Positions 1-64,000 of a DNA stretch of 64,000 bases are shown in pieces. A program made the position numbers and the translations under genes. The stretch lies in assembly GCA_044507735.1 (NCBI GenBank), contig JBIQJB010000002.1, forward strand, positions 64,001 through 128,000, written 5' to 3'. The notes under the pieces were generated by a model. That model made no database searches. It was given only the letters and a program-made list of their open reading frames with translations, and was not told where the DNA came from. This DNA is from Nitrosopumilales archaeon (GTDB lineage: Archaea > Thermoproteota > Nitrososphaeria > Nitrososphaerales > Nitrososphaeraceae). The first letter of the stretch is position 1. Every line of letters starts with the position of its first letter.

Positions 1-15
1 ACTGTTACAAGGCAG

Positions 16-1104
16 TTGCAGGCAAGCAAAGGCAACCACTATATCGACTATTCAATTCATGCGTCGATACTAAGACCGGAGCAGGTCGAGGATGTGCGTT
101 ACCTGAAAGAGCTTGGCATAAACTCGCTCAAAATCTACATGAACCTTGGTGCAGACCTCAACCACATCTACATGGATCAGGACCCTGGTGCTCATGAAGT
201 CAGGGACGGCGAGGTGAACATGACGGACGAGCTGCTGTCTTCGATAGTGAGGGAGGGTGCAATGGCTCACTCTACCGTGCTGGTGCATGCGGAGAATCCT
301 GAAATGTGCTCTGAGCACATGCGCGTCGGAAAGGAAAAACAGATGAGTGGACTCAAAGCATGGTCGGACTGTCGTCCATCGTCTTCAGAGGCAACAAGCG
401 TCGCCAAGGTATCAGAGCTTGCAAGGAAATTTGGGGCTAACCTGTACTTTGTGCATGTGGGGTCAACTGCAGCGCTTGATGCGATACTGTCTGAGCGGGA
501 AAAAGGCAGATCAAACTACTACATCGAAACATGCCCACAGTATCTGACACATACAGTCGATTTTGATAATATCAAGGGGAAGGTAGTCCCGCCTCTCCGA
601 TCGAAAAGTGATCTTCAGAGTATGTGGTCTGCCCTCAGAAACGGCATAGTTGACACGATGGGAACTGATCATGTGGCAAACAGACTCGACATGAAGATGG
701 GCAATGGGGACATCTGGACTGCACTAGCTGGTTTCCCCGGAATTGCCACCATGCTGCCGGTACTCCTTAGCCACGGTGTGAATCAGGACAGGATAAGCAT
801 CGAGAGAGTCGCAGAGGTCACTAGCTATAACACTGCCCGAATATTTGGAATGTATCCTAAGAAGGGCACCATACAGCCCGGCTCTGACGCAGACTTGACA
901 ATAGTGGACCTCGATCTCGAGCAAGAGGTGACTCCCGATCTGTTGCAGTCGTATTCTGACTATTCAATCTATGATGGCTACAGGCTGCGAGGCTGGCCCG
1001 TGGTGACGATCGTCAGGGGAAAGATTGTGATGGAGAACGGTCGGGTGGTCAGCGAGGCGCTCGGGCACGGTGAATTCGTTCCGCGCCCCGTTGCCATCAC
1101 TTAG
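16..1104 (+). CDS. Amidohydrolase, dihydropyrimidinase/allantoinase/dihydroorotase family (5' end probably outside the window)
   Basis: VLVHAEN, YFVHVGS, ETCPQYL, GTDH and KKGTIQPGSDADLTIVD motifs of cyclic amidohydrolases; the N-terminal HxH motif is missing, so the gene is likely truncated by the window edge. Confidence 0.85.
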   Translation: MQASKGNHYIDYSIHASILRPEQVEDVRYLKELGINSLKIYMNLGADLNHIYMDQDPGAHEVRDGEVNMTDELLSSIVREGAMAHSTVLVHAENPEMCSEHMRVGKEKQMSGLKAWSDCRPSSSEATSVAKVSELARKFGANLYFVHVGSTAALDAILSEREKGRSNYYIETCPQYLTHTVDFDNIKGKVVPPLRSKSDLQSMWSALRNGIVDTMGTDHVANRLDMKMGNGDIWTALAGFPGIATMLPVLLSHGVNQDRISIERVAEVTSYNTARIFGMYPKKGTIQPGSDADLTIVDLDLEQEVTPDLLQSYSDYSIYDGYRLRGWPVVTIVRGKIVMENGRVVSEALGHGEFVPRPVAIT

Positions 1105-1462
1105 GTTTTGTCTTGTCTTCCACCAGCTTGTATCTTGATAGCCACTTGTAGGCAAGGAATACGATAAACGCGATTATCAGGAAGTCGATTATTTCTGAAA
1201 TCAAGTGTCCGTACCTAAACTGCGACGGGTTGTCTGAAACTCCCGTTGCGTTCACATACAGTTGTTCGAGGTTCCCTGATGGCAGAAACAGTCCTACCAA
1301 CGGGTTGACAATGTCGTCTACCAAGGATGTGACCAGTGAAGACGATGCGGCTCCAATAATGAATGCGATCGCAAGTCCAATAACTCCAAACGTCTTTAAG
1401 AAGTCTACGAATTCTTGAATAATGTTCTTTCTGTCTACAGTAGGAGGAGGGCTCTCAGCCAT
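1097..1462 (-). CDS. mscL: Large-conductance mechanosensitive channel MscL
   Basis: EFVDFLKTFGVIGLAIAFIIG, LVTSLVDDIVNP and YGHLISEIIDFLIIAFIVF match MscL TM1 and TM2. Confidence 0.9.
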   Translation of the reverse strand: MAESPPPTVDRKNIIQEFVDFLKTFGVIGLAIAFIIGAASSSLVTSLVDDIVNPLVGLFLPSGNLEQLYVNATGVSDNPSQFRYGHLISEIIDFLIIAFIVFLAYKWLSRYKLVEDKTKPK

Positions 1463-1573
1463 TACCTTGTCTCTGCAGCGCCCACTAATACAGGTTGTGT
1501 AGCTATGGCTGAGGGGTCTGATGGACGCAACGGGAACAGCAAAGACCTCTGCTGGGCTTCTGCTGCCCAGAAC

Positions 1574-1897
1574 CTATGCGGCCTCTGTCCCCCTCATCCT
1601 TCTGATCTCTTCCCTCAAGGACCTAAGCTCTGACCTTAACGCCTCCGATTCTTGCAATTCCGGAGACTTTTCATCCTTCACTCCTGCTTTGGCCGCAATC
1701 CTTCCGATGGCTATCGTGGCAATTACTGCTACGATGGTGACAACTACCGCGTAGATGATCATCGGCAATACGCCACTCTGCTCTCCAAAAGCTACTCTGA
1801 ATATTTCCTGAATGGCAGTATTCCAAGCAAGGGCTGCGACAAGACCAAATGCTGCGGTGATAAGGCCCGCCAGTGCCTTGACAATTTCTTGGTTCAA
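1574..1897 (-). CDS. Small two-TM membrane protein (DUF5654-like)
   Basis: LITAAFGLVAALAWNTAI motif, second TM helix, coiled C-terminal tail. Confidence 0.7.
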   Translation of the reverse strand: MNQEIVKALAGLITAAFGLVAALAWNTAIQEIFRVAFGEQSGVLPMIIYAVVVTIVAVIATIAIGRIAAKAGVKDEKSPELQESEALRSELRSLREEIRRMRGTEAA

Positions 1898-2005
1898 CGC
1901 ATTCTCCGGAGTAACTCGATAATTAAGGGTTGACTATAATGCTTATGAAAATTTGTACTGCTCTGTACTAGTGAGGAAATTTAGATTCATGACGATCTAA
2001 AAGGC

Positions 2006-2674
2006 CTAAACCGTCTCAAACGTGCCGTCATCTTTTGCCTTGTAGTATACGTCGGCTCGACGCGTAAACAGTCCCACTTCAAGTACTCCTGCTATGCTCT
2101 TTAATTCGATCTCGCTCTTCCTTGGATCTGGGATAGAAGGAAATGTCGTGTCCAGTATGATATTGCCGTTTTCCGTGACAAACGGGTATCCCTTGTCAAG
2201 GACGCGAAGCAATGGCCTGCCGCCTGCCTCTGACAGCTTTCTTATCACAGCTGATCGTGCCATCGGATGCACCTCTATAGGGACTGACCTCACAAGTGAC
2301 TGCACGAACTTGGTCGCATCTGCAACAATGACTACCTGCTTTGCAGACGAAATCAGAATCTTTTCACGCAACAGTGCTCCTCCTCCGCCCTTTATCATGT
2401 TGCCGTTGCTGTCTATCTGGTCTGCGCCGTCAAACACGATATCAATGTCTGGAATCCTGTTCTCGTCTGCGATTTTAAGCCCACTCTTTTCAGCTTCTAT
2501 CTTTATTTGAAGCGACGTAGGGACAAATTCTATCGATCCCTTGTTCGGCAGTTTTGACATCTCTCGAACTATGTGTGCCGCTGTGCTGCCGCTACCAAGT
2601 CCAATGACTTTCGCATTTCCAACACGCTTTACTGCATCTGCGGCCAGTTTCTGGATAGCGTCCTGCAACGACAA
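2006..2674 (-). CDS. rpiA: Ribose-5-phosphate isomerase A
   Basis: GLGSGST, DGADQ and KGGGGALLREK signature motifs. Confidence 0.97.
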   Translation of the reverse strand: MSLQDAIQKLAADAVKRVGNAKVIGLGSGSTAAHIVREMSKLPNKGSIEFVPTSLQIKIEAEKSGLKIADENRIPDIDIVFDGADQIDSNGNMIKGGGGALLREKILISSAKQVVIVADATKFVQSLVRSVPIEVHPMARSAVIRKLSEAGGRPLLRVLDKGYPFVTENGNIILDTTFPSIPDPRKSEIELKSIAGVLEVGLFTRRADVYYKAKDDGTFETV

Positions 2675-2699
2675 TATGTGGACAAGAACGGTTGCTAGG

Positions 2700-2713
2700 T
2701 TTTATATATAAAA
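2700..2713. promoter_or_regulatory. Palindromic TATA box TTTTATATATAAAA upstream of rpiA
   Basis: Perfect 14-bp AT palindrome about 26 nt upstream of the rpiA TTG start, typical spacing for a leaderless archaeal promoter. Confidence 0.6.
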
Positions 2714-3293
2714 TGATTGGTTCCGGCACGAAGAGAGAGCAGAACCGATCAGCAACCGCTTAGGTGCCGTCGGACTTTAATGATAATAGGCTCTTACGTC
2801 ATTTGACCTACGGCATGGATGAGCTCTTCGCCATCGTTGTGTCTTGATCTGCACAACTCTCGAAAAAGGAGAAACAACAGAAAAAATTTCAGGATCTGTG
2901 GACCTTTCTCAGGTCAAAGCGCGGCCCGTTTACATCTGGGTTCAGGTACCTGCTCGATAAGTATCTTGTGATATCGCTGGCGCCTGAAGCCTGCGATGCC
3001 TGGTGCCTGTATTTGCTCGTTAAGGAAAGGACATCTGACAGACCTGCCTGTTCGGACTGCCCCACAATGTCGCAGAACATGCTCGTTGGGTGGCATGTCG
3101 CCTGAATGCCTGTCCCCTTCTTAGTCCATTTTAGCATTCCAAGGTGGGAATCTATTGACTTCTCCCATGTCGGATCATTCTCGACAAGCCATCTCGGGAT
3201 CCTGTTGCTGTTGTTCTGCATTACAGGAATAACGGGATTCTTTGTTAATTTATTGTTTGTGTTCTCCTATTCTCCCTCGGTCATTTTTCTAAT

Positions 3294-4013
3294 TTGGATA
3301 ATGTTATTAGAAAGAATCTTCTAGTAGATTTCCAATTGTCGTCGACATCCCCGTCAGACAATTCGCATCCGACAACTCCTCCACCAATCCTGACGAAGAA
3401 AGACAGGATTGCGGAGCTTGCAGATGAAATAGTATCACTCGATACCAAGAATGTCGGTGCCACTCTCGCGGAGGTGCTAAAGAGGGTAGCAGCATCTGAC
3501 AGGTCGCACGTTTACTGGACGTGCAAGAAATACCTGCAGGACGAATATGGACTCTTGATAGCAGATTCGGGGCACGTAGGGATTTCAGACAGATACATAC
3601 CTAACCTGATGTTCCCCGGCGATATCATTGTCTATGCGGTCGTCGACATGCTCAAGACCGGTGACTTTATCCAAGTGCTGCAGCTGACTGATGTTAAGGA
3701 TCTGTCTGTAGAACACGTCAAGGTAACCAAGGTCAGCATAATCGATGGCTCGGTGACCGTCGAAGATCCGCTTTCTGGCTTCACATACATTGTGTCAAAG
3801 CATAATGTCATTGGCAAGGCCGTAAAAGTAATAACGGCTTTTTCTCAGGAGTGGGAGCATGTCTTTTATGAGTTCAAGGACCGCAAGTGGTTGCTAAAGA
3901 CACTGAAAAAGAACCTTGACCTCTATAAGAGCGCTGGCTATTCCAAACAGCGTCAGATAGTTGGCGAGATAGAAAGAAGGATGTCCAAGTTAAAGGAGGA
4001 GCCAAGGTGGTAG
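3294..4013 (+). CDS. Hypothetical protein, possible degenerate peptidase S24/S26-like fold
   Basis: 239-aa ORF with PGDII...LKTGDFI...EHVKV...VIGKAV spacing. Confidence 0.5.
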   Translation: MDNVIRKNLLVDFQLSSTSPSDNSHPTTPPPILTKKDRIAELADEIVSLDTKNVGATLAEVLKRVAASDRSHVYWTCKKYLQDEYGLLIADSGHVGISDRYIPNLMFPGDIIVYAVVDMLKTGDFIQVLQLTDVKDLSVEHVKVTKVSIIDGSVTVEDPLSGFTYIVSKHNVIGKAVKVITAFSQEWEHVFYEFKDRKWLLKTLKKNLDLYKSAGYSKQRQIVGEIERRMSKLKEEPRW

Positions 4014-4053
4014 GATGATATATAATACGCATTATAGTAGCCTGCTAGCATAT

Positions 4054-4161
4054 ATGCCACGGAAACGCGACATTAGAAAGACTCATGCTTACAGCGCCCA
4101 GAGGTCGGGGAGCAAAAAATACGCCAAGGCTGAAAGGCGGAGGCGCCACAAGCCTAGGTAA
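4054..4161 (+). CDS. 35-aa very basic small protein (MPRKRDIRKTHAYSAQRSGSKKYAKAERRRRHKPR)
   Basis: Hand-translated ATG..TAA; ATATATAA TATA-like element about 30 nt upstream; T-tract immediately after the stop. Confidence 0.6.
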   Translation: MPRKRDIRKTHAYSAQRSGSKKYAKAERRRRHKPR

Positions 4162-4290
4162 TTTTTCTTAGTAAGAATCGAGCTGAACAATATCGTACCT
4201 TTGAGCTGAGAGGGCCTTCCGTCTTTTAGGTAAAACTTTATATACTAGAATAAAACATAAATATAGGCTGTCAAAGACAGCGAGAAAATT

Positions 4291-5217
4291 TTGGTGAAAA
4301 AAGTGGTCAAAGATATTTCCATGTTTGGAGACCGTTGTCCCCGTTGCGGCAAGGGCTCTATGGTGACAGACAACTCTAGCGGCGAAATGTTTTGCGGTAA
4401 CTGTGGATTTGTGGTTAGCGAAAGGATAGAAGAGCTCGGACCGGAATGGCGCGCGTTCTCAAAGGAAGAGCACGAGGATAGAAGCAGGGCAGGAATTCCT
4501 ACATCCCTTGCGATGCATGACATGGGGCTTGCAACAATCATCGGCCCAGTCGACAAGGATGCTTCAGGTAAACCACTCTCTGCTTCAATGAAAAGCACCA
4601 TTGAAAGGCTGCGCACTTGGGACAGCAGAAGCCAGGTGCATGAGCCGGTCGACCGCAACTTCCGACAGGCTTTCTCCGAGCTTGATAGGCTCAAGGACAA
4701 GCTGGCGGTAGGGGACGCGGTAATTGAAAAGGCAGCCTATGTTTACAGAAAGGCGCTTGAGAAGGGCCTGGTGCGCGGACGATCTATATCTGCGCTTGTC
4801 GCGGCCGCGTTGTACGCAGCATGTCGTGACACTGAAACTCCAAGGACACTTAAGGACATCGCAAACGCAAGCAACATCAAGAAAAAGGATGTCGCAAGGT
4901 GCTACAGACTACTCATCCGGGAGCTCGACTTGAAGATGCCTGTCGTCGATCCTGTGAAATGTGTGGCAAGGATAGCGAGCAAGGCTGGTCTGTCAGAAAG
5001 AACAAAGCGAAAGGCTCTTGACATCTTGAAGAAGGCTGAAGAGGGCAAGATCTCTGCAGGCAAGGACCCTATGGGATTGGCAGCAGCTGCATTGTATGTA
5101 GCATGCGTCATGAATGGCGAGAATAAAACACAGAAGGATGTCGCCGAAGCTGCCGGTGTCACCGAGGTGACTATCCGGAACCGCTACAAGGGGCTCAAGA
5201 CGCACCTCAGGCTTTGA
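4291..5217 (+). CDS. tfb: Transcription initiation factor IIB (TFB)
   Basis: CPRC...CGNC Zn ribbon, GPEWRAF B-reader, two cyclin repeats, TQKDVAEAAGVTEVTIRNRYK HTH. Confidence 0.97.
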   Translation: MVKKVVKDISMFGDRCPRCGKGSMVTDNSSGEMFCGNCGFVVSERIEELGPEWRAFSKEEHEDRSRAGIPTSLAMHDMGLATIIGPVDKDASGKPLSASMKSTIERLRTWDSRSQVHEPVDRNFRQAFSELDRLKDKLAVGDAVIEKAAYVYRKALEKGLVRGRSISALVAAALYAACRDTETPRTLKDIANASNIKKKDVARCYRLLIRELDLKMPVVDPVKCVARIASKAGLSERTKRKALDILKKAEEGKISAGKDPMGLAAAALYVACVMNGENKTQKDVAEAAGVTEVTIRNRYKGLKTHLRL

Positions 5218-5656
5218 GGGCGCCTTCTACTAACTTTTTTCTCTCCTGTATTAGTTCCTTAAGCGTGTCAATTAGCTCACGCATCTTTTGTTCCTTCTCT
5301 GTGTCGACTATCATGCCAAGGCAGACGACAATGTCTGAATCGATCGAAAGCAATTGTTCAAGCTCTTTCTCCCGTACAATGCCATTTGGCGTCAGCACTC
5401 TTGTATATCCGTCCGACACGGTGTGAAAGAGAGTCTTTGTCAAGAGGTCGTCAAGCTCGGTGCTCAGCCTGATCGATTTTTTTATTTCGCTCACCTTTGC
5501 CTTGATGTTGTGGCTAATAAGTCTGTCAAGAGATCGCATTTCGACATAACTGGATCTGCCTGTGGCTATGCCCTTTTGCACAATAGACGCGATTCTCACC
5601 GTTTCATCAAGGCGGCTCTCCAGCCTACGCTGTCTCCTGAAATTTTTGTGCACCAC
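5207..5656 (-). CDS. Hypothetical protein
   Basis: 149-aa helical ORF, convergent with tfb. Confidence 0.65.
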   Translation of the reverse strand: MVHKNFRRQRRLESRLDETVRIASIVQKGIATGRSSYVEMRSLDRLISHNIKAKVSEIKKSIRLSTELDDLLTKTLFHTVSDGYTRVLTPNGIVREKELEQLLSIDSDIVVCLGMIVDTEKEQKMRELIDTLKELIQERKKLVEGALKA

Positions 5657-5731
5657 GCAAATTCTAGTCCGGCCGGCTTAAATGCCTTCGTGTGAAAATA
5701 TTAATCCAAGGAAAACTGTTCTGCAGAACCC

Positions 5732-6040
5732 TTACTGGACTTCGATCGCTTCCTCGTTGAATCCCATCTTGACAAGGTAGCCTTTGACATCGTCGCGATG
5801 GTCCCCCTGTAGCATTATAAAGCCATCCTTTGCAGTCCCGCCACAGGCAAAAGTACTTTTTAGCTCTTTGACGATCTTTTGCATGTCGCTTTGTTTTGGG
5901 TTGATGCCTTCGATAAGGGTTGTTGTCTTGGAAAATCTTCTTGTTTCAAGGCGGACGACGATTCGGGCTTCTTCTTTGTCTAGTTCCCCGCAGGCACAAA
6001 GGTCATCAGGGAGACCGCATTTTTTGCAGATAACCGCCAT
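5732..6040 (-). CDS. Translation initiation factor aIF1 (SUI1)
   Basis: CKKCGLPDDLCAC N-terminus, ELKSTFACGGT and LQGDHR SUI1 motifs. Confidence 0.95.
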   Translation of the reverse strand: MAVICKKCGLPDDLCACGELDKEEARIVVRLETRRFSKTTTLIEGINPKQSDMQKIVKELKSTFACGGTAKDGFIMLQGDHRDDVKGYLVKMGFNEEAIEVQ

Positions 6041-6581
6041 CGAGTAACACAGGTTTCACAAATCCTATTATTAAGCCTTATTATCTCAGGTTCCGTCTAG
6101 TCTTCAGTCGATGGGGGCATATTGGACATCTTTCTACTCTGGTGTCCTATAGTTGGCTTTAGAGAACCGGTAATCCTCACAGTCGATACACCATCGACTT
6201 TTGAATCGCCAACGGAAGAATTGACAATGAAAAAATCCGAGCGCAAGCTCGTGTGCTTCTGCAGTGGGGATAGCCAGGCAGCTGCAGCAACAACATTGGG
6301 CATTTTGGGTACACTACCACGTATGCCATGTTGGCAGAAAGATAGCCGCAAATGATTCCTCTTCTCGTGCATGTCTTGAGCATAACAAGCAGGAGGGGAG
6401 CAGCGGCAGTTGCATTTGCAGTAGCGGGCATTTGGCTATGCCTCTAATGCTCCGGTGGGAGCATGTACGATCGATGGCATTGGAAACCTAGAACCTTTTG
6501 GGGCTGAGAGGATGTCAGTGAAAGTCCTACTGCGTGAGCACAAAGAAGAAATTGGCCGGCCACCTACAGTATATCTATACG

Positions 6582-6956
6582 ATGTCCTCACAGGATAGCG
6601 CGGGAAGGATCAAGTCGGCAGCATCGCTCCTTGTAAAGGGCGGTACTCTGACAAGTGAGGCGTGCCCTAAATGTGGAGGCGTACAAGTGCGTTTTGCCAA
6701 CAATACAACATGCATCAACTGTGGCAACGAAACAAAGGCGAGTGTTGCCCCTGCAGAGCAGGCGGAACCAGAGAAGGCACAATCCCAGACCGCCACGGCT
6801 CTCACCTCTTCTGTTTCCTCAATCATGAAGGAAAAGATTGAATCTCTTGCAGTAGAGATAAAAACCGAGAACGACCTTGCCATCCTAAAGCAAAAGGCAG
6901 AGCTCTTGGAGAGCTATCTTCGGATTCTGGAAAAGGCAAACAACCTGATGGGCTAA
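6582..6956 (+). CDS. Autoantigen p27 (UPF0148)-like Zn-ribbon protein
   Basis: AASLLVKGGTLTSEACPKCGG...CINCG; start moved to ATG 6582. Confidence 0.8.
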   Translation: MSSQDSAGRIKSAASLLVKGGTLTSEACPKCGGVQVRFANNTTCINCGNETKASVAPAEQAEPEKAQSQTATALTSSVSSIMKEKIESLAVEIKTENDLAILKQKAELLESYLRILEKANNLMG

Positions 6957-7003
6957 TCACCAGCGGAATGTATTTAAGCGCTTAAAGACTAACAGCACCT
7001 GCG

Positions 7004-7174
7004 ATGAGCAGTAAGAAAAAGAATGCTCCACTGCCGGCTTCAAGTGCCGGTCTTCTCAGGTTCTTTGAGGATGAGACGAAGGGGATAAAGATCAAACCTG
7101 AGATCGTGATGGGGATAACTGGCGGAGTTATAGGTGCTTCACTTCTAATCAGAATTCTATTCCCTGTCGGTTGA
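7004..7174 (+). CDS. secG: Protein translocase subunit Sec61beta (archaeal SecG), 56 aa
   Basis: Hand-translated: SAGLLRFFEDETKGIKIKPEIV plus a C-terminal TM helix; absent from the ORF track. Confidence 0.92.
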   Translation: MSSKKKNAPLPASSAGLLRFFEDETKGIKIKPEIVMGITGGVIGASLLIRILFPVG

Positions 7175-7180
7175 GCGGCA

Positions 7181-8947
7181 ATGCTTGCCCCCGGTCGTCA
7201 CGACGACGATGTAACTAATATTCATAGACGTTGGTCTTTTACCACCATCGGGCCGTCGTCCGCCAAGATGTCATATGGAATCTGGCTTGGATGTGCCATT
7301 GGTATCATCGTTGTCGCTCATCTGTATTACTTCCCGGACGGAGTTCAAAGCCTACTGATTTATCTGCCATTAGGCATTTCCGTATTGGTAGGGTCGCACT
7401 TTCTTGACTATGTGGCACTGCACGGAACACCTGTGAACAAGCTGGCAAAGGTGGCTCATGTCTCCGCATTTGCCAATGGGCTTTGGCTTCTGACGGTTCT
7501 CTTGGGAATCGCAGCCGATATCGTCTTTGCCAAGCCTCCCGGGTTTGACTATATCATCGCAGGTATGCTTCTTGCCACCGGGCTCAGAATCGGCATATTC
7601 ACCTCTGTATTTGGGGCCGGATTCGGCAGAGCGATACCTGTTTCATTCATACAGCCTGTGCTCTTTGTTCTTGCATTTGTACCATTGTCGTACCACTCCC
7701 TGGACAACCTGAGCTCTCCTGGGACTGCTTTCGGCGTTGCCTTTCTTGCACTTGGGATTATGTGGGCCGTCATCGCAGACAGGGCAGGGAGGCCGGCGAT
7801 AAAAAGTACATTTGGTGTTCTACAGGCTTTCATTGCTGCATGGACCGAGCACAGAGCAGACAAGATGGAAGAGATTACCGAAGCAAAGGCTCATGATGAT
7901 ACCGTCTCCACAAAAATTATCCGCTTTGGCCGGCAGGCCGCGATTGTGTTGCCTGACATTCACCCCGGACCTTTCAACACGGTGGGCGGGAGCAACCTTC
8001 CATATGTGCTTCATCTAACCTTTGACAAGTCTGCGCTCGTAATGCACAGCGTTTCTGACCATTCACTTAACCTTCCATCAAGACGCGAAGTTGAACGATA
8101 CATCAAGGGCATCGAGCGTGCTACTACTGTAGAAAAGGGTGCCACCTGTACAGTTCCAGTTCAAATCAAGATCAACAATTCAACCACGACTGGGGTCGCA
8201 TTTGGAAACGTAGCACTGATCATGCTGTCGCTTGCCCCAAAAGGCATGGATGATATACCTCATGCCGTGAGAGCTGAACTAGAATCCTTTGGACTTTCCC
8301 ATGGATTTTCAGACGTGCTTGTGGTGGATTGCCATAATGCAATGGGCAAACACCTATCAGATTCGGACAGGGACGACCTTGTTACATCGGGAAAAAAATG
8401 CCTCGAGCAGCTTAGAAAGGAACCTCAACATGAGTTCAAGATAGGTTTTGCTGGCATGACTGACATTTCGCATACGCCCGAGCTGCAGGGCGAGCTAGGT
8501 CAGGCTGGACTTGCAGTTCTGGTAATCCAAATCCAAGGTAAGAACTATGCGATAGGCTGGGCCGACTCGAACAACATGGAGAACCGATTGCGCGATCACG
8601 TGGTCTCGAGCCTAGTTGAAAGCGACATTGGTGTCACCCTTCTGGAGCTCTGCTCATCCGACACACATTCTACTTCTGGGAAGAGGACTCGGGAAGGATA
8701 CTTTGCGCTTGGTACAATCAGTAGGGCAGATGGAATTGCTGCCGCATATCGCCAGCTATGTTCTCAAGCTGTCGTGCAGGTTTCGAAATCAACGTTCGAG
8801 CTTGATTCTGCGCAGACCCTGGTCAAGGTGATGGGCAAGCAGCAGTTCGAAGACTATTCGAGTGCACTTGACAGGTCTATGAATGTGACCAAGATATTCC
8901 TTGCTATTACTATTGCAGTGTATATTGCAATGCTCGTTTTGTCCTAA
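7181..8947 (+). CDS. DUF2070-family membrane protein
   Basis: Multi-TM N-terminus; IHPGPF..VGGSNLP, DCHN, DSNNM and SDTH motifs. Confidence 0.85.
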   Translation: MLAPGRHDDDVTNIHRRWSFTTIGPSSAKMSYGIWLGCAIGIIVVAHLYYFPDGVQSLLIYLPLGISVLVGSHFLDYVALHGTPVNKLAKVAHVSAFANGLWLLTVLLGIAADIVFAKPPGFDYIIAGMLLATGLRIGIFTSVFGAGFGRAIPVSFIQPVLFVLAFVPLSYHSLDNLSSPGTAFGVAFLALGIMWAVIADRAGRPAIKSTFGVLQAFIAAWTEHRADKMEEITEAKAHDDTVSTKIIRFGRQAAIVLPDIHPGPFNTVGGSNLPYVLHLTFDKSALVMHSVSDHSLNLPSRREVERYIKGIERATTVEKGATCTVPVQIKINNSTTTGVAFGNVALIMLSLAPKGMDDIPHAVRAELESFGLSHGFSDVLVVDCHNAMGKHLSDSDRDDLVTSGKKCLEQLRKEPQHEFKIGFAGMTDISHTPELQGELGQAGLAVLVIQIQGKNYAIGWADSNNMENRLRDHVVSSLVESDIGVTLLELCSSDTHSTSGKRTREGYFALGTISRADGIAAAYRQLCSQAVVQVSKSTFELDSAQTLVKVMGKQQFEDYSSALDRSMNVTKIFLAITIAVYIAMLVLS

Positions 8948-9651
8948 AGCGTGATAGAATAGATCTCAGGCAGGAATCCTTCAACTTCCATCACAAAAGA
9001 CCTGAATTTGTGAACGGGTACCACTGGCACTCTGCCCTCTACAAACGCAACGGGCCCTGCGCGCAGAGTCATTATTACGGGTACCACTCTCGATATGGAC
9101 TTATCTGAACTGAGTAGACGCTTGCTCCTCTCTGCCTGCTTTCTGGCATAGGCGGCCACTGATGATGTACTGCCACTGCTCCTCTTCCAATGCTTGCAGT
9201 CGACCGCTATGGCAAAACCCGCAGAGACCCCCACTACATCGATCTCCATCCGCGGCCTTGTGAATCGCACATTGGTCTGCGTGCGATATCCGAGCGACGA
9301 AAGCACTTCTGCTGCAAGCCTCTCAAAGTCCTTCCAAGTTAAATGTTCTGAAACCCGCTCGATACTGCATCCTGATTGCACCGCTAGCATGGTTGCATAA
9401 ACTCTACTAGTCGCTTCAAACTTTATCACGTCAGCTCCTGCAACAACTGTGGCAAGGCCATTTGACTTTAAAAAATCAATAACGCTTCTTGCAACCGATC
9501 TGCTCGCAATCCCTGATGCAGATTGGAATTTCTCAATTGTGGTTTCGGGCTCCATAGCTGCAAGAGCCTTAACAATCAGCTCAGGATGCACTCTGCGTGA
9601 TATGGTTATTCCGCTGATATTTAAGTCCAGCAAGTAAAAATAAAGCCGCAT
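8944..9651 (-). CDS. Mrr-like PD-(D/E)xK restriction endonuclease-fold protein
   Basis: WKDFERLAAEVLSSLGY...EIDVVG...AVDCKHW; true start probably downstream of the listed one. Confidence 0.8.
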   Translation of the reverse strand: MRLYFYLLDLNISGITISRRVHPELIVKALAAMEPETTIEKFQSASGIASRSVARSVIDFLKSNGLATVVAGADVIKFEATSRVYATMLAVQSGCSIERVSEHLTWKDFERLAAEVLSSLGYRTQTNVRFTRPRMEIDVVGVSAGFAIAVDCKHWKRSSGSTSSVAAYARKQAERSKRLLSSDKSISRVVPVIMTLRAGPVAFVEGRVPVVPVHKFRSFVMEVEGFLPEIYSITL

Positions 9652-9665
9652 ATCTTTTTCACGTC

Positions 9666-10019
9666 ATGCCCGACTGGACGGATTTTGCAGCACTCTTTTG
9701 CGCATCGCTGGTTGTGATTGGGGCGGCCGCGCTGGCAGATGCAGCTCAGAACTTTACAATAGTCCGTGGTAGGGTGATTGAAAAGGGCGTTGCTACACTT
9801 GACCTTGGAGAAGGGAGCTCGTATAATACGCCTACCGTATCGGTGCTTCTTGAAAATAACGACAGGGTCTTTAGGATAGTGCGAGGTATGGTGGTCACGT
9901 ATGCTGTGTCAGAGGACGACGCTCAGAGGGTGACAGTCGGTTCAAGCGTAGAGATCTTGGTGTCAACACACAACCATCTCGCAAGAGTCGTCAGCGTTCA
10001 AGACTCTGGCATCCGCTAG
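9666..10019 (+). CDS. Hypothetical membrane-anchored protein
   Basis: N-terminal hydrophobic helix followed by a beta-rich domain. Confidence 0.6.
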   Translation: MPDWTDFAALFCASLVVIGAAALADAAQNFTIVRGRVIEKGVATLDLGEGSSYNTPTVSVLLENNDRVFRIVRGMVVTYAVSEDDAQRVTVGSSVEILVSTHNHLARVVSVQDSGIR

Positions 10020-10678
10020 AGCTTGGAGATTCTAGATCTGATAAATTCAAGAGTCTTTGAAGAGCCCTGGACAGCCTCTTTGGCCAACTGTGTTGCATCC
10101 TCAGGCGTATCAATGTCTACCATCAGTTTTCTTGAAAAGTAGAGTTTTACGGGCACGCCCAACTTGTTTGCCGACCTGATGTGTGAATCATAACTGTCGT
10201 TGTCATACCAAGTTCTTATCGCAGAAGGAGGTTTTCTGAGTAACAAATTGGTGCCGTCGTACCGCAAAGAAGGGCAGATCACAATACAGCTTCTTTCGTC
10301 TTCTGCCATTTTGCAGACCATGTCGATGTCGTAAGGATCTAGTAGTGGGAGATCCTGTGGGATCACTATGGTCGCGTCTGCCCCTTGGTCAGTGCAGTAG
10401 TGGTCGGCCAATTCCACAGCAGAGTTGACGCCGTTTTCTCTGTCCTCGTGAAGGAACCTGGCCCCGCGTTTTGAGGCTATTTCTTCGGCCCGTCTGTCGC
10501 CTGACACAACGACTATGCTGTCCTGTTGCAGAGATTTTACTCCTCTTAGAGCAGACAAAGTGTCGTCTAACATCAATCCTGATAAACTTATGCGATCGTC
10601 TGCACTAAGCAGTGGCGAAAGGCGGGTCTTACCATGCTCAAATTTCTTCACCGGGACGATAGCAAATGTCTTCATCAT
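10016..10678 (-). CDS. cofC: 2-phospho-L-lactate/PEP guanylyltransferase (F420 biosynthesis)
   Basis: AIVPVKKFEHGKTRLSPLL, DGTNLL and DIDTPED motifs; overlaps cofD. Confidence 0.93.
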   Translation of the reverse strand: MMKTFAIVPVKKFEHGKTRLSPLLSADDRISLSGLMLDDTLSALRGVKSLQQDSIVVVSGDRRAEEIASKRGARFLHEDRENGVNSAVELADHYCTDQGADATIVIPQDLPLLDPYDIDMVCKMAEDERSCIVICPSLRYDGTNLLLRKPPSAIRTWYDNDSYDSHIRSANKLGVPVKLYFSRKLMVDIDTPEDATQLAKEAVQGSSKTLEFIRSRISKL

Positions 10679-11607
10679 GCTCTCCTGCTTCTTCCGACCT
10701 CTCTCAAAATGTACCTGGCAAGCCTGAGTTCATCTTGTCTTGTTCTCATAGTTATGTTTGTTTCGTACACATTCATGCCAAGTGCTTCTATTCTGCGAGC
10801 CATACGATGATCGCTTTTAGAGATCAAAAAAGCCCCAACAAAATCACTATAATGCTTTGCAACGCCGACAGGTGAATTCTCGATTCCAAGCGCTTTCATA
10901 TATTTTACCGCCGGACCGCTAACTGCTTTTTCGCCTATTAATGGTGAAATTGCGACAACCTTGTGTCTGTTGCGCACAAGCTCCTTTCGCAGACCTGGGA
11001 TGGAGACGATCGGCCCAATGCTCGATATAGGGTTCGCTGGTGCGACAACTGTCACATCAGACCTTCTTATCGCATCGATGGCATCTCTGCTTGGGTTCGC
11101 GCTGGCCGCTCCTGCATAGCGTATGCCTAAGACCCTTGGGGTTCCTTTGTTCTTGACCCAAAATTCTTGAAGATGCATTTCACCCTTTGGCGTTGCAATT
11201 CTGGTCGTAACTTCGCTGTCTGTAGCTGGAATTATCTTGGCTGAGATCGAATATCGACGACGCATAAAGTCCGTGACTTCTGATAGGTTCTTGCCCGCTT
11301 TGACCATTTCTGTCCTCAGCAGGTGGGTTGCAATGTCAAAGTCTCCAAGACCGAACCAAGTCGAAGCGCCAAGTCTTTTCAGCTGCGTCAGACAGTTGAA
11401 CGAGTCGCCCTTGATGCCCCACCCGCGCCTTTTATCCAGAATTCCTGCCAAGCCATAGACTATTGTGTCAATGTCCGGGCATACATAAAGGCCATGGAGC
11501 CAAATGTTGTCACCGACGTTGGAAATCACGGTCATTTCCTTAGTCAATTTGTCAAGGCCCCTGACAAGTTTTACAGACCCTGTGCCTCCTGAGAGAACCG
11601 TTATCAA
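10675..11607 (-). CDS. cofD: 2-phospho-L-lactate transferase (F420 biosynthesis)
   Basis: ITVLSGGTGSVKL, NVGDN, CPDIDT, HLQEFWV, PANPISSIGPI and VSGPA motifs. Confidence 0.95.
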   Translation of the reverse strand: MITVLSGGTGSVKLVRGLDKLTKEMTVISNVGDNIWLHGLYVCPDIDTIVYGLAGILDKRRGWGIKGDSFNCLTQLKRLGASTWFGLGDFDIATHLLRTEMVKAGKNLSEVTDFMRRRYSISAKIIPATDSEVTTRIATPKGEMHLQEFWVKNKGTPRVLGIRYAGAASANPSRDAIDAIRRSDVTVVAPANPISSIGPIVSIPGLRKELVRNRHKVVAISPLIGEKAVSGPAVKYMKALGIENSPVGVAKHYSDFVGAFLISKSDHRMARRIEALGMNVYETNITMRTRQDELRLARYILREVGRSRRA

Positions 11608-11869
11608 GTATTATCATTATAAAATTTGCATTTTATTATACGTGCCGAGTTGAGCGGGTCGTTCGCCTAATTCATCTTGACGGGGTGCAAACTGCGTTTC
11701 ACCCGATCATTTTCGGATTCAACGGAGTATTTTTTCCCCATTGTGTTGTTAAACCGCTGGAAGAATGATGCATACCGCTAGTACTGTCATCCGGGACATA
11801 CCCGGGATAGCGATGTCATGTTTGCCAGTAATGTCATGAAGATTCCGACATCGCGTCCGGATAAGGTGA

Positions 11870-13000
11870 TTGCGCATGACAAAAAAAGCAAGTACATTCA
11901 TAGAAGCTCCCCATAAGATAAGGATTATAAACCAGACGGAGTCAAGTTCTCCCGTGAAGTACTCCGCCACCGTACTGTCTGGAATACTCGCCTCGATTTT
12001 AGTTTCAAGTTTTGTTTCTCAGGCATATGCAGCAGACGTGACCGCGTTCTTGGTTCCATCGCGCAACAGCGCGCAGAGTTCATTCATTGGAGTCAAGACC
12101 GTCACTTTGAGCTATCCTCAGGGCAGCTCTATCTCACAGGCGCTTAATGGGGAAGTTAAACGCATTTCATTCACTTTGAACGGCACAGCTGGTCAGCAGG
12201 ACCCAGCTGGCGTCGGTCAAGCAATAGACTTGATAAACGAAGCTCTGATTGATGCCAAGAGCCCTGTTCAGGCCTCTTCTGCCTCTATATCATATACTGC
12301 AGTACTCCGCGGAGATGCCTCACGTGCAACTATTTCTTACAAGACTGAAATCAAACCAGTTCTGGAGAACTACCTCCTGGAGGATCAGGGGTCAAGTAAG
12401 ATAGTTGATCTTGAATGGAGGGGTATTACTGTAAATGCTCCAATGGTGCTCAATGCTCCTGATGTCGGACAAATAGATGTCAACCACCCTAGTGGCCTAC
12501 TTGAAGCACTTTATCCTGACATTGCAACCCAGCTCTTGAATAGCGATGCTCGTCAAGTATTGGTGGACCCGATCCTGAACTTTGAACAATTTGACGCCCC
12601 GCTTTCTTCATGGCATGTGCTCTTTGATCCTGTAGGTGCCTACGGGTCAAGCGTAGGTCTTCAGGGAACGGAAGGCGCACAAGTACTTTCTGTGTATTCA
12701 TTGGGTGAGAGCAGTCTAAGAGAAGGAACTCATGAGCCGATAGAGAAGGATGCTTCTGTAACCATCGACGGAGCGAATGTGCGTGTACATTCTACGACTC
12801 CTCCGCCGAACGCTCAGCTAACGATCGCAGGATATTCTGCCGTACAGGAATCTGGAGGTTCCGAATTTGCAGTAGTCACTCTTGAGGCACCAGCGGGCGT
12901 GCAGACTTCAACAGGCGGATTTCCTATCCAAGTCCTCTTGGTTCTAGGCGGCATGATGGGCGCAATAGCCATCTTTATCCTGATCAAGGCAAGAAAGTAG
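11870..13000 (+). CDS. Secreted cell-surface protein with C-terminal membrane anchor
   Basis: Signal-like segment ending AYAA; C-terminal TM helix followed by KARK; true start likely downstream of 11870. Confidence 0.7.
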   Translation: MRMTKKASTFIEAPHKIRIINQTESSSPVKYSATVLSGILASILVSSFVSQAYAADVTAFLVPSRNSAQSSFIGVKTVTLSYPQGSSISQALNGEVKRISFTLNGTAGQQDPAGVGQAIDLINEALIDAKSPVQASSASISYTAVLRGDASRATISYKTEIKPVLENYLLEDQGSSKIVDLEWRGITVNAPMVLNAPDVGQIDVNHPSGLLEALYPDIATQLLNSDARQVLVDPILNFEQFDAPLSSWHVLFDPVGAYGSSVGLQGTEGAQVLSVYSLGESSLREGTHEPIEKDASVTIDGANVRVHSTTPPPNAQLTIAGYSAVQESGGSEFAVVTLEAPAGVQTSTGGFPIQVLLVLGGMMGAIAIFILIKARK

Positions 13001-13013
13001 AAACAACCGTAGT

Positions 13014-13042
13014 AGCGCAGGAGGTCGTCACCTCCTGACGCT
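13014..13042 (+). terminator. Hairpin downstream of the surface-protein gene
   Basis: CAGGAGGT-CGTC-ACCTCCTG perfect 8-bp stem, extended by AGCG/CGCT. Confidence 0.4.
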
Positions 13043-13124
13043 TAATCTTATTTCACAAGCAAGTACATACAATTTCGATCATAATGCCTATTATCTAAAA
13101 TCTCGCTTGTATACTCCGTACATA

Positions 13125-13277
13125 ATGAGAACGGAGGAAGAGGCAAAATACAACCTCGACGAGCAGATTTTCGAATTGTATGACAGCGGAATGTCCGTCG
13201 AATTCATATGCAACAAGCTCTCGACCACTCTTGACTATGTCAACTCCGTTCTCGGCAGTGTCCCAGTGGAAGCCTAG
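13125..13277 (+). CDS. 50-aa small HTH-like protein
   Basis: Hand-translated MRTEEEAKYNLDEQIFELYDSGMSVEFICNKLSTTLDYVNSVLGSVPVEA. Confidence 0.55.
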   Translation: MRTEEEAKYNLDEQIFELYDSGMSVEFICNKLSTTLDYVNSVLGSVPVEA

Positions 13278-13293
13278 TTTGATCCGGCTTGGC

Positions 13294-13848
13294 CTACCCC
13301 TCTTCCCTCAAATATTGACCCGCGTCTGCTACTGTTGTTATGGTAATCCTTCCCCTTTGCATTAGCAACCTGCCAGTAAACCTTGTCCTACCGACTCCTA
13401 TTGATTCTCCATTTTCATTCAAGATTATCACAAGCTCATTCTCTTCTAGCATGTCCGATGCATCTCTTATCGAATCACCCATTATGTCCCTGCCATAGAG
13501 GACTAGCTTTTCAGCATTTTCATTCACTGTGACGTAATACCTGTTGTTACTGCCTTTCTTTCTACTGTTTATTCTGGCAAAAAGGTCGGCGCCAGCGACA
13601 GATGGCACAAACTCTTTTCTCAATTCACCGATTGCAAAGCCCATTGCAAAAGGGCTCACCGCCGCCAATTCTTCAAGCTCTTTGGCGACAAGCCAGATTG
13701 TTCTCGCCGCAGTCACCTCTTCTTTGTCTTCATGCTGCTGTACCATTAGCAACTTTTCCTTAAAGAATTCAAAGACTCCCCACCTGTCAAGGGCCCTATT
13801 TATCCTCGTTCTTTCTGCCAATGTGGGTTTTCGGTATATTGCAGTCAA
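13294..13848 (-). CDS. Nip7-like PUA-domain ribosome biogenesis protein
   Basis: AEKLVLYGRDIMGDSI...VADAGQYLRE; TTG start overlaps the stop of the upstream methyltransferase. Confidence 0.8.
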   Translation of the reverse strand: MTAIYRKPTLAERTRINRALDRWGVFEFFKEKLLMVQQHEDKEEVTAARTIWLVAKELEELAAVSPFAMGFAIGELRKEFVPSVAGADLFARINSRKKGSNNRYYVTVNENAEKLVLYGRDIMGDSIRDASDMLEENELVIILNENGESIGVGRTRFTGRLLMQRGRITITTVADAGQYLREEG

Positions 13849-14801
13849 TTGACCCTCAACTTCGCTATGAAAAAGCCCGTGGTATCGTGTACGTGCGGAT
13901 ACAGGCGACATGCGTTTTGCAACTGTCTGTCAAACGTCACATTGCCGAATTTTGTCAGCCCGCTCGTCCCATATTTCAGGGGTTCAATTGTAATATTGCC
14001 AAACTTTTTCAGGAGTCGATCGACCACCATTTCATTCTCCTCGGGTGCAAATGAACAGGTGGAATACACCAGTATTCCTCCTGGCTTGACTGTCCTAGTG
14101 GCTGCTTCGATCAGCCTATCTTGTCTGTTAGAACAGTAGTCGACGTCTTGTGGAGTGTGGCTTGTCTTCCTCCTAGCGTCTTTGGCGATCACGCCTTCGC
14201 AGCTACATGGAGCATCCAAGAGTACCCTGTCAAACTTTCTTTCGAGCTTCTCCACCTGCAGGCCGTCCATCTTCAATATGCACGTGTTGTATACTCCACA
14301 GCGCGTGAGGTTAAACAACATAGACCTTGCTCTTTTCCCGTTTGGCTCTAGTGCAATGATGGAGCCGGTGTTCTTCATCCTTTGCGCCATGAATGTGGTC
14401 TTGCCGCCAGGGGCAGCTGCAATGTCAAGAGCGTACTGGTTTTCACAGGCATCTAGAGAATCGACAGCCAAGCAGGAGCTGAGGTCCTGGATATAGTAGT
14501 GACCCAAAAGATATTCATTCGTCGCCCCAATCGCCATCGGCGCCCTCTTTACAGCAAGAACTTCCGGGACTATTGTTTTTTCTAGTTCAAATCCTTTTGA
14601 GCGCAGCCTTGTTTCAAGGTCTTCCACGCAAGTCTTGAGAGTGTTGACCCTGACATATTGTGTCGGAGATCTCTCCATTTTGTCCAGAAAATCCTTTACT
14701 CTGGGCACAAATTCTAAGAACCTACTGACGAGCCACCCGTCGTAGCCGTACTTGGAGGACAGCTCAGACGACTCTGTCGAATCTGGAAATATCAGCGTCA
14801 A
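13845..14801 (-). CDS. RsmB/NOP2-family RNA (cytosine-C5) methyltransferase
   Basis: YYIQDLSS, DIAAAPGGKT, LLDAPCS and VYSTCS motifs. Confidence 0.95.
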   Translation of the reverse strand: MTLIFPDSTESSELSSKYGYDGWLVSRFLEFVPRVKDFLDKMERSPTQYVRVNTLKTCVEDLETRLRSKGFELEKTIVPEVLAVKRAPMAIGATNEYLLGHYYIQDLSSCLAVDSLDACENQYALDIAAAPGGKTTFMAQRMKNTGSIIALEPNGKRARSMLFNLTRCGVYNTCILKMDGLQVEKLERKFDRVLLDAPCSCEGVIAKDARRKTSHTPQDVDYCSNRQDRLIEAATRTVKPGGILVYSTCSFAPEENEMVVDRLLKKFGNITIEPLKYGTSGLTKFGNVTFDRQLQNACRLYPHVHDTTGFFIAKLRVN

Positions 14802-14846
14802 CTTGATGACGAAGTTCCTGCGTTCTTTCTCATTAATATAATATCT

Positions 14847-15233
14847 TTATCTTCCTGCACCCGGTAGACCTAGCACTTTGGTGGGTGAACGGTAGTTGCT
14901 TTCTAGTGAAATCCCTTCATTTGTGGTGACCTTTACCGTAGAGACCTGGGTTTCGGGGTCGGGATAGAAATAATAAGATTGGCCCGGAGCAAGGAGCGGC
15001 ATTTGCTGTATGTCGTTCGCTCCCATCTCGACTACAATCCCTGTCAATTGTTGGGTCCCCACGTTTGTCATCCTTACTCTGTATTGGATGCCGACATCGG
15101 TGGTATCCCTGATGGCATCAACTTCGAGCGCAAAGGGTGGTCTCGTAGCCTCTTGGTAAGCTAAATAGGCCGCGATGGCAACGGCCACTGTTACAATAAT
15201 GCCGATCACATAAACTCGCTGCGGCATGTGCAT
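14847..15233 (-). CDS. Hypothetical membrane-anchored protein
   Basis: N-terminal TM helix followed by an Ig-like beta domain. Confidence 0.65.
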   Translation of the reverse strand: MHMPQRVYVIGIIVTVAVAIAAYLAYQEATRPPFALEVDAIRDTTDVGIQYRVRMTNVGTQQLTGIVVEMGANDIQQMPLLAPGQSYYFYPDPETQVSTVKVTTNEGISLESNYRSPTKVLGLPGAGR

Positions 15234-15453
15234 ATATTGTGAGTAGATGGTGGTAATTAAACTGGGGGCCGACCTCTCTGGAACAGCAGGTTCTGGTATA
15301 GTGCAGAAAGCAATCAGAGCTTCCCTCTGCCTTGTGGCAGTCCACCATTATATCCGCAAGACATCATCCCAAATGCGATAGCCACGGCTGTTCTCGTCTC
15401 CGCATAGAGTCTGCCTCTGCAACAGTGGCCCCGGTTTGTAGAGAGGCAGCGAT

Positions 15454-15888
15454 ATGTATCAAGTATTTACCTTTAAATCCGTTGATTGCTCAGCTGAAGC
15501 TGAACTGATGCACCCCGATGACCTCAAGGTGTTTTGGCTGTGTGGCAAATGTGGCCGGTATTTTGCATTCCATTCTGATGTTGAGGCCCACAAGAGACAG
15601 TTCAATCATTCCATGATGATCCTGTATAATTGGGAAGACAATGGGAAAAAAGAGCTGTTCACCCGGGGCCGGCTGTCGCTCACCTTCAAGATTGGAGGGC
15701 GGTCTTCACAGATGGTAGTTGAGTACGAATACTACCCATCGACTGACACGATTAATTATATTGACGTGCATTACACAGATGCTTACCTGCGGACAAGAGT
15801 AGAAGGTGATATCATGATGATGCAAAATATCGACAACTATCTAAGGAGAATGCTAGGCAGCAGCAAGAAAATATCCACAATCAGATAG
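15454..15888 (+). CDS. C2H2 zinc-finger-containing hypothetical protein
   Basis: CGKCGRYFAFHSDVEAHKRQFNH. Confidence 0.7.
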   Translation: MYQVFTFKSVDCSAEAELMHPDDLKVFWLCGKCGRYFAFHSDVEAHKRQFNHSMMILYNWEDNGKKELFTRGRLSLTFKIGGRSSQMVVEYEYYPSTDTINYIDVHYTDAYLRTRVEGDIMMMQNIDNYLRRMLGSSKKISTIR

Positions 15889-16408
15889 TGGTATCGCAAT
15901 AATTCTCTTCACAAGTTCTCCTGCTGTGATTTGTTTTCTGGCGGACCGTCTTGTCTTGTCGAGATCCGATTGTTCCAACAAGATTATTTTTATCTGTTCT
16001 TCAGACACAAAGCAAATGGGACCGCCGCATCTTGACCTTTTCTTTCTAGATTTCTAATCCGTTCATCCTATGAGTCCTAACAAATAACCCTTGGCTTTAC
16101 GGCTTTACTTATCTATCGCGCCCTCGCAGAACCTCTACTGGGCGCACTCTAAGTTCTCGTGCTGCGGGAGCAACAGCGCAATGTTGCTGGTATCAGGTAC
16201 TTTTCTGGAGACATCCAAGATACTTGCACCAAAATAATCAATCAAACAGCAACTACAGATATCGCGCTTGCCCCTCTTTCCAGAGGAGATAACATTCTAG
16301 AATTACACAAGACCGTAACACTTACCTTTTTTCGCTTAACCGATCTCGATTGGACTCAGTCAAAATGAGATATGATATGATGCCTTGGCACTTCCTGATC
16401 GTCTTCAG

Positions 16409-16795
16409 TCACATCTCGTTTACAAGATGCTTCTCTACGACCTTGCATATGCTGGAAAGCATGAATGGCTTCTTCAAAAGGTTGTCCGTCCCAAAAAATT
16501 GCAAGTCCTTCTGGATCTCTTGGGCGGTCATTTCAAAGGCGGTCATGAGCAAGAACTTGACATCAGGTGCGATCTGTCTGGCGTTCCTCACAAATTCGAT
16601 GCCACTCATCCCAGGCATCCTGATATCTATAATGAGGAGAGCATAGTCGTTGTGATACTGACCAAAATGTGTGAGGGCCTTCACAGGCTCGGAGAAAGTG
16701 TCGACATCGTGGCCATATTTCTTCAACCCCGTCTCAACCAGCTTGAGGATGTCCGGCTCGTCATCTATGACCATGATTTTTCTCTTGGCAGACAA
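16409..16795 (-). CDS. Single-domain response regulator (CheY-like receiver)
   Basis: IMVIDDE, IDIRMPGMSG, LMTA and KPF motifs. Confidence 0.93.
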   Translation of the reverse strand: MSAKRKIMVIDDEPDILKLVETGLKKYGHDVDTFSEPVKALTHFGQYHNDYALLIIDIRMPGMSGIEFVRNARQIAPDVKFLLMTAFEMTAQEIQKDLQFFGTDNLLKKPFMLSSICKVVEKHLVNEM

Positions 16796-16975
16796 TGGCT
16801 GATTCCTGAATAGTCCTAATTATCTTTCGGTTCCGTTGCATAACGAGATGCAGTCAGACCGGGAGTAATATTATGTGCAACACAGCATAATCGATTTGGC
16901 GAATTCGTGATGTAGTAACAGCAATACAATCTACCATGCGGATATTCTATCTAACAAAAAAGAAGGGAAGAGAGC

Positions 16976-17437
16976 CTAGCCAGTTGTTGCCTCTTCAACA
17001 ATTACACTTCCTCTAAACCAAGGATGGATATTGCTCAGATAATCGTACCTGCCTTTCTCTGTGAATGTGAAAGACCAAGTTCCACCATCAGATGGAATTA
17101 GACTTTTCACTTTGCCAAATTCTGTGCTTTCATCTTCGCCTATTATCCTCTCTGGAGCGGTGCTCTTGTTTATCCAAACAACCGTATTATTGACCCCCAA
17201 TACAACTCTGACTTCCTTTGGGTCAGGGCTAGCGCTGCCATTTGGATCTGAGCTATTTTCAGGGATGGTTACGGTGACAGACTGAGGAGGATGAATTATG
17301 TCTGATGCATAGGTGTTCCGTGGCATGGTACTGTTGATGATTATGCCTACTACAACTGCCAAAGTGATTCCTGCCGCTATTGCTACTATAACTGGTTTGG
17401 TTCTTCTGTTGGATTTGCCTTTTGCTTCTGTTGACAT
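16976..17437 (-). CDS. Membrane-anchored cupredoxin-fold protein with substituted type-1 Cu ligands
   Basis: TM helix, then VVLGVNNTVVWIN...WSFTFTEKGRYDYLSNIHPWFRGSVIV. Confidence 0.8.
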   Translation of the reverse strand: MSTEAKGKSNRRTKPVIVAIAAGITLAVVVGIIINSTMPRNTYASDIIHPPQSVTVTIPENSSDPNGSASPDPKEVRVVLGVNNTVVWINKSTAPERIIGEDESTEFGKVKSLIPSDGGTWSFTFTEKGRYDYLSNIHPWFRGSVIVEEATTG

Positions 17438-17585
17438 GCATGTAAATTTACGACTGCTTGCTACTTTATCATGATGTTTGTATTTCTTGTTCAAAGTTGG
17501 ATTCAGACCTGTTCCAATATTGGAACAGCCAAGACGAAGGTTTTCTTTAATATCAAGAGGATATGAAATCACATTGGAATTATGC

Positions 17586-18051
17586 ATGTCAGTAAATGAT
17601 GATAATAAGCGTGATAGCAAGACGACGGATGCCGAACTAAAGGAAGCCTTGCAGGGCAAGACGCTACAAGTCTATCTTATGCTGCTAGATTCCCCTGACC
17701 CTATTGGGGGCTAGAGAGATACAAAGAAGGCTTGATTATTCAAGCGTCAATGTAGCTGTCCATCACTTAGAAAAGCTTTGCAGAGTAGGTCTAGCAGTAA
17801 AAGATGAGCATGGCAGGTATTCTGTGTCAAGAAAGGTAAGCATAGGAATAATGGAACTATTTATGAACGTAGGAAGGGTGCGCTTTCCAAGGCTTTTGTT
17901 TTATGCTGCCTTTTTTGCAGCTCTAGCCATCATGTATTTTGTTACTGCACCCATAGTAGTTGGAAGAGATAGTGTATATGTCATGATATTTGCAATAGTC
18001 GGAACAGGATTGCTTGCTTATGAAGCGTTCAAGGTTTGGCGGCAGATATGA
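17586..18051 (+). pseudogene. Membrane-tethered winged-helix regulator, frameshifted at a G5 run (17706-17710)
   Basis: LQGKTLQVYLMLLDSPDPIG joins AREIQRRLDYSSVNVAVHHLEKL if one G is removed; two C-terminal TM helices. Confidence 0.8.
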
Positions 18052-18124
18052 TTAGCTATTCAAAGTAACCAAAATGCTCAAATGCTTTTGGATAAAGTGA
18101 TAAATCTTACTATCGCGATAATAT

Positions 18125-18565
18125 GTGCATAATTTGAGCTCTGCCAAAGGCTCCAAGCTCTTTGCAGGTGATAAGAAAAGTATTATCAGAATACTTACAA
18201 TGTCGTTATTTGCTTTAGGTACAACAGCAGGCATACTATTTGCATATCAGCAATTTACAAAACCGGCTATTCCAATTCTAATAGCAGAGAAAGACGCAGT
18301 ACAACTAGCAATAAAAGAAGGGAACTGGGATGAGCAGCGTCTTGACGATAAGAAAATTGAAGCTACTCTCTTGCACGTGAAAGCAAATGGCTTTTCATTT
18401 ATAGTTGACAAAACAACACTGCATGACACTTTGACACTTTATCACAGCCAATTTCCCGAATACGAAGACAAGTACATATGGATAGTAAGTATTACGGCGC
18501 CTAACAATAGAGACTGGGGTTATGTAATAGGTGCCACTAGTGGCGATGTACTGATGCAACCATAG
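18125..18565 (+). CDS. Membrane-anchored protein with PepSY-like extracellular domain
   Basis: TM helix, IAEKDAVQLA...YIWIVSI...YVIGATSGDVL. Confidence 0.6.
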   Translation: MHNLSSAKGSKLFAGDKKSIIRILTMSLFALGTTAGILFAYQQFTKPAIPILIAEKDAVQLAIKEGNWDEQRLDDKKIEATLLHVKANGFSFIVDKTTLHDTLTLYHSQFPEYEDKYIWIVSITAPNNRDWGYVIGATSGDVLMQP

Positions 18566-18615
18566 CTCTATGTATAACGTAACTAGTACTGCAACAAACC
18601 AAACCCATATGTGAT

Positions 18616-19176
18616 TCAGCTCGCTACGTTTACCTTAAATACGTAAGTAACAAATCCAGTAGGTTCAGCAGGATCATTGCTACTGTTGCTCCATTCGGCA
18701 GTCGCTTTCAAAATACATTCGCCTTTATCGGTGTTGATTACATATGTATTCGCAGAGCCATCACCTAGCTTCTGCAATTCTCCAATCTGATTGCGATTAT
18801 TGACATCAAGAACTTCTACAGTGAATGTATCAGGCTGTGATGACGCTTTAATGATAAATTGTACAGTTGATCCTTTGTTTACTCTTACCGATTCCTCAGG
18901 GATACTAGCTGTACTTGACATCTCTTGACCATTCCAGTCTCGACCCCACATTATCCCGCTATACTCTTTGCCATTGTAAAGCATTATGACCTGAGGAATT
19001 TCGCCAAAATTTTGAGTTGGCTTTGCCGCGGGTCGAAAGTTAAATGGACTATTTGTTAATGCTGAAGAGATAATCACTCCTGCAATAATTACAACAGCAG
19101 CTGCTATTCCAGCGATGATAGCCAACCTGTTACCGTGCGTACTATCATTTTTTACTCTATCGTCACTCATTATCAT
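18616..19176 (-). CDS. Hypothetical membrane-anchored protein
   Basis: N-terminal TM helix followed by a beta-rich domain. Confidence 0.65.
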   Translation of the reverse strand: MIMSDDRVKNDSTHGNRLAIIAGIAAAVVIIAGVIISSALTNSPFNFRPAAKPTQNFGEIPQVIMLYNGKEYSGIMWGRDWNGQEMSSTASIPEESVRVNKGSTVQFIIKASSQPDTFTVEVLDVNNRNQIGELQKLGDGSANTYVINTDKGECILKATAEWSNSSNDPAEPTGFVTYVFKVNVAS

Positions 19177-19250
19177 TCACCAACGCGCTAATGTGCGCTA
19201 TAACTTTTCTGGGTTCAAAAAATAGAGGGAGATTGGATTGGTTGATTAGC

Positions 19251-20640
19251 CTATCCATGTGAATCTGTTCCCATCCTTGCGGCCCACTCAGTACGTAGAT
19301 CTCCCGTGTTGGCTCCAAACGGGTTGTCAACCCAAGCGAAGCTAACATCCAATCTCCCGTCAGAGTTTACATCAAGCAAGGTTGCACCAGCTCCTTGCGT
19401 TTCTGTTCCGACAAACCTCCAGTCGTTCGGGAATGTATCTTTGGCTGAGGTGGTCCAATCTGCACTGCCTGTGCTGCTGACATCCTGACCGACTCTGTAG
19501 TATCCGTGGTTATTTCCTGTCGGATTGTCTATCCAGAATACGATTATGTCAGGATTTGAGGTACCAATCCAGTTTCCTATAGATATGCCCAAGCCTTGTG
19601 TTTCGTCACCTGGAGCTATTCCGGGGGTAAATCTAGTGCTCCAAGAGGCTGCATCACCAGAAGTATTGATGTTCCATCCGATCTTGTAGTATACAGTGTT
19701 TGCTCCGGAAGGATTGTCTATCCAGAATACGAACAGCTCTGGCACTGTACCTGTATCAGACGTATCCGCTATAGCAATTCCTAATCCCTGGCTTTCTGAG
19801 CCTACATCTGAGCTAGGCATTGTCTTGTCAGTGCTCCAGCTTGCTGGCACTCCCGCAGTGCTCACATCCCAGCCTATTCTGTATTTGATTGTGTTTGCAC
19901 CAAAGGGGTTGTCTACCCAAGCAATTACGAGATCAGGTCTACCGTTGACGTCGTTGTTTATCTGTGCTAAGGCTACTCCAACGCCCTGCGTTTCGTCTCC
20001 TACGCTGCTGATGGATGCAGGTGTGCTCCATGAAGACGCTGAGCCAGTAGAAGAACTAATGTCCCATCCAAAGCTGTACTTGATAGTGTTTGCTCCGGAA
20101 GGATTATCGGCCCAAGCAAATACATAATCTCTAGTTGAACCGGAATTGACCAACCCGTTCGCTAAATCTGCACCTTGGGTTTCATCTCCGATGCTGGTTC
20201 CTGCGCCATACATGTTTGTGTAAATGTATCTGACACCGGCAATGTCTCCATACTGGAGGGTGCGTCTGTTTCCTTGGTATGCTGCAGTCATGACAAGGTC
20301 TGTCTGAGTAGCATGTTGGAGCCGCAACCAGTGACCTGCTTCATGCAGCATTACTGTTTCAACATCGAAATTGGTGGGCGGCGAAGAAACGCAGTTACAC
20401 CAAGTATCAGTTTCGTCAAATACAGTATCCATTTCAACAAGTGGGTTTCCAGATATCGGCGACCTTGCTGTTACGGCGAGATCTGCATCAACTTCGCCGG
20501 GGTATGTATTGAGCCATCGAATGACATTGACTCCATCTGTCGCGCCTGTTTCTATTAGACTTGCAGCATTTGTTGTCGTGCCGCCATCTACAAAGTCAAT
20601 ATAGGAACCAGCATCATTTTCCCATGTCTGGAATGAATTT
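19251..20640 (-). pseudogene. Matrixin-like (M10 metzincin) protease domain plus five ~64-aa repeats, 5'-truncated
   Basis: HEAGHWLRLQH zinc motif, Met-turn LVMT, YGDIAGVRYIY; the upstream part of ORF 19251-20891 is an alternate frame of the recombinase gene. Confidence 0.75.
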
Positions 20641-21696
20641 CCTTTTGAATTTGACAGCCGTCTTTGACATGACATAAGAAGCTTGCAATGCGTTTGCCTT
20701 GTCACTTTTAGCATCTTCAAAGAATAAGAAATTTCTTTCTTTAGGCAGTTTATCATAAGCAGTCTCAACAACAGCTTTGCATTCTTCAGTTGGGTACTTG
20801 ACCCACCACTTACCTTCTTTGCAAAGATACCAATCTCCTCTTTTTGTTTTGGATTCAAACTGTTCCACTCTAAACAGTGGTGAAAATGCAATCCTATCCC
20901 AGCTCATTGACGACATTGCAAACGCCCTAGCTCCAGTATGCAAGTTGATGTTCATGAAGCTCCAAGATTCCCAGTCTTTTTCATTTTCAAGTTTTCTGTT
21001 TATCTTGTCTATCTGATCCGGTGTAAGCAGAATATCTTTGTACTCTCCTAATCTTTCCGGCGTAGTTGAAAGCCCGTACCTTTTGCCTTCGCCATGAGCA
21101 AAGTTGATGCTATGAGCTGATAGGAAACTCCGGTAAGCATTAATGGTATTTGTCTTTTGCATTTGAGGGTATGCTGTATTGAACCATGCAAGGAAATTCT
21201 GCCAGTATTCTATAGCTAGCTCCTTTCTCTTTGTCGCATCTATCGGTACGCCATAGCTAATGATAGTCTCTGGCATCACCTTTAGCTGGTTCGACATTCC
21301 ATGTATGACATTTACAAGATGGTTGATTCTGCTAGCTGGTATTGCGCCTGATTTGAGAAATGTTATCCATTTCTGAATCGATGGCAGTTGATTGAACGGT
21401 TCACTGTCTAATCTTTGATATTGCTGCTCTAGTTGCTTTTGGAGTGAGATGACTATATTGCCGTTAGCATCGCGCTTTATTCCCCACTTTCGTTCTGCCT
21501 CCATCTCTGACAAATACCGCGATATGGTACTGTGGTCTTTGCCAATGTCAACACCGATATCTCTAGTTGTATAGTTGCCATTTTGGATGCTGATTGCAAT
21601 AGCCTCTTTGATCTTCTCTCTATTCTTGACTTTTAATCCCTTGACCCTTAAGCGGCTCTTTCTTGTCTGTACTTTGGCATTAAGTATCTGAGCCAC
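20614..21696 (-). pseudogene. HTH-tyrosine recombinase/integrase, C-terminally truncated
   Basis: N-terminal HTH TTRDIGVDIGKDHSTISRYL; LLTPDQI, LHTGAR (catalytic Arg) and ESKT; HxxR and catalytic Tyr absent. Confidence 0.75.
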
Positions 21697-22410
21697 TAGC
21701 CAGACAACCTCTCAATTGCAAAGTTACCTAGAACTGTCAGAAGCAGTGACGTGGTAGGGGGATAGATATACCATATAACAAATAATAAAGTCGGAAAAAT
21801 TGTTAGTAATACTTGATAATTGCTGAAGTAAAAGTTCAGCAAAGGTATATTTTCAGGGCTAATCCGAAGTTTCGCGCCTATGCAACAAGTTATGCAACGC
21901 TTTTGGTGCATTAGACGCTCGTAGGAAACGATATTCTCAAATAATTATTAAAGTGTGTCGCCCCCGTCGCCATATTGGATGACGGAAAAAACGTCATTTG
22001 TTAATGTTTCCAGCACTGGATATTGATGCCATCTGCAGAATTACGGCTAAAATAATGCATGTTTTCGAACATCTCGTACTCATTTCAGCTTCATTCACCA
22101 AGTCGTGTGGTCAGCATGTTTCTTCGCCTGAATGTCTTTGCCGAGCAGCACTTCACAGAAAACCTGCAGGACGCACTCTGTTTGTATGTTCAGACGGGGA
22201 TCGTACATTCTGCCTCTTTTTGCATCACCGGTCTTGCATGTGGATCAGTCTTGTTATTCTGACAATGAGACTGCGAGTTATTCTTTTACTATATCTACAG
22301 GGGAACTCGACAAAATTGCCGTTGTTCCTAGCTGCATGTTCTCTTGAAGCTGACGTGGAGTTGGCATTATCTCTATCTGTTGATTTGTCATCGGTTGTTG
22401 GCCGTCAAAT

Positions 22411-23334
22411 GTGGATTATCCGAACGCGAGTATTTGGCAAAGTTTTAATAAAATCATGTATCCTCTCCAAAGATGGATGCCGCAGCGCCAGATTCTTACC
22501 AGACCTGTGGCTGCGCCTTTTGTGAAGTGGGCTGGTGGCAAGACCCAGCTCCTTACAAAACTTGATGCGTTCGTTCCTGATTTTGACAGGTACTTTGAAC
22601 CCTTCCTTGGCGGCGGCGCCTTCTTTTTCCATCTTGCTTCACGGCTTGATTTTACTGCACACCTTTCTGACGCGAACAGCGAGCTCGTCAATGCTTACAA
22701 TGTCGTGAAAAACAACGTTGAAGAGCTGATCGCAGCGCTTGAAAGACACGAAAAGGGATATCGTAAGAATCGTGTACGCTATTACTACAGGCTCAGGTCA
22801 GAGCAGCCGTCTGACAAGATAGAAGCAGCTGCCAGGTTCATTGCATTGAACAAGACCTGCTACAACGGCCTCTACAGGGTGAATCGGAGCGGCAGGTTCA
22901 ACGTGCCGATGGGGAGGTACAACAATCCAACGATCTGTGACAGAGACCAATTGCTCAAAGCCAGCGCGGCCCTAAACTACTCTGATGCCATGATCATCGT
23001 GGCAGACTATAAGCACATATTGAGAAAGACACGCGCTGGTGACTTTGTCTATCTCGATCCTCCCTTTATGCCGCTCAGCCGCACGGCAAACTTTGTCGAA
23101 TACACAAAGGACGGCTTTGGCGAAAAAGACCAGAAGGAATTGGCAGCAGCTTTTCGAGAGCTGGACAAGAAAGGCTGTAAAGTGCTTCTTAGCAATTCAG
23201 ACACTGAGCTTGTGCGCCAGCTTTATTCTGAGTTTGTGCAGAGTCAGGCGCGAGTTGTCAGAGCGATTAGTTGCAAGGGCTCTATGCGCACAGGATATAG
23301 CGAGCTCTTGGTCAGTAATTACTATCCTGTCTAG
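22411..23334 (+). CDS. Dam-family (D12 class) DNA adenine methyltransferase
   Basis: KWAGGKTQL, EPFLGGGA, NKTCYNGLYRVN, VYLDPPF and LSNS motifs. Confidence 0.93.
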   Translation: MDYPNASIWQSFNKIMYPLQRWMPQRQILTRPVAAPFVKWAGGKTQLLTKLDAFVPDFDRYFEPFLGGGAFFFHLASRLDFTAHLSDANSELVNAYNVVKNNVEELIAALERHEKGYRKNRVRYYYRLRSEQPSDKIEAAARFIALNKTCYNGLYRVNRSGRFNVPMGRYNNPTICDRDQLLKASAALNYSDAMIIVADYKHILRKTRAGDFVYLDPPFMPLSRTANFVEYTKDGFGEKDQKELAAAFRELDKKGCKVLLSNSDTELVRQLYSEFVQSQARVVRAISCKGSMRTGYSELLVSNYYPV

Positions 23335-23383
23335 ATGGCAGCGAACCATTTTCTCCAATCTTTATAGCAGATGAATCGCCGCG

Positions 23384-23809
23384 ATGTGCATGGCAGGAGG
23401 AGAGGGCCCGGCAATTTTGTGGAAGGAGCTAAAGGGAAAGCAAGTCCGTACAAACGACGGCAAGGACCTGGGAGAAATAAAAGATATTGCGGAGAATTAT
23501 GTCCGGCTTGAAAAAGGCACGGTGAACAAAGAAAAGTACTGGATTCCAAAGTATGTCGCCGACGCGTATGATGGCAAGGTTCTTTGGCTTCTAATCAGCA
23601 GTGACGATGTTGCAAAGGGATATTCCTACACCTCACATCCTGAGAGGGAGCAGTATTCTAGGGGACTTGAATCATTCAAGACGACGCGATACGGGCAGAA
23701 GGCAGTCTACCTGCCTGATTTTGATCAAAAGGTGCGGATAGCAGAAGAAAGAGCTGAAGGGACTGAAGAGGCTGAAGGAAGCTATCGCAACATCCGCGAT
23801 TTGGAATAG
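23384..23809 (+). CDS. PRC-barrel-like protein
   Basis: GKQVRTNDGKDLGEIKDI...KYWIPKYVADAYDG. Confidence 0.7.
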   Translation: MCMAGGEGPAILWKELKGKQVRTNDGKDLGEIKDIAENYVRLEKGTVNKEKYWIPKYVADAYDGKVLWLLISSDDVAKGYSYTSHPEREQYSRGLESFKTTRYGQKAVYLPDFDQKVRIAEERAEGTEEAEGSYRNIRDLE

Positions 23810-24002
23810 TGGTCAGCAGCAAGGATCAGCAAACAAAACAGCTTGCGGTCCTCTGTTACCTGAATAAATATCAAGGAGGTTCATGGCGTGAGCCACCTGA
23901 AGGGATCTGATGGTGATTACGCCCAACTATGCTTCTTGTTGGACACAGGAAATACAACGTAACATATCATATTATAACGAGAGAGTCGAACTAATAGTCA
24001 AA

Positions 24003-24641
24003 ATGGCGACATTTCCAGCATATGGCATGGCGGGGATAGGCATTGCAGCAGCCATAGGATTTGTATTTGCCCTAACACTTCTGAGTAGCAACCCTGCGGT
24101 AAACCCAGAACTCACCAATCAGCCTCAAGATGATGCTACTTCTTTTAGACAAGCGAATGAGCCCGACAGTAGCGCGAAGGAAAAGAGCAACACTTCGGAG
24201 CTGGTAGACGGTGAAGGAGGGTCGGCTCAACTGATGATGCAGCAGGATGGGGGTATCAATGTGCCCCCTGCGCTTGCGTCAATTACTGCTCTGGATGCTG
24301 GCACTGGGCAACTGATTGGCGAAGTTGCGCCAGGAATGGTGCTTGATGCAAATCAGACGGTGATCATCAGGGCCAACTTTGTAAACCAGAATGCAGTCGC
24401 AAACCATCTGATTACGCTAGCAATCAGCAAGAACGACACTTACAATTCACAATCTGTGTATGATAAGGCGGCCAATCTCCGTGGGAACATTGGTGCTGAC
24501 AGCAATCTCATGTTAGAATTGTATTGGAATCCTTCCACTGCTGGTGGATATACCGTGATTCTGTTGACTACAGATGCAGACGGATCTGAGGAGCCCATAG
24601 CGGAAATACCAATAAGAGTTGTCGAAGCTGTCACGGGTTAG
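24003..24641 (+). CDS. Hypothetical membrane-anchored protein
   Basis: N-terminal TM helix, polar linker, Ig-like C-terminal domain (YWNPSTAGGYTV). Confidence 0.65.
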   Translation: MATFPAYGMAGIGIAAAIGFVFALTLLSSNPAVNPELTNQPQDDATSFRQANEPDSSAKEKSNTSELVDGEGGSAQLMMQQDGGINVPPALASITALDAGTGQLIGEVAPGMVLDANQTVIIRANFVNQNAVANHLITLAISKNDTYNSQSVYDKAANLRGNIGADSNLMLELYWNPSTAGGYTVILLTTDADGSEEPIAEIPIRVVEAVTG

Positions 24642-24932
24642 CACTTGGTAAAGTGTGTGTGACCATGAACACCGGATAAAGAGCACAACATGAAGTTCCA
24701 AGGTCGAAAGGAAACTGCGACCCTGTATGGCTGGAAGTAAAAGAATGGGACCTTCTATTTGAAATAGGTTGACGTTTGGACATGATTCGGAAATGCTCGC
24801 ACCGCGACGCTTGCTTATGCTGGAACTGGCGTTCAATCATGCGCTGCACAAATGTTGGATTTTCTCTCTCTATCTTTCACTTGCAGTAATGTCTGATGAT
24901 TCCGACAGAGCCCTGATTGAACATCAAAAAAG

Positions 24933-25061
24933 CGCCGGGAGAGGGACTCGAACCCTCGAGTCCCGAAGGACATCAGCTAGCACGTCATACCCTGCACCTA
25001 TGATCTCGAGGCTGACCCCTTTTAGGGCCTACCGTGACTTACCTAGCTTGGGTACCCCGGC
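24933..25061 (-). tRNA. tRNA-Ser(CGA) with two introns (D-loop 25021-25039; position 37/38 24979-25004)
   Basis: GCCGGGG/TCCCGGC acceptor stem with G73, TCAGC/GCTGA anticodon stem, long variable arm GTCC-TTCG-GGAC, GAGGG-TTCGAGT-CCCTC T arm; 84 nt after splicing. Confidence 0.93.
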
Positions 25062-25435
25062 GCGATTGTTTTGCAGATCCATTGCAATTTATGCCTTTAT
25101 CATTCAAGCTAAGAAGTAAAGTCAGCCCGGTCATTCTGACATTCCTTCTCCCTGATGCCTACACGTGATGATTTTTCCCGGAGGAACGTACGCAGAGTCA
25201 CTGCAGTCGGGCCGTATCAGTACGTGATTCCATGATTAGATGAAGAGATGGTCCCATTTGGATATTACAGAACTTCTTTTGGGAGGTAGTTCTCACGAAA
25301 AACGCATACAAGTACCTGCCATTACAGAACCGTGCTTCTGGGACGGTAACTCTCGGAACGCACGTACACCCTTCCTACCTGAGCAAATCTTTTCATGCTC
25401 AAAAATTATATAATGATGCCGGAGCAATAACCCTT

Positions 25436-25867
25436 GTGCTGGCGACATCATCAGGAACACCTTCGATCGAGGCAGTAAGAAAGTTATCCATGTCTGACAT
25501 TGCTATTGCCGCAGGGCTCTCAGACGAGCTCCGAGACAGGCTCCGCAATTACGTACACATCGATCCATTCACCATGCCTGACCCATTTGGCGAAAAGGAT
25601 GACTACACCTACATGGCAATACTCGACAGGGAGAACCTTGCGAGGGTGGTGGCGATAGTTGCCAACAAGAAGGAGAGCCTTCCTCAGTTGCCCTGGTCCA
25701 ACATTCTGGGCGAGCGATTGGCCAAGGTGTCGCTGTCAAAGGAAGACGCTAAAAGTCTAAAGCACGAGTTGATGCCAAAGGAAACCAACAACTTTTACCC
25801 GTACCGCCGAAACGGCAAGGTATCAGGGTACGTCATGTTCGCATTCCAGATCTGTGGCCAACGCTAG
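25436..25867 (+). CDS. Hypothetical protein
   Basis: 143-aa ORF with a TATA-like element upstream. Confidence 0.7.
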   Translation: MLATSSGTPSIEAVRKLSMSDIAIAAGLSDELRDRLRNYVHIDPFTMPDPFGEKDDYTYMAILDRENLARVVAIVANKKESLPQLPWSNILGERLAKVSLSKEDAKSLKHELMPKETNNFYPYRRNGKVSGYVMFAFQICGQR

Positions 25868-26146
25868 CTAGTCGCGCAGTTCAACGACCGCTATTTCCTT
25901 GAATTGCCTTACCATCTGCTCAAGTGATTTGCGGACCTCATTCTCGTCGCCGCTCGAAATGCGGAGCACTTCAAGCAGGAGATCGTCAAAACTGATTCCG
26001 TTGCACATGTTCCACAATGAGACCGCTGTATCATTAACTCTGTAAGCTTCGCCCTTGTAGTTTATCAAGAGCGGAGTGCCGTCGGAATCGTTGCCCACTT
26101 CGCCCCTCCTGTAAATAAACTTGCTGCTCTCCCTCTTTAACAACAT
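25868..26146 (-). CDS. PqqD-family / RiPP-recognition-element-like protein
   Basis: LLINYKGEAYRVNDTAVSLWNMCNG followed by helices, typical PqqD pattern. Confidence 0.7.
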   Translation of the reverse strand: MLLKRESSKFIYRRGEVGNDSDGTPLLINYKGEAYRVNDTAVSLWNMCNGISFDDLLLEVLRISSGDENEVRKSLEQMVRQFKEIAVVELRD

Positions 26147-26170
26147 GGCGTCGTCAAGCTGAGACGTCTT

Positions 26171-26671
26171 ATGCGCGCCGGCTTATTATCCATATCTGAA
26201 GGTTCTATTAGAACAACTGTTCCCAATCTTAAAATAAGTCATAGCCGGATTTTTTTGCTATTGTTTGGCAAACGGGAGAGGGTGCAGAGGAAGATAATGA
26301 TCACCAGAAAGGCCGCCGACGGGATCATCACCTGGTCAAAGACGCACCACCCAAACGAAGCGATACTGGTCTTGCAAGGCAGAACTACAAGAGACCAGAT
26401 CATTGTCGACGGCTTGGTTATCCCGCCCTTTGCAGAATCCGGCCCCTTCTACTCCGGGTTTGCGCTGCATGATCTCCCCTACACAATCCCGCACGTGGGC
26501 ACCGCTCACTCTCACCCAAGCGGCTCCAATGAGCCATCGCTTGAAGACCTCCATTACTTTACCGGATACGTATCAATCATAATCCACCACCCCTATGAGG
26601 ACGAGACCATGGCCGCGTACGACAGGAATGGCAAAAAGCTGGAAATCATGATAGTTGATTCTATCCAATGA
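26171..26671 (+). CDS. JAB/MPN+ (JAMM) metalloprotease
   Basis: HPNEAIL and AHSHPSGSNEPSLEDL motifs; true start likely downstream. Confidence 0.9.
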   Translation: MRAGLLSISEGSIRTTVPNLKISHSRIFLLLFGKRERVQRKIMITRKAADGIITWSKTHHPNEAILVLQGRTTRDQIIVDGLVIPPFAESGPFYSGFALHDLPYTIPHVGTAHSHPSGSNEPSLEDLHYFTGYVSIIIHHPYEDETMAAYDRNGKKLEIMIVDSIQ

Positions 26672-26696
26672 TGACAACTGGCTCTCTCTAGTTATC

Positions 26697-26909
26697 TCAT
26701 TTTCTGCGAGTAAAGTCTAGTTCGACGCCTCGTTTTGGATCATTGATAAAGATGAATGCCTCATCAGGCATGATGGGGAAACTGGAAAGGACAGAGGAAG
26801 AGCATATCGGACACTTGTCAGCCAACTTGGTCTTGTCGAGGTACGTCACGCACCAGTGGCACATCTCGCATAGCATAAAGATTGATGGAACAGCTACGCC
26901 CTTTTGCAA
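26697..26909 (-). CDS. Small Zn-ribbon protein
   Basis: CEMCHWC...CPIC. Confidence 0.7.
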   Translation of the reverse strand: MQKGVAVPSIFMLCEMCHWCVTYLDKTKLADKCPICSSSVLSSFPIMPDEAFIFINDPKRGVELDFTRRK

Positions 26910-26995
26910 TGTATTGTTATGGAAAAAGGTAGTTAATTACATTTTATAGCCCACACTGGAAAACTTAATAAAAGAACAACTCCAAGAATCAATGT

Positions 26996-27301
26996 TTGAA
27001 CTGGATAGGTCAGCAGATGGCATGGATAATGATATCCCTTGCCATAAGTCTAACTTTAACATATTTCCTGGGATGGTGGGGACTTATCCCTGCGATTGCA
27101 ATTTTCATAGGAATTTCGTACTATATGCGTAGGCGCGCAATGGCCCGCATGGGAATGGGCGGCGGTGGCGTGGGCTTTGGTGGCATGCTTGGCGGAGGTG
27201 GAGGTGGAGGCGTCAACTACATCTGCATCGCATGCGGTCACAGGTTTAAAGGTGGCTCATGCCCTCGCTGTGGATCAAAGATGAAGAAGGCAGATTTCTA
27301 G
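26996..27301 (+). CDS. Small membrane protein with Gly-rich linker and C-terminal Zn ribbon
   Basis: Two TM helices, poly-Gly, CIACG...CPRCG. Confidence 0.75.
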   Translation: MNWIGQQMAWIMISLAISLTLTYFLGWWGLIPAIAIFIGISYYMRRRAMARMGMGGGGVGFGGMLGGGGGGGVNYICIACGHRFKGGSCPRCGSKMKKADF

Positions 27302-27310
27302 CAGGACGAT

Positions 27311-27625
27311 ATGACCCTAGAAGAACTACGCCAAAAAGCATTTTTCCAAAATACTATAGACGTGTGGATAATGTACTGCTCTGAACGCAACTGGGACTGG
27401 TACAACATTGACGAATACATGAAATTCATCAACCACCTAAGCTCTAAAGGCATCAAGATGCAGAAGTTCCCCTTGTGCATAAAAGAATCAGGAGGTATGT
27501 ACGAGCGTGGAAAGGACAAGGCTCAGTTTCTGGATATGCTCTCGAAAATACCGTCGGACGACGCTGCTGCGTATACGATCAAGCTTAGCGGCGATGTGAT
27601 GGAAGCTATACGCTCGTTCAAATAA
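27311..27625 (+). CDS. Hypothetical protein
   Basis: 104-aa ORF co-oriented with its neighbours. Confidence 0.7.
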   Translation: MTLEELRQKAFFQNTIDVWIMYCSERNWDWYNIDEYMKFINHLSSKGIKMQKFPLCIKESGGMYERGKDKAQFLDMLSKIPSDDAAAYTIKLSGDVMEAIRSFK

Positions 27626-27690
27626 GTACCCTGGTCTAGAATATTTCAGCTCGTAGGCACCACAATTTAGCAGGAACATCTAATACCCTT

Positions 27691-28446
27691 TTGCGGCAAT
27701 CACGACGCAGAGTGATAGATGAAGAGCTGCCTGTTGGTGTACAAGAAGAGCAAGTGAGCGAGCCAGCTGATGCTGCAACAGCAGTAGTCGAAAGGACGGC
27801 CAAAAGCGAGCTCCTCTTTGATAGCATCGTGGGGTATAACGACGTTAAGAAGCTTTTTCAGATGTCTTTGTCTTCGGAAAAGCCCGTGCATATCCTGCTT
27901 GTTGGTCCTCCGGCGTCCGCCAAGACCTTGTTCATGCTAGAATGTATGAAGCTCGAGCGCTCGTACTTTACGCTTGGGAGCCACAGCACGAAATCCGGCA
28001 TGCTCGAATACCTGTTTGAAAAACGGCCTCGCTATCTCATCGTTGACGAAATAGAGCACATGCCCATGAAGGACCAGACGGCTCTGCTGAGCCTGATGGA
28101 GACAGGAATTGTATCTGAAACAAAATTCCAAAAGACTCGTAGCACACAGCTAAAGACATGGGTATTTGCCACGAGTAACGGCACTGATAGGATGCTCACC
28201 CCTCTTCTATCCCGGTTTGTAGTTCTGCATTTCAAGCAGTATTCATTTGGATCATTCCAGGAAGTTTGCACACACATCCTTGGCCGCGAGGGAGTCTCCA
28301 CAGATGTGGCAGCGGCCATAGCCGACGCCGTATGGACCAAACTAAAGTCAAAAGACATCCGTGATTGCATCAAGATAGGCCGGCTAGCAAAGACGAAGGA
28401 AGATGTCGAATGGATAGCTCAGACGTTAAGGGCATACAAGCGCTGA
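27691..28446 (+). CDS. Stand-alone AAA+ ATPase (MCM/RuvB-like domain)
   Basis: GPPASAKT Walker A, LIVDEIE Walker B, ATSN sensor 1, LLSRF arginine finger. Confidence 0.85.
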   Translation: MRQSRRRVIDEELPVGVQEEQVSEPADAATAVVERTAKSELLFDSIVGYNDVKKLFQMSLSSEKPVHILLVGPPASAKTLFMLECMKLERSYFTLGSHSTKSGMLEYLFEKRPRYLIVDEIEHMPMKDQTALLSLMETGIVSETKFQKTRSTQLKTWVFATSNGTDRMLTPLLSRFVVLHFKQYSFGSFQEVCTHILGREGVSTDVAAAIADAVWTKLKSKDIRDCIKIGRLAKTKEDVEWIAQTLRAYKR

Positions 28447-28824
28447 TCATTTCTTGCCGCCGATTATTGCTTGCAAGCTGTGATAAAGAGGCTTCAGGCT
28501 GGACGGCGAACCGCGAATTTCAAGTTTCATGGTCCCCTGTATAGAGATTACCGCCAAACGAAAGAACATTCCTCTTTCAAGGTACTTCAGCCCATGAAGC
28601 ATGTCAAGCCTTTCACTGACAATATCGTCTGACTTTACAAATGTGCCTCTGCGAGCATACAGAATCAGCCTTTGATCAGTTACAAGCACCCTGTATTTCT
28701 TATCACCATATTCTACGATTTCGTCGTCGCTCGAAAACCGGATATTCTCTGCAGGAAGCAAAAAGTCGTCAAGCACCATGTATGGCCAGACGTCTCCGGG
28801 TAGTAATTTATTGGAAGGTGTCAT
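28447..28824 (-). CDS. Bacterial-type PH-domain protein
   Basis: LLPAENI...VLVTDQRLILY...GMF. Confidence 0.65.
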   Translation of the reverse strand: MTPSNKLLPGDVWPYMVLDDFLLPAENIRFSSDDEIVEYGDKKYRVLVTDQRLILYARRGTFVKSDDIVSERLDMLHGLKYLERGMFFRLAVISIQGTMKLEIRGSPSSLKPLYHSLQAIIGGKK

Positions 28825-28929
28825 GCTTGTTTAGCTTTAAACAAAAGTTTTGTAAATGCTAGCAGCCTCTATTGGCAAGAAAGGTTAAAAGTTTTTGTGG
28901 TTGTGGTTTCCACCGGATAGTGGTATCAG

Positions 28930-29955
28930 ATGGGACTAGACCTCAAGCCGCTTGTCACGGCTTCGCCTCTGAAGCTCCAGGAGCTGGCAGGCAAGACAGT
29001 TGCTGTAGACGCATACAACACCATCTATCAGTTCCTAAGCATCATAAGAGGACCGACGGGAGAGCCACTCACTAACAGCAAGGGTGAAATAACTAGCCAC
29101 TTGAGCGGGCTCTTTTATAGAAATGCCAACTTGTTGATGGAAAACATCATGCCGGTCTATGTTTTCGATGGCAAGGCAAATGAGCTCAAGATGGCCGAGA
29201 TACATAGAAGGAGCCAGCTCAAGAAAGAAGCTACAGAAAAGTACCAGCTTGCGTTGGAGGAGGGCAGAATTGAAGATGCTCGCAAGTATGGGATGCGCAC
29301 TTCTGTCCTTAACGACAAGATGGTTGAAGAATCCAAGAGGCTGCTTTCCATATTGGGTATCCCTCACATCCAAGCGCCATCTGATGGCGAAGCGGCAGCT
29401 GCCTACCTTACAAAGCAGGGCTTGGTCTACGCCGCAGCAAGTCAGGATTATGATTCGATCCTTTTTGGTGCCGCTAGGTTGGTGCGCAATTTGGCTATTA
29501 GTGGGAAGCGCAAGGTGCCAAACCGCAATGTCTACGTCGATATCGAACCTGAAATATTCGAACATGACAAGGTGTTACAAGAGGTCGGACTGACGCATGA
29601 GCAGCTGGTGGATGTAGGAATACTGATTGGAACTGACTTTAATCCTGGCGGATTTCCGGGGATTGGGCCGAAAACGGCCCTCAAACTGATAAAAGAAAAC
29701 GGCAGGCTGGAGAATGTGGAAAAAATCAAAGATCTCCTTCCGCAGGTTCCGTACCAAGAGATCCGCAAGATCTTCCTCAACCCAGAGGTCCCACAAGTTG
29801 ACAAGATAGAGTTTGGGGATGTGAACCGCGAGAAGGTGCTGGATTTTCTATGTGTGGAAAAGAGCTTCTCTGCAGACAGAGTGAGCGGAACGCTGGACAA
29901 ACTGCAAAAGTCAGTGGCAAACAGAAGTCAGTCACTCGAACAGTGGTTTGGCTAG
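28930..29955 (+). CDS. fen: Flap endonuclease 1
   Basis: VDAYNTIYQFL, VFDG, SQDYD and GTDFN motifs; C-terminal PIP box QSLEQWF. Confidence 0.98.
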   Translation: MGLDLKPLVTASPLKLQELAGKTVAVDAYNTIYQFLSIIRGPTGEPLTNSKGEITSHLSGLFYRNANLLMENIMPVYVFDGKANELKMAEIHRRSQLKKEATEKYQLALEEGRIEDARKYGMRTSVLNDKMVEESKRLLSILGIPHIQAPSDGEAAAAYLTKQGLVYAAASQDYDSILFGAARLVRNLAISGKRKVPNRNVYVDIEPEIFEHDKVLQEVGLTHEQLVDVGILIGTDFNPGGFPGIGPKTALKLIKENGRLENVEKIKDLLPQVPYQEIRKIFLNPEVPQVDKIEFGDVNREKVLDFLCVEKSFSADRVSGTLDKLQKSVANRSQSLEQWFG

Positions 29956-30569
29956 TCTGGAGATGGAATCTGCTTTCTTTGTCCTTGGCTACAGAAATCT
30001 GCAACTGGGAAATGTCTTGCGAGTCTTTGGGTTAACTGGCTGAATTAATTTCAAATTTCTCAGGTTTAGCCATATGTCATTTCTCTGCCATTATACCGTC
30101 GCTACTCTTCGGCATTGAATAGAAGCTTGAACGAACCATTGATGATTTTTCTCCTTTATTACACGGCAGGCGGCATTTGAACCCTGTCTTCCGTCATATC
30201 TCTATTTCGTGCTGATTTCGACACCCTGGTGGCAACAGCGACCGTAGTCGCAAAAACATATCCACTAAGGATGTTGCAGCCTACGTTTGGCCCATAGATG
30301 ATAGCAGCTGCTATGAATGCTTTTGCCAAAATAGGCGTCAGCGAGAACCTCAAAGGTAGACATGAACTTCGGTGCAGCCCCTCGTGCTACCGATCTTTGT
30401 TGTTCCAGCCAGACTTGGAACGGGTGGGGATGGGGATAATTCCGATTCATTTGCCATATCATCAACACTGACCGCATCATCCGCCTTTAGGATGCTCCGT
30501 TCACCTCGTTCACCCTTGGCTCAGTCGCATGTTTTTTTGCATACGGTGGTGCTTCACCAAGAAAATCTG

Positions 30570-31001
30570 CTACAGATCGAGAAGGAACCTGACCGTTGCT
30601 TTTCCACTCTCTTGCCTAATCTCCATTTCATGGTAGGTAACGGCCTTTATCTCTACCTTGTAATGGTGTTTGTCGAGATTCAACCTTTCGCCCCTTGCTA
30701 CACCTTCAAGCGAATAGTGGTCTTCGCTGTGTTTGTTGATCTTGACGGAGAATTCGGACATCACAATGCCGTCCGCGACTAGCAAGAGCATGACCTTATC
30801 CAGCCAATCAAAAAGCAGAGAATGGAGGTCATGGCCGGAGGCAGTAATGCTGATTTCCTTGTCAGCCGTTACTGTTTTCAGGTCGATCATTGTGTCGTTG
30901 AGACCTTTGGCAGCATTTTCAAAGGCTTCTTCCAGCGTCTCGCCATATGCCTCAATGACGGCGTCTGTCATGTGATCTAGGTAGCGGAAGCCTCCTACCA
31001 A
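30570..31001 (-). CDS. Archease
   Basis: FRYLDHMTDA and EIKAVTYHEM...FLLDL motifs; TTG start at 31001. Confidence 0.93.
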   Translation of the reverse strand: MVGGFRYLDHMTDAVIEAYGETLEEAFENAAKGLNDTMIDLKTVTADKEISITASGHDLHSLLFDWLDKVMLLLVADGIVMSEFSVKINKHSEDHYSLEGVARGERLNLDKHHYKVEIKAVTYHEMEIRQESGKATVRFLLDL

Positions 31002-31077
31002 TGCCTGCCTTATGTAGCAGACTGTTATTATACGTTCATCGCAAAATCTAAATGCTAACGCACTGCTGGCTACAGAT

Positions 31078-32361
31078 GTGGTCAAGCTAGAGCTTCCGCG
31101 TGGCATGAGGGATCTTGAAGCGGACGAGTTTGCTAACATTGGCTATGTCCGGGACAAGTTTCTTGAAACTGCCAGGCTGTTCAACTTCAAGATGACAGAG
31201 CCTTCGCCGCTTGAAATGCTTGCTACGCTTGAGGCAAAGGGAGGTGCAGCGATTTCAAATGAAATTTATTCGTTCAAGGACAAAGGCGGAAGAGATGTTG
31301 CACTCAGGTTTGATCTAACGATAGGCCTGACCCGTCATGTTGCTGCAAGGCGCGACTTGAAGATGCCCGCCAAGCTGGCGACGATTGCCGGTGTGTGGAG
31401 GTATGACGAACCACAGGCCGGACGCTACCGCTATTTCCACCAATGGGATATCGAAGTATACGGGCCATTCAACCAAGAGTCCGACGCTGAAGTTATCGAG
31501 TTTGTAGCCACATTCTTCAGAAAGCTTGGACTGAACGTTACCATAGAGGTAAACGACAGACAGGTTATAGAGCAGTTCATCAAGGTGAAACTTGGAGTCA
31601 CGGAAGAAGAAAAGATGATGGAGATGTTCCGAGCTGTCGATAAGGTGCCCAAGAAGGGGCCTGAAGGAGTGCTCGCAGAGTACAAGGATAGAATAGACCC
31701 TTCCATTCTCACGGCGTTGATAGAACTTTCAAAAGTTGAAGGTACAGTTGAAGAAGTCGAGGCCAAGACCAACTTGAAAGAACTCGACAGCTGGCAGAGG
31801 TTCGCCGGCCTGATGGATTCGCTCAGATCAAGAAAAGTGAGTGAAGCTCGGGTCAATCTTGGAATCGTACGCGGGCTCGACTATTATTCGGGTGTAGTCT
31901 TTGAAGCATTCGATCCCTCGTTTGAATCGGGTGCGCTTGTAGGCGGCGGAAGGTACGACAGATTGACAGACGCATTTGGAAGAAAAGACATCGGAGCAAC
32001 GGGCGCTGCAGGGGGAATAGAGCGGATTGTGATGGCGCTCCAAAGGCACGGAATCATGAATCAACCCCAGAAGGAACTTGTTTTCGTTGCCAATGCCTCC
32101 ACTGAAGTCCGAAGCCAAGCTATAGAAATCGTTTCAATCTTGCGCTCATCAGGAATTGCTACTGACTATGACATCCTTGGGAGGGCACTTAGGAAGCAGC
32201 TGGATGATGCATCCACAAAAGGTGCCGCCATTGTGGTAATTGTTGCACCAAACGAGGCCGCTACGGGCAACTTAATCATTAGATCCATGAAGGACGGAAC
32301 AGAGAACACTGTGCCCGTCAAGGATGCTGCAAAATATATTCATGAAATGCTTAGAGCCTGA
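31078..32361 (+). CDS. hisS: Histidyl-tRNA synthetase
   Basis: PRGMRD, LRFDLT, RYDEPQAGRYR, RGLDYY and GGGRYD motifs. Confidence 0.98.
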   Translation: MVKLELPRGMRDLEADEFANIGYVRDKFLETARLFNFKMTEPSPLEMLATLEAKGGAAISNEIYSFKDKGGRDVALRFDLTIGLTRHVAARRDLKMPAKLATIAGVWRYDEPQAGRYRYFHQWDIEVYGPFNQESDAEVIEFVATFFRKLGLNVTIEVNDRQVIEQFIKVKLGVTEEEKMMEMFRAVDKVPKKGPEGVLAEYKDRIDPSILTALIELSKVEGTVEEVEAKTNLKELDSWQRFAGLMDSLRSRKVSEARVNLGIVRGLDYYSGVVFEAFDPSFESGALVGGGRYDRLTDAFGRKDIGATGAAGGIERIVMALQRHGIMNQPQKELVFVANASTEVRSQAIEIVSILRSSGIATDYDILGRALRKQLDDASTKGAAIVVIVAPNEAATGNLIIRSMKDGTENTVPVKDAAKYIHEMLRA

Positions 32362-32626
32362 TCATTGCAGCGCTCTTCATCTTGACCATGCCACTTGGTT
32401 TCTTTTCATACACGATCCTGACAACAAGATCGGGTGGATCATAACTGATATACAGATCGCCGTTGTTTAGGAGCTGCATGTCGTAATTGATCTCGATTCT
32501 GTCGGAAGCAATACCATTTTCCGCAAGCCGCTGTTTTGCTCTTTCAACAAGGTCCTGATCTGAAGTGTTAGGCGCGAGAAAAATCCTCGAGGCGGCGCCT
32601 GCCTGCTCTGAAAGGTCGACGACCAT
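32351..32626 (-). CDS. Hypothetical protein
   Basis: 91-aa ORF. Confidence 0.6.
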   Translation of the reverse strand: MVVDLSEQAGAASRIFLAPNTSDQDLVERAKQRLAENGIASDRIEINYDMQLLNNGDLYISYDPPDLVVRIVYEKKPSGMVKMKSAAMIRL

Positions 32627-32653
32627 TGATAGTGCGGAAATGCCAAACGGCTA

Positions 32654-33022
32654 TTAACCTTTGTGTGGCTCTCGCGAGCCAACGACCCTGAACTTGTATT
32701 GGTCTCCAAAGTTGTCTCGATACATTCTGGCGTAGCTCTCTGCTGCTTCGTGAGTAGCAAAAGTCTGCCTCACGCCGTCTATTGACACAACCTGACCATA
32801 AACATTGACTATCTCGATAGTGTATGATCTAGGAAGTTTCTTGGCCTGCCTTAGCAGGAAGAAGACAGATATCGCAAAAAAGAGGGCTGCTGCCAAGAAT
32901 ATTATTGCAAATTCAAACCCTCTTGTAAACGCCAGAAAGGGACCTACAAGATTTTGGTTCAACCAAGAATAGGTAAGTCCAAATGACTGGTTGAATATCG
33001 CCAAAATACTTTCTAGCAACAT
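32654..33022 (-). CDS. Hypothetical membrane protein
   Basis: TM helix plus a small soluble domain. Confidence 0.6.
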   Translation of the reverse strand: MLLESILAIFNQSFGLTYSWLNQNLVGPFLAFTRGFEFAIIFLAAALFFAISVFFLLRQAKKLPRSYTIEIVNVYGQVVSIDGVRQTFATHEAAESYARMYRDNFGDQYKFRVVGSREPHKG

Positions 33023-33228
33023 TTACACTCATTCCCGGCTCACAACTAAGATAAGTCTTTTGGTATCCTGTTTCATAGGTATTTTTCAGCCTATGTTATC
33101 ATCATGATTGCTGTGTAGAATCAACTTTCAACATTAAGAAAATTAAGATACAATCACTTGAAATGTTGTATGAAAGATATTTATGAGAATGAATAGCCCT
33201 CCTGAGGGGAATATAGGGGTGCAAAGGG

Positions 33229-34941
33229 TTGACGGAGACGATCTCGCATGATGTTTTGATCGTAGGTTCAGGCTTAGCAGGACTTCGCGCAGCGATTTCT
33301 GCGGCTTCAACCGACAGGAAGTTGAGCATAGCAGTTATTTCCAAGGTGCAAGTTATGCGCTCCCATTCCGTTTCTGCAGAAGGCGGCACTGCTGCTGTCC
33401 TATACGAAGAGGAGGGAGACAATCAAGAATCTCACATTTATGATACGATAAAGGGGAGTGACTTTCTAGCAGACCAGGATGTTGCCGAGCGCCTTGTACA
33501 GAGCATGCCGTACGAGATTTATCAGCTTGACCACTGGGGGATGCCATGGTCAAGGCGGAAGGACGGAAGAATAGCTCAACGCAAGTTCGGCGGATATTCA
33601 TTCCCACGCGCAACCTTTGCACAGGACAAGGTGGGCTTTTATGAAATGCAGACTCTCTACGACACATGCCAGAAGTACGACAACATCCACTTTTACAACG
33701 AGTGGTTCTGCACCTCGATACTCAGCGAAAATAATACCTTCCAAGGCCTAACCGCAATCGAACTCAAATCAGGCAACTTTACGATATTCCGAGCTCCGGC
33801 AGGCATTATCTGCACAGGAGGGGCTGGCAGGATCTATAGCTTCTCCACCTACGCGTATTCGTCTACTCCTGACGGTCTGGACATGGCGTTTAGGGCAGGG
33901 CTTGCGCTAAAGGACATGGAGTTTGTCCAATTCCACCCTACGGGCATACTTCCGTCTGGCATACTCATCACCGAAGGGGCCAGAGGGGAGGGTGGATACC
34001 TCATAAACAATAAGGGCGAGCGCTTTATGCAAAAGTATGCTCCCGGCAAGCTTGAGCTTGCTCCGCGTGATGTCGTGTCTCGTTCAATGATAAGAGAGAT
34101 CCAGGAGGGAAGAGGATTCAAGCACGAAACAGGAGCTGACTGCATGAAGCTTGACTTGACTCATTTGGGTGCCGAGCGCATAAAGGAAGTGCTTGCAGGA
34201 ATCCGTGAAATAGGGATCAAGTTTTCCGGAATTGACATTATTGACGAGCCCATAGAAGTTAGGCCCGTATGCCACTACATGATGGGTGGAATACATACCA
34301 ACATCGATGGCGCGACCGAGATGGCTGGCCTATGGGCCGCTGGTGAAGCAGCATGCAACAGTACTCATGGTGCAAACAGACTCGGTGCCAACTCGACTTC
34401 GGAGTGTATCGTGTGGGGAAGGATTACCGGGGAAATGGCGGCAAAGTATGCGCAAGGGCGCAGGGTAGATGCCATTTCAGAACAACAGGTGATTCAGGAA
34501 GAAAAGCGCATTTACGACGGGCTGTTTAGAGGGAGAGGCGATGTCAACCCATACGAAGTGCGAAAGCAGCTTACAGACGTTATGGACGACAAGGCATATG
34601 TCTTTCGAAACGAGCAAGGGTTGACTGAAGCGCTGAAAAGGACCAGAGAGCTAAAGGCATCGATGTGGAAACACGTCGACGACAAGGCCAAAGAATACAA
34701 TACCAATTTCATTAATGTGATGGAAATAGATTCGATGCTTAGGGTCGCCGAAGTAGTCCTAGTAGGTGCGCTCAACCGACGGGAGTCAAGAGGCGCTCAT
34801 TCAAGAACGGACTATCCATATCGCGACGACAACAACTTTTTGAAGCACACTCTGGCCTATTTTTCAGGCGATGGTGGACCCAAGATGGATTGGCATCCGG
34901 TGACATTTACGCGCTATGCACCCGTGGAGAGGAAGTATTGA
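33229..34941 (+). CDS. sdhA: Succinate dehydrogenase flavoprotein subunit
   Basis: GSGLAG, RSHSVSAEGG (FAD-binding His), QFHPTG, HGANRLG and ESRGAH motifs. Confidence 0.97.
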   Translation: MTETISHDVLIVGSGLAGLRAAISAASTDRKLSIAVISKVQVMRSHSVSAEGGTAAVLYEEEGDNQESHIYDTIKGSDFLADQDVAERLVQSMPYEIYQLDHWGMPWSRRKDGRIAQRKFGGYSFPRATFAQDKVGFYEMQTLYDTCQKYDNIHFYNEWFCTSILSENNTFQGLTAIELKSGNFTIFRAPAGIICTGGAGRIYSFSTYAYSSTPDGLDMAFRAGLALKDMEFVQFHPTGILPSGILITEGARGEGGYLINNKGERFMQKYAPGKLELAPRDVVSRSMIREIQEGRGFKHETGADCMKLDLTHLGAERIKEVLAGIREIGIKFSGIDIIDEPIEVRPVCHYMMGGIHTNIDGATEMAGLWAAGEAACNSTHGANRLGANSTSECIVWGRITGEMAAKYAQGRRVDAISEQQVIQEEKRIYDGLFRGRGDVNPYEVRKQLTDVMDDKAYVFRNEQGLTEALKRTRELKASMWKHVDDKAKEYNTNFINVMEIDSMLRVAEVVLVGALNRRESRGAHSRTDYPYRDDNNFLKHTLAYFSGDGGPKMDWHPVTFTRYAPVERKY

Positions 34942-35396
34942 TGGAAAGGAGCATGGATCGCAACAATCGTGAAGGATTGAAAGGTTGGCTAAACCCCGGT
35001 CGCTATGGCTGGGAGCGCGTGTCGTACTGGCTGCAGAGGCTAACCGGAGTCGGTCTGCTAGCCTATTTCGTGGGTCACGTTTACGAGACAAGCTCGCTTA
35101 CACAAGGTCCGGATGCATGGGCCGCCATGTTGGAGCTCACGCAGACCCCCATGGGGCACCTCATTCTGCTGCTTGTGATAGGTATGAGCACTTTTCACTC
35201 TGCAAACGGCATACGGCTGATATTCACTCATGGAGGCAGGGGGCTTGGTAAGCCTGGAAGACCTGACTACCCGTATGACGCAGTATCGCTCAACTACAGA
35301 CAAAAGTCCGGCATATGGATAGCGTTGATATTAGCAGCATTCGCAATGCTTTATGGTGCGTCAGTGCTGTTCGGTCCAGCAGGAGGAGGTCATTGA
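34941..35396 (+). CDS. sdhC: Succinate dehydrogenase membrane anchor subunit C
   Basis: LQRLTGV and FHSANGIR motifs; ATG overlaps the sdhA stop. Confidence 0.9.
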   Translation: MERSMDRNNREGLKGWLNPGRYGWERVSYWLQRLTGVGLLAYFVGHVYETSSLTQGPDAWAAMLELTQTPMGHLILLLVIGMSTFHSANGIRLIFTHGGRGLGKPGRPDYPYDAVSLNYRQKSGIWIALILAAFAMLYGASVLFGPAGGGH

Positions 35397-35401
35397 CAGA
35401 A

Positions 35402-35755
35402 ATGATGATGCGAGAAAGCCAGGTAATGAAGATACACTACATTACAGCGATAGGTGCGCTGTTTGTGGTGGCAGTGCACATCATGATGCGGTTGATCATG
35501 CCGTATAACCTAAGTCTTGAATATGAGAACGTTATTGCAAACTATCACAATATTCCTTACGTACTCTTGCTAGAATCGATATTGGTGCTCATAGCCATCC
35601 ATGGGTTCAACGGATTGCGCGTGATACTGCTTGAACTGCGCCAGAGCAAGGCATGGGAGGACGGAGTGACAATACTGACGATAGCGGCGATGATGGCCGT
35701 GATAGCATACGGAACACGCACTATCATCGTCGCAAACGGGTTGGGGTTTGAGTAA
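35402..35755 (+). CDS. sdhD: Succinate dehydrogenase membrane anchor subunit D
   Basis: Three TM helices, IHGFNGLR motif; operon position. Confidence 0.88.
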   Translation: MMMRESQVMKIHYITAIGALFVVAVHIMMRLIMPYNLSLEYENVIANYHNIPYVLLLESILVLIAIHGFNGLRVILLELRQSKAWEDGVTILTIAAMMAVIAYGTRTIIVANGLGFE

Positions 35756-35760
35756 AAAAT

Positions 35761-36600
35761 ATGACTGAACAACCGATAATTGACAAAATAGAAAAGATCG
35801 AGAAAAAACACGAAAAGAAAGAGAAGGAAATAATCAGGAGCTCGGTAGTGCTCAAGATATACAGGGCAAACCGGCTTGCAGGAGAATCGCCGCACTATGA
35901 TAGCGTGGAAGTGCCTGTGCAGCGCTCGACTACAGTACTTGATGCTCTTCTGTACGCAAAGGCATACAAGGACGCAAGCATCGGGATAAGGTATTCTTGC
36001 AGGATGGCATCCTGTGGGTCGTGTGGCATGAAGATAAACGGCATTCCCAGACTCGCATGTTATACCAAAGTATCAGAGCTCGAGGGTTCTACGATTACCG
36101 TAGAACCGCTTGCCAACTTTCCACACATCCGGGACCTTGTGACCGACTTCACACAGTTCTTCAGACACCATCATGACGTGAAGCCATACATACAGAACGA
36201 ACACGCGGACATTGTTGACAGAACAAAGCTGTCCGAGTTCATTCAAAGTCCGGAAGAGCTTGACAAGTTCTTGCAATTTTCATATTGCATAAAATGCGGC
36301 CTCTGCTACTCTGCCTGTCCGACCGCAGCAACTGATACAAAGTTCCCCGGACCGCAAGCACTTGCGCAGGCATACCGTTACTTTATCGACAACCGCGACA
36401 CGGCAGGCAAAGACAGGATGAATCTGGTTGACGACAGGCATGGAATATGGCGCTGCCATTTTGCCGGCTCGTGCAGTTCTGTCTGCCCTAAAGGCGTAGA
36501 CCCTGCACTCGGAATCCAGCTGTTGAGAGGCCATCTGCTGGGCTTTTCAAAGAATGAGAAGAAAGTAGCTGACCTGCAGGAAAGGCTGAAAAAGGACTAG
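35761..36600 (+). CDS. sdhB: Succinate dehydrogenase iron-sulfur subunit
   Basis: SCRMASCGSC, CIKCGLCYSACP and CHFAGSCSSVCP cluster motifs. Confidence 0.97.
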   Translation: MTEQPIIDKIEKIEKKHEKKEKEIIRSSVVLKIYRANRLAGESPHYDSVEVPVQRSTTVLDALLYAKAYKDASIGIRYSCRMASCGSCGMKINGIPRLACYTKVSELEGSTITVEPLANFPHIRDLVTDFTQFFRHHHDVKPYIQNEHADIVDRTKLSEFIQSPEELDKFLQFSYCIKCGLCYSACPTAATDTKFPGPQALAQAYRYFIDNRDTAGKDRMNLVDDRHGIWRCHFAGSCSSVCPKGVDPALGIQLLRGHLLGFSKNEKKVADLQERLKKD

Positions 36601-36601
36601 G

Positions 36602-36946
36602 CTAGGCAGGGGGCTTGCTCTCTGCCTTGGCGGGGTACTTGCTTTCGTTCACCTGCTTGTTTATTGCATCCGCCATAAAGTGGTTGCTGACGTTCACCTT
36701 TACTTCGTTGATGCCAGACAGCTTGTAAATGTTGTCGCGGACGTCTTGGGCGATCTTGAAGCCAAAGACTGCTGGGCAGAATGGACTTGTCAGGTGCAGG
36801 TCTACGTTCACCTTGCCAGAGTCAATGTCGACCTTGTCCACCAGCTCGAGTTCCATTATGGAAACTCCTATTTCTGGATCCACTATCTTGGTCAACTCAT
36901 CAAAGATCTTTCTGCGAGTCTGCTGCAATTGTTCGTCCTGACTCAT
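36602..36946 (-). CDS. DUF59/SufT (MIP18) Fe-S cluster assembly protein
   Basis: VDPEIGVSIMELELV and LTSPFCP motifs. Confidence 0.9.
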   Translation of the reverse strand: MSQDEQLQQTRRKIFDELTKIVDPEIGVSIMELELVDKVDIDSGKVNVDLHLTSPFCPAVFGFKIAQDVRDNIYKLSGINEVKVNVSNHFMADAINKQVNESKYPAKAESKPPA

Positions 36947-37487
36947 ATGAACTACAGTAGAAATTCAGCGTATACCATATTTAACTATTGCAGAAATGCT
37001 CCGACGCGTGCTTCTCCAATTGATCTAGCTCCCTGATCAGATGAATCATTCCCTTCGAGCAAAAGGATTTGTGGCATATTTGTGTCCGTCTACTAGGGTA
37101 ACTGCTACGGTTTCTCTCAGCGTTCGTCCGCATTCCCTAGAAGGCAACTCTTCCAAATCTTGGGTAACAATGCCTTGCCATCTCTTAGGAGGAGCAGAGC
37201 GATTATCTTGCAGATGATCTGCTGGTATTGCCGCTCTCCTGTGAACACAAGCGGAGTAACTGTATGACCTGCGTATGCCCATTATGGTGCATTGTGATGC
37301 GCTGGAGGGATTTCTATTAACCTACTCGCTGCGAATACATCGATTGCATGCAAATCTTCCACACAGACCTGTCGGCTGGGCGATGTAACATTGGGCTAGC
37401 TGGTCTCCGTTGGTGGAATATTGGCGCGAGCTGCCTTCCCCTTGGTGTAGAATGTTAAAATAAAGCGCCCACGGTGCACATTTCTGC

Positions 37488-38969
37488 ATGTACCGCTCCC
37501 GGCCAAAAGACAAGCTGGATGACAGCGTACTCAGCTTCCTGTCATCTATTCAGCACGACCAGTCCATACTTTACTATGATATCGTTGGGAGCGAGGCGCA
37601 CTCGATAATGCTCCACGAAATGGGAAACATCACTTTGGATGAGCTGAAAAGGATTCTGTCCGCCCTTGAGGAAGCAAGAAAGTACCCTGCAAAGATCGAC
37701 ACTGAAGGCTATGAAGACATTCATGAGGCTCTTGAGGCATTTGTTATCAAGACTGCCGGGATGGACGCAGGCGGCAAGATGCATACCGCCCGGTCCAGGA
37801 ATGACCAAGTGGTCCTTGATGTCAGAATGAAAATACGCGACGACATCAACGACATTTGTGCGGCACTAATCAGTCTCATCGAAGCTCTTGTTGAACGGGC
37901 CAAAGAGACCAAGCAGGTTCCGATGCCGATGTACACTCACTTGCAACAGGCCCAGATAGGAACATTTTCGCACTTTATGCTGTCATATGCCTATGCCCTC
38001 ATGCGCGACATGGAGCGCCTCTATATTGCGTATCAGCGCATTAACCAGTCGCCGCTTGGTGCCTGCGCCATCGGAGGCTCGAGCATCTCGATCGATAGAA
38101 AGAGGACTGCAGTCCTGTTGGGATTTGACAGCATCGTGAGGAACTCAATAGATGCCACCAGCTCCAGAGATTCGTTTCTTGAATATGCGTCAACACTTGC
38201 GATACTGACCAGCAACCTTGGGAGGATTGCTGAAGACTTTATAATTTGGTCGACCACTGAGTTTGGGTACATCGAGCTTGCAGACCGCTACAGCTCTACG
38301 TCAAGCGCGATGCCGCAGAAGAAGAATCCCGATCCTCTGGAACTTACAAGGGCCAAGGCAGCGATTGTTACAAGCAATCTGGTAACTCTGCATGGCATCG
38401 TGAAGGCTCTGCCGTCCGGATACAGCCGCGATTTACAGGATTTCAAGCCACCACTGCTGAACTCATCTGCAGTCACTCTTGCTACTATAATGATAGTGGA
38501 CGGCGTTGTCCGGTCGCTTAAGGTTAACAAAGAAAAAATGCAGCAGGCTGCCAGCACGAGCTATGCCATTGCTCTGGATATAGCTGAACAGCTGGTGACA
38601 AAGCACAAGATGCCATTCCGAAGCGCGCACAAATTGGTCGGCGCGCTCGTCGACAGGGCTGCAAATAATGACAGGAATACTTCGCTTGCAGATCTCCAAC
38701 TTTCAGAAGTCGCAGCAGTTATCAATGCACTGGAAGCAAAAATCAAGCCTGACGAGCTGTTAAACATAGTCCGGGAAATGACGCCAGAAAAATCTCTGGC
38801 GGCCCGCAAGTCCACAGGCTCCCCAAACCTCCAAGAGCAGGAGGAGATGATAAATTCCCTGAGCCAGGGAATCTCAAACTATCGGGTCGGCATAGCAAAG
38901 CGCTCAAAGATGGTCAGGGGTGCATTTGACAGTCTGGAAAAAACTGTCAAGAAGTACTTGCAATCGTGA
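37488..38969 (+). CDS. argH: Argininosuccinate lyase
   Basis: EDIHE, HTARSRNDQ, YTHLQQAQ and SSAMPQKKNPD motifs. Confidence 0.97.
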   Translation: MYRSRPKDKLDDSVLSFLSSIQHDQSILYYDIVGSEAHSIMLHEMGNITLDELKRILSALEEARKYPAKIDTEGYEDIHEALEAFVIKTAGMDAGGKMHTARSRNDQVVLDVRMKIRDDINDICAALISLIEALVERAKETKQVPMPMYTHLQQAQIGTFSHFMLSYAYALMRDMERLYIAYQRINQSPLGACAIGGSSISIDRKRTAVLLGFDSIVRNSIDATSSRDSFLEYASTLAILTSNLGRIAEDFIIWSTTEFGYIELADRYSSTSSAMPQKKNPDPLELTRAKAAIVTSNLVTLHGIVKALPSGYSRDLQDFKPPLLNSSAVTLATIMIVDGVVRSLKVNKEKMQQAASTSYAIALDIAEQLVTKHKMPFRSAHKLVGALVDRAANNDRNTSLADLQLSEVAAVINALEAKIKPDELLNIVREMTPEKSLAARKSTGSPNLQEQEEMINSLSQGISNYRVGIAKRSKMVRGAFDSLEKTVKKYLQS

Positions 38970-39107
38970 CTGTTATCGCACTTTGCTAATCGATAGTATC
39001 GAAATTCGTTTCCCTTAGCCTATTTGTTTGCGCTTATAGCGAAAATAAGCGCCTAGAATCGCTATTTATGTTGCGAGAAGGTTTATATCATATCCGAAAG
39101 TAGTTAA

Positions 39108-40340
39108 ATGTCGCAACAAATGTCGCTAAAATCAGACGATCCAAACTATTATGCGCATCAGTACAACTGGATGGGTGAAAACGGCCAGAAGAGAAGGATA
39201 AGGATCCTTGATAGCACGCTAAGAGAAGGCGAGCAGCACCCCGGAGTATCTTTTACCACAAAGCAGAGAATCCAAATCGCTTGGATGCTCGATTCGTTTG
39301 GGGTCGACCAGATTGAGATAAGCCCTGTCGTTTCGCCTGATCATGCTGAAGCCACAAAGACCATAATCAAGCAGGGATTGCGCGCAGACATTGTTGCGCA
39401 CACAAGGGCGATCAAGTCGGACGTTGACGTTGCCATTGACTGCGGCGCGACATGGGTCGCGACCTACATGGGTATTTCAGACATTCACATATCTGCCAAG
39501 CTAAAGATCACTCGTGAAGAGGCAAAGTCAAGGGCCCTCGAAGTAGCCGACTACATCAAGGCTCATGGCCTGAAGGCAAGGTTTACAATGGAAGATGCCA
39601 GTAGAACCGAGCCGGCGTTCCTCATCGAGATGTGCAGGGAAATGAACAAGCGTGGCATCGAGAGAATAAGCATACCCGATACTGTTGGCATCATGCGTCC
39701 GCGCGGTATGTACAACTTGGTCAAGATGGTTCATGACAGCCTTGACACTTCAAGGACGTCACTTGACGTACACTGCCACAACGACATAGGTCTTGCTCTG
39801 GCAAACGCCTTGGCGGGATGTGAAGCAGGAGCCGACCAGATCCACACGACCATCGACGGCCTTGGGGAACGGACTGGGATCCCAAGTCTCGCAGAAACGG
39901 CAGTCGCGCTCACGCTGATTTACAAGTCAAATAACGATCTGCGCCTGCACATGCTCAAGGATCTATCAAAGACGATCTCTGACTATGTCGGACTGCAAAT
40001 ACCCGAATCAAAGCCAATAGTGGGCGATAGTGCATACAAGCACAAGGCCGGGACGCACTTGGCAGCAATACTTCGTAACCCCTCCGCATACGAGATAATC
40101 GAGCCAAAATTAGTCGGCAACAGGCGCAAGATAGTATTTGGCGAGCTTGCCGGCAAGAACGGTGCCGCATATCTGCTATCGTTGCTTGGATTGGAAACTG
40201 GCAAGGCCGAAGCGGAAGCCCTAGCACGCGGTCTGAAAGAGCTTCGAATGGGAGACATACTCGAGCTCTATCTTGACGACAGGCTGGAGAGAAAGATACT
40301 TAATGACGCTGCTGTAAATCTAAGCACAACAAAGGAGTAA
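39108..40340 (+). CDS. Homocitrate synthase (DRE-TIM, LeuA family)
   Basis: DSTLREGEQ, HCHND, GLGERTG and HKAG motifs; no LeuA regulatory domain; directly precedes lysW. Confidence 0.85.
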   Translation: MSQQMSLKSDDPNYYAHQYNWMGENGQKRRIRILDSTLREGEQHPGVSFTTKQRIQIAWMLDSFGVDQIEISPVVSPDHAEATKTIIKQGLRADIVAHTRAIKSDVDVAIDCGATWVATYMGISDIHISAKLKITREEAKSRALEVADYIKAHGLKARFTMEDASRTEPAFLIEMCREMNKRGIERISIPDTVGIMRPRGMYNLVKMVHDSLDTSRTSLDVHCHNDIGLALANALAGCEAGADQIHTTIDGLGERTGIPSLAETAVALTLIYKSNNDLRLHMLKDLSKTISDYVGLQIPESKPIVGDSAYKHKAGTHLAAILRNPSAYEIIEPKLVGNRRKIVFGELAGKNGAAYLLSLLGLETGKAEAEALARGLKELRMGDILELYLDDRLERKILNDAAVNLSTTKE

Positions 40341-40348
40341 AAGTTGAC

Positions 40349-40516
40349 ATGGTCAAATGTCCAGAATGCGATGCAGAGATCAAGATACCTTCGGATTCGA
40401 TAGAGGGAGAAATCGTAACCTGTCCTGACTGCGGAGCAAGCTACGAGCTTGTCAAGTCTGCAGATGGCTTTGGTATTAAACCGGCGCAGGTTGTCGGCGA
40501 GGACTGGGGTCAGTGA
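40349..40516 (+). CDS. lysW: LysW amino-group carrier protein, 55 aa, C-terminus EDWGQ
   Basis: Hand-translated MVKCPECDAEIKIPSDSIEGEIVTCPDCGASYELVKSADGFGIKPAQVVGEDWGQ; lies between homocitrate synthase and lysX. Confidence 0.93.
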   Translation: MVKCPECDAEIKIPSDSIEGEIVTCPDCGASYELVKSADGFGIKPAQVVGEDWGQ

Positions 40517-41415
40517 GGCAGGAAAAGGATAGCCACGATCAGTCGTCATCGTCCAATTTTTCCGGCAACTCTCTTATCATCCTCTATGATAACATAAGGT
40601 GGGAAGAAAAGGCCCTTTACGAGGCTGCAAAGAAAAAGGGAGTGGCAGTCGAAAATGTCGACTGCAAGAACCTTGTTGCGAGACTGAACGACAGGCAATC
40701 AAAATACAGGGGTCAGGTTGTACTCCAGAGGAGCGTCAGCTATTTCAAAAACGTACATTCTACGGCAGCGCTTGAGGGCTTGGGAGCACGCGTGATAAAC
40801 CCCTCCCACGCTGCAATTCTCTGCGGCAACAAGATGTATGCCCACATAGAGCTCGAAAAGGCTGGTGTCAAGACGCCCAAGGCAGTGGCGGCATTTTCAG
40901 AAGAGGGGGCTTTGGCCGCCCTTGACGAATTGGGCTACCCTGCAGTCATCAAGCCCACTGTGGGAAGCTGGGGTAGGCTTATCGCGCTATTGCGCGACAA
41001 GGAGGCAGCCCGTGCAGTTATTGAAGACAGAGAGCACATGTTCCCACTTTACCATGTTTATTACTTTGAAGAGTTTATAGAACGTCCGCCCCGGGACATA
41101 AGGGCGATAGTGGTTGGTGACCGAGTAGTGGCTGCGATATATCGCTACTCTGGTGAAGGTGAGTGGAAGACTAACATGGCGCTCGGGGGCCATGCAGAAG
41201 CGTGCCCTGTCACTAAAGAACTTGAAGATATCTGCCTCAAAGCCACACACGCCCTTGGCGGTCAGATAGTGGGTGTGGATCTGATGGAGAGCAAGAGTGA
41301 AGGATTAGTGGTTCACGAAGTTAACAATACCACCGAGTTTAAGAATACTGTCAGGGTTACAGGAGTTGACATCCCCGGATTGATGGTAGACTATGCGCTA
41401 GCGCAAGGAAAGTAA
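40513..41415 (+). CDS. lysX: LysX ATP-grasp ligase (alpha-aminoadipate-LysW ligase family)
   Basis: IRWEEKAL, KPTVGSWGRL, WKTNMALGG and EVNNTTEFKN motifs. Confidence 0.92.
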   Translation: MRQEKDSHDQSSSSNFSGNSLIILYDNIRWEEKALYEAAKKKGVAVENVDCKNLVARLNDRQSKYRGQVVLQRSVSYFKNVHSTAALEGLGARVINPSHAAILCGNKMYAHIELEKAGVKTPKAVAAFSEEGALAALDELGYPAVIKPTVGSWGRLIALLRDKEAARAVIEDREHMFPLYHVYYFEEFIERPPRDIRAIVVGDRVVAAIYRYSGEGEWKTNMALGGHAEACPVTKELEDICLKATHALGGQIVGVDLMESKSEGLVVHEVNNTTEFKNTVRVTGVDIPGLMVDYALAQGK

Positions 41416-41422
41416 AGAAGAA

Positions 41423-42541
41423 TTGGTATCGCCAAGTTACGCAGTAGAATTATTGAAAAAGGCACTAGAGCTTTACACTCCTTCCAGGTCAGAGGCTGCA
41501 CTTGCCAACATGATAAAGGACAAGTGCGTCAATGAGCTTGGCTTTGAGCAGGTTAACATTGACAATGTCGGCAACATCATTGCCACGAAAGGCACGGGTG
41601 AGCCCCGTATACTTCTATGCGGCCACATGGACACGGTGCCCGGTCAGGTGCCGGTGAGGATTGAAGATGGCTACATCTATGGCCGTGGTGCTTCCGATGC
41701 AAAGGCTCCTCTAATTGCAATGCTGCTCGCAGCATCCGAATTTCCAAAGCAAAGTGGTACAGTCATCTTTGCAGGAGTCGTTGATGAAGAGGGCAATGCT
41801 ACGGGGGTAAAACAATTGGTCAAGAGTAAGATGGGAGTGGACTATGCAGTTTTTGGAGAACCCTCGGGCGTTGAAAGCATTACAGTGGCCTACAAGGGAA
41901 GGCTTGCAATCCGGCTCACTTGCGACGTTGGCGACAGTGCTCATGCGAGTGCGCCGTGGCTTGCCAAAAACGCGATAGAAGAGATGTATGATTTCTGGAG
42001 TGCGATCAAGGCAGAGATAGAGCGCGTCGGGACGGCCGAAAATAAGGCCAAGTCAATCAGCTGCAGTCTGACAGAGATAACTGGAGGATCAAGCCACAAC
42101 GTTACTCCCCAGAAATGCAAGATTACCATGGACATCCGGGTTCCTACAATCACGACTTGCGAAAACGTACTCAGGATTGTCGATACGGTAGTTGCAAAGG
42201 TTGCTGCGGAAAAAGGAGTCAAAGCCACTTACCGTATAGAGGACAAGACCGAGCCCTTTGAAGCAGATCATTCTTCTCCGCTTGTAAGGTCACTGTTGCT
42301 CGCAGTGCTGGACGTCCGCAAAAGGCGGCCAATGCTTTTGCGCAAGACAGGAACAGGCGACATGAATGTACTTGGGCACAGCTTCAAGATACCTGTCATA
42401 ACATATGGACCCGGTGACCCTCATGCGTCACACACTGCCGACGAGCGCGTCAACATCGAGGAATATGTCTCAAGCATCGAAGTTTACCAGCGTGCACTGT
42501 TCCACCTCTCGCGCTTGCACCACCTGAAAAAGAAGCAATAG
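41423..42541 (+). CDS. lysK: LysK [LysW]-lysine/ornithine hydrolase (M20 family)
   Basis: GHMDTVPG, GRGASDAK, DEE, GEP, KTGTGDMN and YGPGD motifs. Confidence 0.92.
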   Translation: MVSPSYAVELLKKALELYTPSRSEAALANMIKDKCVNELGFEQVNIDNVGNIIATKGTGEPRILLCGHMDTVPGQVPVRIEDGYIYGRGASDAKAPLIAMLLAASEFPKQSGTVIFAGVVDEEGNATGVKQLVKSKMGVDYAVFGEPSGVESITVAYKGRLAIRLTCDVGDSAHASAPWLAKNAIEEMYDFWSAIKAEIERVGTAENKAKSISCSLTEITGGSSHNVTPQKCKITMDIRVPTITTCENVLRIVDTVVAKVAAEKGVKATYRIEDKTEPFEADHSSPLVRSLLLAVLDVRKRRPMLLRKTGTGDMNVLGHSFKIPVITYGPGDPHASHTADERVNIEEYVSSIEVYQRALFHLSRLHHLKKKQ

Positions 42542-42598
42542 CAGTTACAGGGATAACGATGCCAAAATATAGGCGTCGACTGCCTGATATTTCGATAT

Positions 42599-43672
42599 AT
42601 GCTATGGTTTGTAGGTACTGGTATTGATGGGTACAGAGGCTTAAGCCTTGCAGCACTTGATGTCTTGAAGAAATGCGACACCATCTATGCTGAAAGGTTC
42701 ACTAGTGCCCTCTCGGACAAGGACCTGGAAGGAATCAATGCATTGGTTGGAAAGGAGGTCAAGTCAGTCCAGAGAAGCTTTGTCGAGGACGGAAGAGAGA
42801 TTCTTGAAAACGCAAAGAAAAGCGAAATTGCACTTGTTACATACGGGGACCCGATGATTGCCACAACGCACAGTGAGCTTCGTGCAAGGGCTGCTAAGCA
42901 TTCCGTCAAGACAGCAGTTCTTCATGCCGCGTCAGGAATATCATCGACAATTGGAGAAACAGGCCTGCATGTATACAAGTTTGGCAGGATGGTTACGATG
43001 ATGTCGGAGCCCCAATCAGCAATCAGCGTTTACAATACCATTTTTGAGAACCTGCTTGCAGGGAACCACACTCTTGTCTTGACAGAGTATAGCAGTAGTC
43101 ATGACGAGCGCGGACAACCATTCTTTCTGGAACCCCCGACTGCGTTCAAGATGCTTCTTGATGTAGAGCGCGATCAAAGGTATCAGGTCTTTTCGAACAA
43201 TACCTTCGTAGTAGTTGCGTCGAGGGTTGGTCAGTCTGACCAGAGAGTGGTGTCGGGCAAGGCTGGCTCGCTGGCAAAGATCGACTTTGGAGCAGGCCCC
43301 CACATAGTAGTTGTCACTGGCTCCATGCATTTCACTGAATCTGAAGCAGTAGCAGCGTTGACTGAAAGCTTCGACCCGCCAGCGGATAATTCGCAAGGGA
43401 TCAAAAGGATCGCTACGCAAATGATTGAGCGTTATGCGCCGAAAGCCAAGGTTGCGGCACGGGAAATGCGTGAAATCATAAGGCGAGACGCAGGAGACAA
43501 TAAAGGCATGTTCGATGTCCTAGACAACGCAGAGTATTACATTGCAGATGCCGAGCGTTTTCTCCGTCAGGCCAAGTTCGAGCTGGCTGTACTGAGCATC
43601 GGCTATGCTGAGGGCCTTGTTGATGCACTCAGATTCCAGAAAGGGATCAACCCTTGGGAAACTTCTGATTGA
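42599..43672 (+). CDS. dph5: Diphthine synthase with C-terminal DUF357-like extension
   Basis: LWFVGTG, GDPMIATTH, GLHVYKFGR and HTLVL motifs. Confidence 0.92.
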   Translation: MLWFVGTGIDGYRGLSLAALDVLKKCDTIYAERFTSALSDKDLEGINALVGKEVKSVQRSFVEDGREILENAKKSEIALVTYGDPMIATTHSELRARAAKHSVKTAVLHAASGISSTIGETGLHVYKFGRMVTMMSEPQSAISVYNTIFENLLAGNHTLVLTEYSSSHDERGQPFFLEPPTAFKMLLDVERDQRYQVFSNNTFVVVASRVGQSDQRVVSGKAGSLAKIDFGAGPHIVVVTGSMHFTESEAVAALTESFDPPADNSQGIKRIATQMIERYAPKAKVAAREMREIIRRDAGDNKGMFDVLDNAEYYIADAERFLRQAKFELAVLSIGYAEGLVDALRFQKGINPWETSD

Positions 43673-44214
43673 CATATATTATATATGAGAGGCAGAGATG
43701 GACAGCCGTGTCAGACGATCAAGCCTTCAAGTTGCTCGCCGATAGCAAGGTACAGGAATTTAACAGCTGGAGGATGAAGAACCTGACAGCAAAGCTTGAC
43801 CTTACTGGGAAAGACCTGTCGGGCAGAAATCTGGCGGGAGCATACCTGAATGGAGTCGTTGCAGACAAGGCAAACTTTTCAGGGGCAAATCTTGCCCGAG
43901 CAAATTTTGTACAGGCAAGCCTGAACGGCGCGAATTTTGAAAATGCAGACCTTACAGATACTCTGCTAATGTACACCGAAATGAAAGATGCGCGGCTAGC
44001 GGGATCTAGCCTGCAAGGAACCAACTTTATGTGGGCCAACCTTCAAGGTGCAGACCTTACTTCGAGCAAGATGTACAAGACCGTATTTGTTGAGGCAAAC
44101 CTGCAAAATGCCAAGGTCGCTGGTGCCGATAGAGCCGGGGCTTTTCTAAAATACGCCAAGCTAGATGGCACGGAATGGTTCGAGCACGCCGCTGAAAAAA
44201 AGGCTACCACTTGA
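43669..44214 (+). CDS. Pentapeptide-repeat protein
   Basis: Tandem A(N/D)(L/F)xx repeats. Confidence 0.9.
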   Translation: MTYIIYERQRWTAVSDDQAFKLLADSKVQEFNSWRMKNLTAKLDLTGKDLSGRNLAGAYLNGVVADKANFSGANLARANFVQASLNGANFENADLTDTLLMYTEMKDARLAGSSLQGTNFMWANLQGADLTSSKMYKTVFVEANLQNAKVAGADRAGAFLKYAKLDGTEWFEHAAEKKATT

Positions 44215-44739
44215 TGCAGGTCCCGTTGCCAAGTGCAACTGTAGTGTTCTTTCCTGCCTTTTCACCAAGCTAGATGTCCAGCTTGTTGGTACGCTGACAG
44301 ATGTCATGCTGCTGCAGCATGACATGGAATGCACTTTCTCTGTGGTTGGACTTCGCTGCCAAAATTTCTGTCACTTTGTCTGAATGGAACACATAGGGGT
44401 AGTCCCCGCCCCCACCCGCATATGCTTCAAGAGGGTGTGCGTACAAGCTATTCCTGGTATTGGACTGCCGCGCATTTCTTGCCTTAGGCCATCTTCTCCG
44501 CATTGTCATGCACGATTTCGATCAGATTGAAAATGCTGTATAGATTTTCCTCCACACACACATGCCTGACCCGGCATTCGTTGTAAGAATGCAGGATGTT
44601 AACTCTGGGCACAAGGAGTGACGACAAAAGCCAAGCCCTGCGGAGCTTCGTTAAACCTCTTTGACAGGCAGGCCCGCTACGCTATGGCGTACCAATTTCC
44701 AAAGATTTATTAATTATCAAAGAATCCTTTTCTCTTAGT

Positions 44740-45348
44740 ATGGCGCAAACGCCTCCAGCCGGAGGAAAAGTATCGCGGCGCGACTTTCTAAAACTGATGG
44801 CAGCCGCCGGTACAGTCATGACGTTTGCACCCTTTGTTGACTGGGGCAAGTTTCTTCCTAACCCCTCTGGTAGCGTATCAGAGAGAGTAAAGGCGCAACT
44901 TGCCAATGGTGAAGTTGTCAACATCAACGACTTTGAACCTAATTCCTCCAAAGTAATCATTTATCCAAGGAGCGAAGACGAAGTCCTTAACAAGGAAGCA
45001 TTCCGCACATGGCAGCTGATCCGCCTTCCAGTGGAGCTGGGCGGAGACCGTAATGATGCTTCCGCTTTTCGCGCTTATAGCATGGTTTGCTTGCACCTCT
45101 GGTGCCTCTGGAAATACTGGCCGCAGGAAGGAAGGAAGAGGGGAGAATGCCCCTGCCACGGTAGCATGTATGACCCACTGACTGGCAAAGCATTCGCAGG
45201 TCCTGCATCTTTACAAGGACCGCCTTCAAACGTTCTACCAAAACTTGATTTAGATGTCGATCCAAATGGTGACCTGGTTGTACTGCCTCCTAGATGGGAC
45301 CCTAATGCAAATGGAATAGTTGGATATGGGCGCTACCTTAACGTATGA
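44740..45348 (+). CDS. Rieske [2Fe-2S] subunit of complex III, Tat-exported
   Basis: SRRDFLK twin-arginine signal; CLHLWC and CPCHGS motifs. Confidence 0.95.
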   Translation: MAQTPPAGGKVSRRDFLKLMAAAGTVMTFAPFVDWGKFLPNPSGSVSERVKAQLANGEVVNINDFEPNSSKVIIYPRSEDEVLNKEAFRTWQLIRLPVELGGDRNDASAFRAYSMVCLHLWCLWKYWPQEGRKRGECPCHGSMYDPLTGKAFAGPASLQGPPSNVLPKLDLDVDPNGDLVVLPPRWDPNANGIVGYGRYLNV

Positions 45349-46960
45349 GAATAGCTTTGTAAGATTCGTCCGGTGGGTATACGCCGGACTAGAGCGAACC
45401 ATATTCATGGGGATGAAGTTCACCCTCCCCGGCAGGTTCGTCAGCCCGCTAGGCTTCCTCGGCATGCTTACTTTTATCATTTTCATCATGCTTGGCATCA
45501 CCGGCGCGCTCTTGATGCTTTGGTATGAGCCCATACTCGACAGGGCTTGGCACAGCGTGGAGAACATCAACGACACCATCCCATACGGATTCCATATACG
45601 TAATATTCACTATCACGCATCAAACGCGATGGTCATGATGGCGCTCCTGCACATGTACTATCAGTACTTTAGCGGTCGCTACAAGATCCGAAACGAAATA
45701 CTCTGGGTTACCGGCATCATACTTGGCGTCCTGACAATCCTTGAAGCATTTACTGGTTATGACATCATCTTTAGCGAGCGTGCTGAACTGGCAATTTCGA
45801 TCGCAGCCTCTCTCACCAACTCGATACCTGTCATGGGTCCGCAGATGAGAGATGCATTCTTTGGGGCAGGTTTCCATGACTTTATCCTGAGGTTCTATAC
45901 ATTCCACGTGTTCATGCTACCTATAGCCATGCTTGGCCTCATGGTAGTTCACTTTCCAAGATTCTTGGTCTTTGACGTACCTATGGTTATGGCAGTAGCT
46001 GGTGCAATCATGCTTACAGGAGGGGTGTTCCCCGTTCACATGGGTCTACCCTTTGAACCCGAAACGCCACCAGGCATCACTGTCCCCGAGTGGTACTTGA
46101 CAGGTCTCTACGCATTCCTGCGTACAATGTATGACAAGTTTGTAACAGGCGTGCTGTGGCCCGGGCTGTTCATATTTGCACTATTGATAGTGCCGTTCAT
46201 AGACAAGTACAAGAAATTCTCTTGGAAAGACCGGCCAATAGTGACCGCACTGGGCATTACAAGCCTTGCACAGATCATTGTCACTACGTACTGGGGCTTT
46301 TACATCGACCCGGACATTGACAAAGCGTTGCTTGAGAGGCTCGTAATCGACCCAATATTCTTCTATACGGTCATGATATTGCTGGTACCGCTGTCATTTG
46401 GGTTCACTTACATGATGATAAAACTGGCCAGACACGCCGAAGCAAATGCCAAGCTCCAGCCAAAGAAGGCGGCAAAGGGCTCGATCAATATCTCACTCAA
46501 ATGGATCTATGCCTTGTTCGTGGTGCTTCTTGCATTCCAAGTGTATCTCAACATTGCTGCATACTATGCGGTATTGCAGGGCATGAACAACTGGTCCCTG
46601 TTCATAATGGGAATAATCATGCTAGTATTTGCAGGCATGTTCCACCTCTACAGATATGGAAGGTCTTTACAGAAGGCCCCGCCACCAAAGCCTGTACCCC
46701 CAGCGCCGGCAAAGCCAGCCGCAGCTCCGGCTCCCAAGCCCGCCCCAGCAGCTCCAGCACCCGAGAAGCCCCTCGCAGCTCCCCCTACAGCTCCTGCAGC
46801 AAAAGTCAGTTCTGATCAAAAGCCCCAACTCCCACAGCAACAAGGAAAGCAAGCTGCGGCGTCAACTGGTGGCGACAAGACTGTCGCATCCCTTCAGGGC
46901 CCCTCTACTCTCCCTTCAGAAGCTGGGCTCGACGGTCCTGACAAGAAAGTCGGCACCTGA
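45326..46960 (+). CDS. petB: Cytochrome b subunit of complex III with Pro/Ala-rich tail
   Basis: RNIHYHAS...LLH, FYTFHVF...VVH and PEWY motifs. Confidence 0.95.
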   Translation: MGATLTYENSFVRFVRWVYAGLERTIFMGMKFTLPGRFVSPLGFLGMLTFIIFIMLGITGALLMLWYEPILDRAWHSVENINDTIPYGFHIRNIHYHASNAMVMMALLHMYYQYFSGRYKIRNEILWVTGIILGVLTILEAFTGYDIIFSERAELAISIAASLTNSIPVMGPQMRDAFFGAGFHDFILRFYTFHVFMLPIAMLGLMVVHFPRFLVFDVPMVMAVAGAIMLTGGVFPVHMGLPFEPETPPGITVPEWYLTGLYAFLRTMYDKFVTGVLWPGLFIFALLIVPFIDKYKKFSWKDRPIVTALGITSLAQIIVTTYWGFYIDPDIDKALLERLVIDPIFFYTVMILLVPLSFGFTYMMIKLARHAEANAKLQPKKAAKGSINISLKWIYALFVVLLAFQVYLNIAAYYAVLQGMNNWSLFIMGIIMLVFAGMFHLYRYGRSLQKAPPPKPVPPAPAKPAAAPAPKPAPAAPAPEKPLAAPPTAPAAKVSSDQKPQLPQQQGKQAAASTGGDKTVASLQGPSTLPSEAGLDGPDKKVGT

Positions 46961-47017
46961 AAGGCGAGCAGACAAACAAGCTTTATATGTGAAAATAGAA
47001 AGATTCAAGATCGAGTT

Positions 47018-47476
47018 ATGGCAAACCACGCCGGCGGCATTAGCATCGTTGCATTTATTGTTGCACTAGCTATAAGCATGGGATACTATCAGTTCATTTA
47101 TCTTCCAGAAGCCAATGCCAAGCCTATCCTGCCTGAAGCAGTAATCAATCCCCGAGAGACAACTGAAGTGCAAATTGTAGAAGGTGCGGGTTTGGAATCC
47201 AATCCTAGGAACTTCGTTCCAGCTCAAGTTCGTGGTGCCCTGGGTCTGTCAAACAGAGTGCTGTGGACTAACAACGATGGAACTGCCCACACTGTCACAA
47301 GCGATTATGTGGACAGAGTCAACGGTCCGTTTGATTCTACGCAGCAGCTCGGTACACTCATCATGCCAGGCCAGACGTTCGAGTTCGTGTTCACCGCAGA
47401 AGGCAAATACGCGTATAATTGCACACCTCATCCGCACATGAGGGGTGTGGTAGAGATAGTTCCGAACTTCGCCTAG
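47018..47476 (+). CDS. Membrane-anchored plastocyanin-like blue copper protein
   Basis: NNDGTAHTVT and YNCTPHPHMRG: intact His/Cys/His/Met ligand set. Confidence 0.92.
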   Translation: MANHAGGISIVAFIVALAISMGYYQFIYLPEANAKPILPEAVINPRETTEVQIVEGAGLESNPRNFVPAQVRGALGLSNRVLWTNNDGTAHTVTSDYVDRVNGPFDSTQQLGTLIMPGQTFEFVFTAEGKYAYNCTPHPHMRGVVEIVPNFA

Positions 47477-47844
47477 GTCTTTTTTACCACTTTTATGTAG
47501 GCGATGTCGCTCACAACTTCTTTGTGTTCTTGTATTATGGAGACTCGGAATTTGACGTTTGACGCATCTCCTGCAGGAACATGGTTAGTGACAGCCGTAA
47601 ACTCGATGGTGGTCTTGCCGCCAAGTTCAGCCCTGAATATCGAGAGGCGGGCATAGGGGTGCTTGATCTTCTTTCCATTGAGGTTGACATATGAGAACAC
47701 ATCACTGGAATTCTCAATCTGAGAATTGATGACCAGGCTGTCGAACCTACCTGGATAGTTGATAACCACCGTCCCATGCAGCTCTTCGCCTGCTGCTACA
47801 GAGCTTTCCGCCAGTGAGACAGAAATCTGCTTTTGAGAGCTCAT
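47473..47844 (-). CDS. Hypothetical beta-sandwich protein
   Basis: ORF starting MSSQKQ. Confidence 0.6.
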   Translation of the reverse strand: MSSQKQISVSLAESSVAAGEELHGTVVINYPGRFDSLVINSQIENSSDVFSYVNLNGKKIKHPYARLSIFRAELGGKTTIEFTAVTNHVPAGDASNVKFRVSIIQEHKEVVSDIAYIKVVKKT

Positions 47845-47976
47845 CAGCAAAAACTCCATAAGGGATGAATTTAAACCAACTCGAGCCCCGGACGCTTTCA
47901 TAATTTTTAGCTAATTATCGAAAATGCTTGAGCATGCAGATAGAAAAGACATACGTCGATTGCAGGAGCAAGGCAT

Positions 47977-48228
47977 ATGGTAACCGAATGTCCGGTATGC
48001 AGCGGCAAAGTTTACGAGTACAGTGACGGCAGATGGAAGGAATGGATATGTTGGAGATGTGGCCATTATGAATCCGACACGCCCGCCTTCAGGGAATACC
48101 CACATCTGTTCAGCGACATAGTACGAAAAAACGCCAATTATTTCCTTGAGAAGTACGCCCGATATGGAAGAGGGTCAGCGTTACGAAAAGGAATCCCGAC
48201 AACCTGGGGCAGTGGTTGGGAGAAGTAA
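47977..48228 (+). CDS. Small Zn-ribbon protein
   Basis: CPVC...CWRCGH. Confidence 0.7.
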   Translation: MVTECPVCSGKVYEYSDGRWKEWICWRCGHYESDTPAFREYPHLFSDIVRKNANYFLEKYARYGRGSALRKGIPTTWGSGWEK

Positions 48229-48303
48229 TGTTGAATTCGCGTAGTTGAGCGTCCAGCTAAAGTCTTGTGTATAGATAAAGTCTTAAGGTAGTTTGTCCCC
48301 CTT

Positions 48304-48834
48304 ATGTTACGGATGCGTCTATCCAGCATCACAATAGATGCCGATGGATCCCCGTCCGGTTACATTGCTTGGTACAACCATTACACCGGGAAGCAGGAAG
48401 TGAGAGTTCTCCGTCCTCCCGCAAGGAATGAAAAATTTGGCGTCCAGAAGATGGAGATGCTGGCAATTTATTTCGCCATTGTGAAAAACCTGCGCCAGAT
48501 CAACATCTTGGCCAACTGTCAGAAGAAAAAGCAGATAGTGGTAAACATCAGGAGCGATTCAAAAACTTGCATAGAACAGTTGCAGGGCATATCAAAGATC
48601 AGAGACGCTGTGCTGCAGAGGATATGCACATCAATACGAAAACTCTTGGACAAGATGCCGTACATGATCGTTTTCAACCATCTCGAAAGAGCAAGGAATC
48701 AAGCTGGACTCCTGTTGGAACAAAAGAGGAGGAAAGAAATAGAGAAGCAATTGGAACATCAGTACCAAAAGCAATATTGCTATAGTGCGGGAACACTAGT
48801 CCTAGACAGAGAGTACCGGCTGACTACTGCATAA
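48304..48834 (+). CDS. RNase H-like fold protein
   Basis: IDADGS, MEMLAIYFAI, IRSDSK and FNHLERARNQA motifs. Confidence 0.75.
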   Translation: MLRMRLSSITIDADGSPSGYIAWYNHYTGKQEVRVLRPPARNEKFGVQKMEMLAIYFAIVKNLRQINILANCQKKKQIVVNIRSDSKTCIEQLQGISKIRDAVLQRICTSIRKLLDKMPYMIVFNHLERARNQAGLLLEQKRRKEIEKQLEHQYQKQYCYSAGTLVLDREYRLTTA

Positions 48835-48868
48835 ATATATTAGGTGAGGCACGGTAGTATCGAACTGA

Positions 48869-49687
48869 TTGCAGGAGCAGTCGGCGACGCCGCAGAAGCT
48901 GGTCTATGTCAACGGCTATGCTACAAGATATCTCGAATATGGTCCATGCGATGGCAAGGTTCTAGTTCTGTTGCATGGCATTGGCGCTTCCGCAGAGCGA
49001 TGGTCACGGGTGATTCCGACTCTTGCAAAATATTTCCGCGTAATAGCCCCGGACATTATCGGGTTTGGTTATAGCGACAAACCTACAGTCGAATACACCA
49101 TGGATTTCTTTGTTGACTTTTTGAGTGGATTTCTCGACAGTCTTGACATTCCGAGGGCAAATTTAATAGGTTCATCGTTTGGAGGCCACCTGGCGACAGA
49201 GTTTGCAATAAGGTTCAACCGCAGGGTAGAAAAACTGGTGCTCGCATCGCCTGCAGGCATGATGCGGACATCTACTCCTACTCTTGATGGCTACATCATG
49301 GCTGCACTATATCCCACCTACGAAAATGCATTCAAGGCCTTCAAAGACATGGCTCACGATCAGGATGCTGTTACAGAGGAAATTGTCCTGGACTTTGTGA
49401 ACAGGATGAGACTTCCTAATGCAAAATATGCGTTTATGTCCACTCTGCTTGGCATGAGGCATGCGCCCAAGCTTCAGGGTAGGATCGGCAAGATATTATC
49501 GCCCACTCTTCTTGTCTGGGGAGACACAGACAGGATGATACCTGTTCAGTATGCCAAGGAATACAGGGAGATTCCAGACAACGATCTTGTGGTGATAAAG
49601 AACTGTGGACATACGCCCTACGTCGAAAAGCCGATGACATTCAACAAGATCGTCCTAAAGTTTCTGGTCGGCGGAAGAATGCTCTAA
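48869..49687 (+). CDS. Alpha/beta-fold hydrolase
   Basis: LLHG, PDIIGFGYS, GSSFGG nucleophile elbow, WGDTD and CGH motifs. Confidence 0.92.
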   Translation: MQEQSATPQKLVYVNGYATRYLEYGPCDGKVLVLLHGIGASAERWSRVIPTLAKYFRVIAPDIIGFGYSDKPTVEYTMDFFVDFLSGFLDSLDIPRANLIGSSFGGHLATEFAIRFNRRVEKLVLASPAGMMRTSTPTLDGYIMAALYPTYENAFKAFKDMAHDQDAVTEEIVLDFVNRMRLPNAKYAFMSTLLGMRHAPKLQGRIGKILSPTLLVWGDTDRMIPVQYAKEYREIPDNDLVVIKNCGHTPYVEKPMTFNKIVLKFLVGGRML

Positions 49688-49693
49688 CCGCGA

Positions 49694-49999
49694 TCAGGAT
49701 TCCTTCTGACTCTTTCGCCTGCGCTCTATTGGTACCACGATTACCTGTACCAAATCACCGTCTTCGATGTTGAGGGCTTGCCTTTCGGCCTCCGGAATCG
49801 AAATTCTACCCCCGCTCTGCACAGTAGTCTTGAACATTGCATTATAGAAGGTAAGGCCACGGAGAACAGTAAAGTAATTCTGCATGGTGTCCTGCTGCAT
49901 GTTTGTGAATTGCTTTAGAAAGTCCTTTTGCGCTTCGCTTCCCTTTTCAATTGCCTTCTTGAAAGCTTCGATAGGATCAGCGGAATCGTTAGAGCTCAT
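49694..49999 (-). CDS. AbrB/SpoVT-domain regulator, PhaR-like
   Basis: FKTTVQSGGRISIPEAERQALNIEDGDLV with a Gln/Met-rich helical N-terminus. Confidence 0.85.
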   Translation of the reverse strand: MSSNDSADPIEAFKKAIEKGSEAQKDFLKQFTNMQQDTMQNYFTVLRGLTFYNAMFKTTVQSGGRISIPEAERQALNIEDGDLVQVIVVPIERRRKSQKES

Positions 50000-50099
50000 A
50001 TAGCATGGAAAAACACGTATCTCATTTATTTAACGGTACTGGTGAGGACCGTAACTAGACGAAACCGTAAATAGAATCGCTATGTCTGTAGTTACATTG

Positions 50100-50164
50100 G
50101 CGATGAAGAGTCTAGACGGAACTGACTGTAAGATGCCAGGATGAAGTAAGAATCTACTCTGAGC
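50100..50164 (+). ncRNA. Candidate C/D-box guide sRNA
   Basis: C box ATGAAGA 50103-50109, 12-nt guide, D' CTGA 50122-50125, CTG/CAG stem, C' ATGAAG 50141-50146, 12-nt guide, D CTGA 50159-50162. Confidence 0.6.
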
Positions 50165-50220
50165 TATGTTGTTATGAGAAAGTTCAATAAGGATCGTCAT
50201 CACGACATTGATAATCAACC

Positions 50221-51087
50221 TTGCAATCGCTTCATGCGTCCCTTGACCCTGTCACAAGCATAAAAAGCGGTCAAGTGTTTCTCTGGGAGAAGCACGGTGA
50301 TTCTTGGTACGGTGTTCATGGCGATCATATTGTCAAGATAAGACAGACAGGCCGCGAGTTGTTTGAATTTTCGTCATTTCCAGAAGACAAGACATGGCAT
50401 CGCAGGATGTTCAGGCTTGATGACGATGTGAGGACTATATTCGGAGAAATATCTCGCGACTTGTTCGTACGCAGGCTTGTAAGGTCATATCCCGGCCTCC
50501 GCCTCATGAGACAAGAACCGCACCAGTGCATTTTCTCATTTGTGTGTGCCAGCAATACCAACATCCCGATGATTCGCAGGATGCTTTACAACCTGACAAG
50601 AAAATTCGGAAGACCTGTGAACGTCGATGGGATAGAGTTTTTCACATTTCCATCTGTAGAGGACATTGACCGGGCAGGGGCTGACGAATTGAGGTCATGT
50701 GGGCTAGGCTACAGGGTAAAAGCAATAAAGTCAGCAGCCCGCGCCATCGCTTCAGGTCAGATAGACTTTGACGCACTCACATCTGCAACTTATGAAGAGG
50801 CAAAAAAAGAGCTATTGCGGATATATGGAATTGGGAACAAGATAGCCGACTGCATACTGCTATTTTCTCTTGAAAAACTCGACGCTTTTCCAATAGATGT
50901 TTGGATTGCACGGGCGCTTTCGCAATATTACAGCTGGTTGCACCAAGAGGAATTCGGGGACAAGCTGACATTGCGCCAATACGAAGAGTTGTCGAGCGAT
51001 GCAAGAATTCATTTTGGAAAGTATGCTGGCTATGCGCAGCAGTACTTGTTTTACCACATGAGGCAAACTGCCGGGAAGAAGTGGTAA
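50221..51087 (+). CDS. 8-oxoguanine DNA glycosylase (OGG1-like, HhH-GPD)
   Basis: SGQVFLW, GLRLMRQEP, GLGYR, GIGNKIADC, FPIDVW and AGYAQQYLF motifs. Confidence 0.9.
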   Translation: MQSLHASLDPVTSIKSGQVFLWEKHGDSWYGVHGDHIVKIRQTGRELFEFSSFPEDKTWHRRMFRLDDDVRTIFGEISRDLFVRRLVRSYPGLRLMRQEPHQCIFSFVCASNTNIPMIRRMLYNLTRKFGRPVNVDGIEFFTFPSVEDIDRAGADELRSCGLGYRVKAIKSAARAIASGQIDFDALTSATYEEAKKELLRIYGIGNKIADCILLFSLEKLDAFPIDVWIARALSQYYSWLHQEEFGDKLTLRQYEELSSDARIHFGKYAGYAQQYLFYHMRQTAGKKW

Positions 51088-51204
51088 AAAGACTGTGATA
51101 AGATATTTTTCAGAACTGGCGTCACCGCGCGTTCTTTGAGGCCTTGCAGAAAGAAAAAAAGATATTATTCTTGCTGTCTTGCCAGCAAGATCATTTTTTC
51201 ACTT

Positions 51205-52257
51205 TTACTGCCCTGTGCTGTTAAAGAGGTCCTGTATTCCGCCACTCAGATTGCCAAGGAAACCGCCGTCGTCGGTCTGGTTTCCACCACTTGTCTGGTT
51301 ACCGCCGGCTGTCATGTTTCCCTCTGGTGCCACACCAGTCGCGTTTCCGACTGTCGCCGCGCCTGTGTCGATCAATTCGTTACCGTTTTCATCGGTCATG
51401 GATTCGACGATTCCGTATATCGGCTGTCCCATGAAGTGGTCATCGGTGTCTTCGGTCGCTAGCGAGATGCTGATGACATTGTTCCTGTCGATGATTATCA
51501 GTGCATCAACGCCAGTCCATTTCGGCTGACCATTTGTAGCGACATCAACGGTACCAAAGATGAATGACGATCCTTCTCCGCTTATGTCTATTGTGGTCGA
51601 GTTCGATGATACGAAGTTGCTTAGCTCGTGTGTGTGGCGTTCAGTTCCATCGAGATGTACCATCACAAAGTCAGCTGCAAATTCATTCACACTACCGTCC
51701 TGAACATCAAGATTCCAGTCCCCTGATAGCACGTATGGGGGCGATATTTCTTCGGCAGCTGCTGTTGTCTCCTCTGTCGTTGTTGATGCAGTAGCGTTGC
51801 TGTCCATGCCCGTCATGTTGCTTGAGCTAGCAGTGGCGTTGTCCTCTCCTCCTGTTATGACCTGCTGCATCATTGCAGTGGTATCGTTGCCTGCTGCTGT
51901 CATGTTGCCAGTCACGCCGGTTTCATTTCCTGTAGTTGTGGTGGTAGTGGTCGTATCATTCTCTGCTTCGCTGGTAGTTATTGTTTCTCCAGTGTCGAAG
52001 ATCAAAGCAGCAATAGAACCTCTTGCTGAAAATGTCTCTCCGCCTGTAGCATTCGTGGTTGTGTCTGTTGTTGTTGTAGCATTTGTGGTAGTACCTGTTG
52101 TTGTAGCATTCGTGGTTGTGTCTGTTGTTGTTGCGTTCGTGCCTGTTGCGTTGGTGCCCATAGTGGCATTCTGCGCAACTGCTGGCGCAAGACTAAACGC
52201 TGTTGCGAAAAGTCCAAAGACCAGCACTAGCGCGATCGCTATTGGTGCTTTCTTCAT
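51205..52257 (-). CDS. Secreted Thr-rich putative glycoprotein
   Basis: Signal peptide, many N-x-T sequons, Thr tracts, acidic beta domain. Confidence 0.8.
   Translation of the reverse strand: MKKAPIAIALVLVFGLFATAFSLAPAVAQNATMGTNATGTNATTTDTTTNATTTGTTTNATTTTDTTTNATGGETFSARGSIAALIFDTGETITTSEAENDTTTTTTTTGNETGVTGNMTAAGNDTTAMMQQVITGGEDNATASSSNMTGMDSNATASTTTEETTAAAEEISPPYVLSGDWNLDVQDGSVNEFAADFVMVHLDGTERHTHELSNFVSSNSTTIDISGEGSSFIFGTVDVATNGQPKWTGVDALIIIDRNNVISISLATEDTDDHFMGQPIYGIVESMTDENGNELIDTGAATVGNATGVAPEGNMTAGGNQTSGGNQTDDGGFLGNLSGGIQDLFNSTGQ
52046..52160 (-). repeat. Tandem coding repeats (NATTTDTTT / NATTTGTTT / NATGT)
   Basis: GTAGCATTCGTGGTTGTGTCTGTTGTTGTTG is repeated on the + strand. Confidence 0.8.
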
Positions 52258-52368
52258 CGCTCAGAACGTGCAAGAATGAATTTTAACGATTTTACCTATT
52301 CTCTAGAGAAATATATTATAGCTGCAGGACAGCATAGAATCCACCTGAAAAATCCTCTAGCGCGAGGG

Positions 52369-52548
52369 TTACTGCGTCAAGTCGATTATGCTTCTCTTGA
52401 TAATCATCTTTGCCTTGGGAGAAACATCGTACTGCTCGAGCACTATACTGGGGCTCTTGATGAGCTCGTTTCTAAATTCTGGCTCGCTGGCTGCCTTGAG
52501 CAGAATCTCACTTATGATCTCGGCATCTTTGCTTTGTCGAGAATCCAA
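52369..52548 (-). CDS. 59-aa NHLP-leader-like small protein
   Basis: Hand-translated MDSRQSKDAEIISEILLKAASEPEFRNELIKSPSIVLEQYDVSPKAKMIIKRSIIDLTQ; TTATATA about 27-33 nt upstream of the TTG. Confidence 0.65.
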   Translation of the reverse strand: MDSRQSKDAEIISEILLKAASEPEFRNELIKSPSIVLEQYDVSPKAKMIIKRSIIDLTQ

Positions 52549-52944
52549 GGTATCAGCACCAAAGCAAAAGCTTGTATATAATCCTAGTGCATCAAATGTA
52601 TATCGAGAATTACATCTTCAGGCGGAATCGGCAGCTTGGCTCCCAAAGTGTTCTCAATCTGATCACGTGAAAGAATTGAGCTTGTATGAGACTGACAGAT
52701 GTGTGCACTCAGGATTGAATTCTTGTCAAACCTATTGACTTGCTCTCACCACTGACTTTGACACTGACAAGGATTATAGTAAACCCCGGGGTGTGAGGCG
52801 ATCTCTTGTGCTTCACAGCTCAAGAAGTCATATGGTGCAGTCCTGAAAGGATCTTTCTCAAGACTGTGCGTCTGCGGTCGGATGAAAAGGGAAAAAATCT
52901 TGTTTTGAAAAATGAGAAAGTGGTAAGGAAGAGAGTCCCTACCA

Positions 52945-54420
52945 CTAGTCTACGTACGCTCTCTCTCCGTGTTGTGCAAGATCCAGTCCGATCTCTTCTT
53001 CCTTTGGAGTGACCCTGATTCCGCCAGGCCACACTGCATCCATTATCTTGATAATGATTGCAGTGATACCCATTGCCCATGCCAATGCAGCAAACGCACC
53101 TACTGCGTTTACGTACAGCTGTTCAATGTTGCCAAATGCAGCACCTTGGGCTCCCCATGAGAACCTGCTCTCTGAAAAGATGCCAGTCAGTAGAGCACCT
53201 GCCAGACCGCCGACACCGTGGACTGCCCATGTGTCAAGTGCATCGTCCCACTTGCGCTTGTTCTTAAACGCAAGTGCTGCGTAACACACGATTGAGGCCA
53301 GGATACCGATTACTATGGAGGACATCGGAGAGACAAAACCTGCAGCCGGGGTAATGGCTACGAGCCCTGCCACTGCACCAGTGGCCGCGCCTACTGTTGC
53401 AGGTTTGCCTGTGTGTGCCCAAGAGATCAGCGACCATGTGAGTGCGGCTGTTCCTGTTGCAATGTTGGTGGCTACGAAGGCGCTTGTGGCTGCGTTGCTT
53501 GCATCACCCGCAGAACCTGCGTTGAAGCCGAACCATCCTACCCACAGCAAAGCAGCACCCAAGACTACTAGGCTGATGTTGTGAGGCTCCATAGGGATTT
53601 TGCCATATCCCAGTCTTCTTCCCAGCATCAGTGCTACTACCAGTCCTGCCCAACCAGAGGTGATGTGTATGACAGTTCCGCCTGCAAAGTCAAGCGAACC
53701 CATATCACCTGTCCAGCCAGGGGCAGTTCCACCAGTACCTAGCGACCATGTCCAGTGCGCCGCAAAGTCGTAGACGAATGTTGTCCAGATTATCACGAAG
53801 ATTAGGAATGCGCTGAACTTCATTCTTTCAGCTACCGATGCCACGATAAGCGCAGGTGTGATGATGGCAAACATCATCTGGAATATGAAGAGCGTCTGGT
53901 GCGGGATGGTCGTTGTGTAAACGTCAGACGGCGCGTCATGTAGCACATTGCTGAGTCCTGCCCACGCTAGAGACCCAATGAAGCCGTGACCTGTGGCGTC
54001 AGGGCCGAACGCAAGGCTGTATCCGAACAGCGTGAACTGTAGCGCGACAAGGCCCGTTGTGATGAATACCATGTGCAGAGTATTGACGGCATTCTTCCTT
54101 CTAGAAAGGCCGCCGTAGAACATCGCAAGTCCAGCGGGTGTCATCATCAATACGAGCGCTGCAGAGGTCAGCATCCATGCGTTGTCGCCGTGATCTATTT
54201 CAGCAGGAATCAAATAGCCGTTTTCGTCAAGTAGGAATTCTCCTGTTTCTTCGTCTGTTTGCCAAGAGTGATACGGGACTGCAGGGCTATCAGGCGTAGT
54301 CAGCGAATTGTACGCCTGAGCGGGCGCAAATCCTATCGCCAGGATCGCAGTCAGTGCCGCAATGGCAATAAAAACAGACATCCCTTTCTTGTACTCTGGT
54401 TTGCCATTCATGTTGTGCAT
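52945..54420 (-). CDS. amt: Ammonium transporter (Amt family)
   Basis: FQMMFAIITPAL, DFAGGTVIH, GWFGFNAGS, DDALD..AVHG and EEEIGLD motifs. Confidence 0.98.
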   Translation of the reverse strand: MHNMNGKPEYKKGMSVFIAIAALTAILAIGFAPAQAYNSLTTPDSPAVPYHSWQTDEETGEFLLDENGYLIPAEIDHGDNAWMLTSAALVLMMTPAGLAMFYGGLSRRKNAVNTLHMVFITTGLVALQFTLFGYSLAFGPDATGHGFIGSLAWAGLSNVLHDAPSDVYTTTIPHQTLFIFQMMFAIITPALIVASVAERMKFSAFLIFVIIWTTFVYDFAAHWTWSLGTGGTAPGWTGDMGSLDFAGGTVIHITSGWAGLVVALMLGRRLGYGKIPMEPHNISLVVLGAALLWVGWFGFNAGSAGDASNAATSAFVATNIATGTAALTWSLISWAHTGKPATVGAATGAVAGLVAITPAAGFVSPMSSIVIGILASIVCYAALAFKNKRKWDDALDTWAVHGVGGLAGALLTGIFSESRFSWGAQGAAFGNIEQLYVNAVGAFAALAWAMGITAIIIKIMDAVWPGGIRVTPKEEEIGLDLAQHGERAYVD

Positions 54421-54612
54421 CTTTTTACTTCTGAATAAAAGGATATAGGTAATTTCTTTACAATTTGGTAGTATTTTGGTCTATTCCTAAACCAAGCATA
54501 ATAGCGCAAAATTAGAATTTTATGATAATGATCCTTATTAACCAGTTTTCCCGCGCAGACCCCTACTGACTGACATAAATATATGCCCGAGTCTTGAGAG
54601 AGGTATATACAA

Positions 54613-55503
54613 GTGTCTGCCAACAATAGTAGCGAAAATAAGGACAACATTGATCAAGCTCTCCAAGATTGGAAGACCCTTGTGGGAGCGATCACGTCGT
54701 CTGACGATACAGATAAGCTGGCTGAATATGCCTTACACCTCGCACGAGTCCTTGCCTATCCAGAACTTGACGTCCCTGCGGTTCTGGCTCAAATAGATTC
54801 CATGGGTCAGGAGGTGACCAGCCTGGTAAAAAAGAGCCTTGGCTCATCGCGGCGGCCCACCCAAATAATAGAGAAGATAAATGATTACCTTTTCAACATC
54901 CAGAAGTTCAAGCCAAACATAGATGATTACTACAACCCTCTGAACAGCTATCTGAATGCGGTAATAGAGCACAAGACCGGAATCCCTATTACGCTTTCAA
55001 TATTGTACCTTCGCATAGCGCGGGCTGTGAATTTTAAGATGCACCCAGTAAACTTTCCAGGACACTTTTTGCTCAAGCATATAATGGAAGACAACAATGG
55101 CGAGATAATCGTCGACCCATTCAACGGCGGAAGAATAATGGATGACTATTCGCTCAAGGCATTGTTGGACCGGACATACCCGCGGCAAACCATACCTCTG
55201 ACCCATGCACTGGTAGAAAGAGCAACCCCGTCGCAGGTAATAATACGGATGCTCAACAACCTGAAAGGGAGCTACTATGAAGCACAGGACATGGATAGAT
55301 ATCTTCTGGCAAACGAGATGGTTCTCGCAATCGATCAATACAATCCTGACGCAATAAGAGACAAGGGGATGATTTATTTGAAAAACGGAAATGCCGGAGA
55401 GGCACTTAAAGTGCTCAACTCTTACTTGGAGATAAATCCCGAAGCGGCTGATGCAGACGAGGTACTTGACATAATTCGGCAGATAAGGTCGGGCATGAAA
55501 TGA
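54613..55503 (+). CDS. SirB1-family transglutaminase-like/TPR protein
   Basis: DYYNPLNSYL, GIPITLS, NFPGHFL, DPFNGG and RMLNNLK motifs; TPR tail. Confidence 0.9.
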   Translation: MSANNSSENKDNIDQALQDWKTLVGAITSSDDTDKLAEYALHLARVLAYPELDVPAVLAQIDSMGQEVTSLVKKSLGSSRRPTQIIEKINDYLFNIQKFKPNIDDYYNPLNSYLNAVIEHKTGIPITLSILYLRIARAVNFKMHPVNFPGHFLLKHIMEDNNGEIIVDPFNGGRIMDDYSLKALLDRTYPRQTIPLTHALVERATPSQVIIRMLNNLKGSYYEAQDMDRYLLANEMVLAIDQYNPDAIRDKGMIYLKNGNAGEALKVLNSYLEINPEAADADEVLDIIRQIRSGMK

Positions 55504-55504
55504 C

Positions 55505-55777
55505 TTGACGACTTATGCAAAATATCTGTACGTCGGGATTATCATCGTTGTCGTCAGCGGCTCCATGGCTGTATATCTTAATTTTCAGGGAGTAACATGC
55601 CTCACGGATCTTGCGCGGATTGACCAGTCCGTTGTGCCCCCGGACCAAGTCGCTGACCTAGAAGCATCATGCGCGGTTGTTACCAATTCATATGTGTACT
55701 CAATCTATGCCGTGGCCGCGGGCGCGATACTGGTCATATCAGGATTTGTGAAAAAGAGGCGAAGCAACACTTCTTAA
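55505..55777 (+). CDS. Small two-TM membrane protein
   Basis: Two hydrophobic helices with a Cys pair between them. Confidence 0.6.
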   Translation: MTTYAKYLYVGIIIVVVSGSMAVYLNFQGVTCLTDLARIDQSVVPPDQVADLEASCAVVTNSYVYSIYAVAAGAILVISGFVKKRRSNTS

Positions 55778-55799
55778 GTCAATGCAAGGATGACAAACT

Positions 55800-56393
55800 A
55801 TGGCAGCTCGAAAGGATGATGACTCTCTTGAAAAGGTGGCGGTCGAAGTTAGGGGGTGCCCGCTTTGCAAGCTATCGAGAACAAGAAAGAACGCAGTACC
55901 TGGCGAGGGTCAACTTGCAGCCAAGATAATGTTCATCGGGGAGGCACCGGGCAGAACTGAGGACGAAAAAGGAAGGCCATTTGTAGGAGCTGCCGGAAGG
56001 TTGCTGGACGATCTGTTGCAAAAGGCGGGCATAGAAAGGTCGCAGGTATTTATTACAAACGTGGTCAAGTGCAGGCCCCCGAACAACAGAGTCCCGGAAG
56101 AAGATGAAGTTGCAGCGTGCCTACCCTACTTGGACAGGCAAATAGCACTCATTAGGCCAAAGGTTATCTGTATTCTTGGTCGAACAGCCTATGCTTCGTT
56201 GCTTGGGGGAAGTTCGATAACTGCAAACAGGGGCAAGATCGTGGAAAAGGCGGGTCAGAAGTATTTCCTCACATACCATCCTGCGGCCGCAATTTACAAC
56301 AAGAGCCTCATTTCATCTCTTGAGGCAGACCTAAAAAAGCTGGCAAGGGAAATCGGGAGAGAAGGCAAGAGCTCATTGGAGGACTATTTTTGA
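55800..56393 (+). CDS. udg: Family-4 uracil-DNA glycosylase (Fe-S)
   Basis: CPLCKL, GEAPG, PFVG, KCRPP and YHPAA motifs. Confidence 0.95.
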   Translation: MAARKDDDSLEKVAVEVRGCPLCKLSRTRKNAVPGEGQLAAKIMFIGEAPGRTEDEKGRPFVGAAGRLLDDLLQKAGIERSQVFITNVVKCRPPNNRVPEEDEVAACLPYLDRQIALIRPKVICILGRTAYASLLGGSSITANRGKIVEKAGQKYFLTYHPAAAIYNKSLISSLEADLKKLAREIGREGKSSLEDYF

Positions 56394-57001
56394 CCTGCCT
56401 GCCTGCCTCTTTCTATAGTAAACCCACTGCAATAGTGGCAAGAAATCTTGTTGGCAATACCTTGGTGCGCATAATTAGAAGTAGGAATGACTTGATCAAG
56501 CTAACTGGCACAATAGTCGAGACTGAAGCCTATGGCTTTGACGATGATCTGGCCAGCCATGCATGCATGGGTCCGACTCCAAGAAACAAGGTCATGTTTG
56601 GTGATGTCGGAAGGGCATATGTCTACTTCACATATGGAAACCACTTTTGTCTGAACGTTTCTGCAAGATCTGCCAAAGCGCGTGCAGGAGCGGTCCTCAT
56701 ACGCGCGATCGAGCCCGTACAAGGAGTTGAAGTGATGAGGCAATTCCGGCCCGTTGATGACCTCTTGTCCCTTACGTCTGGTCCGGGAAAGCTGACTCAC
56801 GCTCTAAAGATAACGTCAGCTCTCAACGGAGTGGACATGACTGATCCGACCTCGGAAATTTACATCGAATCAGGAAAAAAACCTGACAATGTTATCGCAA
56901 CCACTAGGATCGGGATCACCCGTGCAACAGATAAGGAGTGGCGCTTTGTAGATCCTTCAAGTCCTTATGTATCTAGGAGGATTCGGATCAAGTCATTATG
57001 A
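56390..57001 (+). CDS. mpg: DNA-3-methyladenine glycosylase (MPG/AAG)
   Basis: IVETEAY, YVYFTYG, AVLIRA, SGPGKL and RIGI motifs. Confidence 0.95.
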   Translation: MTCLPASFYSKPTAIVARNLVGNTLVRIIRSRNDLIKLTGTIVETEAYGFDDDLASHACMGPTPRNKVMFGDVGRAYVYFTYGNHFCLNVSARSAKARAGAVLIRAIEPVQGVEVMRQFRPVDDLLSLTSGPGKLTHALKITSALNGVDMTDPTSEIYIESGKKPDNVIATTRIGITRATDKEWRFVDPSSPYVSRRIRIKSL

Positions 57002-57057
57002 CTAGAGAGTAAGCTGAAGCTCTACTGCTGGCTTTTATCGGGATACGGCACCATACA

Positions 57058-57396
57058 TTGATGCGAAACTTCGCAATATACAACATTACCTTGAACGACG
57101 ACAAAACTGGCGTAAAGCCAGACGTGCTCGTTGGAATGTATTCCGCCATTGCTGCCAAATCGAGACAGCTGGCTCCGCAGGATATCAAACGTGAACTAGC
57201 CATTTTCCAGGATGGTAGGGTAAAAACAACGTTCCATATTCAGGTCTCCAACAGGATGGCGCCGCACTTGATTCAGGCCATCCAGCAGCAAGCCGACTCG
57301 CAGCAAGGAATAGGACTCAAGAGTTACTTTTACAAGCTACAGGAAGAGATAATGGCTCAGCTATTAAGTAACGACGAACAAACAACGCCGCGATGA
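57058..57396 (+). CDS. Hypothetical protein
   Basis: 112-aa ORF. Confidence 0.6.
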   Translation: MMRNFAIYNITLNDDKTGVKPDVLVGMYSAIAAKSRQLAPQDIKRELAIFQDGRVKTTFHIQVSNRMAPHLIQAIQQQADSQQGIGLKSYFYKLQEEIMAQLLSNDEQTTPR

Positions 57397-57595
57397 GTTA
57401 CGTTCCAACGCGCTCTCTGCTTTTTTTGATGACAATTATGTATCTCAAGATATCTAGAATTGAGTCCTCGTATCGATTAAGCAATCGCAGATACTGCATA
57501 TGTGTTGCATCTTCGGATGTGATTCTCGATCACCGCAATAATACTTGCCCCAAACGTGGCAGCAATTGATTGGCTACGACCATTCTTTCATGTTC

Positions 57596-58219
57596 TCATT
57601 TAATTCCTACCATCTTTGTGATACGCTTTTCATCGATCGACATCGAATCCAGATCGACTGTCACAATCATCCTGTCCTTCCGCTCCTGAGTCACCAGAAA
57701 GACCGCCAATCCTTTCGGGTGTTCTGCAATGCTGTAGAAAGTTCCAAGCAAGGTTGTCTCGATGTTGTTTCCAAACTCCTTCTTTGCTCTTTCATGAGCG
57801 ACCTTCCTTGCTTCGGGTTGAACGGCTGCAGGCACAGCTTCTCCGGGCCTTCCTAGCCCAACATCCAGTCCTGCAACTTTGTCTTCTCTAAGGTCTACAA
57901 ACACCTTTATGCTGCCGGTCCATATCGCTACCTTCTGCACGTCTCTTGTAAAGATGTTGTAGTAGCTGTTGTCAAACCATATTGATTTCTCGAATAAGAT
58001 GAGTGCTGTGCCACCAATCCTTTGTGAATCTTGAGACCATGTGCTTAAGTCGGCTATCCTCCAGTTGCCTTGCTTTAGGAGCTTGTTGAGGTATTCGTCC
58101 TGCTCAATTATGGTTCGTATCCTCCTCTTTTCTTCATCTTTTAATTGCTGCGGTTCCTTGATTGGCATGTCATTCACCGCTACGTGGCTATCTACTTTTG
58201 ATGGATCGTCACTTGGCAT
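57596..58219 (-). CDS. Hypothetical protein
   Basis: 207-aa ORF with protein-like composition; its N-terminus may be eroded. Confidence 0.55.
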   Translation of the reverse strand: MPSDDPSKVDSHVAVNDMPIKEPQQLKDEEKRRIRTIIEQDEYLNKLLKQGNWRIADLSTWSQDSQRIGGTALILFEKSIWFDNSYYNIFTRDVQKVAIWTGSIKVFVDLREDKVAGLDVGLGRPGEAVPAAVQPEARKVAHERAKKEFGNNIETTLLGTFYSIAEHPKGLAVFLVTQERKDRMIVTVDLDSMSIDEKRITKMVGIK

Positions 58220-58392
58220 TTAAACTGGCGCTCCGCCATTTGATTCGAGCTCACTGATATATTCACTTGATGTTAGTTGGTTTGGCAGTCGCATTGCAGC
58301 GAGCGCAGATGCGGCACAGCAGCTACTGATATGGCCGCTCCAAAGCCGGTAATATCAAAATGTGCTAGCCAACTATGAAAGTAGAAATATTT

Positions 58393-59478
58393 CTAATGAA
58401 GCCTCGATTCTATAGAGGATTCATATTCTTCTTCAATCGCTGTGAGCAGTTTCTTGGCGGTGATTCTGCCTCTTGGTTTTAGCATTGCGGCAATAGCCGC
58501 GCCACCTGCTCCCACACCTTCCTTGACGAAACCTCTTGCAAACGCCTGCAGACCTGGCTTGCTCGACTCGTCAAGGTGCAGGTTGCACGAAAGGATTGGA
58601 ACATGGCCAGCTTCTCTGACGAGGCCTGTGAGGTCTGCAGAACCATCATTTAGAACATATGACGTTGTCCCAATGCAGAGTCGCGCACCAAGAGGGCTCC
58701 CAATACGCGCCATTATGGCAACTACGGCAGACATTTGAGTTCCACCTGCAAGCATCACTCTGCCTCCTTCATCTATCACGCCGCTGGCGATACCTGCGAC
58801 TGATGGCATCATCGGATCACCAAACTTTGCAATTGCTTCAAACGGAGATTTGGCTATTCTAGCACCTGACCTCTTTATGGCTGATTCGACTACCTTGTTT
58901 TTCAGATCGTGCGGGTTTTCTGGCATGCTACTGCTCACCTTGAATTTCGCGTCTATTCCCAGCGCGCTCAACACAGCCAGTGCAGTTGTCGTACCTCCGG
59001 GAATGCTCTCGCCAACAACAACAAGATCGGACATTCTGGCCAGCTGTCTACCGAGTGTCATGCCATGGTCAAACGCTATTCTTACGCTCGTTTCATTCAT
59101 GGCATCTTCTTTCACAATGTTGTTGCCGGCTTCAATTCCAAACGAAACACATGGAATAGAAGGCTTGACTCTTGCCCCGGCGTCAACCACCAAGAGGGGA
59201 ATTTTGGCTGCCTTGAGCGCAGCCCTGGTTATCAGCGCAGGGGTGGGCTTGCCATCTGGAGTCGCAGGGACTGCATCTATGCATTTGCATTTGCCATAGT
59301 GCAGGAATTCTGCGTCTGCTGGTGAAGTGTACTTTATGAGTTCAGGATTTGCCCCCGCCACGGTTAGCCCGGGGATTTCGCTGGTTGCTGTGTATGAGAT
59401 GACACACACAAAAAGAGGATTTTTTGCAGCGAAACCCCGAAGCGCAGATTTTCTGGATGTTGATAAAATGTCCTTCAT
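58393..59478 (-). CDS. cobT: Archaeal nicotinate-mononucleotide-dependent phosphoribosyltransferase CobT
   Basis: PTPALITRA, GESIPGGTTTA, LAGGTQM and VKEGVGAGG motifs. Confidence 0.93.
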   Translation of the reverse strand: MKDILSTSRKSALRGFAAKNPLFVCVISYTATSEIPGLTVAGANPELIKYTSPADAEFLHYGKCKCIDAVPATPDGKPTPALITRAALKAAKIPLLVVDAGARVKPSIPCVSFGIEAGNNIVKEDAMNETSVRIAFDHGMTLGRQLARMSDLVVVGESIPGGTTTALAVLSALGIDAKFKVSSSMPENPHDLKNKVVESAIKRSGARIAKSPFEAIAKFGDPMMPSVAGIASGVIDEGGRVMLAGGTQMSAVVAIMARIGSPLGARLCIGTTSYVLNDGSADLTGLVREAGHVPILSCNLHLDESSKPGLQAFARGFVKEGVGAGGAAIAAMLKPRGRITAKKLLTAIEEEYESSIESRLH

Positions 59479-59486
59479 GTGGTCAT

Positions 59487-60116
59487 TTAGCCACCGCCGG
59501 ACATCAATTCCAGAAACTCTTGCTTTGACCTTGGTTGTAGGACATAGTTTGTTTTCTTTTCCCTCCCTATTGTGGATGTAGGGCTCGGTCCATAGTTGTG
59601 GCCAGGATACACGATCAAATTGTCGTCAAGCTTGGCAAGCTTGCCAAAAAGACTATCGTACATCTCTGCAGGATCGCTTCCGGGCAAATCAGTCCTGCCG
59701 CAATTTCCAACAAAGAGTGTGTCTCCGGTGAAGACCAACTGGCCATCAAGTATTAGACAGATGCTGTCCTTTGAGTGACCCGGAGTGTGGAGGACGCGGA
59801 GTGACACGCCGCCAATTTCAATCCTGTCGCCATCGGAAACTGTCACGTGCTTTTCCAGTTGCGAGTTCTTGTGCTGCACTATCTTGGAGCCGGTTACCGC
59901 AACAACTTGATCGTTTCCAAGCACATGGTCAAAGTGCGTGTGAGTGTTGATCACATACTTTGCTTTCCAACCATTCTTTCTTAGAGCGAGGAACACTTCA
60001 TCCAGATCCCATGACGGGTCTATGACTGCGGCATCACCCGCCTCCTCGTCAGCTATGATGTATGTAAAATTGGCCATCTGACCTACTGGTATCTGCAGAA
60101 TTGTCGGCTTTATCAT
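59487..60116 (-). CDS. MBL-fold metallo-hydrolase (glyoxalase II/ETHE1-like)
   Basis: THTHFDH, HTPGH, GDTLF and PGH motifs. Confidence 0.92.
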   Translation of the reverse strand: MIKPTILQIPVGQMANFTYIIADEEAGDAAVIDPSWDLDEVFLALRKNGWKAKYVINTHTHFDHVLGNDQVVAVTGSKIVQHKNSQLEKHVTVSDGDRIEIGGVSLRVLHTPGHSKDSICLILDGQLVFTGDTLFVGNCGRTDLPGSDPAEMYDSLFGKLAKLDDNLIVYPGHNYGPSPTSTIGREKKTNYVLQPRSKQEFLELMSGGG

Positions 60117-60796
60117 GGTAATACGCCCAATTCTGCCTCCGGGGGTATGCCTATCCATTCAACGTGGATGGGTCCTGTGTACTTTTTGCCCTTCGCCAGT
60201 CCAACTTTGAGTCGATGGAATGTAACTGTAGCATCGGCCTTGACGCATTTTTCATGAATCTGAGCTGTATTTGGGTCAAATCCAGAGGGGACATCTACTG
60301 CAATCACGAACGCTTTGGAGTTGTTTATTGCATCTATTGCAGATGCGTAAGGTTCGCGGATCTCGCCCTTGATTCCTGTGCCAAAAATTGCATCCAGGAC
60401 AATGTGAGCTTTGGCGATCCGGCTTTTCACTTCGTCAGTTAGCTCCTTGCCAAATATAACTTCGATTGAATCCATCTTTTCTATTATGCCCCAGTTGAGC
60501 CTTGCCTCTTCACTTTTGAGGTCCGAGGGGTTCCCAAGAAGTATAATTGTTATTTTCGCATCATACCCTGCAAGGTGGCGCGACGCTACAAAGCCATCTC
60601 CGCCGTTGTTGCCAGTCCCGCATACTGCAACTATCCTCTTGTTCTTCAAATTCCTGAATTTGTGTACTACAAAGTCTGCCAAGCCATGTCCGGCATTCTC
60701 CATCATCAGAAAGCGCCGCATCCCAAGGACGGAGTGACCGTTTTCTTCGATGCGATACATCTGATCAGAGGTGATTGGCTCCTTCCTTAACAGCAC
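60113..60796 (-). CDS. nnrE: NAD(P)H-hydrate epimerase (YjeF-N)
   Basis: MENAG, GNNGGDG, DAIFGTG and DVPSG motifs. Confidence 0.93.
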   Translation of the reverse strand: MLLRKEPITSDQMYRIEENGHSVLGMRRFLMMENAGHGLADFVVHKFRNLKNKRIVAVCGTGNNGGDGFVASRHLAGYDAKITIILLGNPSDLKSEEARLNWGIIEKMDSIEVIFGKELTDEVKSRIAKAHIVLDAIFGTGIKGEIREPYASAIDAINNSKAFVIAVDVPSGFDPNTAQIHEKCVKADATVTFHRLKVGLAKGKKYTGPIHVEWIGIPPEAELGVLP

Positions 60797-60846
60797 ACTT
60801 GAAGTTCTCAGTAGCCAACATAAAAACTATGTATGAAGCAAGAGGG

Positions 60847-61098
60847 TCAAGTTTCCGGCGAGACTATCCCGCCCATTTCATTGTAAATCTTGATGAAGCG
60901 GCGACCCTTCTGAGTAGTCTTATACTTCAGGTCGCTCATATCATACTCCACAAGTTCATTTTCCAGCAGTATTGAGAGGTACTCCTTGAGCTGGGCGTAC
61001 GACAGATATGCACTGTACATTATCCTAGTTTTCGTAGCGCCGCCGTCTGCAGCTTCGAGTATTGCCACCACAATTTCTGTCCTGCTGCGATATTTCAT
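60847..61098 (-). CDS. Small winged-helix DNA-binding protein
   Basis: YRSRTEIV.AILE...TKTRIMYSAYLSYAQLKEYL...TQKG. Confidence 0.88.
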   Translation of the reverse strand: MKYRSRTEIVVAILEAADGGATKTRIMYSAYLSYAQLKEYLSILLENELVEYDMSDLKYKTTQKGRRFIKIYNEMGGIVSPET

Positions 61099-61159
61099 TC
61101 GAAAACTACTTGACTTGAGGAGATAAAAATAACATGACGTGATATACTAGAATAATTTT

Positions 61160-61447
61160 CTAGTGTGACTGCCTTGACATGAATTCCTTCAAATCATTGC
61201 TAATCTCAGCTACGTCACCGAGTGTCAGTTGTTCTTGCTCCTTCCTGGTCCAAACAATATAGCCTTCAGAATCAATGACTATCGCGCCAGATCTCTCGAG
61301 GAGGCGCACAATAACGTTTACTTGAAGTGGTGTGAGTGAGGGCACCAGCTTCTGAAGATCCCTAAGCTTGGGGTATCCTTCGAAATCTCTTATTGCCTGT
61401 AGAAGAGAATTGACTTCATTCTCTGAAACTTCGTTTGCAGGCCTCAC
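61160..61447 (-). CDS. Hypothetical winged-helix-like protein
   Basis: LQVNVIVRLLERSGAIVIDSEGYIVW. Confidence 0.6.
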   Translation of the reverse strand: MRPANEVSENEVNSLLQAIRDFEGYPKLRDLQKLVPSLTPLQVNVIVRLLERSGAIVIDSEGYIVWTRKEQEQLTLGDVAEISNDLKEFMSRQSH

Positions 61448-61941
61448 CTTGCGAGGGTTCTTCTTTGCTCTGATAGAAAAATGCCCGTGTGCTCAACCTA
61501 AAACTTTTTCTGTCAAGACGGTCGGTCAAATAGCCGACACACGGACTGTCAATGATAGACGCAGGAGCCAGGCCGGACGACCGTGTTCATGAATGTGTTG
61601 TTATTTCTCGGCTCTTTTTTCCGTAGGACACCTCTACCTGATGCTTTTTTCCGCTTGGATAGCCTTCGCATGCAACCTGCCAAACATGCGGCATTTGTGA
61701 AGTAGTGAATGCGGATTCTCTTCCTGAATTCATTTTGCAAACATGCGTGTTCTCCTGATGCTACCTTGCGCATGCTAGGCCGGAATATGTGGTCGTTCGC
61801 ATTCGGCTAGAGATCGCTTTTACCATATTGGTTATAGAATAATTTTTCGCAGACGATATAAGCTCGTGCATTGTGTGTTTTTTTCGAGCCATGTCTCGTT
61901 CCTTCCGTACTGGGACACTTGGTATCATAGGGTGGTGCTAG

Positions 61942-62316
61942 CTGCCACCCGCTCAATCTATACTGGTTGTTGATGACGAGCTTGACATCGTGGTAATCTT
62001 TCGCCAAGCATTGACCAAGCACGGATACACTGTTTACGGTTTCACTGATCCTGCACTGGCATTGGAGCATTTCAGGACCAACGCGAGTAACTATGCGCTG
62101 GTGATATCTGATGTGCGCATGCCGCAAATGAATGGGTTTGAGTTTGCAGCAGGAATTAAGGCAATCAAACCAGATGCCAAGATAGTGCTGATGTCTGCAT
62201 TTGAGGTGAATGACTTCGAGCTCTCAAATCTCCCTATCAAACCAAATGACTTTCTCAGCAAGCCTGTGGACATCAAGACTCTGGTGAATAAGGTCAGGCT
62301 GGCAATGGCGAACTAA
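61942..62316 (+). CDS. Single-domain response regulator (receiver), probable CTG start
   Basis: ILVVDDE lies upstream of the ORF-track start; SDVRMPQMNG, MSAF and KP motifs. Confidence 0.88.
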   Translation: MPPAQSILVVDDELDIVVIFRQALTKHGYTVYGFTDPALALEHFRTNASNYALVISDVRMPQMNGFEFAAGIKAIKPDAKIVLMSAFEVNDFELSNLPIKPNDFLSKPVDIKTLVNKVRLAMAN

Positions 62317-62348
62317 AAATTATTATCCTTCCATCTGATTGTGGAATT

Positions 62349-63275
62349 GTGGCCGGCCGGAGAAAAACTGAGACTCGGGATTTTGGTGCATCCAAACGCG
62401 AGGGTCATGATTCTTCAAAATTTTACGGTCGCCGGCTGTATGAGAATAATAAGGATGTTTATGCAAGCGGCGTTGAAAATCCCGTACCTGCAGAATATGT
62501 CGACAGGGTCTTGTGTAAGAGCAGCGAAAGGATGGAAGAACTCCCGGATTCGTGCATGCACCTTGTAGTAACTTCACCACCCTACAACGTGGGCAAGACC
62601 TACGATCAGGACCTTACGCTTTCAGAATACCGGCGACTGCTCAAGACCGTATTTTCAGAGGTGTTTCGTGTTCTGATAGACGGCGGGCGCGCATGCGTCA
62701 ACGTTGCAAACCTTGGAAGAAAGCCGTACATCCCTCTTCATAGCTATCTCATCGCAGACCTGCTCGACATCGGCTTCCAGATGAGGGGGGAGGTCATCTG
62801 GAACAAGGGCTCAAGTGCCGGCTCTTCGACTGCTTGGGGCAGCTGGATGTCTGCTTCAAACCCATCCCTGCGTGATACGCACGAATATATCTTGATATTT
62901 TCAAAGGGGTCATTTTCGCGGCCAGCAAAGAGGAGCACAATAAGCAAGCAGGAATTCTTGTCATATACAAAGAGCGTTTGGGAATTCCAGGCAGAGTCTG
63001 CAACGAGAGTTGGCCACCCTGCACCATTCCCCGTGGAGCTGCCCTACCGTTGCATCCAGCTCTACACATTTCAGAGTGACTTTGTACTTGATCCGTTCTG
63101 TGGAGTGGGCTCTACATGCTTGGCTGCAATCATGACCGGCAGGCATTTTGTTGGCTATGACACAAAGCAGGATTACATCGATATTGCACTGGAACGCATT
63201 GAAGAATCCAAAAAGAAGATATGCCATGGCGTTCATAGCAACATTACATGGCCGAGAACGAAATCGTCTATCTAA
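62349..63275 (+). CDS. Beta-class N4-cytosine/N6-adenine DNA methyltransferase
   Basis: TSPPYN precedes HPAPFP and LDPFCGVGST. Confidence 0.93.
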   Translation: MAGRRKTETRDFGASKREGHDSSKFYGRRLYENNKDVYASGVENPVPAEYVDRVLCKSSERMEELPDSCMHLVVTSPPYNVGKTYDQDLTLSEYRRLLKTVFSEVFRVLIDGGRACVNVANLGRKPYIPLHSYLIADLLDIGFQMRGEVIWNKGSSAGSSTAWGSWMSASNPSLRDTHEYILIFSKGSFSRPAKRSTISKQEFLSYTKSVWEFQAESATRVGHPAPFPVELPYRCIQLYTFQSDFVLDPFCGVGSTCLAAIMTGRHFVGYDTKQDYIDIALERIEESKKKICHGVHSNITWPRTKSSI

Positions 63276-63577
63276 AGTACCAGAACCTAGAAGACATGCT
63301 CAAGGTTATTATCTATTCCGCACAGTCCATGCTGGGGGTCGTCCCTATGCTCTATCATATCAATCACGATGGCAAACATGTCCTCTTTATCCAAACAGGG
63401 GCAATTGGCGGAGTGACCGTCCATTACGTTATTCAGGGTGAAAAGCCTGCCAAGAAGTTCATCCAGTTGAGAAGGCTCTCTGGCGAATATACATTCGTCG
63501 ACAGTATTGGCACGGATGCGCAGTCTCTCTACGTGCCGATTCTTCAGCTCGAAAAGTCGACGCTTTCGTTCCCTTGA
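63248..63577 (+). CDS. Hypothetical protein
   Basis: 109-aa ORF. Confidence 0.65.
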   Translation: MAENEIVYLKYQNLEDMLKVIIYSAQSMLGVVPMLYHINHDGKHVLFIQTGAIGGVTVHYVIQGEKPAKKFIQLRRLSGEYTFVDSIGTDAQSLYVPILQLEKSTLSFP

Positions 63578-64000
63578 ACTCATCGGGAACCTCTTCACAA
63601 TATTGTTGATCGCCACAACTGCAAGAAATCAAAGTAAGGCGCTGCCCGCCAGTCGCACAATTTCTGAATCCCTCCAGAGATCTGTGTCAAATGAATGAAC
63701 CTCTTGAAGCTAGCTCGTATGTCGTTGTGCGTACTGCTGTTTCTTGATGTGAAATGTGCGGCCTCTCGGATCGCTTCCTGTTGCACCCTTATTACAAGTG
63801 GAGTCAATTGTATTTCATGTCGCGGCGTGGACCTGCGCTGTCCTGTTCCGCGGGCAGTGCACATTCATGAACAGTATATTCCTGGAATGAGCGCAAATAC
63901 AGTGAATGCTGGTACCTACAAGCTCCTGAAGTGCGCTCTTCGCAGGCCTTGCACGCGATTGGTATCCGCTGATGTTGAAGATAGCCACAATATGCAGTTC

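What the first reader, a model, noticed from the sequence alone, without database searches (positions are those of the whole stretch)
39108..42541. LysW carrier ending in Gln (EDWGQ) inside an intact homocitrate synthase-lysW-lysX-lysK operon
Seen: the last codon is CAG (40511-13), giving EDWGQ-stop, while both CxxC motifs and the neighbouring enzymes are intact. Established (Thermus, Sulfolobus): LysX/ArgX ligate alpha-aminoadipate or glutamate to the gamma-carboxyl of the C-terminal Glu of EDWGE. Gln has no such carboxyl. Inference: this carrier needs a different chemistry or role, for example prior deamidation (possibly nitrogen-responsive in an ammonia oxidiser), ligation to the alpha-carboxyl, or acting as a decoy that separates Lys from Arg flux. 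I recall similar Gln-ending paralogs in other ammonia-oxidising archaea but could not verify this. lysY, lysZ and lysJ are not in the window.
Basis: partly seen in the sequence, partly recalled or inferred. Interest (0 to 1): 0.75.

Follow-up and report, generated by a model that had tools for sequence, protein, structure and literature searches.

The report
Lysine carrier protein ending in glutamine
The small carrier protein that ammonia-oxidising archaea use to build lysine and arginine ends in glutamine instead of the glutamate that the known chemistry requires, so an undescribed activation step or linkage must exist.

Summary
Window 40349-40516 encodes a 55-aa LysW that ends EDWGQ (CAG at 40511-13), inside an intact synthase-lysW-lysX-lysK operon. 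It is not an error: contigs from two independent studies carry the same base. The genome's second carrier, on another contig beside argG-argX-lysY-lysZ-lysJ, also ends EDWGQ. In the genus, 36 of 36 genomes have Gln ends and 0 of 36 have Glu ends.

Gln ends are the rule in two large families of ammonia oxidisers (111/111 and 111/112 genomes). They also occur in Caldarchaeum-type archaea and in 17 of 119 diverse family representatives whose tail is readable.

Gln and Glu swapped at least 7 times in the sampled tree without any consistent change in the ligase. Genomes with one carrier of each kind have a single LysZ and a single LysK. dapA, dapF and argJ were not found here, so the Gln carriers must work; the decoy idea fails.

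Best reading (about 0.45): a pro-carrier, like Pup in mycobacteria, whose terminal Gln is deamidated to Glu, most simply by LysK. Main rival: ligation to the alpha-carboxyl. No paper in the searched library mentions this ending.

The parts
37488..38969 (+). argH (argininosuccinate lyase), upstream neighbour of the operon
   Evidence: PF00206 181 bits and ASL_C2 47 bits
39108..40340 (+). homocitrate-synthase-like enzyme (HMGL-like domain plus HCS_D2 domain); first gene of the operon
   Evidence: PF00682 243 bits and PF22617 64 bits. TIGR02146 364 bits and NF002085 407 bits, both under their cut-offs, so the function is assigned from context.
40349..40516 (+). lysW, a 55-aa zinc-ribbon amino-group carrier ending EDWGQ
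   Evidence: NF041070 88.2 bits (cut-off 75), PF21344 51.6 bits. Aligns end to end with the three solved LysW chains, all of which end EDWGE.
40511..40513 (+). terminal CAG (Gln) codon. Its last base is the first base of the lysX GTG start.
   Evidence: Sequence. Same base in contigs of runs X4 and X16. 36/36 genomes of the genus match the Gln-end pattern and 0/36 match the Glu-end pattern.
40513..41415 (+). lysX, the ATP-grasp ligase that loads the carrier; GSWGR motif present
   Evidence: TIGR02144 329 bits (cut-off 276), PF08443 107 bits, PF22626 53 bits. 224 bits to PDB chain 3vpd_A and 212 bits to 1uc8_A. GSWGR found in 59/59 ligases examined.
41423..42541 (+). lysK, the M20 hydrolase that releases lysine or ornithine from the carrier; candidate deamidase. 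The only copy in the genome.
   Evidence: NF003367 291 bits (under cut-off 363), TIGR01902 280 bits (cut-off 163). 180 bits to PDB 5xoy_A, [LysW]-lysine hydrolase. The next-best M20 hit in the genome scores 26 bits.

Best explanation
The window encodes a working LysW carrier that is made as a pro-form. Its terminal Gln is converted enzymatically to Glu. From then on the carrier runs the ordinary cycle: LysX or ArgX phosphorylates the gamma-carboxyl and couples it to alpha-aminoadipate or glutamate; LysZ, LysY and LysJ modify the tethered substrate; LysK releases lysine or ornithine and leaves the carrier in the Glu form. One deamidation per carrier molecule is therefore enough.

The simplest catalyst is LysK, because its normal reaction already hydrolyses a gamma-glutamyl amide of the same terminal residue, and Gln is that amide with ammonia as the leaving group. 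[quoted passage not shown]

Shown here: the Gln end, its conservation, its presence on both carriers, the single downstream enzyme set, the unchanged ligase, and the failure to find alternative pathways. Inferred: that deamidation happens, and that LysK does it.
For: 1. The carriers must be functional. Both LysW copies of the genome end in Gln. Five of 5 genomes of genus g27 (99% complete) have a single LysW, and it ends in Gln. dapA, dapF and argJ gave no match in the 97% complete genome.

2. One downstream enzyme set serves both end types. Mixed genomes G036 and G263 (lys-type Gln, arg-type Glu) and G101 and G107 (lys-type Glu, arg-type Gln) each have exactly one LysZ and one LysK at E<=1e-10. 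The own genome has one LysZ-like kinase, one LysY, one LysJ and one LysK.

3. Gln and Glu swapped repeatedly. Parsimony on the ligase tree gives 4 changes in the LysX clade (37 tips) and 3 in the ArgX clade (22 tips). All four combinations occur within family f1.

4. The ligase is not re-tooled. GSWGR is present in 59/59 ligases (33 with Gln partners, 26 with Glu partners). The window's LysX is 78% identical to a Glu-partnered LysX of a sister genus and 79% identical to a Gln-partnered one of its own genus. No column tracks the end type across the clades.

5. There is no extra ligase paralog: 2 strong RimK-family hits in the genome, one beside each carrier.

6. A single-step Glu-to-Gln mutation in an essential single carrier can only survive if existing enzymes already cope with it. 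Gln ends arose in several distant LysW lineages (17 of 119 representatives with a readable tail; families f29 and f35 outside the order).

7. Precedent: Pup with a terminal Gln is deamidated by the depupylase Dop, and Pup is ligated through the gamma-carboxylate of its terminal Glu (PMC8599861, passages read).
Against: No deamidase activity has been shown for LysK or any other protein, and nothing here tests it.

If Gln were only a silent pro-form, the two states should drift. Instead they are held for long periods and separately for each paralog. In family f13, 111/112 genomes match the Gln pattern and 109/112 match the Glu pattern, mostly one hit of each. In the own genus 0/36 genomes have a Glu end, while both CAA and CAG codons occur. 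This suggests the amide itself has a function that the model does not explain.

LysK is expected to recognise the lysine or ornithine part of its substrate (recalled, not tested), so Gln may be a poor substrate.

All six Glu-partnered LysX in the derived clade carry Met at one helix position where the Gln-partnered ones have Val, Leu or Phe. This is a weak hint of co-variation, although the basal Glu-partnered enzymes there have Val, Ile, Phe or Thr.
Confidence: 0.45

Rival explanations
1. Alpha-carboxyl ligation. In Gln-ended carriers LysX or ArgX activates the only carboxylate left, the alpha-carboxyl of the terminal Gln. The substrate then hangs on an ordinary peptide bond, and LysK acts as a carboxypeptidase.
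For: The closest enzyme families of LysX are named alpha-L-glutamate ligases: TIGR00768 at 301 bits, plus the MptN, RimK and CofF models. Alpha-linkage is therefore the family's common chemistry. No extra enzyme is needed. It would give selection a reason to hold Gln, because the amide blocks the gamma position; this fits the long conservation in f13 and in the own genus.
Against: The tether would be two carbons shorter (inference from the structures of the two residues). A single LysZ and a single LysK would then have to accept both geometries in mixed genomes. Seven Gln/Glu switches occurred without consistent change in the ligase. Each Glu-to-Gln step would require the ligase and four further enzymes to accept the new linkage at once. 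In Natrinema an E54A carrier, which keeps an alpha-carboxyl, gives arginine auxotrophy (PMC10433800).
Confidence: 0.2
2. The ligase converts the amide itself. LysX or ArgX, with bound nucleotide and phosphate, turns the Gln amide into the acyl-phosphate, or exchanges ammonia directly for the substrate amine. No separate deamidase would be needed.
For: No extra gene is present in either cluster. Dop cleaves the Gln amide of Pup using a catalytic phosphate in a ligase-like active site (PMC8599861, title and passages). Only the first turnover of each carrier molecule needs this step (inference).
Against: LysX is an ATP-grasp enzyme, not a glutamine-synthetase-fold enzyme like Dop. I know of no ATP-grasp enzyme shown to do this (recalled; not searched). 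Ligase sequences do not differ by partner end type.
Confidence: 0.1
3. Non-carrier role. The Gln-ended protein is a decoy or regulator that cannot be loaded and that separates lysine flux from arginine flux.
For: Gln lacks the gamma-carboxyl used in the characterised systems (PMC10433800). In many genomes one carrier ends in Gln and the other in Glu.
Against: Both carriers here end in Gln. The sole carrier in 5 of 5 g27 genomes ends in Gln. No dapA, dapF or argJ was found. The gene sits in a tight operon with its ligase, with overlapping stop and start codons.
Confidence: 0.03
4. Artefact or private mutation: a sequencing error or a strain-specific change with no meaning.
For: Nothing beyond the fact that a single base separates CAG from GAG.
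Against: The same base is present in contigs from two other studies. In the genus, 36/36 genomes have Gln ends and 0/36 have Glu ends. 90 of 120 listed homologues end GEDWGQ. 67 of 79 named records have a Gln end.
Confidence: 0

Closest known systems
LysW/LysX amino-group carrier system of Thermus thermophilus, Sulfolobus and Thermococcus (PDB 3wwl, 3vpb/3vpd, 5k2m)
   Same: Same zinc-ribbon carrier with an acidic EDWG tail. Same adjacent ATP-grasp ligase with the GSWGR motif. Same LysZ/LysY/LysJ/LysK set. As in Sulfolobus, one downstream set serves both lysine and arginine.
   Different: The terminal residue is Gln, not the Glu whose gamma-carboxyl is the published attachment point. All three solved carriers end EDWGE. 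This genome also has two carriers, each with its own ligase.
Pup / Dop / PafA of actinobacteria
   Same: A small protein is attached through the gamma-carboxylate of its terminal Glu after acyl-phosphate activation. It is encoded with a terminal Gln in some lineages and Glu in others. The enzyme that removes the modifier also deamidates the Gln form (PMC8599861).
   Different: The folds are unrelated: ATP-grasp and M20 here, glutamine-synthetase-like there. No ligase-like hydrolase paralog exists here. Deamidation is only inferred here.
RimK and related alpha-L-glutamate ligases (RimK, MptN, CofF)
   Same: LysX belongs to this sequence family (TIGR00768, 301 bits). These enzymes add to a terminal carboxylate of a protein or cofactor.
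   Different: By their family names they make alpha-linked products and add glutamates. Whether the LysX here uses the alpha-carboxyl is untested.

Membership tests
LysW/ArgW amino-group carrier protein | Zinc ribbon of about 55 aa with two CxxC pairs; match to the curated family model | tested here: met
   NF041070 88.2 bits (cut-off 75), PF21344 51.6 bits. C4, C7, C25 and C28 are invariant in a 35-sequence alignment.
LysW/ArgW amino-group carrier protein | Acidic C-terminal tail with the E-D-W-G motif that the ligase's GSWGR motif recognises | tested here: met
   E51, D52, W53 and G54 are invariant. GSWGR is present in the adjacent LysX and in 59/59 ligases. The role of the motifs is taken from PMC10433800.
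LysW/ArgW amino-group carrier protein | C-terminal Glu whose gamma-carboxyl takes the substrate | tested here: not met
   The encoded terminal residue is Gln (CAG) where all three solved carriers have Glu. So this is a homologue by sequence, but as encoded it does not fit the biochemical definition.
LysW/ArgW amino-group carrier protein | Gene next to a LysX/ArgX ligase and accompanied by LysZ, LysY, LysJ and LysK | tested here: met
   lysX overlaps the lysW stop codon and lysK follows. lysY, lysZ and lysJ lie beside the second carrier on contig C13.
LysW/ArgW amino-group carrier protein | Covalent loading with aminoadipate or glutamate | not testable with these tools
   Needs mass spectrometry or an enzyme assay.
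Pup-like pro-modifier (works-like comparison, not homology) | Terminal Gln encoded in some lineages and Glu in close relatives | tested here: met
Pup-like pro-modifier (works-like comparison, not homology) | A hydrolase homologous to the ligase (Dop versus PafA) performs the deamidation | tested here: not met
   Only two strong RimK-family genes in the genome, each paired with a carrier. The candidate hydrolase is an M20 enzyme.
Pup-like pro-modifier (works-like comparison, not homology) | The Gln form is deamidated before ligation | not testable with these tools
   Needs intact-mass measurement or an ammonia-release assay.
Homocitrate synthase (first gene of the operon) | Score over the curated equivalog cut-off | tested here: not met
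   TIGR02146 364.2 bits vs cut-off 413.55. The best hit is an isopropylmalate synthase subfamily model, also under its cut-off. The assignment rests on position in the lys operon.

The most novel reading that the evidence does not exclude
In Gln-ended systems the whole carrier pathway runs on a different linkage. LysX and ArgX couple the substrate to the alpha-carboxyl of the terminal Gln. LysZ, LysY, LysJ and LysK then work on peptide-linked rather than gamma-linked intermediates. The amide is kept by selection because it blocks the gamma position. This would be a second regiochemistry for amino-group carrier proteins, used by some of the most abundant archaea in soils and oceans.
Probability: 0.2. 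Interest if true: 0.85.

Novelty: new variant of a known kind. Interest (0 to 1): 0.74.

Why it matters
Every characterised amino-group carrier protein is described as using the gamma-carboxyl of a conserved terminal Glu. An E54A change abolishes arginine synthesis in Natrinema (PMC10433800).

Here the terminal residue is Gln on the only carriers of a genome in which no other route to lysine or ornithine was found. The same holds for the lysine-type carrier in nearly all sampled genomes of the family that contains records titled Nitrosopumilus, and for carriers in records titled Nitrosocosmicus, Nitrososphaera and Caldarchaeum.

So either a maturation step (deamidation) or a different linkage exists in a central biosynthetic pathway of globally abundant nitrifiers, and it has not been described in the library I could search. 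It can be tested directly with one recombinant carrier, LysX, LysK and a mass spectrometer. It also bears on genome-scale metabolic models of these organisms, which currently add the LysW steps by analogy (PMC6038301).

The paralog-specific retention of Gln versus Glu hints at separate control of lysine and arginine carrier pools.

Tried and rejected
Sequencing error or private mutation: rejected.

A second Glu-ended carrier in the genome: searched with the family model at E<=10. There are two real hits, both Gln-ended, and three weak hits of 11-12 bits.

Decoy role: rejected.

Constraint from the lysW/lysX overlap: the GTG start of lysX uses the last base of the terminal codon, which is G in both CAG and GAG. 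Arg-type copies have no such overlap and still end in Gln. So the overlap does not explain it.

Column 1 of the ligase alignment separates the Gln and Glu partners perfectly. It lies upstream of the start codon and merely re-reads the carrier's last codons in another frame, so it is an artefact.

A link to ammonia oxidation or mesophily: not favoured, because Caldarchaeum-type carriers also end in Gln.

An accessory deamidase gene in the clusters: none is visible in the window operon or in the C13 cluster. I did not run a genome-wide phylogenetic profile.

Mistranslation of the Gln codon as Glu through the archaeal Glu-tRNA(Gln) route: considered from memory only. I judge it too inefficient to supply a stoichiometric carrier; not tested.

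Non-enzymatic deamidation: judged too slow for a C-terminal Gln (recalled chemistry, not tested).

RNA evidence: the one RNA run laid (X20) covers only 39811-40014, so it says nothing about lysW. Run X11 does not cover position 40511.

The lysA-like decarboxylase (255 bits, under its cut-off of 298) stands alone between unrelated genes. With dapA and dapF not found, I do not read it as a diaminopimelate pathway.

Complex prediction, structure prediction and fold search were not used. They report scores for textbook pairs and cannot tell an alpha from a gamma linkage.

Literature: 'EDWGQ' gave 0 papers. 'LysW' with Thaumarchaeota gave 3 papers, none on the terminus in the listing or in the one I read. 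'LysW' with glutamine and C-terminal gave 19 papers (16 listed), and 'LysW' with Gln gave 36 (20 listed); I saw only the listings, plus passages of one Deinococcus preprint that were irrelevant. A four-term search around LysW and ammonia oxidisers listed no paper holding LysW. Most papers of the group that characterised LysW are in subscription journals that the library does not hold, and supplements were closed. A published remark may therefore exist that I could not see.

Limits of the survey: the DNA pattern finds only exact E-D-W-G-(Q/E)-stop. Match listings were cut at about 150 rows, so per-genome states come from the tallies. Families and genera are coded, not named. The tree is a FastTree of 284 columns, and some of the nodes checked have low support (0.29-0.53).

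Rows dropped. L051 and L159 were chance pattern matches with no zinc ribbon. L060 and L160-L162 are LysW-like but had no ligase ORF that met my rule. L048 was a ligase outlier, kept in the tree but left out of the counts. L084 of the named loci was shorter, and my script missed its motif.

Genomes flagged as unpublished are included in the tallies: G009, G022, G123, G124, G125 and G150 (own genus); G177 and G178 (g31); G232; G250; G334; G445. No locus was fetched from them, and the tallies keep their sense without them (for example 65 of 65 instead of 71 of 71).


Full report
**1. What is in the window**

Four genes lie head to tail on the + strand.
- A 410-aa HMGL-like synthase at 39108-40340.
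- A 55-aa ORF at 40349-40516.
- A 300-aa ORF at 40513-41415, with a GTG start.
- A 372-aa ORF at 41423-42541.

The gaps are 8 nt, an overlap of 4 nt, and 7 nt, so this is one tight operon. An argininosuccinate lyase gene lies upstream at 37488-38969.

The small ORF is a LysW/ArgW carrier: NF041070 88.2 bits against a cut-off of 75, and PF21344 51.6 bits. The next gene is LysX (TIGR02144, 329 bits against 276). The last is a LysK-type M20 hydrolase (NF003367 291 bits, under its cut-off of 363; TIGR01902 280 bits against 163; 180 bits to PDB 5xoy, [LysW]-lysine hydrolase).

The synthase is under the cut-offs of both the homocitrate synthase and the isopropylmalate synthase models. Its name therefore rests on context.

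The carrier ends ...VVGEDWGQ. The DNA reads gag gac tgg ggt cag tga, with CAG at 40511-13. All three solved carriers align to the very end and finish EDWGE.

**2. It is not an error**

Contigs of public runs from other studies were laid on 39800-41200. One 8273-nt contig (X4, study P4) spans the whole stretch with three differences, none at 40511. One contig (X16, study P7) spans 40005-40620 with none. These are contigs, not raw reads. The RNA run covers only part of the synthase gene.

**3. The second carrier and the rest of the pathway**

A family search of the window's own genome (97% complete) finds two carriers above the cut-off. The second lies on contig C13 and also ends GEDWGQ.

It sits in the cluster argG - lysW2 - argX-like ligase - lysY/argC - lysZ - lysJ - lysM (LysZ scores 300 bits on NF010662).

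The genome has two strong RimK-family ligases, one beside each carrier. It has one LysK; the next M20 hit scores 26 bits.

dapA, dapF and argJ gave no match. A lone lysA-like decarboxylase scores under its cut-off and lies among unrelated genes.

So both routes, to lysine and to ornithine, appear to depend on Gln-ended carriers that share one LysZ/LysY/LysJ/LysK set.

**4. Distribution**

Of 274 homologues at E<=1e-3, 120 were listed. Of those, 90 end GEDWGQ, 24 end GEDWGE, and 6 have other ends.

I then scanned whole genomes with the back-translated motif E-D-W-G-(Q or E)-stop. The reversed-pattern control gave 0 hits in nearly every genome.

In the same 401 genomes of the order, 233 matched the Gln form and 291 matched the Glu form:

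| Group | Gln form | Glu form |
|---|---|---|
| Family f1 (own family) | 111/111 | 33/111 |
| Family f13 | 111/112 | 109/112 |
| Family f9 | 7/11 | 11/11 |
| Family f4 | 2/9 | 8/9 |
| Family f10 | 1/97 (a match followed by Trp, not a stop) | 76/97 |
| The other 15 families | 0 | mostly present |

Within f1:

| Genus | Gln form | Glu form |
|---|---|---|
| g1 (own genus) | 36/36 | 0/36 |
| g27 | 23/23 | 0/23 |
| g31 | 20/20 | 20/20 |
| g32 | 12/12 | 11/12 |
| g28 | 3/3 | 2/3 |

In one search, 71 of 71 genomes of the own genus matched the combined pattern, and every listed match of that genus was a Gln codon.

Three states therefore exist: Gln/Gln, mixed, and Glu/Glu.

Five of 5 genomes of g27 (99% complete) have a single carrier, and it is Gln-ended.

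Among 80 named public records, 79 had a motif my script could read: 67 Gln and 12 Glu. Gln ends occur in records titled Nitrososphaera, Nitrosocosmicus, Nitrosopumilus, Nitrosopelagicus, Nitrosotenuis and Nitrosomirales. A Glu end occurs in one titled Nitrosopolaris.

Outside the order, a sample of 401 genomes of the phylum gave 86 with the Gln form. These include families f29 (14/17) and f35 (9/24). Of 12 such places fetched, 8 show a zinc-ribbon carrier followed by a LysX-like ORF. The f29 type matches proteins that their sources title Candidatus Caldarchaeum or Aigarchaeota; 18 of 25 end in Gln and 7 in Glu.

A profile search of 1.84 billion cluster representatives gave 1143 hits at E<=1e-3. 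Of the best 150, 119 have a readable tail: 102 Glu and 17 Gln. The other 31 are truncated or diverge at the end.

**5. History of the change**

I fetched 60 regions holding a carrier terminus and whatever follows it. Of these, 58 gave a carrier-ligase pair. Adding the two own pairs made a tree of 60 ligases with two clades, LysX-type and ArgX-type. One outlier was left out of the counts.

*Lys-type carriers.* They end in Glu in the basal families and in Gln in the clade f9+f4+f13+f1. They end in Glu again in g31, in g28 and in g20+g18. The nodes placing g31 and g28 beside Gln-ended sisters have support 0.96 and 0.94; the node joining g20 with g18 has 0.90.

*Arg-type carriers.* They end in Glu everywhere except inside f1.

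Parsimony gives 4 changes in the LysX clade (37 tips) and 3 in the ArgX clade (22 tips). All four combinations occur within one family.

**6. Does the enzyme set change with the end?**

- The GSWGR motif, which recognises the carrier tail (PMC10433800), is present in 59 of 59 ligases: 33 with Gln partners and 26 with Glu partners.
- The window's LysX is 78% identical to a Glu-partnered LysX of a sister genus and 79% identical to a Gln-partnered one of its own genus.
- No alignment column follows the end type across the clades. One perfect separator is an artefact of the gene overlap. The other is Met in 6 of 6 derived Glu-partnered LysX against Val, Leu or Phe in the Gln-partnered ones. It is a hydrophobic helix position at which the basal Glu-partnered enzymes have Val, Ile, Phe or Thr.
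- Four mixed genomes and one Glu/Glu genome each have exactly one LysZ and one LysK.

**7. Interpretation**

The published chemistry needs the gamma-carboxyl of the terminal Glu. An E54A carrier gives arginine auxotrophy in Natrinema (PMC10433800, passages read). Gln has no such carboxyl, yet these carriers must work.

The facts to explain are these:
- repeated one-step swaps in an essential protein;
- no re-tooling of the ligase;
- one downstream enzyme set for both end types;
- no extra gene in the clusters;
- independent origins in distant lineages.

The most economical account is that the mature carrier is the same in both cases. The Gln is deamidated once, and every later cycle regenerates the Glu form when LysK releases the product. 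LysK already hydrolyses a gamma-glutamyl amide of this residue, which makes it the obvious candidate.

The Pup system is a working precedent. Pup is attached through the gamma-carboxylate of its terminal Glu. It is encoded with Gln in some species, and it is deamidated by the same enzyme that removes it from targets (PMC8599861). I give this reading about 0.45.

**8. What does not fit, and the rivals**

If Gln were a silent pro-form, the two states should drift. Instead each paralog keeps its state over whole families. In f13, Gln is kept on the lys-type copy, judging from the ten f13 genomes in the tree, and Glu on the arg-type copy, judging from the single one fetched. In the own genus both CAA and CAG occur but never GAR. 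The amide probably matters in itself.

The main rival is ligation to the alpha-carboxyl (about 0.2). It would explain that selection, and it fits the alpha-ligase ancestry of LysX. But it asks five enzymes to accept a shorter tether, and it asks single LysZ and LysK enzymes to accept both geometries in mixed genomes.

A ligase-catalysed conversion of the amide is possible but has no precedent known to me (about 0.1).

The decoy and error explanations are excluded. The remaining probability is for mechanisms I have not thought of.

**9. Novelty and limits**

I found no paper that mentions this ending.

The survey detects only the exact motif. Families and genera are coded. Some tallies include genomes flagged as unpublished; these are listed under Tried and rejected.

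Nothing here is biochemical. The decisive tests are an intact-mass measurement of the native carrier and a three-protein reconstitution.

Noticed in passing
G000:C13 (locus L006 4712-10567, minus strand): The second carrier cluster is argG - lysW2 (Gln end) - argX-like ligase - lysY - lysZ - lysJ - lysM (Lrp-type regulator, NF040947 200 bits). Arginine genes thus flank both carrier clusters: argH lies beside the window operon and argG lies here.
   Followed up: yes
L060 (G483:C1:1914458-1915735): A further Gln-ended LysW-like ORF in a genome of family f13 has no ligase gene within 1 kb downstream. G359 of the same genus also shows two Gln-pattern hits. This may be an orphan extra carrier.
   Followed up: no
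proteins P0003, P0103, P0047: Variant tails occur among close homologues. One repeats the end (…EDWGQ followed by WDWGQ). One carries four extra residues after the Gln. One ends EDWDQ. If real, an internal Gln could not be used through its alpha-carboxyl.
   Followed up: no
G000:C40:38213-39478 (L164 4154-5497): A lysA-like PLP decarboxylase (255 bits, under its cut-off of 298) stands alone next to a CDC48 ATPase gene, in a genome where dapA and dapF were not found. It may act on another substrate, such as a polyamine precursor.
   Followed up: partly
window 42599-43672 (+): Directly after lysK lies a 357-aa protein joining a tetrapyrrole-methylase-type domain (PF00590, 73 bits) to DUF357 (46 bits). 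It is probably unrelated to the operon.
   Followed up: no
window 43669-44214 (+): A 181-aa ORF whose translation shows runs of five-residue repeats (pentapeptide-repeat look). Seen only in the ORF list; no family search was run.
   Followed up: no
window 40513-40575 (+): The window's LysX has a poorly conserved, Ser-rich N-terminal extension of about 20 residues before the conserved start of the pre-ATP-grasp domain. The family models match from residue 21-23 onward.
   Followed up: no
ligase alignment column 231 (window LysX, in the helix before the GVDLME motif): All six Glu-partnered LysX of the derived clade (g31, g28, g20, g18) have Met where the Gln-partnered ones have Val, Leu or Phe. 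The basal Glu-partnered enzymes do not share this. It could reflect shared ancestry of these cassettes or weak co-variation.
   Followed up: partly
G069:C1:1952672-1952689: An E-D-W-G-Q pattern followed by Trp instead of a stop occurs in a g27 genome. The LysW family search did not recognise it as a carrier, so it is probably a chance match.
   Followed up: partly
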